Positions 1-64,000 of a stretch of 64,000 bases of DNA are shown piece after piece (the first letter of the stretch is position 1; every line of letters starts with the position of its first letter). The translations under genes were made by a program, and so were the position numbers. The DNA is taken from contig OZ024742.1 in NCBI GenBank assembly GCA_964016885.1, positions 157,294,001 to 157,358,000 of the forward strand. The letters are read 5' to 3'. The notes beneath the pieces were generated by a model, which searched no databases, was not told where the DNA came from, and was given only the letters and a program-made list of their open reading frames with translations. This DNA comes from Eledone cirrhosa (Eukaryota).

Positions 1-117
<117 letters not shown>

Positions 118-690
118 TTTATATAGAGCTGATATCTCCCTGTTTATAACTGATCATTTCATACAAAGGAAGCATTTCTAGTAGTAGTAGTAGTAGTAGA
201 TTAATGTGAGTGAAGATAATGAACTAACCAGGTGTTGCAGATTTGCACTATGATACAATTCGTTCCGTGTGAATTGTGACACCCAAACAGAGAAATAAAA
301 CGAAGACAAGATTAAGACTTAGAACACCAATAAATCTATAACACTGAGTGCATTGTATATTAAACATAGGAACAAAATGTGTTAAAGAGTAATAGTGTTG
401 TACAACTTGGATATGCTGGTTACTAAACACTGTATCCAGGATAGGAAAAATATGTCTAATACAGTCGTATGTATGTTAATAATTGTGGAGGTATATGTGC
501 CACAATGTTCACGCATGTATTTATAAATGGGTGTGTTCTTTTATAGATATTTGTATTTAAATAAGTGTTCTTGTTCCAGCATAAATGTACGTAAAATTGT
601 TTATATAAGTATGCATACACATGCACGATTATACGTCTGTCATTCTCTTTTTCACAATATCTCCTTTTCGCATATATTTATGTATATATA

Positions 691-769
<79 letters not shown>

Positions 770-899
770 ATATTATTATTTATAGTTATATATACACTAT
801 ATACAAATATAAACAGGAAAGGTCAGTAATTCATTACTACCTTATTAAACAGTAAGAAAAATAGCTAATGTAAATACATCATGTGTTTTACAGAGCAGG

Positions 900-3800
900 A
901 ATATATATTTTAAAAGCCCACCTCACAACACTTATTAAACTCTTTCGAAAATAATCTAATAAAACTAGTTAAGAACATAAGGAACAGAAAACATCATAAT
1001 AGAAACAATACCTTCTTAAACAACCTTAAAGGATTTAATAAAAGTAAATAAATTCTAGTACATGCTGATAAAACTAATAATATATATAGCCTAGATTACG
1101 ATACATATAGAACAGTTATATATATAAAGAACTACATAGGAGCTATAAGAAAACCACTATTAAAAACCTAGAGGATATAAATATAGAAGGCCATAGTATA
1201 GTGTATAAATTAGGACTTCAGAAACATACACAGTCATACACCCCTAACCCCCCAAGATTATCTCTGAAATATCATAAGGAAGACTTTAATGGTAACCCTT
1301 ATATAAGACATTGGAATTATCAGGAAAACATATTAGATAGAATCATCCTCCAATTTAAGCATAAAATATATCTTAACAAGTGGGGAAATACAGGTGAAGT
1401 TATTGAATGGTTATATTTTATTAAAGTGAATAAAAATAATAAATTTATAAAATTTGATATTAATTCATACTAAACCGCTATTTCCCCTATCCTATTAAAT
1501 AAGGCATTAATTATGGCTAGGAACAATAGTGACCATATTAGATCCCAAATTGATGTCATCCTTGCGGCCCGAAAAACCATAATTGCATTTGAAGATCAAT
1601 TATGGACCCACAAGGATTCACCTAACAACTTTGATATGACTATGGGATCTAGTGACTCGGCGCAGGGCACTAATTTTGTGGGCCTATATCTCTTAAATGA
1701 AATCCATAAGAATCTACACTACCTCAATGGTGGTTTATACCGCGATGATGCACTACTGCTTATTGTCTATCTATCTAGGGCGGGTAAAATTCCCGAGATC
1801 CATGGACGAGTTCTCTCCAGCGGTCTCTGTCCCTCATGATCGCTGCCATGTCCTGTGTCTCCAACAGACCAGTGACTGTCCTTAGGGCATCACCATACGT
1901 TAACCTTGGTCTTCCTCTCCAGTGTGTCCATGTAGGGACTCGCACAGGACCACTGAGTGCAATGTCAACTCTGACTGCAATGTCAACACTTTATTGACTA
2001 TAAAAAAATTAATATAGAAAGAACTAGGAAACAATTGCATAACATTTTCAAAAACTTCAACTTAGGTATTACCTTAGATAAAAACACTAAAAACGTTAAC
2101 TTCCTAGATGGTTCCCTTTGCCTGGACTCTAAAATATATACACCCTTTCATAAACCAAACGTAAAACTACTTTATGTAGATACCAACTCTAACCATTCTA
2201 AATCCATATTAAACTCAATTACTAAAGGAATATCAAATAGAATCTATCATATAACGAAACCATATTTAACAGTCATTCCCAATACTATAATGAGGCCTTA
2301 GCTAAATCAGGTCAGAAAAATGAAATTAAATTTCTACGTATGAAATCACCTAGTTTCAACATTATTTCTCACAATATGGCCACGAGGAAAAATAATAAAA
2401 GTACTAGCCACTCTAACTCTAATACGAATGGTAATATTAAACTTAACTCGCACCAGAATAAACACCCCAATAATAATATAAACAGAAATATAAACAACAC
2501 CTCAAATAACACTATAAAAAGCAAAAATAGAAGAACTAATACATGTTTCAATCCCCTTTCAATGTAAACGTCTCGACCAATTTGCCTAAGGCTTTCTTCT
2601 CAATCCTAGAAAATAACTTCCAAGTCGGCCAAATACCTTAATCTTATCAATAAAAATACCATTAAAATCTCTTATTCTACCACACCTAACATCGCATACC
2701 ATATAGCTAGTAGTAATAAAAGGAAGATTAATAATTATTTCCAACTAATTAAATCACAACAGGTGGTAAACTTACATAGCAACATAGTACCAGAGAATTC
2801 TAGTAGAAATAATAATAATGGTAATAGCGCTAATGAAATTAATAACAATGCGAACGATAACCACCATTACCCTAATGTTATCCCTAACAACCAGGCATCT
2901 ACACAACGTAGTAATCGGCAAGCAAACAACAAGAATAACTGTAACTGTAGAACATATAGAACTTGACCCTTAGGTAAAAATTGCTTAATCAAAGACATCA
3001 TTTACTCATGCACAGTCAACACAAACAACTCTTCAAAAACATATATTGGTTCTACTTCGAACTGCTTCAAGACGAGATATAACTCGCATCTTCACACCTT
3101 CAAAAATCGCAATATAGCCAACTTAACTTCTTTATCTAACTACATACACTCTCTGAAAACTAGGAATAGACCATATACACTTCAATCGGAAGTAATAGAT
3201 ATGGCCGCATCGTATAAACCACCGAATAAATTATGTAATCTCTGTCTTCTAGAGACACGCACTATAATCTATTCTAAACTAGACCTCTTAAATAGAAAAT
3301 CAGACATGTTTTCCATGTGCCAACACTACCAGCGACACTCTTTCCATAACTTTAAACCTAGCTGCTAGTACATAACATTGTCAGATCTGGATTCCTCACC
3401 CCAATTAACAATTCACCTATATGTCTTATCAGCATATAATTACCCCCACAGCATTACACACTATGATCAGCTCATTCCTCTACTTTACTCCTATTTATCT
3501 GAAACCTTATACTCTACAATAACTATTAAGAATAAACATAAAGTTACCACCATTTAATATAACTACTATAGCTTACTTATATATTATTCAGTAATGGATA
3601 GATAATAATATAATGAGACCTTTAATGTATTATAGGAAAATAAATTATATTAATATTTATAATTAAATATATAAATTAATAGCATTATTTATAAGGGATT
3701 CACTTATAACATAATATAATGTATATCAATAGCACAAGAGATTTCACTAATTGGAGCTGTAATCAACTATACATCTTTTTCTATAGATTACTTATATTTT

Positions 3801-4805
3801 ATTCAGTAATGGATAGATAACAATATAATGAGACCTTTAATGTATTATTGGAAAATAGATTGTACTTAAAATTAAATATAAATAAATAGAATTATATAAT
3901 AGGGATTCACTTGTGACAAAATATAATGTATATTAGCACAAGGAATTTAAGTAATTGGAGATGTAAACAACTATACCTTTTTTCTATTTTTTCTATCATA
4001 TACAAATTAATCGCTAATTACCTCCCCTTTCACATTAGCTCCCCTTAATATAGATCTCAAACTCACTTTCGGAAATTAAACCGTTAGAGGAATCACTCCA
4101 GAAAAACTCGAACCCTGGATAACAGTATAATATGACCAATATACAATCCATTGCTATAACTAATTACACAAATTCACTAACATAAAATATAACCAATGTA
4201 ATGGAAAAGATAATAATATTAATACTCTCAACACAAGCACATTTGAACATTACAGAAACAATTAATCACACTACATCCACCATAAACTCATAATTGTAAT
4301 ACACAAACATCTGTGATTGCTTGATATGCTTGTAAACCTATGTTATTGTATGTGATACCTTTGCCATACAGTAATTATATATGCCTAGTACCATTGCTTG
4401 TTTCCCACCTAACTGTCCTGTATATGCCTAACACATTTGCACTCTCTATACGCTTGCATATGTACTGCTAGTGTCCTCGTTTTACGAGTAACCTTCTGCC
4501 TAATGCCTATTTAATTATTATACTATTCTCTTGTAATCTCTGTCACATGCATTCCACCCTGTGGCTTTTTTAATTATTATACAATTCTCTTGTAATCTCT
4601 GTCACATCCATTCCAATCTGTAATTACGAAACTGTTGATGACAACATTAATATCCATGTATCTATATGATTGTTCAGTTGGATATGAAGTTAATTTATGT
4701 CCAAACTTTGCTAGTGCTCCTATGAAACCAAACTAAATTTTGGAAGAAACGATTGTCAGCAATAAAATGATTTGAACATACTTTTGATTATTGTGTAAGT
4801 TATAT
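900..4805 (+). mobile_element. Penelope-like element (Naiad type), decayed: RT + GIY-YIG pseudo-ORF (~900-3368), long 3' region and HHR-like pLTR end
   Basis: Frameshifted fragments: ILVHADKTNNIY; LNKWGNTGEVIEW...FIKFDINSY; FDMTMGSSDSAQGTNFVGLYLL; GGLYRDDALL (RT catalytic motif); VNFLD..YTPFHKPN..YVDTNSNH; CNCRTYRT*PLGKNCL; IIYSCTV...YIGSTSNCFKTRYNSH; LCNLCLLE; stop 3366-3368. The 3' end carries degenerate GAAACGATTGTCAGC-AATAAA. Confidence 0.9.
1771..1990 (-). mobile_element. 5'-truncated RTE-clade LINE 3' end inserted in the PLE RT
   Basis: Minus strand reads GRPRLTYGDALRTVTGLLETQDMAAIMRDRDRWRELV...*, typical of an RTE C-terminus, followed by a TAGATAG tail; flanked by 11-bp TSD TTATTG(T/A)CTAT at 1760-1770 and 1991-2001. 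Confidence 0.8.
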
Positions 4806-5427
4806 GTATATATATATCCAGTTGAAGGTAGCCCGCACCCATATATGTATCTATGATTATATTTCAATATATATGTTCTTTATATAATTTTGTTCTATTC
4901 TACCTTACGGCTGAGAAAATTATAGGCGGTGACTAACTGCTTCTTCTATCAATGCCCTATTCGTCTCCGATCTACTCTTCACAACAATTCTATCTTGACC
5001 GCTAGCTAGGTGATGATTTTCATTCGTTTTGAATTGGTTACTAACGGCATCCACTTTCGAAATTTCGGTCTTAAACGAGGGGGTCTTTTGCTAAGCTCGA
5101 AACCACATGTATAACGCAACGATTAGATATTTCCACAAAGTTCGATAGGAATTGTCGACAGTCGGGACTAGAGCACTTTTGGTAACATTTATCTCTTATT
5201 TCTTCAAAGTTACATCTTTAACGCCGTTTAAATGAATATTTATCTAGTTAATTTCCTACGGTCTAAGAAGAAAAATTAGCTAACTTTTATCTGACTGTTC
5301 TTCAAGCATATAATAAATATATATATGTATATATATACTATATATAGAGTTATAACTTGGTCATTTGCAATACAAGCACTTATATAATTGTATTAGTGTT
5401 TATCATATATTAATTTATATTAATCTG

Positions 5428-5468
<41 letters not shown>

Positions 5469-5472
<4 letters not shown>

Positions 5473-5754
5473 ATAAAATGACAGGAGGATGGACTTGTGT
5501 AAATCCTTGAAAGGTTTATTATACTATGAACATTTCAATGACCGGGTTGCGTATGAATCCGGTGATATCATCAGGTATTCGAAATATAACAAATGAATGT
5601 AATAGATAAATATTTATCTATTACATTCATTTGTTATATTTCGAATACGTGATGATATCACCGGATTCATACGGAACCCGGTCATTGAAATGATCATAGT
5701 ATAATAAACCTTTCAAGGATTTGCACAAGTCCAGCTTCCTCTCATTTTATTATA
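5469..5754. repeat. Spacer-less ~143-bp-arm palindrome of a PLE pLTR containing an HHR motif in each arm
   Basis: Arms are reverse complements centred on 5611/5612. Left arm, minus strand 5521-5578: ATAC-CTGATGA-...ACCGG..CCGGT...-GAAA-TGTTCA-TA-GTAT, then AATAAA. Related solo copy at ~36105-36220. Confidence 0.85.
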
Positions 5755-5901
5755 ATATTTAACTCAGTACTAGCACCACCAACTACAAAAACGAAGACTG
5801 CTGAACTGCTTTACGTTGAGTACTCTCCATATTATTACATTAAGATTGACCATACGGAATTGACCGGCTCTATCCAGTGGTGAACCTCAGACGTGAATAA
5901 A

Positions 5902-5949
<48 letters not shown>

Positions 5950-5950
<1 letters not shown>

Positions 5951-6137
5951 CGAAGGAAATATGGTAAGGAACCAGGTCTACCATAACGCACCAAAGTACT
6001 CAATACTTAGGGTAGTAGAGTGGGTAATAAGAACGAGTAGGACCCCGACGGCGGAGCTCAAGCCGTTTCGACGGCTAATTCTGGACTGAATTAGCAATCG
6101 AAACTGCTTGAGCTCAGCCGTCGGGGTCCTACTAGTT

Positions 6138-6138
<1 letters not shown>
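5950..6138. mobile_element. pLTR-derived fold-back fragment in (TA)n (family also at 10545-10688 and 59618-60149)
   Basis: Inverted repeat 6031-6138 containing the HHR 3' half GAAAC(G/T)GC-TTGAGCTCA-GCCGTC-GGGGT; near-identical to 59618-59755. Confidence 0.7.
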
Positions 6139-6206
<68 letters not shown>

Positions 6207-6815
6207 ATGTGTGCGTGTGTGTGCGTGCGTGAGTGTGTGTGTATATGTGTGCGCGCGCGAATATATGAAGTTATATTGTGTTCATTCATTCTTTCTTCGT
6301 GAGCAAATAATTATGATAGCAGTAAATTCATAATTCAAAAAACAGTAAGAAAAAGGTTTAAAATTATTGTTGTTTATTTACTCATTTACTCATTTACTCA
6401 TTGTTTACTTCATTACAGCCAAAAATTATACATCGATACTGCAGAAAATCGACTAATTTTTTTAACATAAACAGGAAAGCAAGAATTAAATAGGATTCAC
6501 CATTTGCTTTTCTATGTAATTATGGCTTTGCTTTTTTATGTTAAACAATTATTGCTTTTGGTACATCCTGAAGTTAAGCGCCTGTGTGAACTTAATTAAC
6601 TGAAATATTTTGAGGGTTTTCCCCACTATTGATGCATAATTTTTAGCTGTATTGAAACGTTCGTAAATGTAATAATTATCAACAACAATTCTAATCTTTG
6701 GCCTTACTGAATTTTGAAATATATATCCATGAATATACACACACACACAGACACACATATGCACACAGTAAAATAAACACATACACACACTCTAATACAC
6801 ACATGCACATTATAC

Positions 6816-6964
<149 letters not shown>

Positions 6965-8619
6965 CGTGTATACGCACATCTATATATATGCAAATTGACG
7001 ATTATTAACTAATTAAATTAAACCTATTTATTAATCTACTTGTATGATTTTTCTCTTGTTAGTATAGTATATCGTTACTTAATTGAAATTATTGTGCGGA
7101 AGAACTGATATTCATTGCTACTAAAAATTCTTTCTTACTCAGCTACACTTGCTCAAACTTGAAAGTATCACATAATATTCACATAATATGTAATGTGTGT
7201 CTAGAATAACGTTCACATTAATCCTTCATAAATCGAATATACAAGCGAACATTTTTCAATGAATTCCTTCATTTTTACATTTTTTCTGTATAGCATGCAA
7301 CAGATTTTCTCGATATTCCCCTCTGTTTGAGCGTGTACATATACAAATGTGTTGTGTGTATTAGGTTTGAGGGGAAATAAGACGTACCACGTCTATTCTA
7401 GGTATAAATTGTAATGATGTACATATTTCTACGTGAAGCCTTATACCAGAGGAATATCATGAAATAATATTTAACAAAACAGGTTTTAATTTATTCGTAG
7501 CAGAAACACCTTACATTCAACATAATAAATATTGTAATGATATTAATTCATTAACGTGATAACTGTCCAGTCTATCAGTTAAATGATAGCGATAAATTAA
7601 TTCAGTTGTCAAGTGCTCTACAAGCCTTTGATATTATATACTGATAGTTAATAGCTCTTAAATTAAGTTACTTCACGAAGCCTGTATCTGAATTCATACT
7701 AACATAATGGCAGTTCTGGCACCAATTGTACATTGATATGTCTAAATTAGAACCCCTTCGATGTTATGGTTCTAAGCATATCGAATATGTCATGTGGTGT
7801 CTATTGACATTCATGATGAGTTAATACTATGCCATCAAATACTGTAGATTTTATCTTCCGCCAAGTATGAACTAGCTATATAAACTTCTTAAATGAAAGA
7901 AAAATGAAATAAAATATATCTCAGACATGAATCTATATACACTAAAGGTATCACCACAAAGCAGTGACGCCAAGTTTATTGTCATGATTTCCTATATATT
8001 ATCCTATATATTTGCAAACAGCAATTACAAATATTAAGTGAGATTCTAGAGAGAAATGTTAACAGGTTTTACATGATACCTTCTATTGAATTTTTATTCA
8101 ATTGTCCAGTTATTTGACTATTGTATTAATGTTTATTAGCAAATTATATACAACTACAATTCCTTGTGTTCATATATGTTGCCGTTTTCATTTGCTTCAT
8201 ATCAACATCGTTTTCGGAATATAGAGCAACATAGCATATGTCAGCATTCTCTTTTGCCTTTCAACACAAAACATTTCCAACACGAACATTGTTGCAGACA
8301 CAGCATATATATGAAAACAAAAAGAAAATGTGGAAACAAGTATAACTAACGCAATGAATCTATAAAAGAGTGAAACAAATGGTGTTGTTGGTAACGTATT
8401 GAGAGATAAATAAAATACATTATGAAAATGGGACATCATTAGTGATAGCCCTAGGAAAGTACGATGTTGTTGTCTCTTTTAATACAAACAATTCCTGGAC
8501 AACAGATAAAGCATAATTAATAATAAATAATACACACACAGACACGCACATATTTATATATCTATATACCTACCTATATATGAAACTTGTCTATCTATCT
8601 TTCTCTTTCTCTCTCGCTG

Positions 8620-8656
<37 letters not shown>

Positions 8657-9061
8657 GTGCACACACACACGCACACACACACATACACACACACACATAC
8701 AAATTAATATATATATATATATATCTGTATGGATGTATATATATTTACATTCTAAAAGCTTTCAAGCAGTTAAAAAAATGTACATCATATTTATTTGACT
8801 TCATTTTACAAAACATGTCTCCAGGATATGCAGGCCAACTATATTCTGATTTATTTTTATACCATACATTTTATGTCAGTGAAACACGAAAAGCTTATGT
8901 TCTTTGTCTGCATTCTATATTCTATCTCCATTGTTTTATGTTTAGTTACACAGTAATACTTTGTAGGTTATGATATCACAAACGCGAAAGTGCGAAGAAG
9001 GAGAGAGTAACTGATCACGTGCTCGGTAATAAATATTAGTATATATACACACATAAGTAAT

Positions 9062-9200
9062 GAATAGGCAGAATCGTTTGAACATCGGATAGAAAACTTT
9101 GCGGTATTCTCTCAGGCATCTTGGCTCTCAGAGTTCGAATTCCACCGAGTTCAACTTTGCCTCTCATCAATTCAAGGTGGATAGAAAAAATACCTGTCTA
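9062..9200 (+). mobile_element. Old tRNA-derived SINE
   Basis: A-box-like GGCAGAATCG, B-box GAGTTCGAATTC, and a diverged CTTTGCCTCTCATC body. Confidence 0.65.
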
Positions 9201-9405
9201 GTTCTAGGATCGCCTCTTACTCTATATTCATTTCACACTGTCTGTCCTTCTATGGAAGAAAAGTCCTGTGTTCAGACTTGGAAACATATTGACACAATCA
9301 CGATTGAAAATACCCAAGAAACTCCGTCTGTCAATGCCACGCCCGTACGACTAGCTCACGAGTTACAGATTCATACACGCTCACAAGCACACACACACTC
9401 CCCCC

Positions 9406-9532
<127 letters not shown>

Positions 9533-10224
9533 TACATATATATATATATATATTTTTTTTTTTTTTCAGCGAGATCGTATTTCAGCGGTGATCGTAGTTC
9601 GGCCAAAACAAAACGAAACGCCATCTTCGAGATACGCCGGCAATCGAATGGAGGGTTTCTGTAAAATTCTAAATCAATTATACTGTCTGCTTTCGTTGTA
9701 AGCTTTTGGTATAACGATCGAACAAGGTAGCCATTTGGTCAACATATTTTCTGTTCTAAGCCGCCTACCGGGTTCCAATGGAGTAGCAGGGAAGTGACTA
9801 CCCCACGTGGTTACCCTGCGAGGGAGGCAACGCCTGTTTTTGGCGGGTGCATTCAAAATGTGTAAAGGAATTGCAAAAAATTGCAACAAACTGCACAAAT
9901 CGAAGTAAGCTCTCGTATTTTAATAAATTTAGGCAATTAATCAGTCAATAGAATTGTCTAATTGAATTAACTAATTAATTGCTAGGCACGGGAGATTAAT
10001 ACAAATATAATTTCAGCGAGATCGTAATTCGGCGGAGGTAAAACAAAAGAAAACGCAATATTCGAGATAAGCCAGCAAGCACTCAATGGACTAAGAGGAA
10101 AGCAGAGCAATTAACATGTGTTATAATAGCAGATAAAATGAATACAGTGGTCGCGAAGCCATCAGCCACCGTAGCCGAAAAAACAAAACAAGCTAAACAG
10201 GTTAACAAATATATATATATATAT

Positions 10225-10511
10225 TTAAAGGTTAAACAAGGTTCAATGAATAAATCAAAGAATAAGTTTTACCCTCTGTATTATATGTAATTTGTTCATG
10301 TCTCAATCTTAAGGTATATAAATATTGAGATTTGTCATATCTTATTCACTGCCATGACTGAATTTTAACCATCTACTTAGTCACGGTATGTCATGCATCA
10401 TCTTATTTTATCTAATGAGGACGTACTGTTGAAGATAGCTCAGTAACACTGAAATATGTATAATAAAATATACTTGATCACAGGAATGTCTATTTTTGTT
10501 AATATTTTGAA

Positions 10512-10515
<4 letters not shown>
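10225..10515 (+). mobile_element. Solo pLTR with degenerate HHR and inverted tail
   Basis: CTAATGAGGACGTAC...GAAATATGTATAATAAA at ~10412-10468 matches 25383-25426; 10225-10265 is the reverse complement of the family tail (cf. 34640-34697). Confidence 0.65.
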
Positions 10516-10544
<29 letters not shown>

Positions 10545-10546
<2 letters not shown>

Positions 10547-10688
10547 CAAAGAAAGAGTGGTAAGAACGAGGTGGACCCTAACGCACCAGAGTATTCGATA
10601 CCGGCCAATTCGACAGCTAGATCCGAACATTTCGAATCTAGCTGTCGAAACGGTCTGAGCTCAGCCGTCGGGGTCTTGACTCTTTTCC
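10545..10688. mobile_element. pLTR fold-back fragment
   Basis: Hairpin TTCGACAGCTAGAT...ATCTAGCTGTCGAA followed by GAAACGGTCTGAGCTCAGCCGTCGGGGT; related to 5950-6138. Confidence 0.6.
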
Positions 10689-10704
10689 TATATATATATA
10701 TATA

Positions 10705-10744
<40 letters not shown>

Positions 10745-12178
10745 TGTGTGTGCGTGCGTGTGTGTGCGTGCGTGTGTGTGTGTGTGTGCGTGTGTGTCTG
10801 TGTGTGTCTGTGTGTGTACAGTATACACTTAAGCAAATTTGTGAGAATATACATAATATCTCAAGAAAAATGATCGCCAAAATAATCTCATTGCAGAAAC
10901 ATACATCAAAAACATCTTTTACAAAATCACTGAGGGGTAGATAACGGTAGAAGCATCTTTCCCTAAGGATAACATTATACTTACTGTAGTTTCAAAATTC
11001 AATGTATATCGGCTAATCTGTCAATAGATTGAAGTGCCGAACGTTACCAAAATGATATCACTTCGCACGATTTTCTGAATGGTATAAAACAAAAGAAAAA
11101 ATTACACACCTGTTATTAGACGTGTTCATCCATCGGTGAAACCACATGGTTTAAGAAATATATCTTGCACACATGCGTAGATCTATCTACGACAAGCATA
11201 TATATTATTTATTTCACTTCAGACATAACCTACCAGATCTTCAAACTTATCACCATTTGCAATGCTGAATATGTTTCATCGATACAAAATAGTACCTAGA
11301 ATATAGAATGAAAATGAAGCCGGAATAGGTTGAATGAGGCTTTAGTTTTTAAATCCACTCTTGCTACAATAGTATAAGAGAATTATAAAATCATAGTCAT
11401 ATACTAGTCGTTAGACTGTAAACATGGGATGAGAGATGGTAAGTAATATGCTGGGCCTGTTTTTCTTTAGAATGAGGGAAGACGGCAAAAAGAAGTCTAA
11501 ACGTTACGATGGTTAATACTCTAAAAATATTGTATTAGAAACGCATTTTCTGAAATAATATCATAAATTGGCTTGATACTGTGAAAGCTTACTGCTAGAA
11601 AATGCAGTGACGTGTCATATTCTTTCTGAGCTAGTGGTGTGCATCGACTGGTAATATGCCAAACAGTTTCTCCATTGATTACTCAAGTTCCTCTCTTTCT
11701 GGTGTTTGGTCTACTCTCTTCTTGATGTAGTTACAGACCTGATATAATTGTGAAGGACTATAAAGAGAAAACATGTTTCTTACTTGACAAGAGTATTCCA
11801 TTAGATCGTAACATCTCCTCGAAAGTGTTTGGTGCATATGGAATGTCGGTGCATATGGAATGATAAATATAAAGGTAAATGAAAATTATTTGGACAGGAT
11901 AGCTGGAAGAGATACAGGAAATAGTGCTGACTTGTACTGTTCATACCACGACAAGGCCATTATCAATTTTAAAAGATTTCAAGATTATTTACTGCTGTTT
12001 GTGCCCTCGTGGCATCATTTTCAGGACAATTGATTGTAAAATGTGTGTATTATCAAACTTTGCTACGTGTGCATGTTTGACACTCGACATAATATGGTGT
12101 GCGTCATTTTAACAACTAATTCCGGAACTACCTGTTGACACAGCAGGCAAGATGTCAGCCGCCGGGACCCGACGCTTC

Positions 12179-12242
<64 letters not shown>

Positions 12243-12247
<5 letters not shown>

Positions 12248-12309
12248 TAAAATAACAGATTAAAGTTTAAGCAAAGAATCGCTGCTTTCACCCTTAACGG
12301 GATCTTCTG
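12243..12309 (-). mobile_element. pLTR fragment with partial HHR
   Basis: Minus strand CAGAAGA-TCCC-GTTAA-GGGT-GAAA; same family as 35077-35270 and 18321-18405. Confidence 0.55.
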
Positions 12310-12404
<95 letters not shown>

Positions 12405-12730
12405 CAATAACAGACAAAACCACCACAAGATTGCAACAGACACAAAGTGTTATTAGGTTTGCGCTTGGGATTGAATATAAGGATGAAGGAAATCGGGAAG
12501 TAAATGAACGTCTTAAAGTATCAGACATAAGCAAAGTACAGAGAGAGAAAGAAGTTTAGAATAACGGAGGCTTGAAGCGTGCAAAAATAATTATGATAGG
12601 TGAGGAATTTAGGTGAGTAGTCCGGCACGCTTGGATGGTGTTTTGATAGAAAATCCAAGTGTATTCTGGGGGCTGTTACATGTGTGTTGATGGATTGCAT
12701 TTCATAGGTGTGCATTATTTCTCCTTACTG

Positions 12731-12848
12731 CCATTCTGAGTTCAAATCCCGCCGAAGTTAACGTTGCCTTTCATCCTTACGGGGTCGATAAAATAAAGTG
12801 CTAGTAATACACTGGTGATTTGCTGGCCTTGTGCCAAAAGTAGAAACA
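12731..12848 (+). mobile_element. 5'-truncated tRNA-derived SINE with 17-bp TSD
   Basis: B-box GAGTTCAAATC and body GCCTTTCATCCTTACGGGGTCGATAAAAT; TSD ATTATTTCTCCTTACTG at 12714-12730 and 12849-12865. Confidence 0.9.
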
Positions 12849-12902
12849 ATTATTTCTCCTTACTGAATGTCATTGTGTATGTTTCTATATTAATGTTTCA
12901 GT

Positions 12903-12970
<68 letters not shown>

Positions 12971-13365
12971 GGGTATATATACACGTTTTTCTTTGTGAAA
13001 TGTGTATGTTTATTTTCTATACGTGTGTACACATGTGTATGTATGTGTATGCTTCTCTATGGGTGTGAGTAGGTAGGTATGTTTATGTATACACGTGGGT
13101 TTCTGTAAAAATGTTAATGTAATTGTATATCTACGTGTGTATGCGTATGCTTATATATGAGTATGAGGGTGTGGATGGCTTTTGAGATGTTAGCAGTGTA
13201 TATTGATAGTATAAATCTATATTGTTAATTTCTATGCTGGCTGAGTAGTGTAGATGGTCGTGTTAGTATAATTAATTAGTTAATTGCTAGCGTTAGCAAA
13301 ATGTATTGTCTATATTTATATGTGACCGTGCTGGAGTATTAGTTTGTCTATCTACGCGGGGGAAG

Positions 13366-13563
<198 letters not shown>

Positions 13564-14053
13564 GTATTGGTGAGTGTGAAAGAGATCAAGAGAGTCATGG
13601 AGCCAGTGAGTCAGAAATGTACATTGTTTGTACATGTGTTGTGGTTTAGACTATATTCTCAGCTGTCGTTGGAGACCATAACATGTTTGTAGCTCATAGT
13701 ACTATATGAATGTCAAAATATTTCATTCGGTACAACTGAAAGCATTCATGTCTTGCCATAACAAATCATTACGATATATAAACTGCTCTCAGAATTCAGA
13801 AAAAACAACGTTAATTTTTAATGAATCGTGCTGTTGCTTGAACACATGGTTTGTTTTCCTTTGGCAGTTTTATGTATGTTGTGTATAAATGACAAATTTC
13901 GTCAGTTTATTCTATTTACGAGTGATCAATAAAGGGAAGGTTCAATGCATATATACATATATATAAATAGAGAGAGGGAGATAGATATGTATGTATAAAT
14001 ATATATATATAAACTCACACACACATTGCGTATATATATAAACATACACACAC

Positions 14054-14097
<44 letters not shown>

Positions 14098-14506
14098 TGC
14101 CTAAGATCGCTTGTCAAATACCCATGGGAATATTACTGACTAATGCGTGTATAGCATTAGGATATATCTGATGGTTTTTCAAATGTCAAGGTAGTTCGGA
14201 CACAAAGATATACTTGCATCTATTACATATAGCATTAGCACAATATAAAGGGCATTGATTAGAAAAACATGAGGACACATATTATCAGGCACGAACAGTA
14301 ATTTCACTCCAGTAAATGACGATGCCATTAGGAATGACTAAGAGATGGTCCTATTAAACCTGAATAACGTATTAGATTTGTTAAAAACTAATTCCCTGGA
14401 GGTGACATTTACAGCATTTTTCTTGTCAAAACAATGAACTAAAGAATATTTTGTAAGTCAGAATGTCAAAAGATATATACATACATAGAATCAGTGGAAT
14501 GTGATT

Positions 14507-14666
<160 letters not shown>

Positions 14667-14952
14667 TAGATATATATAGATATCGAGAGAGAGAGAGAGA
14701 GAGATGTGTGTGTGTGTGTACTTGTGTGTATGTGTGTGTATGTGTGTGTGTGAATGTATGTATGTGTTTGTATATACGCATACGGAATGGGAAAGAATGG
14801 AAGAGGGCTGTGACTAGAGAGATGTGCAAGGGGCTTCTGAATTTCATGGAAGGGTAATGTGTATGACAAAAGTGTGTATATAAGTAAACACATGCACAAG
14901 TATATGAATACATATATATGTGTGTGTGTGTGTGTGTATGTATATATATATA

Positions 14953-15200
14953 TTAATGAAAACGAACAAAGGAACAAATTATGAAATTATAACAAGTTTA
15001 TTGCCGACAGCCGTTTCGTCCGATCTTATGGTGGGGTTTTCAAGGCATATAACAGGTGATTGTGGGTTCATTATCTACATCAACGTTTCACTCAAGATTA
15101 GCAGTTTGAAATCGTGGTATACGTCAACAGCTCAGCTTGTATATTTGGGGTCTATATTCTAAGGGGGCTCTTTTATATTAGTTGTAGGAGTTGTAGAAGC
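14953..15200 (-). mobile_element. pLTR end with degenerate HHR
   Basis: Minus strand 15002-15047: TGCC-TTGAAAA-...-GAAAC-GGCT-GTC-GGCA, then ATAAA and (TA)n. The inner boundary is uncertain. Confidence 0.5.
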
Positions 15201-17226
15201 GATGGGTTATAGGGAGTTAAGAGAATTTGAAAAGGGCTTAAGAGTTAGGGATTGAAGGTTAAAAATTAAAGAATTTATAAGTTACGCATTAAAAGTAAAA
15301 GACTTGGGATCTCGTAAAAGCACCTTTAAAAATCCCTCAATAAGCGCATAAAGCTTATAAGCCCCAATAAACCTAAAAAACCAGAAGAGATTAAGATAAG
15401 CAAAAAAAATAAAAATGAAATTTAAAAAAAATAAAAATAAAAAATTTCATAAAAAATTCCTTCAAAAGTAAAATTTTTTCTAAGAGATTCTCTTAAAAAA
15501 TTTTAGAAAATTGGTAAAAAAGTCCAGTATGGACTTGACTGGGGTGGTATAATTAGTCTCTTGCTATTATCCCCTCCTCTCACCAATTCCAAGTTCACAC
15601 GCGACTGGTCAAATGCTAAGGGCTGTCCCCTCTTTGTTTGTTGTAGGGGTCGGTTCTAGCTTAGATGGTGGTCGTGTTATCCATGTTGCTTCTATATCCC
15701 GTCAGTCATGCATATTCAAGACAGATCATGATATATATTTGCAGATATTTGCGGGTATGGTCCGGCGTCTACGCTATCCAAAGGGTCTCTCTTGTGATAT
15801 TTTCAAATTCGCATGTCAACTCCCGGTTAAGTCTGCGCATGCTTCGGTGAATCCCGTGCATGGAATCATGGGGTATCATATTACACGGGGTGACTAGCAG
15901 AAAATACACACTCCATGCTATAGCGCACGCGCAGGCCTGTGGCTACGACCATGTCCAGTCTCTGGTAGTAGCAGACATCAGGTAGACCAGCAAGACACAC
16001 CCCTGTTCAAGGGGCACAACCCCTAACTTATCGGGTGGTCAGACATCAAGGGAGTCAACTCTCCAAACCCATTATTAATAAAGAACCCATTATTAATAAA
16101 GAACTAACTCCCAAAAAAAATCACTATTATTAAAGAACTAACTCAAAAGAAATGAATGGGAGAGAATGGGGAGGGGGATCTATTGGGGTGGGGTTTACTA
16201 CTTGGGGGGGGGGGGGGGGTTGATTGGTTATAGGCAGGGAACGGCCGCCACATTGGGTGCTCCGCTACTGTTCCCTTGGTCAAATTCCCGAATTTGTTGA
16301 TATGTATCTCCGACGGTACATCCTCAGACCAGTCAACGTGGTTCCAGGCATTCGCAATATCCCACACTGCAGGCAACAGCTGCCCCCAGGGCGCCCAGCA
16401 ACAATGCTGCCACCAATCCCAAGTTGGCAAGCGGGACACAGGATCGACTGTTCCTCACCAGAGTCCCCATCGGCAAGTGGGGAGCTGAGGCATCAATGGG
16501 GCCGGGGTTACTCAAGAGCACCCTATTTGCCAACGGAGCAGCCATGTGTGAGACAGGGTGGGGTCAGGGTTAGGTGACTGGTCTGAAGAAAAAGAAAGAG
16601 CTAAGTATATTATGGGGGCAGGACGAGAAGATTTCTGACCTCCTGTTGAGCAAGTTAAGTCCTGAGAATACTATGGCATGAGATTCATTTAGGCACAGGA
16701 TACAAAACCTGCTCAACGAGCTATATGGAGGAGCTTCTCAGTGTGTGGTCATGCTCCTTTCTTATAGAAATCTACGATATAGAACTTCTTCAATTGAAAT
16801 TTACAATTCAGTATTCGAAATAGTTTCGATTGCGTCTTGGCACATCTCATTCTTTCAATATCACCCACAATTACGCAAAAAATAGATAAAACTCAATATT
16901 TTACGATGTTTCTCTGTCATTTAAACTGCTAAACTCTTTCCACTACCATTCAAAATCTATACAACTTCATACTTTCTGCTACTTTCTCTTTCCAAGCTTG
17001 ATGGTGATACTGTCCGTTTTACTCTCTCATATCATCTGCTTAACTCTATCTACAACCCACACATTTTGCTACTTTCTCTGTTATACTTCAAATTATTACA
17101 TTTCATACGAAACGACAATTATTCAAAAGTAACAGATACATTTATTCAACAACAAGCGATAAATCTTTTTTAAAACCTCTTTTCCAAACGCATACAAACA
17201 CACACTCACTTCAACAACAACAATAA

Positions 17227-17573
17227 TATCCTCTATGAGGTCACTAAACCTGCCAGAAATAGCAGCTAACTCTCCCCCATACCACACCCCTCCCTACTGT
17301 CTTAAATTTAGAAAACATATCTTCTATGAGGTCACTAAACCTTCTAGAAACAGCAGCTAACTCTGCCCCATATCACACCACCCCCTACTGTCTTAAATTT
17401 AGAAAACACATATCCTCTATGAGGTTACTAAACCTGCTAGAAACAGCAGCTAACTCTCCCTGATATCATACACATCCCTACTGTCTTAAATTTAGAAAAT
17501 ATATCTTCTATGAGGTCACTAAACCTGCTAGAAACAGCAGATAACTCTCCTCGATATCACACCACTCACTACT
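17227..17573. repeat. Tandem repeat, ~90-bp unit, about 4 copies
   Basis: Unit TATCCTCTATGAGGTCACTAAACCTGCTAGAAACAGCAGCTAACTCTCC...CTACTGTCTTAAATTTAGAAAAC. Confidence 0.9.
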
Positions 17574-17574
17574 G

Positions 17575-18120
17575 ATGATTCTTTACAAACATGCTAAAAT
17601 CGAACACAAGGGTAAATTAGAGAACATAGAAATAAAAATAGAATCTACACACAGAAAAGACGCAATGTTTAGACAAATCACAGAGGCAATAAACATAAAA
17701 GAATTACAACCAAAATGAAATAGAAAATACGAGTGGAACAGCAACATCACAACTTACAATTAAGGACAAAATGAAAACTCACACACACATAGAACAAACA
17801 ACCAACCAGTAACATGTAAATAAACAAATAAATAAATGTACATAAACACACACAGACACCCGGATGTGGCGCATGCGCAGACTGAGCACACAACACACAC
17901 ACAGAAACAAAATGGCGTAGGACAGAACAAAGGAGAGGCACAAAAACAAAGAAAAGAATCCCCAGTCACTGAAGAGGTCACAGAATGTGTGACGAAAGAA
18001 CTTTGACAATATATAAACAACTATCTGGCTGTGGAACCAACCAACCAACCAGAAATTTATAAATTACTAAATTTATAAAAATGTTTATAATAAATTGAAG
18101 TGAAAGCAACTGGTGAGTGT
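17575..18120 (+). mobile_element. PLE 3' fragment: GIY-YIG C-terminus and pLTR
   Basis: LYKHAKIEH...MFRQITEAINIKELQPK*NRKYEW resembles PLE endonuclease ends; followed by an HHR. Confidence 0.65.
17965..18007 (+). ncRNA. Minimal type I hammerhead ribozyme motif
   Basis: GTCA-CTGAAGA-G-GTCACA-GAATG-TGTGAC-GAAA-GAAC-TT-TGAC (stem I GTCA/TGAC, stem II GTCACA/TGTGAC). Confidence 0.75.
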
Positions 18121-18158
18121 GTTTCTTATTGGCAACACGACCCTCCCAAAGTATAACA

Positions 18159-18291
<133 letters not shown>

Positions 18292-19044
18292 GTAATAATT
18301 GTCTCTACTTTAGGCACAAATAGTAATAATAATAAATTTGAAGACTAAAATCGAAAGAGGGCTCGATAAGGATAAATATATATACCTAGAGCAAATATTT
18401 ATTAATATATATACGATATATATATATTAATATATATATATATTTAGAATTATAGGATGTCTATATGAATATATATATATATAGACCTATATATGTCTAT
18501 ATAATTATATATGTAAAGGTATGTAATAGGCTCATATAGAATAGACATGTGTAGCTTCGCTGCCGAAAAGAATTTATTTTTCTCTACTTTTCACTGCCAA
18601 TATCTCACATTGCGTTGCTAGTATGTTCTGAGAATGTCAGACAACTGTTTCAAGATTTGTTAATCTTTCGTCAGTGACACTCAGAAAGAAGCGGCATGAA
18701 ATAGAATATAGTCTACATAAAATTTTGCGTGATAATCGTTTAATTTAGATTCACATTTGATTATAGCAATGCAGAAAACATTGGCTGGATGTGGCCATTA
18801 TCATGTAGTGCGAGCTTGACCGTTAATATTCAATTGGATGACATTTAAGACTAATAGAGTTTTATATGGAAACATATGTAAACGTATATTATATTCACCA
18901 GCAGAATAACCGCCCTCCGCGCGCTTTTCTGCTAGCATATATATAGTGTGTATATTGATATATGCAAATATATCTGCACATAGATATAATACGTAAATTG
19001 ACAATATGCACATAAACTGAACAAAGACTGTGTTACACTTACTT

Positions 19045-21880
19045 CTGTAATCAATTACGTGATTATGTAAACTGATGATGATGTAGCGTGTACCATTGCA
19101 ATGCCCGTTTAGAGGATCCAGATTTCTCAGAAGCATGATGTAACTGCCTTTCTTCAGTTTAAGCATGTGTGTTGGGAAGCCTGATGGGGTAAGTTTGTTG
19201 TTGAACTCAATTGGATATTGCAGTTCATTGTCTACTGTATCAGTGCTTCTGTAGATTATTTTATGACCAGGGAACTTGTTGACCATGCATTCATTCACCA
19301 ATCTTGCTACATCATTTGTTGGAGTGATAATGGCTCTATTTGCAAGCTAGAGTGAGTTTGTGTAGTTTCCTGGAAGATTTGTATACACAAAATCACACAG
19401 TCCAGACACATTACCATATTCCAGACAAAGTTCATTTAGGCAGACGAATTGTGAATGCACCTACAGTTAAAACTGCTGGAATGTTAGCATTTCCCACATC
19501 AGGAAGGTAGTTTGCAAACTGTCTTTCATCAGAATCCTCTGCATTCATTAACCGTTGATTGGTTGTCATCTCCATGGTTTCCACATTGTCCCAGAGATAG
19601 GATCTCTTGATGGTTGCCTCAAATATTTGTGGTCTAGCACGTACAACTGCAAGAATTTGCTTCCAGTCACCAGATAGTAATACTGTTAGACCCCCCCAAA
19701 ATGACCTTTTGCAATCTCGAACATCTTTGAAGCTCCTGTCAAGGCATTCAAAGATATGCTTATGTTCCATGCTTATCCCATCAATGATTAGCAGGTCAGC
19801 TTGCTGCATAAGTTTACCTGTGTCATTCCTTTTTGTGAAGAAACAAGTTGATTCAGAAGTCACGTTGAGAGGAATCTTGCAATTGGAATGAAGAGTTCTA
19901 CCTTTGTGAAGCAAAGTGACTGCTATTCCAGATATGGCAGTGGCAAGTGCAATTTTGTTTTTTAGATCGAAGATAATCCAATAGTATGTTTATGACATAT
20001 GTCTTTCCTGTACCTACACTTGCATTCAAGCAGAAAAGTATGCCTTCATTTTCATTTACAGAGGAGATTACTTTGTGAAAAATAACCAGTTGCTCAGGAT
20101 TCAATGTTGGCAGAAGTTTAGTTATGTTTGCTTTCAGTTGGTGTGTATTGAAATCAGTTTCTGCCATAAGAACCCTGTTGATATCTGGTATGGCAACAAT
20201 AGTTGAGTCTGACCGAGGAAGTCCATAGTTGACATGAATGTCCAAGCCATCATGTTGAAGTCTTTGTTGGATCTTCTTGCATGGACATGACTTGCACGTT
20301 GCATGGACATGATATCCTCTACAAGGACATCCTTCCATTTCTCCCAGAACTGCAGAGTGTTATTTGGCATGCTGTACAATAAAATGGTGCAGAAGATCTC
20401 TCGCAGCTGAGGACCAAGGCATTATGGTAGGGGCCTCTTCCATAGCTTTGTTTTTTTCTCCATCTTCATCTAACAGACCTGCATGCTTCTTGGATTGTTG
20501 GAAATTCAACTCCTTCAATTGTCCTAAAATCTTTGTAAGTTGACCTAGCCTTGTGATGTAGGATCATCCTGAGGTAATATCATTCAAATTGATGTCTTCT
20601 GAGAGACACTGTTGGGATGCGCCCAAGAGATTCACTCATAAATTGTTGATCACCATCCAGATGTCTCTTTTTTCTTATTTGCCACCTTTTCTTTGTCCAA
20701 GTGAAATATTTAGGAATATCAATATACAATATGTTTTGTGCCAGTAGGTCTCTAATATTCAGTTGTAAATATTCCACCAACGTAGTCATTGGCTGTCCCC
20801 TAGAAACAATACTTTCTTCCTGCCCTTGCTCATACACGACCATTTGTTCCCCATGTAAATGGCAAGGCAATTTTTCAGCTGGCGGTTTTCGATGATGTAA
20901 TGGAAATTTATACATTCTCCAGAATGCTTCACTGGCTGAGATGTACCGTGCATTGATATAGGTCTCAATCTCATTTTGGGCATGGACACAATTTCCTTGA
21001 TCATCCTTAATAGTGAAAGTGATCTTGTCTGATCCTTTTGTGATGTACTTATATAAGTATATAACAGCCTTGACACTGTGGACAACCTCACAATTGATGT
21101 GGCACTGATATATCAATGACAGGAAAAGGTTGTATGGAACAATCCAACGATTATCAACACTAAATTCTTGACCTTTAAGTTGGATTGTATGTGTGTGACC
21201 ACCATGCTGTCTATCCCTACTTCTATACTCCGGAAAGGAATTTTTGGCAAACAAATGTGGTTTGTCTGAAAGTCTTGGGATAACTGTTTGAGCAATGGCG
21301 TTGTTGTCCTAGCCGTTCATACATAAGCACATCGTATTAGCTTGTCCACGTGGGCCATGAATGTTGCAGGATGTGATGATCTTATGCAGAATTGGATTGG
21401 TCTCTTTATCAGAAATCTAACAGTACACTACCTGATCAATGGCATCAGCAGTTTTGGGCTTGCTATCTTCAGCCATTATCAGCAGAATATCAGCATGAGT
21501 GAGGCCTCGTTTTCTGCCACTCTATTGTAGCAGAATGAGCCTCAACTTTTCCTAGGACATACTTTTTTAGTATATGTCATCCATGAGGCTGTCATACTTG
21601 ATCTTGAAGACTCTTGCACAAATATCAGGACGGTCTCTAGGTTCTTCACCAGGGTGCAAACTATTTTTTTTATTTCATCCCAGTTAGTGTTAGTTGCTAC
21701 CGTGATGAAATAAGATGGCTTTCCCATGTGTCGAACCACAGCCATCAAATTCTCAAAGCAATCACTGTAGAAGCGAGGGACCATAGATTGAAGGAGGAAG
21801 AACACTTCTCCGGCCTGCACTTGTTTCAGACGTTAGACTGTGCCCATGCTGGGGTACCACGATTAAAGGATTTTCTTGAC
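19045..21880 (-). mobile_element. Helitron Rep/PIF1-helicase pseudo-ORF (decayed)
   Basis: Rep motifs GKPSYFITVATNTNWDEI, IEWQK-RGLTHA and VDNRWIVPYN...HINCEV...YLYKYITKGSD, ARYISASEAFWR. Helicase motifs GTGKT, GRTLHS, LLIIDGISM, GGLTVLLSGDWKQ, IMLLRNLDPLNGHCNGTR. Many frameshifts and stops. Confidence 0.93.
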
Positions 21881-21989
21881 TTCAATTCCAGTACATATAT
21901 TTTAAAATCTAGTGCTTATTTTATTGATCTCTTCTATTCTCTTTGAAACGTATGTGTGTGTCTATGTGTTCATATGTATGATGGTACCC

Positions 21990-22240
21990 TATCGCTTGCG
22001 ACGATGATTCTTCCAGTTAGGTTTCTCAAATGAAACAGCCTCAAATTAATGTGAGTGTCTGAGCATTCCATAGACACGTATAACGGAGGGTTTCAGGGTG
22101 GGACTACATTGCTTCTTCGACTTACTGGCAGAGTACACTTTTTTTTTACTTCAGTGGAGAGAAGAAAGGCGAAATAAAGTGTCTTTCTCAAGAACACAAC
22201 GCACTGATGGGATTCGAACACAAAACATTACAAGCACGAG
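21990..22240 (-). mobile_element. Second, older tRNA-derived SINE family
   Basis: Minus strand B-box GTTCGAATCCC followed by GCGTTGTGTTCTTGAGAAAGACACTTTATTTC. Confidence 0.55.
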
Positions 22241-22364
22241 ATACACACACGAACATAAACGCACACACATATGCAAACATTCACAGATACAGTAACACAC
22301 ATATGCACACACATAAGCACACAGATACACACACATGTACATATATAAATAGACACATATATAT

Positions 22365-22422
<58 letters not shown>

Positions 22423-22914
22423 ACTTATGCACAAACACAGATACACACATATACACACACATAAACACACCACACATACATATCGATATATATATATATA
22501 CGTGTGTGAGGAGTCTATATACTTATCAATGATAAAAAGAATATACACCTGTGGATTGAATCATTGGTACTGTAGTACATTATCTTTTCCTTATTTCCAA
22601 TTTTCACATCTTCACATACATGCACACAACCACATATACAGATAACCACACTATGATCTATCTTTCTATCTACCAACCTATATAACTACGTATCGATCTA
22701 TCGACCCATCTATCTACCTGTCTATCTACCTCTCTCTCACACACACACAAATATATTTATTCTAGAGAGTGTGTCCGTTGTATTTCAGGAATTACGAAGA
22801 ATTTGATAATTACTTCATCCGGGGAGGATTAATAATTGCTTCACTAAAATGGGAAGGCGATTTGTACGGTATGTATGTGTGTCTATATATATATATATAT
22901 AGTACTGAGCACCA

Positions 22915-23158
22915 TTCGAAATGCGCACATTGGGCCATCCTTCGCGCATGCACACATCGGACCAGCCGACGTGCACGCTCATTTAGGTCTAGACTTCGTG
23001 CATGCGCAGTACGGATCAGCCTTCGCCCATGCGCACTTCCGACCAGCCTTCGCGCATGCGCACTTCAGAGCAGTCTTCGCGCCTGCGCAACGCGGATCAG
23101 CCTAACGCATGCGCTTTTCGGACAAGACTTCGTGCATGCGTACTTCGGACCAGCCTTC
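22915..23158. repeat. 27-bp minisatellite, about 9 copies, with a GCGCATGCGCA core
   Basis: Consensus CTTCGCGCATGCGCACTTCGGACCAGC repeated in tandem. Confidence 0.9.
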
Positions 23159-24505
23159 CAAAAAGCGGGGCTGGACTAATTTTCTTTAACCTTCCTTGTA
23201 AAATCTTTGAGATAGTACCTAATGTACCTATGACAATCGGGACAACCTTGATTTCATGGGAGTTCCAAATCCTTTTTACTCCCATTTTACGTCCTGGTAT
23301 CGGTTAATTTTTTCCCTCTCCTTCACTTGCACTCTCGTGTCAAATGGGCAGGCTACATCTAGAATAAAGGCACGATCTTCTTTCATTGTCCAAAACCACC
23401 AGGTCAGGCCTATAGTGTTCGAACTTTTTGTCCGTCTGTATCCTAAAATCGCATAGCACCTCCACCTGATTGTTTTCTATCACCGACTCTGGTTTATGCT
23501 CATACCACTTCTCAGAATGTGGTAAATTGTTTATTTTGCATACGTGCCTGTGGGTTACCCTGCCCATCACATCATGACTCCAGCCTTTATAGTAAGTCTG
23601 GGCTAGTTGTTTACACTCGGATACAATGTGAGCCACAGTCTCCTCTCTCCCTCTTCCTAGATCCTACACAGTGAACTAGCCTCTTCCTTGTAAATATGGT
23701 GTTTCACCCACTTCGTTCTGAGGGCCTGCTCTTGAACAGCCATTAGCATTCCGTCTGTAGCTTTTTTCAGGTCTCCTTTTTAACCAGTTCCATGTCTGTG
23801 GATCTCTAAATTCAGTTTTCTTAAAGAAGGTACTATGAAGGGATTTTTCTGAATGTTGCTCTTCCTCCTTGTTGTTATTTCCTCCTTGGACATCCCCTGG
23901 TCTATTGTCCTCTCCTTCAGTACAATTTTGAGCATTGGCTCCCTACTGTCAGTCACATATTTGTGTAGGTTGTTTTTCTCCATCTGAACACAGTCCTCTA
24001 TGCTGATAAGACCTCTTCCACCTTCAGATCTCTTTAAGTGGAATTTATCGACATCACTCCTATTGTGGAACATTTTGTAGATAGTCAATAGTTTCCTAGT
24101 CTTCCTATCCATTTCTTTTTGTTCACCAACATTCCATTTTAAAATTCCCGCACTGTACCTAATAATAGACACAGCTCTGGAAGCCACTGCACTTATGACA
24201 TTCCTACTATTTAGAAGTGATTTTAATACGCTCCTTACTCTCCTTATGTACTCAGATCTTATCAATTCCTTCATTTATTTTGTTATTGATGTCATCTGCA
24301 TCCAGAACACCTAAATAGTTGAATCCCTCTTCAGTGTCAATTTCATTTATCATCTCAACTGTTGGTACCTGGATTCCGTTGCTTCTGCTCAGTTTACCCC
24401 ACTTCATCACCAGGACTCCACACTTATTAATATCAAATTCCATACATATATCATTGCTGAAAAGACGGACAGTCTCAACAAGTACATCCAACACCTTCTC
24501 ACTCC
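23155..24505 (-). mobile_element. R4/Dong-type LINE fragment (decayed; RT C-half, CCHC, REL endonuclease)
   Basis: Fragments align by eye to the 60811-62739 protein ([52 protein letters not shown]) with frameshifts. Confidence 0.9.
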
Positions 24506-24532
24506 AGATATATATGAATATATATATATATA

Positions 24533-25673
<1,141 letters not shown>

Positions 25674-26244
25674 CAATGACGAATAGTTACTCCTTCATTA
25701 CGTTTATTGGATATATATATATATATATACGTGTGTGTGTGTGTGTGTGTGTGTATTTGTGTGTGTGTGTGTGTATGTTTATATGTATGTGTGTGCTTGC
25801 GCGTATGTGTGACTGTATATCTGCGTGTTTATGTGCTGGTGTTTCTCGATGGTTGCATAACTCATCATGGAGTCGCTCTGTGTCGTAGACTCATACAGCG
25901 TGATTTGCATTTTCTAATCCTCGAGCTAGATATCCCAACACATGGATTTGACATCAAAGGGCATGGTGCCGGAACAAATATTTCTGATACGTATAGATAA
26001 AGTTCTAATGTGTATGCCAATTTGCCACACACACACTCCTTCAGTAACACACAGATATTCGCAAACAAGTCACTCACACATTAACATGCACACACACACA
26101 CACACAAACATTTACACACACACACATACATATATATATACACACACACATACACATGTATGTGTGTGTGTCTGTGTTTCTGTTTGTTTGTCTTTGTGTG
26201 TGATCATGAAGGAATATTTACATATATACGTTTATACGTATATA

Positions 26245-26347
<103 letters not shown>

Positions 26348-26983
26348 TGTTGATTTGATTAGTTTATACACAACATTCATTAGAGAGATTAGATAAATCC
26401 CGATTCTGCCAGAGACACATACTGTGCTATAGTTGAGGGAAAGTTACAAACGTTAAAAGGGTATGTAAAGATACACACATTCCCTTCCACATACGTACCC
26501 TCTTACAGACGCACAGAAATTGACATATACTCGTACACACAGATATAGGTATGAAAGTATGCACTTACGGTCGTGTGTATGTAATTATGTGTGTATGTGA
26601 ATATGCCTGTGTGCAAATGTTTGTGTGTGTATGTACGATTTTCATTAATCTTATTACAATAAATGGCGTTTGGTCCGAGCAAGCCGTTTTTATAATGCTT
26701 GTTACGAAATAACTTTATTAACATATGTTCACATGCTACAAATATATTTTAGTATGTCTGTATTATATGTATATGTATGAGTACATATATATATATAAAT
26801 AGAAATATTAAAACAATGAAATTAAACAAAAAAACGGTTAATTCATAGTAAATCTCATTATTTTAAACTTTGCTTCACGACATCTTGTACATACGGATTA
26901 CATTGAGTTCTTCATACGATTTTGACCCTACCATTGATTGGTAAATTTATCTGTGTATATATATATATATATATATAAAAACG

Positions 26984-27022
<39 letters not shown>

Positions 27023-27032
27023 CTGTGTGGTT

Positions 27033-27083
<51 letters not shown>

Positions 27084-27164
27084 TGTGTGTGTGTGTATGC
27101 GTGTGTGTGTGCGTGTGTGTGTGCGTGTGTATTTGTGTGTATCGAATACACCAGTATTATAAAG

Positions 27165-27353
27165 GGCGGTGAATTGGCAGTATCGGTAGAGGGTCGGACA
27201 CCATGCTTTGACGCATAGAGTTACGGCCCTTGTCATTCTGAGTTCAAATCCCGCCGAGGTTAACTTTGCCTTTCATCCTTACGGGGGTCGATAAAATAAA
27301 GTACCATTAATGTACTAGGTAATTGCTGGCCTTGTGCCAATAGTAGAAACAAT
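27165..27353 (+). mobile_element. Full-length tRNA-derived SINE
   Basis: A-box TGGCAGTATCGG, B-box GAGTTCAAATC, ATT tail; TSD TATTATAAAG at 27155-27164 and 27354-27363. Confidence 0.92.
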
Positions 27354-27709
27354 TATTATAAAGAAAAAGCAAATATATGTATATTCCTGCACAAACACGC
27401 ACAATCACACTCACACACATATATATAGACATATATATACATATATATGCGGGAGGAGGGGGGGTATACATATATATATCGGTTTCCACCAGTTTATGGT
27501 GAAGCCGATAAAGTTGTTCAATAGACACAATCACACACTCATATCAACAGGTTAGAATTTACTTCCTTTATACATTGTACAATCATTGTTTTAGATATTT
27601 CGATGAAAACTGTTATGCAATAGTTATGACCTTATCTACTAGCTATTAGTTGAACAGAAAAAAATACGCGATGATGGAATAAAAATTACTACTGCTCTAT
27701 AATTCATAC

Positions 27710-27763
<54 letters not shown>

Positions 27764-29477
27764 CGTTTACGTTGCGTCGTATAATTAATAGAATGCTGGG
27801 CTTCTGATCCATCCATTCCGATTAGCAGATCGTAATGCAATAAGCAAAGCATCCGACGTTATGCACACTTCCATCACAGACGTGTTATATTGTAGTTGGT
27901 AGAATAGTTAAATGCTTTAATGAAAATACAAAAAGCTTGATTCCAATATCTTCCACTAATGTTGCACAATGACATTTAATTACCTCATTCAAAACTGACT
28001 CTTCTTAGTGGTGGCACTAACGTTATAGGTTATAATTTACGTTAAAACCAACAAAAATAAAATAATTGTATATTTGGCGTTACATCATTTTATTTAGAGA
28101 CTTCGCATCACCTTTTTGCCAAACGTACATTAAATTGCATAATATTTCTTATGAAATCCGTTATGGTGCTGGCTAATCAAAATAGTTTCATACATTCAAA
28201 CATATAATCATGTGGGTTATTACTATTATTGTCAGTGGTGTCGTTGTTTATGATTTCGTTGTTGTAATTCTTTTTTGTCGATGCTGCTGTTAACCCGTTA
28301 CTGTTGATATGTATTTGTAGATATTTGTTGTTATACATTTACATTTCTCAGGAAAAATATATGGATTCATTTTTAACCCATATCTGCACATAATGCCTGT
28401 TAATTCTATACCAATAATTGCATTAACTTTCTTTTCTGTAATTCAATGTAAAAGCAGGAGACACTTATTGAATGCCATTGCATTCTGAAGTATTTTGCAA
28501 TTTCCTGTACATGTCAGTTGATGTAATATATTTTCTCGTAGAATTTAGCTCAGAACTCATTTTGTAACTACGAAAAAACGAATGCAAAACTTCATTTGTA
28601 ACATGTCATTAGCAATATATTCTAAATTTATTTGGAGTATATACAGGGGAACTATTAAATCTTTTATTTTTCCACATATTTTTTTCTATATACAAATGTT
28701 CGGGATTTTACAGTAAAGTCATTATTTCCTGTCTCACTATTGTAATTTCCACGATACCTTCCATAATAAATTGTAATGATGGAAGGTTTTATAGATTTAA
28801 TCTTCCTTTGAGGCATTAAAGGATTATATTATTTTTATCGAAATTTCTGAAACAATTTACATATCTTATACATCAGTTGTCTTATATTTTAAGGAAATAT
28901 CTCTGTATAAAATGGAAAAATAATTCCTGTTGCGTCATTCCTTGACAAGACTGATCTTCCCTTTCACTTCGTATATATTTTATCTGCAATTTATCATGAA
29001 CTACACTACTTTCTCAACTCCCACGTGATCTTTGCTTTAGTGTCTGAAAATTATATTCGTTTCGTCATACTTCATCTATGAAATTTAGTTCTTAGTATAA
29101 CTAGACAGACTTAAGTTACGAGCCATATATTATATGAATCTGATAAGTAGATAGATGAATATACAAACATATATAGATTATATGCACATAATCAAAAACT
29201 CGCTTACTCACAAACACACGTCTATATTACAAGAGTGTTTCTTAGCTTACCTTAAAAAAGTACAAATTCTACCGTAATGCATCAATTATTATTTGGCTAT
29301 ATTTCTCTGTAAATTGTCTCTACTTCGGGCGCTATAGTGAATAAGTGTATATATTTGCCTGTACTCGACCGTTGAAGCATACATAAACATGGATCTGGCT
29401 TTCATATACAGACGTGGGATATTCACATAAGCTTGCCATATTAATAACATAGACAGAAAACTAAGAAACATTTCAAA

Positions 29478-29665
29478 GGCGGTGGATTGGCAGTATCGGT
29501 AGAGAGTCGGACGCCATGCTTTCCAGCATAGTTACGTCCCTTTACGATCTGAGTTCAAATCTCGCCGAGGTTGACTTTGCCTTTCATCCTTACGGGGTCG
29601 ATAAAATAAAGTACCAGTAATGCACTGGGTAATTTGCTGGCCTTGTGCCTAAAGTAGAAACAATT
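29478..29665 (+). mobile_element. Full-length tRNA-derived SINE
   Basis: Same family as 27165-27353. Confidence 0.92.
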
Positions 29666-30477
29666 AATATCTTATAGTTACTCTGAACTAGGATACAACA
29701 TTGAAAAACATGACCTACATTAAAATTTCGGGTGATCCTTTCATATTGTAGCTGGATATTCGTTTAGTGTCAATTGCATATGAACCTTACTACTAATATA
29801 CTGAATTACAAGTAATAGTAATAGAGAAATCCATATTGAGCCATGTTAACGATTATATAGAAGTGGCTGGCTGTACCTGTCTGCTGAATACGATGTCGGC
29901 GAATATATAAAGCTCTATAATCTAATTATGATGAAATACATCAAAATATTACTAACCGATATTCAATTGTTAATCTGTCACTTTTATATCATGTCTGAAT
30001 TAATTGTTAATTTCTCTCATTAAACAATTTAGAAAATAATAAGTTACATGCACGAATGCAGTTTCTTGAGCCAGCTCGTACAGTTAACAAAACATTACAC
30101 CGACGTAACAGCGCGTAATATCACTTTGGGAATGCATAAAATAATATGAAATTGAAAACCTATTTGAACATAACATAATAACTATGATTGCAAAAAAGGA
30201 AGTCAATTAATATAAATTCTATCCTAATTAGCTTAATAACATCACCAAATAGCCAAACAAAGCTATTTATGCAACCTTACACTGGTTCATATGCAACTGA
30301 AATATTGCTATAAGAAATGCTATAAGAAATGCTACCAATAAATGTGACCGAATAAAAACAAATTAGATAATAAATGAAACTTGAAAAAAAGGATTAGCAG
30401 TTCGTGTTTAGAGGGCAGTATTGAACATAAGCAGTAGTTAGAGCTAAACAGCAATTTATATTACTTTATACATTATA

Positions 30478-30657
30478 TTGGCAGTATCGGTAGAGGTTTC
30501 GGATGCCATGCTTTGACGCATAGAGTTACGGCCCTTGCCATTGTGAGTTCAAATCTCGCCGAGGTTAACTTTGCCTTTCATCCTTACGGGGTCGATAAAA
30601 TAAAGTACCAGAAATGCACTGGGTAATTGCTGACCTTGTACCAAAAATAGAAACAAG
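30478..30657 (+). mobile_element. tRNA-derived SINE
   Basis: Same family; ATTATATT on both flanks. Confidence 0.9.
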
Positions 30658-31097
30658 TATTATATTATCACTGTAAAGGCTTTAACTCACATGATGATTT
30701 CATATAATATTGAATCTATGACATTTTGATATTATTCATTTTGTGAAAGATAGCTTAACATAAGTATAAGTGACTAGTTATGGCCGGTTTGGACAGAAAG
30801 AGGTGAGAAAATTCAAGCCGGATATGGCCGGTTTATATGCTAAAGGGTTAAAAATATTGTAAACGAAACTTGAAGGAAGATCAACGATTATTCATTGCGT
30901 AGCGTACAATAAATATGGAGGTTTTTGTATGAAGATACAGACACACCGAAATCATAGGCACTGGGTTCAAAAGAATAACATTGCACTTGTGAGCCTTTAT
31001 TTATTAGCCTCGCCTATCTGGATCGGCAGCGTAAAAAGCGGTCCCCAAACAAAATATAAAATGCGTTACACTATTAGTTATAGCAGCCAAATTTACT

Positions 31098-32620
31098 ACT
31101 CTTCAAATACATATATCGGTTCAACTTTGAACTGCTTCAAGACGAGATATAACTCGCATCTCCACACTTTCAAAAATCGCAATATAGCCAACTTAACTTC
31201 TTTAACTACCTACATACACACTCTGAAAACTAAAAAATAGACCATACACACTTCAATGGGAGTAATAGATAGGGCCGCATCGTATAAACCACCGAATAAA
31301 TTATGTAACCTCTGTCTTCTAGCGATTCGCACTATAATCTATTCTAAGCTAAACCTCTTAAATAGAAAATCAGAAATGTTTTCCATGTGCCAAAACTACC
31401 ACCGATACTCTTTCCACAACTTCAAACCTAGCTGCTAGTATATAACAATGTCAGATCTGGATACCTCACCACCATTAACACTTCACCTCTAGGTCTTATC
31501 AGCATATAATTACCCCCAAAGCATCACACACTATGATCTGCTCATTCCTCTACTTACCACCTATGTATCTCAAATCTTATATTCTACAATAATTATTAAG
31601 AATAAACATAAAGTTACCACCATTTAATATAACTACTATAGCTTACTTATATATTGTTCAGTAATGGATAGATAATAATATAATGAGACCTTTAATGTAT
31701 TATAGGAAAATTGATTGTATTTTAAATTAAATATATAAATAACTAACATTATATAAAAGGGATTCACTTATAACATGATATAATGTACATTGGCACAAGG
31801 AATTAAACTAATTGGAGCTGTAAACAACTATACAATTTTTTCTATTATATAAAAATTAATCGTTAATTACCTTCCCTTTCACATTAGCTCCCTTAATATA
31901 GATCTATAACTAAATTCCAGGAATTAAACCGTTAGAAGCATCTCTCTAGAACAACTCGAAACCTGGATAAAAGTGTAATAGGACCAATATACAATCCATA
32001 GTTGTAACTACTTATAAACATTAAATAAAATATTAAATAAAATATAACCAATGTAATGGAAAAGAAAACATTAATAATGATACTCTCAACACATGCACAT
32101 TTGAAAATTACGGGAACAATTATCACACTACATCCACCATAAACTATATAGAAATACTTTTAATACACAAACATCTTTGTCTGCTTAATATGCTTGTACA
32201 CCTGTGTGATACCTTTGCTATACTGTAATATATATCCCTAGTACCATTGCTTGTTTGCTACCTAGCTATCCTATACATGCCTAACACATTTGCGCTCTCT
32301 ATACGCTTGTTTATGTACTGCTAATTTCCTCGTTTTGCGAGTAACTTTCTGCCTTAATGTCTCTTTAATTGTTATGCTATTATTTTGTCATCTCTGTCAC
32401 ATCCACTGACACTGACCTCAACATCTCCACTCTGTAAGTATGAAACTGATGATGAAAACATTAATATCTATGTATCTATATGTTTGTTCTGTCGAATAGG
32501 AAGTTAATTATATGCCTAAACGTTGCTAGTTCTCCGATGATTCCAATCGAAAGTTTGGAAGAAACGATTGTCAGCAATAAAATGATTTGAACACAGTTTT
32601 GACTATTGTGTAACTTACAT
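31098..32620 (+). mobile_element. 5'-truncated second copy of the 900-4805 Naiad-type PLE (GIY-YIG half, 3' region, pLTR end)
   Basis: YIGSTLNCFKTRYNSH...LCNLCLL...FKPSC*; collinear with 3030-4805; HHR-like CCGATGA-TTCCA..TGGAA-GAAAC-GATT-GTC-AGC-AATAAA at ~32534-32581. Confidence 0.9.
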
Positions 32621-32666
32621 ATATACATACACACACACACATATATATATATATAAATGTATATAT

Positions 32667-32731
<65 letters not shown>

Positions 32732-34129
32732 CATCTCTTCGATATTTTGCAATATCTCAGTTAGGTTTCTGAAAATCAGAAATCTACAAAATCCCATTGC
32801 GGTGTATGCAATTTAGGTTCTGGAAGATCGAACAGAATATTTACTTTCTCAACAGGCTTCAGTTCTGACGCCAGTCCGGTTGTGAGAGCACATGTTTCTC
32901 CAAAGTGAGCTAACACCCGGTTCATGCGGTCAAATTCAAATTATGAGCAATGGAATAAGTTCCGTACACAAACTGAATTAAGCACTCAACCAGACCGTTA
33001 TTAAACAAACATAAATAATTAAACAATCAATGGAATTGTGTAATTAAATTAATCAATTAATCATTAGGTCTAAGAGATAGTAATACGAATGGATGTACAT
33101 CATATTCGAAGCTCGAGGCGCAGCTGAGCTGGCGCCTCATTTAGAAGTGCAGCCAAGCACTGGATAAGGTATAAAACCTTAGAGTAATAACATACAGTTT
33201 AAAGGGCTTTGCAAATTAAAGATAGCGACCGGTAATTCAGCCGCGGGGACCGTAGCAACGAGAAAGAAAATAGATATAATTTTTTTTTCTATCTTCACGA
33301 AGGTAATCTTTACCAAAATTATTTATTATATTAACAACAGTTTCTATAATATAATTTATGAAATAATTATAGTTATAATTATTAAATAATTAATTGTTAA
33401 ATAGTTTGAGTGCCTAAAGTATCAGCCGGCCTTATATCTAAACTTAAAGCTATCCGAATTTGTAATTATATATATGTATTGATAAAAAAATACAAATATT
33501 ATAGTTTATTATTTGTTTATAATTGAGGTTATACCTTTCCAATATATATAATATAATATAATAATGCAATAATGCAATATAGTAAATAAGTTACTGAAAA
33601 TATTGTTCAAAAATATATATAGTTAAAGATATTGTTAACATATTGCTAAAGTATGAATGTTTTATATCAATTATTTTCATTTAGTTGATATATACTATAA
33701 ATATATAAGTCAAAACTATATGAGTCCTAATGATAGGAGCTAGATACAAAATAAATATACAAATAAAAGAAAATGAATTGTTTGCGAAACTTAAAGATGC
33801 CCAATATTAAAAATATATTATAAATGCCATAGGGTTTAATATAGTATAGAAGAGATATATCGAAATTTAAGCAAATGTGATATAAAGAGGAGCTAAATAT
33901 TTGAAAAAGCCGAAGGTAATTTAAATTTAATTAAAATAAAATAAAATAAAATAGTTAAATTAAATTATATTATATTAAGTAAATGCTTATATAAGTTCGA
34001 CCTTCCAGGGATATCAAACACTTATAACAATATAAAGTCATTTGAGTGTCTAAATTATTTATAAATGTAACTACGATTATGTTATTACACTAGATAAAGA
34101 TATTTGTACAACTATATAGAGATATTAAA

Positions 34130-34180
34130 GTAATGCACTGGGTAATTGCTGGCCTTGTGCCTAAAGTAGAAACAATTATT
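34130..34180 (+). mobile_element. SINE 3' fragment
   Basis: GTAATGCACTGGGTAATTGCTGGCCTTGTGCCTAAAGTAGAAACAATTATT. Confidence 0.8.
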
Positions 34181-34694
34181 ATAATATTAATGAAACGGTA
34201 TAAATTTAATAAAAAAATAATAATTATAATCATTATTAGTAATGCTATAATTGTAGTTTTACCTCCAGTTCAGTGGAGAGATAGACCAATATTTGTCGGT
34301 TATTATTGTTTGTTATATTTATACCTAGATATACATAACAAAATAAATGCAAATCTAACTTTCTGAGTCCCCAAAACATACTCAAAATGAGTAAAATATA
34401 TAAAATATGCAAACGCATGAATGATCCACAGTTCAATTATAATCAGTAAATTTGCAAGTTAAATATCCAAACTATATGTTTAAAACAGAGACAGATAAAT
34501 AAAGATCTGAATCAAAATTATAAATATCCAAAAAATCATAAGGTATGTATCAAGTAAATAAGTTATCAAACGAGTGTCCTTTATTCTAACACTAATTCTT
34601 ACATAATTGATTAGAAGATAAAGCATTATTAATTTTCCCGTTGAGTGCTTCCAAACTCATTCTTTGATGTATTTATTGAACCTTGTTTAACTTT

Positions 34695-34756
<62 letters not shown>

Positions 34757-35076
34757 GAGGTGGGGGGTATTTGTGTATGTGTTTATGTGTGATTCGCATC
34801 GATATGCAAATAAGTATTTGAGAGGGAGACCTGTCTGTAGTCTCTGGCTGGCCATCTTAGTTTTATTTTGGTTATTGCTGGACTTAAAAACTTTGAATGC
34901 CACTTTCGCTGCGTAGAACTCAATCACATAAAAAAATATGAGATATAAATACTCCCTCTATATAGATATGTTTCTTCTTTTATACCATCTCCAATCAAAT
35001 TATATCACACATTCACACACAATACACATATATATTTTTGTATATATATAAATATATATATATATTTATTTATTTT

Positions 35077-35270
35077 TTAAAATAACATTAAAGTTTAAGC
35101 AAAGAATCGCTGCTTTCTTCCTTTAACGGGTGAAAGCATTGATTCTTTGCGTAAACTCTAATCTGTTATTTTAATAAATATTTGCTCTAGGGTTCTTATA
35201 TATGTGATATATATTTTCCTTATCGAGCCCTCTTTGGATTTTAGTCTTCAAATTTATTATTATTACTATA
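35077..35270. mobile_element. pLTR fold-back (35077-35174) plus tail
   Basis: Inverted arms meet at CC-TTTAA-CGGG, the HHR stem II loop of the family seen at 12243-12309; the tail matches 18321-18405 in reverse. Confidence 0.7.
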
Positions 35271-35284
35271 TATATATATATATA

Positions 35285-35988
35285 TATTGTTAAAAGGAAA
35301 AGAAAATGCTGACAAATTGTTCCCAGTGAAAAATAGTTTAATTAGGAATAAGTAAACATTAGTAATAGTATTGGTTAGTATTCAGTTTTGGTTTTAAGTT
35401 TTACCGGTTGCGCATTTCTAATGCTTTTCAAAAATAATGTTGAGATAGAGCGCCCGTGATGTTTGCTCTAATCTGATTAGTTTTGGAAATTCTACCAGTT
35501 TTATGTAAAAAAAGTGGCTCCAGATGTATGAAAAAATTCTTGTGGTCAAAACAATTTTGATTAGTCGGTAGAGGTCATGTGAATGTTAAAAATTGATTTT
35601 GCGCCAAATGTAGGTTTGTCTCGGCTGATTGAGAAGTCACTGAACAATAAGTCTTTCAAGACAATTATGTGTGTGTGTGTGTGTAGTAGTAGTAAAGAGG
35701 TTCGTTGTTGTGATAATTTTCAGCATGGATGTGTGTGCGAACCGCAGCCGGCTGACAGTTCAAATGCCTATTAAGACAAGTTTGTGTGTGTGTGTGTAGC
35801 ACAGTAATTCGTGGTAGAGGGATGGTCAGTAGGAACGTGTATGTACGTGTGCGCAACCGGTAAAATAAAAAAACCAAACCTGAATACTATTACTAACCAA
35901 TACTATTACTAATTTTTACTTATTCCTAATTAAACTATTTTTCACTGGGAACAATATGTCAGCATTTTCTTTTCCTTTTACCAATATA
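35285..35988. repeat. Element with ~130-bp inverted terminal arms in (TA)n (probable pLTR inversion)
   Basis: 35285-35414 is the reverse complement of 35850-35988. Confidence 0.75.
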
Positions 35989-36016
35989 TCACAACTCGTG
36001 TGTTACACCTCTATTC

Positions 36017-36101
<85 letters not shown>

Positions 36102-36334
36102 TTGAGTAAAATGACAGGATGCTGGAGTGGTGAAATTCCTTAAAAGATTTTTTACAAACACGATGCAGATTTCAATGACCAGGCTTCGTAGGATCCTGGT
36201 GACATCATCATGTGGTAATTGTATAAAAGTTACCTAATAAAGGAATATAATAATGGTAGACACCACCCAAGAGGCTGAAAAGTAGAGAGAAATCAGAGCG
36301 ATCAGAGCCAGTTGTTGTGAGTCTGGATGACCGC

Positions 36335-36400
<66 letters not shown>

Positions 36401-36663
36401 CGTGTACGACAGGATGCTGCAGTATAGAGCTACCAATATCCAATGTAAAGGTGTACTATTCTGTCAGACATTTGCGAAGTTGAGATGTAGCCTGATTGAA
36501 CGCAGACGCATATGTTTGCGAAATGAACTCTTCAACCACTCACAAATATCTAGGCCTATGTATTCTTAAATAGAGACAAAATACGCACATCTATATTTGG
36601 ATTGTGTATATCAGCTTTTCTGTTTCTATTCATGTATGTGTATATTTGCGATTGTATATTTGC

Positions 36664-36816
36664 GCGGATGATTGCCAGTATCAGTAGAGGGTCGGACGCC
36701 ATACTTTGTTACGTAGCGTTACGGCCCTTTATGATCTGAGTTCAAATCCCGCTTTTCATCTTTACGGGGTCGATAAAATAACGTACCAGTCACGCATTGG
36801 TGTCGATTTAATCGAC
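36664..36816 (+). mobile_element. tRNA-derived SINE (internally deleted)
   Basis: A/B boxes and GGGGTCGATAAAATA body. Confidence 0.8.
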
Positions 36817-37346
36817 TTTTCGAGTTTTCATTTCACATCCATGCATAATATTTTCACCAACCTATTATACATTTACAAGTAGGAACAATCGGCATCACAC
36901 AACATGAAGCAAAACATGTTTTGATGGAAATCCGTTGGTAAACAACATATCAATCTTATACAGAATTCCACACACACATGAATGATTAACGATAAAATGA
37001 AACCAGAGAGCAAAGCAAAATCTTATAGAAGCAAGCATGACGTTAACTCACAACGAAACAAACTGTCTGATATTCGATAAAACGAAAACAACTTAAAAAA
37101 CAATAAACATATAGGGGTAGGGATATCAAATCCTACAACAATCATATTGCACCTGCATTGGATAAAGTGTCGAAAAAACGCGTTAACGCCAATGACATCC
37201 TTTAGATCACACGACTACCGAGCTCTGGAAAAGGTGTTGAGGGATATGCGAGCATTGCATTAATAAAATATAAAAGAATAAAACTAGAACTAGTATCATC
37301 ACCATTATATATACACCATGCATCCTAACATACAAGCATACACACA

Positions 37347-37392
<46 letters not shown>

Positions 37393-37401
37393 CACACACA
37401 C

Positions 37402-37487
<86 letters not shown>

Positions 37488-37786
37488 AATTGCGTGTGTG
37501 TGTGTGTGTACAATAAATGTGTATATGAAAACATATATAAACATATAAAGGACGTTTAAATACAGAAAAGCTGTGGGTAGCCACGCTACTGAAAGTAGTA
37601 CCTAAACGTAGACGAAACAAGACGAGAAAAAATTGATATATTTCTGTTTTCCGCTATGAATATATCATACAATAGGCGATATATCCTTTGAGATTTGAGC
37701 GGTGATCACCAGGTGGATGCGTTTTGTTGCAGACAGTGTAGGCTTGACTGGTTATATTTAATGGGCCAAGGGTTTTATTATCAAAG

Positions 37787-37842
<56 letters not shown>

Positions 37843-37852
37843 ATATATATAT

Positions 37853-37916
37853 AAGTGGTTACACAAAAGTTAGTTCACCATACCGAGGTATGGTGAACTA
37901 ACTTTTGTGTAACCAC

Positions 37917-37918
<2 letters not shown>
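37853..37918. repeat. Perfect 31-bp hairpin made of the pLTR terminus of the 45130-47999 PLE family
   Basis: AAGTGGTTACACAAAAGTTAGTTCACCATAC-CGAG-GTATGGTGAACTAACTTTTGTGTAACCACTT; matches 45132-45166 with one substitution. Confidence 0.95.
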
Positions 37919-37953
<35 letters not shown>

Positions 37954-37956
<3 letters not shown>

Positions 37957-38390
37957 GATATTAACAAATGGAAACTATATTTATAAAACCATATCTATTT
38001 TATTATACATATTTCAAGGATACCATGTTAAATTATGGTATGCTTTCATCAGACAAAATACAATATATACCAGTTTTATAAATAAATATTGACATACCCT
38101 TTCAAAATGCAGCCGTTACTTTTGAAAGACATCAGGGATAGTGCATTTGTTTATTGTTTACTTATATTAGTAAGTCGTTACTAATATAAGTAAACAAATC
38201 CACTATCCATCATGTCTTCCAAAAGTAACGGTTACATTTTGAAAGGGTATGTCAATATTCATTTATAAAACTGGTATATATTGTATTTTGTCTGATGAAA
38301 GCATACCATAATTTATCATGGTATCCTTGAAATATGTATAATAAAATAGATATGGTTTTATAAATATAGTTTCCATTTGTTAATATCGTA
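37954..38390. repeat. ~215-bp-arm pLTR palindrome with an HHR in each arm
   Basis: Arms meet at GTCG 38174-38177; right arm CTGATGA(38292)-AAGCATACCAT..ATGGTATCCTT-GAAA-TATG-TA-TAATAAAA. Confidence 0.88.
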
Positions 38391-38475
38391 TATTTACTCC
38401 AAATACTTGTCGAGTGCTTTATATCAGTTATAAAAATATTTGTTTGTTGTATCCCAACAATTTAAATAGAACGTT

Positions 38476-38511
<36 letters not shown>

Positions 38512-38554
38512 GGAATACTGTTGGCTTCTTGCTACAATAATTTCTATACTTTTC

Positions 38555-38620
<66 letters not shown>

Positions 38621-38807
38621 AGTTTATGTTGGTTGTATACCAACACCTCAGTATGCAGGCTGGAGCACTCAACGAAGTTCCCCAGTGAGATATGACTCCA
38701 GTTCCCCAGTGAATTAACAACCCAGCAAGGAACTGGGCATATCAGAGTATTGACAATATCATACACCTAAACAACATATGTACTTGTCTATACCATACTA
38801 ATTCAAA

Positions 38808-38860
38808 CTGCCTGAAGAGGTCACAGCCAAAGATGGCTGTCACTGAAATATATATAGCAG
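38808..38860 (+). ncRNA. Minimal type I hammerhead ribozyme motif in solo pLTR (~38620-38910)
   Basis: CTGC-CTGAAGA-GGTCACAGCC-AAAGAT-GGCTGTCACT-GAAA-TATATA-TA-GCAG, followed by TAATAAA. Confidence 0.82.
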
Positions 38861-39214
38861 TAATAAACGAAGCTAAATTTTAATCATTTGACTTTTATTT
38901 AACTTTATTATATATATATATATATATTTTCTATATATATATATATATTTTATATGTGTGTGCGTTTGTGTGGTGTGTGTGTTTCTCTCTCTCTCTCTCA
39001 CTCTGTTTCTCTCTCTCTCTCCTCTCGCGCTCTCTCTCTGCGTGTGTGTCTGTGTGTGTGCGTATATTTTGTAAAATGGGATTTGCTATATAGGTAAGAA
39101 TCGAAAAAATTATATTGGGATAATTTTCTCTAAAAAATATATTTTATCGACATTTGGATGGGATGTTGTTCTGAGAATGTATCTTCACTTACTTTCACGC
39201 GCGCGCGCGCGCGC

Positions 39215-39278
<64 letters not shown>

Positions 39279-39299
39279 ACACACACACACACACACACA

Positions 39300-39362
<63 letters not shown>

Positions 39363-39364
39363 GT

Positions 39365-41350
39365 CTCTGCTTTACAAATAACGCAGTGCTCATCTGCAAC
39401 AGACTACTTGAAACTGAAACTTTCCCATGAGAAGGAGAGGACAGCCGTAGAAGCCAGGGCCATAGAAAATATTAAAACAAACCCTAAGGCCTTCTTTAAA
39501 TTGCTAAAAACCGGTCTCGGTACGCTGCATGATTGGGCCACTCTTTCATATATATGGTTGATTAACCGATGATCCCCAAGGTATAAGTGAAATACTGAAT
39601 GAACAGTACAAAAGTGTGTTCACACCTCTATTGAGGCACAGGCAAATAACAAAGCCAGAAGATTTTTTGATGCCACATCACTCCACGAGGTAAAGGCTAC
39701 CATCAACCCCATAGACATAACGGAGGAACATGTGATATCCGCCATAGAAGAAATTAGAACAGACTCAAGTGGACCTGATGGATTCCCAGCATTCCCCCTA
39801 AAAGCATGTAAGCGTGCCTTAGCAAGACCCTGAAGATACTCTTCAGAAGATTTTTGGTTAGCGCTAAACTACACAGAGAACTAAGAAAAGGTACAATATA
39901 CCCTATCCATAATGGAAAAAGCAAATTGAAGGCCAACAACTACAGTCTCGTTGACGTTATATATCAGTAAGGTCATGCATCGAATCATGAGAAAGAAACT
40001 GATCATGTTCCTCGACGAAAATGACTGCCTAACTAGCACGCAGCATGGCTTTCGCCCGCGAAGAAGCTGCCTTAGATCTCTGTTACAACACTATGACTGG
40101 GTACTGAAACAACTGGTAAACAGTTCACATGTGGACGCCATATATCTTGACTTTTCGAAGGCCGCTGACAATGTCGAGCACGGAATGATATGTCACAAAC
40201 TACACAGACTCGGCATAACTGGAAAAGTAGCTACATGATTTCTTAAAAGACAGCAGCCAGACAGTTGTAGCGGATGGAGCCCTATCATAGGAAACATCAA
40301 TAACAAGTTGGGTTAGTCTTGGGACCACTACTGTTTTGGGTGGCTCTCAGACATGCCCCCTGTAGTACATACAACATCCCTCACTAGTTATACTGATAAC
40401 ACAGGTAGCACAGGCAATCAAAAACCCGACTGATGCAGCCCTTTTACAACAAGATCTGGATGCCATATACAAATGCGTTGAGTACAACAACATGCAGTTT
40501 AATGCTAGAAAATGTTCAGCCCCACAATAGCAACCTGCTAACACAAAGACAAGACAACATAGCTAAATCGGACCAGAAGTGGTCGTAATCCCCGTGTCAA
40601 AATCGATACGAGATCAGGGGATAGACATGAGCGACGTTGCATCTGTTCCTTCACACATCACAAGGGTGGCGACAATATGCAGACGACTCGCTGGCTGGAT
40701 ATTGAGGACATTCACTACAAGAGACCGAGAGACCATGTTGATACTATGAAGGACATTTGTCCTAAGACGACTGGACTCCTAGTCCCAACTGTAGTCACCC
40801 CATAGTATCAAACTAACCACCGAACTTGAGGCAATCCAAAGAAGCTACACCAAGTGTATTGCCACGATTAAGGAGATGAGCTACTGGGAGAGGCTCTAAA
40901 AGAACTGAAACTCTACTCCTTGGAACGAAGACGGGAGAGATACGCAATAATATGCATATGGAAAATCCTGGAGGTTCTAGCACCAAACTTTGGCATTGAG
41001 AAATGGACAAAGCTCCGAACAGGACGTCATTGTGTGCTGCACATCTACAATATGAGCAGGTATTTCAATAGCCGGGGGTTCAAAGGCGCTCAACTCTCCA
41101 ACAAGCTGCCAAGAAATTTGACAGATTTGCATGGTGTGGACGTGGTTGCTTTCAAGAAACATCTTGACACCATGCTATCCAGGATCCCGGATGAGCCCAC
41201 AGCATGGTACGAAGGTAACCTAAGGGCAGTAGCAACGAACTGCCTCTTACATCATTAGCCAGCCAACACAGACTGGAGATAGAACGTGTTGTAACCAGGG
41301 TGGTGCCTCAGCATGGCCTCAGCTGGATCGCTGGAACAGGTAAACGACTG
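39365..41350 (+). mobile_element. CR1-type LINE, 5'-truncated and decayed (RT)
   Basis: IKTNPKAFF; SEILNEQYKSVFT; SGPDGFPA; QHGFRPRRSC; VDAIYLDFSKA; LQQDLDAIY; ELEAIQR; SYWERL; SLERRRERY; FKKHLD..IPDEP; multiple stops and frameshifts. Confidence 0.88.
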
Positions 41351-41374
41351 AAAGATACATATATATATATATAT

Positions 41375-41704
41375 GTAGGAGGTGAGTTTTATTGTAGTAC
41401 AATAAAGCAATGCAGATATCGGATAAGAAGCACTCTACAGTTTGTAGGACTGGAGTATGCATAATATAAGATCAAAAGATGGTTAAAGGAGTTCCATGTA
41501 TTTTATTATGCGCATTTCAAAAACAAACATCATCATGCAATAATATTTGTGTTTTCATCAGATAAAACAGGAGAACATGATATGAAGGCTAAAAAACACT
41601 TGTGGATAGTGCAGTTTTAAATCAACATATGATGATGTTTGTTTTTGAAATGCGCATAATAAAATACATGGAACTCCTTTAACCATCTTTTGATCTTATA
41701 TTAT
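41375..41704 (-). mobile_element. Solo pLTR with inverted arms 41461-41536 / 41629-41704
   Basis: 76-bp inverted repeat; HHR on the minus strand; (TA)n flanks. Confidence 0.8.
41501..41567 (-). ncRNA. Minimal type I hammerhead ribozyme motif
   Basis: TTTTAT-CTGATGA-(AAACACAAATATTATT..GATGATGTTTGTTTTT)-GAAA-TGCGCA-TA-ATAAAA. Confidence 0.82.
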
Positions 41705-42486
41705 ATATATATATATATATATATGATGTATGTAATTGTGTGTGTGTGTTTGTATGTGTGTGTCTGTTGTGTGTAGTGTGTGTATATGTGTGAGTGCACC
41801 TATTCATTTATCTGTACGTGTGAACAGTACTGTCGTCAAATGAATTGAAGCTATGAAAAGTCCATTTATATCAGCCATGCAATAATGTATCCGTAACCTA
41901 TTTTTTTATGGTTCGTGTTAATTAAGGTAAATTTGGCTGCTATGACTAATATAGCAACGCATTTTATATTTAATTTGGGGACCGCTTTTTACGTTGCCGA
42001 TCCAGATAGGCGAGGCTAATAATATGATATGAAAACTTAAACGTTTTAATTCAGTCTCAAAAATCATAGAAAACTCATGACTTATCTCCAGCGTTAGATT
42101 CTATATATATTCTATTTTCATATATCTGTTGATAAACACTGCTCTCTCTATATTATTTCTGGAAATATCTGTTTAAGGATAGCTTTCAACATATATATTG
42201 GGTTAATCCAAAATAAGTATTTTAAGTTATGCGATCTTAGAAACAAATAATTATATATTATCTGTTATTGTATAATGTTGAAAAAAATGTGTTTGTTGCA
42301 AGGTGGTATATCAGTAATCTTCATGTGCCACATCAAATATTTGTTGAAATGTATGGTAATACTAATATAATTCATGACCCTTAAAATTTTCCGGTTGGTC
42401 GCGAATATTGATGTTATCGTTGTTTGTTCGATAGGTCTAAATATAGTAGGCATTCTGCATTTGAATATATATCTTTACCATACAAA

Positions 42487-42620
42487 ATAATTGTTTCTAC
42501 TGTTGGTACAAGGCCAGCAATTACCCAGTGCATTACTGGAACTTTATTTGATCGACCCCGTAAGGATGAAAGGCAAAGTTAACGTCGGCGGGATTTGAAC
42601 TCAGAAAGGGACGTAACACT
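42487..42620 (-). mobile_element. tRNA-derived SINE (5'-truncated)
   Basis: Reverse complement of the SINE body and B-box. Confidence 0.88.
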
Positions 42621-42744
42621 ATTCTTCAAAGCAAAATAATGTAATGAAGAATATGCGGATTTTCATGCTACTACTACTACTACTGCTGCTGCTGCTACTG
42701 CTGCTGCTGCTACTACTACTACTACTACTACTAAATAATAATAA

Positions 42745-42950
42745 TAATGGTTTCTGACTTAGCCACAAGGCCAGCAATTCGTGGCATGCCGATGAGGTCG
42801 ACCCTCTTGCATTACTAATATATGTTATCGCCCCTCAACAGATGAAAGGCATAGCTAAGCTCGGTGGGATTTGAAATCAGAATGTAAATGGTCGTAATTC
42901 TATGCTACGAAGCATTTGGTCCGACGCTCAACTGATTTTGAAATCCACCG
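42745..42950 (-). mobile_element. Older SINE copy with (AAT)n/(CTA)n tail
   Basis: GATGAAAGGC...GGGATTTGAA; diverged member of the same family. Confidence 0.7.
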
Positions 42951-43006
42951 GCGTTATAGAATATATATATATAACTCTGTATGCATGCTTATGTGTTCTA
43001 TGTATG

Positions 43007-44870
<1,864 letters not shown>

Positions 44871-45073
44871 TTCGACCGTGAGTGGCCTCTGCTTATACAA
44901 TTTAGTTGCCTACATTTCTCAGGTATCATCCAATCGATATATCTGACAGCATTACCCTGTTGTCTTTCGTTTAATATTATTTGATTTTCCTCTTCCTTCA
45001 GTATTTTTTCCGTTTTTTGCCGAGTGTCTCTCGGACACCTAGGGTAAATAAACTATTGTTTATATCTACTGCT

Positions 45074-45133
<60 letters not shown>

Positions 45134-45161
45134 GTGGTTACACAACAGTTAGTTCACCATA

Positions 45162-45201
45162 CCGAGAACAATTGTTTCACCTTCGCGGATCTTCAGCTCG
45201 G
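45162..45201 (-). ncRNA. Minimal type I hammerhead ribozyme (3' pLTR); second copy at 47747-47786
   Basis: CCGAG-CTGAAGA-TCC-GCGAA-GGT-GAAA-CAATTG-TT-CTCGG. Confidence 0.82.
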
Positions 45202-45399
45202 GATGTGTATTGTTATAGGAACAGGAAGGACAACCGTACGAACGCGCATGCGCAGAAACTCGGTCACTTCACACAGGCAATACTAGACTGCGTGCGGGAG
45301 GTGTAAGGGAGATAACTGCGAAAGTCCGGAAAGTTTCTAGGTTGAAAATAAAATAAAAAAATTAAAATTAAAAATAAATTTACAAAGAATCAGTCCGGA

Positions 45400-47493
45400 G
45401 CCTTGTAGTTATGCAATAGATGTTTGGTGACGTGTGGACAACGTGTGAACAATTCACTCTCGTGTTTAGGCAATCACTATTGCGTAATCTCTTTAGAATA
45501 GTTATTCATTCGTCAATACATAAGCCATACGTCGGATTTCCCCTTGCGTATGTCTTGGACTTAGAGATGGTTTTCCATTGAATGGAGTAGCCTATACTTG
45601 ATTCCTTGAGGGACCAAACATGGCTCTCGAGTTTCGGGGATGAACGTCTGTCCGGGTATCTGAAGGTAGACTGGTGGTTCAGGAAACGCTCCTTGAATCG
45701 GCCCTCCGCCATGCCCACATAGGATTTGACATCCTGTTGTTCGTTTGGTCGGTTGGACGTGACCACAGCTTCATAGATTACAGCTGGTGTGTTGCATTGC
45801 TGTTGAAGGAGGCAAGCTTCAGGCTTACGGCAAGAGCACCCTGGTGGCGTGTTACTCCTAGGGCTGCTGGTGATGTGGGCCTTCATGTTCTTAGCGCAGG
45901 AGTATCTTAGTTTAACTTTGTGTCGGTTAAAGATGGAGCGGTATATATGACTTATGGGGAAGTGTCTATCTAAGAGGGCTAGAATTTTTTTTCCTACATT
46001 GGTTTTAACGTTGAGTGAGAAGGGGGGAGAGAACCAGATAGTTTGTCTATCGATGCGCTTACTTTTCTTAATGGTGTTGTTGCTAGTGGGAGAGTAGGTG
46101 ATAGATTGTGATAAGCCGCTGTTAGCCGACGCCGTGTTATAGTAGGGTGCCGCCCTGTCAAAGATAGCCTTATTAGAGGAGAGGTTTGAGAATCTAGTAC
46201 TGATATGCTTAACAAAGTTTCTAAAAATAGTGGGAGGGTGGCATGAGTCCTTGTGAATGTAATTAAGTTTCTCGTTTAGCTTATGGAGGGTCTGTGGACG
46301 TGTGTGCGAAGGTCTAAATTAATGTCTAAGAAATCTACGCTAGAGAGGTTGGTGGCTACTGTTATCCTAAGGCCTAACTCATTGAAAGTAGAAGCTAAGT
46401 CCTTTATAAACCGTTTGAGGTCGTGACCACCTTTATGGCTCGGTAAAGTCAGTCCATCGTCACGGTATATTCCCGTGTGGAAGTCCGGGAATCTAACACG
46501 TAATATGCCTAAGATAAAAAGGCCAACCAAGTCACATACGTCAGCACTGTCAAACGATCCCATGGAGACGTCGAACAGGTCTGAAGATGTAGACTTCCTT
46601 GCCCAGTCTACTCCGTCGTTGAAGAGGAGGGTTTTCCGGCAGTGAGCAATGATTTCCCTGTCTAAACCATCCGACGGTGGTATAAGTGGTAGCGAAGTCC
46701 AACGCTTTGTTTAACAGGGTCTCTGAGATCGACGGGTAAAAATCGACAATGTCAAACTGTGTGAACTTCGCTTTTTGGGATGTTAAGGAGTTAAACCACT
46801 TAATTACGGAGTCGCTGTTCTCCCACTGGGGCAGGTTGGACTTGGTCCTAATGGTCTTAACTATGTTTCCAAGTATGGCCTTACTGACTAGTCCCATATC
46901 TGTGCGTGCCGGGTTTATTAGTCTACAAGTGGGGTTAGAAGTAAAGTCTACCTTGTTATCTTTCAGGGTGAGGAACGCCTCCCGCTTAGCTAGAGATTGT
47001 GGCTCCTTATCTACCTTAATGTCGGTGGCGAGTTCCTTGGCTTCTGTATTAATGTCGTGTTAGGCCATAGGGTTAGCTTTCTTATATTTAGAAGTAATAG
47101 CGTTATGGGCCAGGTGGCGGAAAGTGGTGTTGTCGACTTCGTAAATATAAATAGTTTTGTCGGAAAGGACGAAAGTGTTATTAGAAGACCTAACTTTCTT
47201 AATATCGTTTCTGAGTTTCGTTTGAAAGGTGTTAGTGTGTTTGCAAAAGGAAATGTCAGCGACTAACTCAAGAAGGTCCGTCTCGAAAGGAGCAAGTTCG
47301 GTTACCTTAGGAGGGTAGGCTCTCGATTTCAGGTTGAGGGTGTTGTGCCTCTAATTTTGCCATCGAAAGCTAGGGCTAGCCATCTTAGGCGTCTGACGAC
47401 ATCTTCCGCTTTTTGTAGGAGGAGTTTTTGGTAAACATGGTTGGAGGGAGTTGGAATGTACTTCAGGGAATAATTCAGTTCGTATAAATCCAT
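45400..47493 (-). pseudogene. PLE RT + GIY-YIG endonuclease ORF (frameshifted)
   Basis: MDLYELNYSLKYIPTP...RRLRWLA; LPQWENSDSVIKWF...FTQFDIVDFYPSI; MGSFDSADVCDLVGLFIL; GIYRDDGL; VDFLDINLDL; CSCRKPEAC; VIYEAVV...YVGMAEGRFKERFLNH. Confidence 0.92.
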
Positions 47494-48826
47494 ACTGACG
47501 TTGATGAGACGCAAAATTGTGTAGGACACGAGGATATATAGAGCGCTCTCAGGGTAGTAAGCCAAACTCGCACGTGGTGAAAAATCTGCTAAAAGCCAAA
47601 CTTCTACGTAGAGAGGAGAATCTGCTGACCGCTACTGGAGACGTAGATAGTGGTGGAACACTGGAAGGTAATATCCGTAGTTGTAGAGCGCTCAGTCCAA
47701 GGGACGAGTTAGGTAGAAGTGGTTACACAACAGTTAGTTCACCATATCGAGAACAATTGTTTCACCTTCGCGGATCTTCAGCTCGGGACGTGTATGGTTA
47801 TAGGAACAGGAAGGAAAACCCTACGAACACGCATGCGCAGAAACTCGGTCACTTCACACAGGCAATACTAGACTGCGTGCGGGAGGTGTAAGGGAGATAA
47901 TTGCGAAAGTCCGGAAAGATTTTAGGTTGAAAATAAAACTCGTCCCTTGGACTGAGTGCTCTACCACTACGGATATTACCTTCCAGTGTTCCACCACTAT
48001 ATATATATATATATATAAATATATCAAGCAGTAGATATAAACAATAGTTTGTGTTTACTGGCTTAGCAATGTATACAATGAGCTTATTTACCCTAGGTGG
48101 CAGAGAGACACTCGTCAAAAAACGGAAACAATACTGAAGGAAGAGGAAAATCAAATAATATTAAACGAAAGACGACAGGGTAATGCTGTCAGATATATCC
48201 ATTGGATGATATCTGAGAAATGTAGGCAACTAAATTGTATAAGCAGAGCCCAATGTTAGAGAATAACGAATTTGAGCTTTTGTGAGTCTTCCACATCTAA
48301 TGCGTTAAAATGATTGATATAAAAGGACAAACTTTTATTTGTGAACAAGATGAAAACAAAGGCCTAAATTAGTTTTATCGCGTGAAATAGTAGAGTGAAA
48401 TATAACGATAGTGAAAAATATGGAAAATTATGAGCCACTGAAGATGGAGGCTGGGAGGTTGTGGGGAATGAAGAAGGTTTGAATGATTGCAATAGTGATC
48501 GGAGCATTGAGATGGATGTCGGAGAGCTTTGAAGACAGTGTAATTAGAATACAACAACAATAATATTAATAACGTTCTTTGTTAGACATCAAGGAAACAT
48601 TAAAAACCAGACAGAAGAGAAAAGGACGTCGCGAGGTGGAATTTATTTTGTGTAAAACGATAATAACAAGAAACCAATCGTAAATAACAAAGCAAACAAA
48701 TCAATAGAAGGGTGGCATCCGAAGGTCACACAAAGAAATATCCCACAACAGCTACGGGAAAACTGATCACAAATGCCATCTCCCAGTTCATATCCTCCAG
48801 TCTACAGGTGCATATCTCAGCCTACG

Positions 48827-48857
<31 letters not shown>

Positions 48858-48924
48858 AATTTGAAAGATTTCTCTACCTGTGTCAAACAAGTGAATTTTT
48901 CAATTATGTCAATACTGAACGCTT

Positions 48925-49135
48925 TCACTGCTTTTGTAGCTATTGTTTCGAATGTATTTCGTTATTATATAGTTACGGTCCTTTACGGTCTGAGTTCAAA
49001 TACCGCCGATGTTAACTTTGTCTTTCATCCTCAAAGGGTCGATAAAATAAAGCACAAGTAACTTACTGGGGTCGATTTAGTCAATTTTCCCGTCCTCCAA
49101 AATTACTGGCCTTGTGCCTATAGTAGAAATCATTG
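48925..49135 (+). mobile_element. Older tRNA-derived SINE
   Basis: GAGTTCAAATACCGCC...CTTTCATCC..GGGTCGATAAAAT...GGCCTTGTGCCTATAGTAGAAA. Confidence 0.8.
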
Positions 49136-50347
49136 TTTGATTGTTGTCCCTACTGTTGTTTCCAGATGTTAGGTCATTGTGTTACCTTTCACCATTATTT
49201 ATCTTGTTTGCTTCTGTCATATTTCATGTAGTCTAATCATAGCTGGTGCTGCTGGAAGTGAACGTGCTATTAACTTTGAAGTACTGTTGTTTTATGTTGT
49301 CCAGATGGTGGCGGTGGCGTTGATATACAATTTTTACTGCAGGGAACTCAATATTATATTTTAACTTGTTGGTCGTGCTTTGCATTTGTTGTTGTTATTA
49401 GTCTTTTCGATTGTTGTTGATGATGACGTTGTTTTCTGAACATATTGAACGGACATCTTTCTTTCGGACAACATAAAGAGTAAATATGACAGCTCCACAA
49501 ACATAGTCCACCATCACCAATAAGGAAGTATTTGACACAATGAGGACTGCTGGCAACTGAATTTGATATATTCCGAGCTTCTAGGGAAAACCGCTCAGCA
49601 TGGATATATAGCATCACCATTTACTAAAATTCAAAGCTTACATGAATCAAATTTGAGGGGAGGCTGGAAAGAAAAATAATTCTACCCATCACAAACAAAA
49701 CACGACACACCATTAGAAGTATATAACATTCCTACGAACAACAGATTTTAAACAACACATCAGTAAACTACAACCGACTAGAATGTGTCGCAGGAGCAAC
49801 ACTTTGGTGATGGAAAGGAATGTATGGCTATATATAGCTGTAACATATGAATGGGGCCATTATAAAAGAGTGTAAAAAGAGGACAAGACAACTCTGCATG
49901 GTTTGGATTACTTACCAGATGGCTGCCGATACCATTCCTCACACTTAGATACGAGAGTAAATCTACATGACTAAAACAGTCCTAACATTAGCGAAATATA
50001 TTTATCATGCCACGACACAATTAAAAGCCATCATAACATTGAAAATAGAGAAAGATAACTAAAATGAGCAACACGACTATATCCATAAATAGTCGAAAGT
50101 CCGAACTAGATTCGTTATTCAAGATAAGGGTTGCTTCACTATGACACCAATAACATATTTGGTAAATTAAAAAAACAATCCAGTTCAGGTAATAAGAATA
50201 AAATATAATATCATCTCCATGGGTTTAACTGAATAAATAATTACAAAGTACAGCACTAAACCGTAAAAGCTTTTTTTGAGGATGTGATTAGACAAATGAA
50301 AAACGCCCATGTTCAGGAGAGCAAATTAAGCAGTATCTTCCTATCCT

Positions 50348-50445
50348 GGTTAACTTTGCCTTTCATCCTTACGGGGTCGATAAAATAAAGTACCAGTAAT
50401 GTATGGGTTATTGGTGGCCTTGTGCCTAAAGTAGAAACAATTATA
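50348..50445 (+). mobile_element. SINE 3' half
   Basis: Same family body and ATT tail. Confidence 0.85.
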
Positions 50446-50726
50446 TTAATATATATTCTAGCCTTCTTTATCTTCATCTCTATCTTCACATCAATGTAAT
50501 ACTCCTCTTTATCTTTCTACTTCTGTTAGCTTCAGCTATATATATGTAGACCTCAAATACACGTTCGAACAGTCACCTCCAAGAATACGAAATTCGAAAT
50601 AATTTGCCATAATTTACTCGCATACATGCAAAAAAACAAGGCACGCAATCACTCTTACGCATTACACACACACACACATACTCATATATATATATTATAT
50701 ATTATATATATTATATATATATATAT

Positions 50727-50875
<149 letters not shown>

Positions 50876-50887
50876 ATATATATATAT

Positions 50888-51543
50888 AGTGTTTTTTCGT
50901 TATTTCATGGGCTGAAATTCGATTCTCGCTAATTTTTACTTGTATTAATCTCCAGAGTCTAGCTATTGGCCAGTTAATTTTATTGACTGGTTTTGGTCTA
51001 TTCTATTGACTGCCGAATAGCTTTGTTATATTTAACCACTCTGTCGAGAGCTTCATTCGATTTGTGATATTTTGCATTTTCGCAATATTATACACAGATG
51101 AATTCATTCGCCTAATTTAGGTGTTACCTCCCTTGCCGAACCTCACGTGAGGTCAGTAGCAAGAAACATCTATGTGGTCTTTCGAACTGAATCCCGTTGA
51201 TAAGGCGTACTCCTAGTTCAGTCAGGATACGATAAACTTAACATCCTTTATGTAAGTGAACAGTAAATGAATTATGGAGCCGCAGAAACCCCAACACTGG
51301 ACTTTACCATCATTCCGGGTGAGTATAAAACATTTGTGCTTTCATATATTTTTATATCTGTATATCTGTTTGACCCGAAATAGGAGATCGAATCTTCGCT
51401 ATGTGGATAATTAGTTTAACCACCATCTCAGTGTGTTTGGCTTTTAACGTAAGTTGTAAGCTCTAATTCATTTGAATTATTGAGCGCTTGCATCACAATT
51501 CGAAAGTGTTTTTTCGTTATTTCACATGGGCTGAAATAATGGG

Positions 51544-51545
<2 letters not shown>
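50888..51545. mobile_element. Unclassified element in (TA)n with a ~30-bp terminal direct repeat
   Basis: AGTGTTTTTTCGTTATTTCA(CA)TGGGCTGAAAT at 50888 and 51505; reverse copy of the terminus at 59262-59295. Confidence 0.5.
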
Positions 51546-51595
<50 letters not shown>

Positions 51596-52662
51596 TAATA
51601 AAATAATGAATAAACAAAGAAACAGTTCCTTATATTAATAAAATTCATCATTTTACGATCCTTTCTAGGATATATATGTGTTAGAGTTGGTATGCATATT
51701 CTATAGATCTATGTACAATATTTATACAAACTATCAGAGGGAATATACATACCTACACATATATATACTGTCTTCAGAAATAATGATATTTGTTTATTGA
51801 AAAAAAACAAAGATTCAATATAATAGGTCTGTTTGGGAACAGGTTTTGAATTGACCAATAGAGAGATAGTGAGGGTTAAGATAGTAATATAGTAGTAGAA
51901 GAACCTTAAATTATGGGTAGAGAAAGGTAGACTTCAGTTTTGGATGGAAAAGAATATTATGAATGAAGGATTATTTTAGGGAAGAAAATAGGTCGTATGC
52001 TGACCTCAGAAATAATTTTATTTGTTCATTGAATAAAACCAACAAAGATCTAATATATTCTGTCTGTTTGGTAAGAGGTTTAGAATTAACCAATAGAAAG
52101 TTAATAATTGGCCAAATGGTAAAATAGTAGTAATTGAAGCTTATTTTAGGGGTGAAAATAGGTCAGGTGGTCAGTAAAATGTATACAAGCAGTTGTTGTT
52201 ATAAAACAGTAATACCAATGCAAATATCTAAGGAGACTAAAGTTTTACGATAAGAGTGTTAGTGAAAAAAATACATCTATGAAATGAATATTAATTAATT
52301 TAATTGAAGGGTATATTTATATTGATAAAATTATACTAATACATATAATTCTAAACCTCTTACCAACCAGACAGAATATATTAGATCTTTGTTGGTTTTA
52401 TTCAATGAATAAATAAAATATTTCTGAGGTCAGCATACGACCTATTTTCTTCCCTAAAATATTCCTTCATTCATAATATTCTTTTTCATCCAAAACTGAA
52501 ATCTACCTTCCTCTACCCATAATTTAAGGTTCTTCTACTACTCTATTACTATCTTGATCCTCACTATCTCTCTATTGGTCAATTCAAAACCTGTTACCAA
52601 ACAGACTTATTGTATTGAATCTTTGTTTTTTTCAATAAACAAATATCATTATTTCTGAAGAC

Positions 52663-52760
52663 GCCGAAGTTGACTTTGCCTTTCATCCTTACGGGGTCGA
52701 TAAAATAAAGTACCAGTAATGCACTGGGTAATTGCTGGCCTTGTGCCTAAAGTAGAAATA
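52663..52760 (+). mobile_element. 5'-truncated SINE with 15-bp TSD
   Basis: TSD ATTATTTCTGAAGAC at 52648-52662 and 52761-52775; absent from the opposite arm (51770-51785). Confidence 0.92.
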
Positions 52761-52898
52761 ATTATTTCTGAAGACAGCATATATATGTGTAGGTATGTAT
52801 ATTCCCTCTGATAGTTTGTATAAATATTGTACATAGATCTATAGAATATGCATACCAACTCTAACACATATATATCCTAGAAACGATCGTAAAATAAT
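52761..52898 (+). ncRNA. Type I hammerhead ribozyme motif with ~105-nt extended stem II
   Basis: ATTATTT-CTGAAGA-[ATATATATGTGT..GGTATGTATATTC..GAATATGCATACC..ACACATATATAT]-GAAA-CGATCG-TA-AAATAAT. Confidence 0.72.
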
Positions 52899-53089
52899 GA
52901 TTTTTTTCAATATAAGGAACTGTTTCTTTGTTTATTCATTATTTTATTAATTTATCTTGACTCTGTTCTCCGTTTATTTTTCCCCGAAAGTAGTTTTTGA
53001 ATACATCTTCTCTTTTCATGATATCCGGATTACATTGAGTTCTTCATACGGATTGGACACTACCGTAAACTTTTGGTAGATTTATCTAC

Positions 53090-54426
<1,337 letters not shown>

Positions 54427-54593
54427 TGTAGATAAATCTACCAAAAGGTTTCGTTTTCATTTTGTTTCAATTTATCGTTTTCGGTATGCCTGACCGATTT
54501 AACTCACTCAATATGCAAATTAGGCTGCTCAGCCGTTAATTTTCATAAGGAAAGTATATACTTTCGAACGTTCAACTATCTGGCAGATGGGTA

Positions 54594-54638
54594 AACGGTG
54601 CTGATGATAGCTAACAAGCTTGAAACTAGTACATCGTT
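54594..54638 (+). ncRNA. Type I hammerhead ribozyme (family A, unit 1)
   Basis: AACGGTG-CTGATGA-TAGCT-AACA-AGCTT-GAAA-CTAG-TA-CATCGTT. Confidence 0.88.
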
Positions 54639-55061
54639 CCTGTGTCAGTGTTGAACAAAAAGGTGACGTTGTTGCCTTAACACCGTATGGCATAAATTCA
54701 GGCTGTTCAGTTTGTTTACACAACGAACAAAGCGACGTTAGCGCCGCTAAACTGATACGTGCATATATGTATGTGTACCTGCATGCATATGTATATATAT
54801 ATGTATAATATACATATATATGTGCATGCTACTGTACGTCTGTATACATATATGTATGTACGTATACATGCATACTTACATTTAAGTAAGTGCCATACTA
54901 AGAGTGAGAAATGAAATTTCGTTTTCATTTTGTTTCAATTTATCGTTTTCGGTATGCCTGACCGATTTAACTCACTCAATATGCAAATTAGGCTGCTCAG
55001 CCGTTAATTTTCATAAGGAAAGTATATACTTTCAAACGTTCAACTATCTGGCAGATGGGTA

Positions 55062-55106
55062 AACGGTGCTGATGATAGCTAACAAGCTTGAAACTAGTAC
55101 ATCGTT
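55062..55106 (+). ncRNA. Type I hammerhead ribozyme (family A, unit 2)
   Basis: Identical to 54594-54638. Confidence 0.88.
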
Positions 55107-55406
55107 CCTGTGTCAGTGTTGAACAAAAAGGTGACGTGGTTGCCTTAACACCGTATGGCATAAATTCAGGCTGTTCAGTCTGTTTACAAACGAACAAAGC
55201 GACGTTAGCGCCGCTAAGCTGATACGTGCATATATGTATGTGTACCTGCATGCATATGTATATATATATGTATATATATATATATATGTGCATGCTACTG
55301 TACGTCTGTATACATATATGTATGTACGTATACATGCATACTTACATTTAAGTAAGTGCCATACTAAGAGTGAGAAATGAAATTTCGTTTTCATTTTGTT
55401 TCAATT

Positions 55407-55444
<38 letters not shown>

Positions 55445-55460
55445 GATATATATATGTATA

Positions 55461-55572
<112 letters not shown>

Positions 55573-55573
55573 T

Positions 55574-56325
55574 GGCTGGAGAATAGGGGGAAGGTGTTCC
55601 CCCGAAAAACCAGTATGACTCTAAAAACCGGTTTGTCTGTGTGTTTACATACAGAATAGCTGGGCCGCTCACTGTAAAGCGACCAGTGAAAGACTTGGTA
55701 CACCTACATATGTATACGTGTGTGTATTCATATACACACTAGTATTTCCGTATGCATATGTAGATGTACATTTTTAACTTAATTGTTTAAGCGTCAGTCA
55801 TACAAAAGTGAGTTACAAACGAAACGAAATTTAATTTCGTTTCGTTATTTGTTTTTATCGTCTCCGCTGAACCGGTGCGTACTCACACTCTATGCAAATT
55901 AGTCTGTCCACTACTAATTTTCATAGAAAAAGCATATAACGATATGTGCTTTTACAATTCTCCAGAAAGGCCGGTAGATAGGTAAATATTGCTGATGAGT
56001 TGTAACAACAACGAAACTAGTTCAATATTCCTTGTCTGGCTTTCTGGAGAATAGGGGGAAGGTGTTCCCCCGAAAAACCAGTATGACTCTAAAAACCGGT
56101 TTGTCTGTGTGTTTACATACAGAATAGCTGGGCCGCTCACTGTAAAGCGACCAGTGAAAGACTTGGTACACCTACATATGTATACGTGTGTGTATTCATA
56201 TACACACTAGTATTTCAGTATGCATATGTAGATGTACATTTTTAACTTAATTGTTTAAGCGTCAGTCATACAAAAGTGAGTTACAAACGAAACGAAATTT
56301 AATTTCGTTTCGTTATTTGTTTTTA
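55574..56325 (+). mobile_element. Retrozyme-like tandem array, family B: ~1.6 units of 468 bp
   Basis: CTGGAGAATAGGGGGAAGG at 55576 and 56044 (468 apart); one HHR. Confidence 0.85.
55985..56029 (+). ncRNA. Type I hammerhead ribozyme (family B)
   Basis: AATATTG-CTGATGA-GTTGT-AACA-ACAAC-GAAA-CTAG-TT-CAATATT. Confidence 0.88.
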
Positions 56326-56336
56326 TATATATATAC

Positions 56337-56391
<55 letters not shown>

Positions 56392-56404
56392 CATATATAT
56401 ATAC

Positions 56405-56515
<111 letters not shown>

Positions 56516-56583
56516 GATATATATATGTATATATATATATATATATGTATATATATGTATATATATATATATATATATATGTG

Positions 56584-56637
<54 letters not shown>

Positions 56638-56642
56638 TGTAA

Positions 56643-56889
<247 letters not shown>

Positions 56890-56935
56890 ATAAATAAATA
56901 ACAAAGAACGCTTATAGCATATGCATATCTTTACT

Positions 56936-56981
56936 TGCTAACATTGTTTCATCCGCACTATAAGTGGGACTCTTCCAAGCA
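56936..56981 (-). ncRNA. Degenerate HHR motif in a pLTR-like end
   Basis: TGCT-TGGAAGA-GTCCCAC-TTATA-GTGCGGAT-GAAA-CAATG-TT-AGCA; the core is mutated. Confidence 0.5.
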
Positions 56982-57563
56982 TAAAGGTTAATTACATACC
57001 ATACAAGCAATAACAAATCCAAGACATTGAAGAATGAAAGGTAATAATAGACGATAGAGGATAAGAATAAAAATAAAAGTAAAAATAAAAATAAAAATAA
57101 AAATAAAAATAAGGGGTGCTATCAGTCACAGTGGGGCGGGGTGCTGTCAACATATAGTTACATACAAGCATACACATGGATAAGAGAACAGACAAGAGTA
57201 GACACATGGATAAGAGAACAGACAAGAGTAGATAAGATAATGGGATTAGGTAAGAGTAGGTAAAAAAATAGGTAAAAAATAGGTGAAAAACAGACTTATA
57301 ATATATATAAAAAGAAATACAAAAAATACATAACAAACTTACATATAAAATATAAAATATAAAATAAAAAATAAAATATAAGGTAAGGAATGAGATAAAA
57401 TAATATAAAATTAAAAATTAAAAATTATATACATAGAACATAATATAGTATAATCGTAAAATAAGATAAAATAAGGTAAACTAAAATCAAATAACATAGA
57501 CTAAATTAAAATAATATAATATAAGATATAATTAAATGTATAATTAAATGTAATTAAATGTAA

Positions 57564-57595
<32 letters not shown>

Positions 57596-57663
57596 AAATT
57601 AAATAAATAAATAAAATTTAAATTTAAATTTTAAAATTTTAAAATTAAAATTTAAATTTAAAT

Positions 57664-57711
<48 letters not shown>

Positions 57712-58366
57712 ATGGAGTCAAGTAAGTAAATAAATAAAATTAGATAACATGAAATGAAATAAAATAAAAAGAGATTAATTAAATTGAGATAAGATATATA
57801 TTTTTTTAGAATATATCTCTTGAATATATCAGGGGCCCACGAAGGCACTAAATGTCACAGTTATGTGTATCACTTGACCAATTTTTTAAAATATATTTCT
57901 TGAAAACATCAGGGGCCCACGAAGGCACTAAGTGTCACAGTCACCAGTATCACTTGACCATTGCAAGGCAATGGAGGCGTCCCAGGTTGGGCAGTCTCGA
58001 AAGTTCACTCGAAAGTCATGGGTGTGCATTCACACAGTTGAGCGGTGGGGTAATCACAAACCGGTTCACACACGGGCAGGAGTCAAATGGTCAGAGAGAG
58101 GTGCATCGAAGGAGGTAGAAGAATTCACGTGCATTAGCAAGCGAGGTGAGGTTAAAGCAAGCAGACACAGTTGTAGCGCATACAAAATATATATAAAAAG
58201 ACAGAAGATATATAAAAAAAAAGACAGAAGATATATAAAAAAAAGACAGAAGATATATAAAAAAAATGTATTATATTACGGCTCTGTCCTCAGACATTGA
58301 GCTAACCTCATACTGCCTGCTGGATAAGTGGAGTGTTATACACCCCTGATCCTTTCCCTAGCATAC

Positions 58367-59266
<900 letters not shown>

Positions 59267-59529
59267 CATTATTTCAGCCCATGAAATAACGAAAATATGG
59301 GACTTGTTTCTTTCTTCTTAATCTCTTTCTGTTGCTTAAACCATTTTGTTTGTTTACCCTAGCGTCTCCCTTTATTTACGTGTTCCAACGACTTTTTTAG
59401 CCGTTGCTCGCACTAACCTGAGGTATATGGCCTTTAATGCGATGAAATGCCTACGACGGTTGGAAGGCCACTGATGAAGGACAAACGTTTTCATATGTAA
59501 CCCATTTGTAACGCCGCAGCTCCATTATT

Positions 59530-59617
<88 letters not shown>

Positions 59618-60149
59618 ACGAAGGAAATGTGGTAAGGAACCAGATGGACCATAACGCACCAAAGTACTCAATACTTAGCGTAGTAGAGTGGGTAATAGGA
59701 ACGAGTAGGACCCTGACGGCTGAGGTCAACCCGTTTCGACGGCTAATTCTGGTCTAAATAAAAATTGTTATTCTGGTAAATTAATAGACGAACTTCTCAG
59801 GGGCTAATTCCATATATGGTAAAAGGGATTGTCACAAGGATTGTGACCTCTTATCCTTATGATTCTGCTGTAGTTGTCACTTTCAACGCACGACTGGGTT
59901 TCCTCCACTCACTCTCCCTCTTTCTTCTACTGGCAAGTTCAGCTACCCCTACCTACCACAAAATGCCATGATAGAATCATGTGTCTCAGCAACAAACTTT
60001 TGACCAATCCTTGTGACAATCACTTTTACCATATATGGAATTACCCCCAGAGAAGTTCGGCTATTCATTTACTAGGATAAACATTTTCATTTAGTCCAGA
60101 ATTAGCCGTCGCAACGGCTTAAGCTCGGCCGTCGGGGTCCTACTCGTTC
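59618..60149. mobile_element. pLTR inversion (arms 59699-59843 / 60005-60149) with variant HHR
   Basis: CCCC-CTGAGAA-...-GAAAC-GG(C/G)-TTGA(G/C)CTCA-GCC-GTC-(G/A)GGGT read across the two arms. Confidence 0.7.
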
Positions 60150-60490
60150 TTATATATATATATATATATATAAAAGTGTTAAACAATATTCAATAATTAT
60201 GTCAAAGAATGAGTTTTACAGTAGATTGGAAGCATTCAACGGGAAAATAATTTTCTGGAGTTATTAATATTAAAATATAAGTATTCATAAAATAGATGTT
60301 CTTTTGATCAAATCACCCTAGATCTGATAAAAAAAGCTATAGTAAATAGTGTGCAAAAACGTATTAATAAAATATCACCTAATAAAGATATATTTGATAA
60401 AAATGCTGAATACTACAACAACGCGTTAAAAAGAGCAGGATATATGTATAATATAGAATATGTAGATAATAACAATCCAAGTATTATTCC

Positions 60491-60524
<34 letters not shown>

Positions 60525-60527
<3 letters not shown>

Positions 60528-60712
60528 TGTTTCTACTTTTGGCACAGGGCCAGCAATTATCCAGCACATTACAGGTACTTTATTTTACCGACCCCGTACG
60601 GATGAAAGGCAAAGTCAACCTCGGCGGGATTTGAACTCAGATCGTAAAGAGACGTAACTATGCTGGAAAGCATGGCGTCCGACCCTCTACCGATACTGCC
60701 AATCCACCGCCC
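60525..60712 (-). mobile_element. Full-length tRNA-derived SINE in (AAT)n
   Basis: Reverse complement of the 29478-29665-type sequence; (AAT)n on both sides. Confidence 0.92.
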
Positions 60713-60771
<59 letters not shown>

Positions 60772-60773
<2 letters not shown>

Positions 60774-62848
60774 TGTTACCAACTATAGACCTATCACATG
60801 TCTGCCCGTAATGTGGAAACTGTTGACGAGCATTGTGTCTGAGGAAATCTACCATCACCTCCACACAAACAACTTGTTACCGGACGAACAGAAAGGATGC
60901 CGAAAGAAGTCACGTGGTACAAAGGACCAGTTGCTTATTGATAAGATGGTAATGGGGAATTGCAGGAGGAGACACACTGATCTTGCCATGGGATGGATAG
61001 ACTACAGAAAGGCATTTGACATGGTGCCTCATTCCTGGATCACCAAAAGCCTGGAGATCTTCAGGGTGGCAGATAACATCAGACAGTTGCTGGGCAGGAG
61101 TATGGGGTCCTGGGAGACAGAGTTGACATCAACTGGAGTATCCTTGGGAAGCGTGAAGATCAAGAGAGGTAACTTCCAGGGAGATAGCCTGTCCCCTCTG
61201 TTGTTTGTCCTTGCCCTGATGCCCTTGACCATTATGCTGCGAAAAGTGAGAGCAGGATACAAGTTGGGAAGGGGAGAGCTTACCATCGATCACCTCCTCT
61301 TCATGGACGATCTTAAGCTCTTCGGGAAAAGTGAGAAGGAGTTGGATGTGCTTGTTGACACTGTCCGTATTTTCAGCAGTGATATATGTATGCAGTTTGG
61401 TATTGGTAAATGTGGAGTCATTGTGATGAAGAGGGGTAGGTTGAGCAGAAGTAACGGGATCCAGATACCAACAGGTGAGATGATAAAGGAAATTGACTCT
61501 GAGGAAGGATACAAGTATTTGGGCGTTCTGGAGGCTGATGGCATAAAGAACAAAAAAAGGAAGGAATTGTTAAGAACTGAATACATTCGGAGAGTAAGGA
61601 GCGTATTGAAGTCACATCTGAACAGCAGAAATGCCATAAGCGCAGTAAATTCCCGAGCTGTGTCTATTATTAGGTACAGTGCGGGAATTCTGAGATGGAA
61701 TGTTGCTGAACAAAAAGAAATGGATATGAAGACTAGGAAGCTATTGACTATCTACAACATGTTCCACAAGAGGAGTGATGTCGATAGACTCTACCTAAGG
61801 AGATCTGAGGGTGGAAGAGGTCTTATCAGCATAGAGGACTGTGTTCAGATGGAGAAAAACAACCTATACAAATACGTGACCTATAGTAAGGAGCCAATGC
61901 TCAGAGCTGTACTGAAGGAGGGGACAGTAGGCCAGGGGATATCCAAGGAGGAAATAACATCAAGGAGGAAGAGCAGCCTTAAGGGAAAATCCCTTCATAG
62001 TACCTTCTTTGAGAAAACTGAATTTAGAGATCCACAGACATGGAACTGGTTGAGAAGAGGAGACCTCAAAAAGGCTACAGAAGGAATGCTAATGGCTGCG
62101 CAGGAGCAGGCCCTCAAAACGAAGTGGTTGAAGCACCATATCTACAAGGAGGAGGCTAGCCCACTGTGCAGGATCTGTGGAGAGAGAGAGGAGACTGTGG
62201 CTCACATTGTGTCCGAGTGTAAACACCTAGCCCAGACCAACTATAAGGGCTGGAGACACGATGTGATGGGCAGGGTGATCCACTGGCACCTGTGCAAAGT
62301 AAACAATTTACCACATTCTGAGAAATGGTATGAGCATAGGCCAGAGGCGGTATTGGAGAACAATCAGGTGAAGGTGCTGTGGGATTTTAGGATACAGACG
62401 GACAAAAAACTGGAACACAATAGACCTGACCTGGTGGTTGTGGACAAAGAAAAAAGATCGTGCCTGATTGTGGATGTGGCCTGCCCGTTCGACACGAGAG
62501 TGCAAGAGAAGGAGAGGGAGAAAATTAACCGACACCAGGACCTAAAGTGGGAGGTGAAAAGGATTTGGAACTGCCATGAAGTCAAAGTGATCCCGATTGT
62601 CATAGGCGCACTGGGGACTATCTCCAAAGGTTTCCAGGGATGGTTAAAGAAAATCGGCCCCTTCACGCTTTTTGGAACGCTTCAAAAGGCATGCTTGCTT
62701 GGAACAGCAAGAACCCTCCGATACGTCCTGAATATCTGAGGCTGCAGGTAGTGGCTTGATATTCAATCCAACGGACTTTCCAGTTAACCAACATCAATGA
62801 CTGAGATTCAAGGAATAACAACAATAATAATAATAATAATAATAATAA
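60772..62848 (+). mobile_element. R4/Dong-type non-LTR retrotransposon, 5'-truncated, flanked by (AAT)n
   Basis: Uninterrupted ORF, short 3' UTR, (AAT)n tail. Confidence 0.92.
60811..62739 (+). CDS. Reverse transcriptase + CCHC zinc knuckle + restriction-like endonuclease (N-terminally truncated; the frame is also open upstream, [10 protein letters not shown])
   Basis: [18 protein letters not shown]; [15 protein letters not shown]; [11 protein letters not shown]; [11 protein letters not shown]; YKYLG; [18 protein letters not shown]; RHD; RPDLVV..IVDVACP..EK; PIVIGALG. Confidence 0.93.
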
Positions 62849-64000
62849 CATATATAAGAGAAACTCTAATAATTATAACTCAAACACACATACGCTAAAT
62901 AAATCGAGAATACGAACTAGATCTAAACCAGTCATATGATTTGTACCCCTTGCTTCGGTCGTAGTTAAAACACCAATTGCTATACTATTCTTTAAATCTA
63001 TTGTCACCTCTTTCCCTACTCAACATAAATACCATTCCATTTTTAATAGACATACCATTAAATTCGCAAATATTACAACCAGTAACATGGCCAAAAACAA
63101 CGTCAAATTAAACGCCAAAATCCTAAAACCAAACCAACATAATGTTCATAATAATAGAGTTAACATTAATGATACTAAACCAAAATGTAATTGTAGAAAT
63201 AAAACTAATTGCCCTTTGCAAAATAATTGTTTACATAGTAATTTGGTTTTTGCACCGAAAAACTGATCACAAAGCATACAATTACATTGGATCAACCTCA
63301 TCCACATTTAAAGCTCGTTTTGCGAACCATAAATGCTCATTCTCGAACTCTAAGAGGAAATCATCCACGTCTTTATCACAGCTCATATGGCCTTTAAAAG
63401 AGAAGAATTTAAAATACAATATTCTTTGGACAAAACTTCGGAACTGTGGAATTTACCGCCACACTAGTATATCAAGTAACTGCCCGCTCTGTACAATGGA
63501 GACCCTGTTGATTATTAATAATTACGAGACCCTAATTAACAAAAGAATTGAATTATTCTCTAGTTGTCTCCATAAAGCTACGTCCACTTTTTTAGCCTCA
63601 CATAAAACGAGAAAGAAAGAAACAATTACACCAAACCAATAACAACTCGGTTACCAGGAATATATAATCAACAGTTAAAAAAATATATTATTTGTTAACT
63701 TTGATAAATACCATCATTTCTTTATCTCCTTATTTCTCCATCTATCTTCCTATCTATGCCTATAATTTAGTATGATACCTAATCCTTACATATTTACGGA
63801 ATTTATTTAACTGTGAATTTTTAATACATTTGTGATCTCTTAAATTTTAGTTTAATACCCAATCCATAAATTTTTATGAAACTTATCTATAACTCTAAAA
63901 TTTTAATGAGTTTTTAATCTATTATTTATAGTATAATATAGCATACATTTCTTTTAAATATATTTACTGCTCTATAACATCTAAAATTTGAGACGGATTC

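Follow-up and report, generated by a model that had tools for sequence, protein, structure and literature searches.

The window analysed here is a stretch of 64,000 nucleotides (64 kb) from Eledone cirrhosa (contig OZ024742.1, positions 157,294,001 to 157,358,000), in which the 66 bases at 37853–37918 form a perfect inverted repeat. The hairpin can be read as a 31-bp stem with a CGAG loop, as a preliminary description of this DNA had claimed, or equally as 32 bp around a GA spacer, and it lies far above chance expectation (z = −13 against shuffled sequences). It is flanked by two (TA)n target tracts, the left one at 37790–37852 with a single TG interruption and the right one at 37920–37955, and consists of two head-to-head copies of a pLTR 3′ end, corresponding to the ~36 terminal nucleotides of this repeat in a Penelope-like element (PLE) on the minus strand at 45131–47998. 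In the numbering used here, +1 is the first base 3′ of a predicted hammerhead ribozyme cut (45166 in the 3′ pLTR, 47751 in the 5′ pLTR). The left arm with the loop (37853–37887) corresponds to +1 to +35, with its sense on the minus strand, and begins in the sense reading at the C that follows GTT, which agrees to within one base with the earlier claim that it reaches the first base after the predicted cut; the right arm (37887–37919, plus strand) corresponds to +4 to +36. The G at 37887 is common to both arms and places the turn at either +1/+5 or +2/+4, a one-base ambiguity. Both arms carry T at +20 where both pLTRs have G, the shared variant pointed out previously, and they are identical to each other at 32 of 32 positions while differing from the pLTRs. 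Just outside the stem, at +36, the right arm has C as in the element and the left arm has A. Both arms represent 3′-terminal element sequence ending at one of the family 3′ ends (47714) in a (TA)n target, as in head-to-head PLE insertions, and the tail that such insertions may carry on one arm is absent, which is compatible with membership in this class, the published descriptions calling the tail optional.

An artefact of sequencing or assembly, in which a fold-back chimera formed between two TA tracts, is hardly credible. The insert, as assembled, does sit between two self-complementary TA tracts, but the flanks outside these tracts are unrelated to each other, and structures of this pattern recur throughout the window.

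The source element is ordered, in its sense direction, as (TA)n, inverted arm, 5′ pLTR, tail, ORF, 3′ pLTR, and (TA)n. The inverted arm (47937–47998, plus strand) covers the tail only (+42 onward), is identical at 59 of 61 positions, is the only one of the two arms with a tail, and meets the 5′ pLTR at a junction with a 2-nt microhomology located away from the cut. The 5′ pLTR (47714–47938, minus strand) carries the second copy of the hammerhead, starts 187 nt upstream of its own cut, and is followed by the tail (47644–47713, minus strand), the far end of which, 47647, is the second TA-joined 3′ end of the family. The 3′ pLTR (45131–45353, minus strand) reaches the tail-less 3′ end before (TA)n and is identical to the 5′ pLTR at 216 of 225 positions. 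Between them, an ORF with approximate ends at 45380–47493 (minus strand) has the motifs of a reverse transcriptase (YRDD at 46467, YVG/RFLNH), a Cys-rich linker with four cysteines at 45838, and a GIY-YIG endonuclease. Frameshifts and stops interrupt the ORF, and the element previously described as complete is therefore complete in its extent but not in its coding capacity. An Atlas search with the element protein recovered animal clusters with GIY-YIG families (score 0.95), while neither Pfam, on the two ORF fragments, nor a word-based search of longer proteins gave a match. The order of a reverse transcriptase followed by a C-terminal GIY-YIG endonuclease is that of endonuclease-bearing (EN+) PLEs, whose published layout likewise combines a partial tandem with direct pLTRs, an inverted truncated 5′ copy, and a one-sided tail (PMC8557442; PMC3846280, as far as these sources were available). 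Going by the Cys-rich linker, the source element probably belongs to the Neptune clade. The flanks of the full-length element at 44883–45070 and 48030–48252 are inverted copies of each other (180 of 188 positions identical, plus a 35-nt indel), with a divergence similar to that of the element's own repeats; either a target of ~220 nt was duplicated in inverted orientation on insertion, or the PLE inserted into an older fold-back, at its TA centre.

A structure-aware scan found 15 hammerhead motifs in the window, with one type I motif in each pLTR. The minimal motif in the 3′ pLTR (45162–45201, minus strand) has its predicted cut between 45167 and 45166, a position derived from the motif with numbering by the established hammerhead convention and well predicted provided that the putative ribozyme cleaves. 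Stem I has 5 bp (4 in the 5′ copy) and closes on the cut, the CUGANGA and GAAA core is intact with U16.1-H17 and the triplet GUU, stem II has 2 bp, and stem III has 2 bp with a palindromic loop. Published PLE hammerheads likewise have a type I core, a short stem I, a 2-bp stem III with a palindromic loop, and one copy per pLTR, but the pLTR motif differs from them in the shortness of its stem II and in having U-U at positions 10.1/11.1, where the G10.1-C11.1 pair is highly conserved in the published consensus (PMC4209133, in the available part). Two further motif families in the window (54601/55069 and 5574) also have U-U at these positions. According to the same source, as far as available, minimal PLE motifs of such a kind cleave poorly in vitro, and only as dimers. 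Rfam gave no hammerhead match on the pLTR, and the lowest-energy fold of the pLTR lacks the hammerhead, which was counted neither for nor against the motif because it is expected to be dimer-dependent and hence not the lowest-energy state. In divergent subfamilies represented by loose-end consensuses (47768, 47785/6), the core and the 5′ strand of stem I are conserved, with variation at position 7 and in loop II, a pattern as expected of a constrained ribozyme, judging from these consensuses; the recurrence of U-U in the two further motif families likewise speaks for constraint.

Other fold-backs in the window show where such structures turn relative to their hammerheads. There are 17 inverted matches, of which 12 structures were measured, the others being weak, short, or contained in the 52-kb structure as sub-hits. 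Beside the hairpin, six fold-backs have an assignable cut, five of them from other families, and none of the six turns at the predicted cut, the nearest inner end lying at −5. The full element's own inversion has inner ends at +42/−187, fold-back 24535–25474 at −5, 41464–41701 at −30 and about −122, 5469–5754 at −88, and 51593–52952 at −546, while 37956–38388, which belongs to another hammerhead-bearing family and shares the hairpin's own TA tract as an internal control, turns about 162–165 nt upstream of the cut. Far from the cut, two of these hammerhead-bearing fold-backs have apices as tight as that of the hairpin (spacers of 0 and 6 nt), and a tight turn therefore needs no ribozyme cut. 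No hammerhead was found by the structure-aware scan in the five further fold-backs. In all eight other fold-backs checked, a TA run lies 0–3 nt from one arm and 36–155 nt of extra sequence on the other (for example, TA at one arm and the extension at the other in 5469–5754, 24535–25474, 37956–38388, 41464–41701, and 51593–52952), and in three of the eight this extension is the element tail by homology. The hairpin is thus the only one of nine fold-backs that is tail-less on both arms, and it may have arisen by another route than the others. A separate fold-back family (5950–6138, 10560–10690, and 59618–60149) shares an 81-nt one-sided extension, has variable turns and no hammerhead found, and could be the end of a Naiad-like PLE.

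Public sequencing runs extend this comparison to the family as a whole. Four of eight public runs (two contig sets from one sample, one from another organism, and one raw RAD library; none of the runs listed is an RNA run) were mapped to one element unit, 45354–47938, with a reference that had A for G at +5. The family has two 3′ ends joined to (TA)n, at 47714 (+38) and 47647 (+105), represented by 46 and 45 contigs in run X1, 51 and 54 in X2, and 1 each in X5; the full element's inverted arm stops at 47647, and both hairpin arms stop at 47714. Depth shows no step at the cut in these runs, the values at +29 and −6 being 802,536/891,783 (X1), 694,257/786,320 (X2), and 91.6/78.9 (X5), and the lack of a fall indicates that most copies came from uncut RNA, although depth summed over contigs is a coarse measure, in which a 10–20% class could stay hidden. 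The 15 of 89 joints listed include 11 strand-switch entries, 10 of them distinct, with 45948 and 45950 counted as a single junction; the one at 45982 adjoins AATT and is a possible ligation chimera, and dropping it gives nine. None of the 10 distinct strand switches listed has a coordinate at the cut, the nearest being +19/−34 and none lying within 15 nt. An identical +1/+4 junction present in many copies should have ranked among those listed, if assembly kept it, because single contigs of depth 11–25 were listed. The run data are partly blind to the hairpin class: palindromic junctions may be lost in assembly, 1362 loose ends lie beyond those listed, and the RAD library cannot show hairpins like 37853–37918, many of its fragments stopping at AATT 4–7 nt upstream of the cut and its reads beginning at a site 81 nt upstream.

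Several signals near the cut in these runs were rejected. Run X6 has 1122 loose ends at position 47755 and 1683 read ends at position 47758, which resemble a pile-up near the cut but coincide with AATT, and read starts in this run coincide with a GCATGC site; the pile-ups are inferred from these restriction sites to be RAD library ends. Similarly, summed contig depth over 47616–47789 (hammerhead, 3′ end, and tail) is ~10-fold that of the rest of the pLTR in X1 and X2, and this was not accepted as a sign of truncation, the upstream loose ends being divergent versions of the same motif; the pattern suggests that many subfamilies or short derivatives have this 3′ module in common. In metagenome contigs, 45 loci matched an 18-nt motif of the pLTR, all of them chance matches in which homology stops at the motif.

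In vitro, the Poseidon element of Anolis starts reverse transcription at two sites, one at each border of its tail (Frangieh 2024, PMC11167929, in the part available), and the family 3′ ends at 47714 and 47647 match these sites. The two systems also have in common an AT-rich target, an upstream hammerhead, and a mainly uncut template, and in the available text of that study cleavage was dispensable and RNA ends were not seen at the site (PMC11167929). They differ in the tail, ~67 nt here, and in the Cys-rich, Neptune-like linker of the present element, and fold-back products are not described in what was available of the Poseidon study (PMC11167929). Inverted pLTR copies of EN+ PLEs are head-to-head with tails outward, palindromic junctions, and (TA)n (PMC3846280; Craig 2021, PMC8557442, each as far as available), the textbook layout also seen in the window's full element. 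The palindromes at these junctions were read as self-priming by Arkhipova 2013, and both the inverted pLTRs with palindromic junctions and this cause are therefore already published; in the accessible part of that paper, self-priming is placed on an antisense template and is not linked to a ribozyme (PMC3846280). The hairpin differs from these inverted copies in having just two ~35-nt arms, no tail, and one junction at the predicted cut.

On this basis, the hairpin is very probably the minimal head-to-head stub of an abortive insertion of an EN+ Penelope-like element. The sequence anatomy, the two 3′ ends, and the junction positions are observed directly, and the enzymatic steps are all deduced from them. 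The GIY-YIG endonuclease would nick the (TA)n tract, and the TA end would prime reverse transcription at the tail-less 3′ start site of the element; the cDNA would halt after ~35 nt, on the 3′ strand of hammerhead stem I; synthesis would turn back through a 2–4-nt loop and copy the cDNA out to the same end; and the outer end would then be joined to the opposite side of the (TA)n tract. At the junction, the sequence fits a turn either through a loop of 4 nt or through a 2-nt loop closed by a single C-G pair. Fold-back turns appear to be a general habit of PLE insertion in the Eledone cirrhosa genome, mostly on uncut RNA and at scattered positions. The cDNA stop of the hairpin probably reflects a stall or break, its position on the 3′ strand of stem I being fortuitous; quite possibly, the stop reflects instead an RNA end made by the cut.

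The latter reading, a special case compatible with an abortive insertion, takes the hairpin as a fossil of in vivo hammerhead cleavage, in which the reverse transcriptase ran off an RNA end at +1 and the cDNA snapped back, and it is a tentative but serious possibility for this copy only. The inner end at +1/+2 speaks for it; a match to the cut within one base, against a prior of 0.4–4% per event (arm lengths uniform over 20–120 up to 20–1000 nt, with a 2-nt target at either end), counts against a chance stop. Tails are absent on both arms, unlike in the eight other fold-backs, which favours self-copying because a self-copied tail-less cDNA gives none. The conservation of the core and stem I 5′ strand in the divergent subfamilies is in line with it, and R2 protein snap-backs after full-length cDNA have been reported (PMC11371274, in the part available). 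However, the case is a single one noticed post hoc, and at least one chance match among seven fold-backs has a probability of 3–24%; depth has no step at the cut; a motif without G10.1-C11.1, with a 2-bp stem II and a need to dimerize, would be expected from the available part of PMC4209133 to cleave poorly in vitro; and priming would depend on a single base pair, the cDNA end at +1 forming no stable hairpin. Assuming that 1–5% of fold-backs come from cut RNA, the posterior for a cut-RNA origin of the hairpin is 0.13–0.76. The geometry given in the preliminary description was confirmed, and its account of this single copy by run-off and snap-back stays a fair but tentative reading.

The same description had extended this mechanism to inverted pLTRs in general, and here the evidence goes the other way. 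That run-off from hammerhead-cut RNA is their general source is extremely improbable: the hairpin itself and the arm of one other family, which ends 5 nt from its cut, agree with it, but none of the 6 other fold-backs in the window and none of the 10 listed run junctions turn at the cut (0 of 16 pooled, or 0 of 15 clean events, with an upper 95% bound of ~18%), depth shows no step, the full element's cDNA went 187 nt past the cut, and Naiads have inverted copies without canonical hammerheads in the part of PMC8557442 available. As far as turning points could be plotted against the hammerhead, as had been suggested as a check, they lie elsewhere than at the cut, which counts against the general mechanism. 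The variant shared by both arms, offered as a sign of snap-back, fits equally well with two primings from one source copy or with later correction between the arms.

In the former case, both (TA)n strands would be nicked, each would prime a cDNA on element RNA, and the two cDNAs would be joined head-to-head via the G at the centre. This is possible but rather unlikely. It accounts for the register difference at the outer ends with no later mutation, where pure self-copying has to invoke a single subsequent G-to-T change at the left outer edge, as only the right arm has C at +36; the full element's inverted arm stops at the family's second 3′ start site; an extension is found on one arm only in eight of eight other fold-backs; and the Anolis protein nicks and extends both strands (PMC11167929, as far as available). 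Both hairpin arms, however, end at one start site, and both cDNAs must stop at most 4 nt apart, which needs a common barrier. In the latter case, a longer palindromic insertion would have lost its centre and intrastrand correction would have equalised the arms, leaving the apex uninformative on the RNA. Long palindromes are known to be unstable in their centre, and the arms are identical to each other while both depart from the pLTRs. This origin is nevertheless improbable, given that the would-be deletion has only 1 nt of microhomology and that nearby, much longer palindromes of 433 and 286 bp persist with arms 95–96% identical.

The preferred reading remains the abortive insertion. The hairpin is real and, apart from one intriguing coincidence, an ordinary PLE stub; at most it hints, as a single case, at occasional RNA cleavage, and it does not account for the inversions in general. 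R2 offers the closest likeness for the cut-RNA route, with a proposed run-off of the reverse transcriptase at a ribozyme-made 5′ end and self-priming of the cDNA (PMC3774820; PMC11371274, both as far as available). The R2 ribozyme, which is HDV-like, cuts at the 5′ junction of the element and sets its normal 5′ junction (PMC3774820, in the available part), whereas the PLE copies here mostly run through the hammerhead, and an R2-like route is therefore at most a minority one. A pile-up of genomic junctions at the cleavage site like that of R2 was not seen in the window or among the run junctions listed, where a minority class could remain. Such a minority route is possible but rather unlikely; reverse transcription of hammerhead-cut PLE RNA would proceed to its 5′ end and the cDNA would copy itself, leaving a distinct class of tail-less hairpins of ~66 bp that all turn at +1. 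No report mapping PLE inversion points to the hammerhead cut was found in the literature searched, most subscription papers lying outside that search. If the route is real, hairpins turning at +1 would for the first time document germ-line cleavage by a PLE hammerhead, here a U-U variant, in a genome sequence, and tight fold-back apices could in general be read as maps of the 5′ ends of template RNA. The hairpin class bears on whether PLE hammerheads cut in vivo, and why, and its recurrence would be direct evidence of such cutting. These hairpins can be counted in any good Eledone cirrhosa assembly, the family being very abundant there; at present one suggestive copy stands against 16 junctions elsewhere, and its value lies in offering a sharp, cheap test and not in a result.

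Other features of the window include further hammerheads and mobile elements. In a hammerhead at 52768–52892, the stem II region extends over 105 nt and stem I is a perfect helix of 7 bp; the motifs at 41561 and 5574 have a long stem II as well. Near-identical tandem units of ~470 nt occur at 54449–55409, 55574–56326, and 58546–59229; they are retrozyme-like and fall into two sequence types, each with a compact type I hammerhead and one with U-U at 10.1/11.1, and Rfam HH9 matches them at 38.6 bits, below gathering. A fragment at 63127–63642 has GIY-YIG-like motifs of another PLE family when read by eye, with no Pfam match. Broken ORFs at 18801–21308 presumably resemble Helitron helicase/Rep. 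A 693-aa open frame at 60658–62739 with RVT_1 and zf-RVT is a non-LTR retrotransposon unrelated to the PLE, and 23152–24503 is a decayed inverted copy of it, 87% identical.
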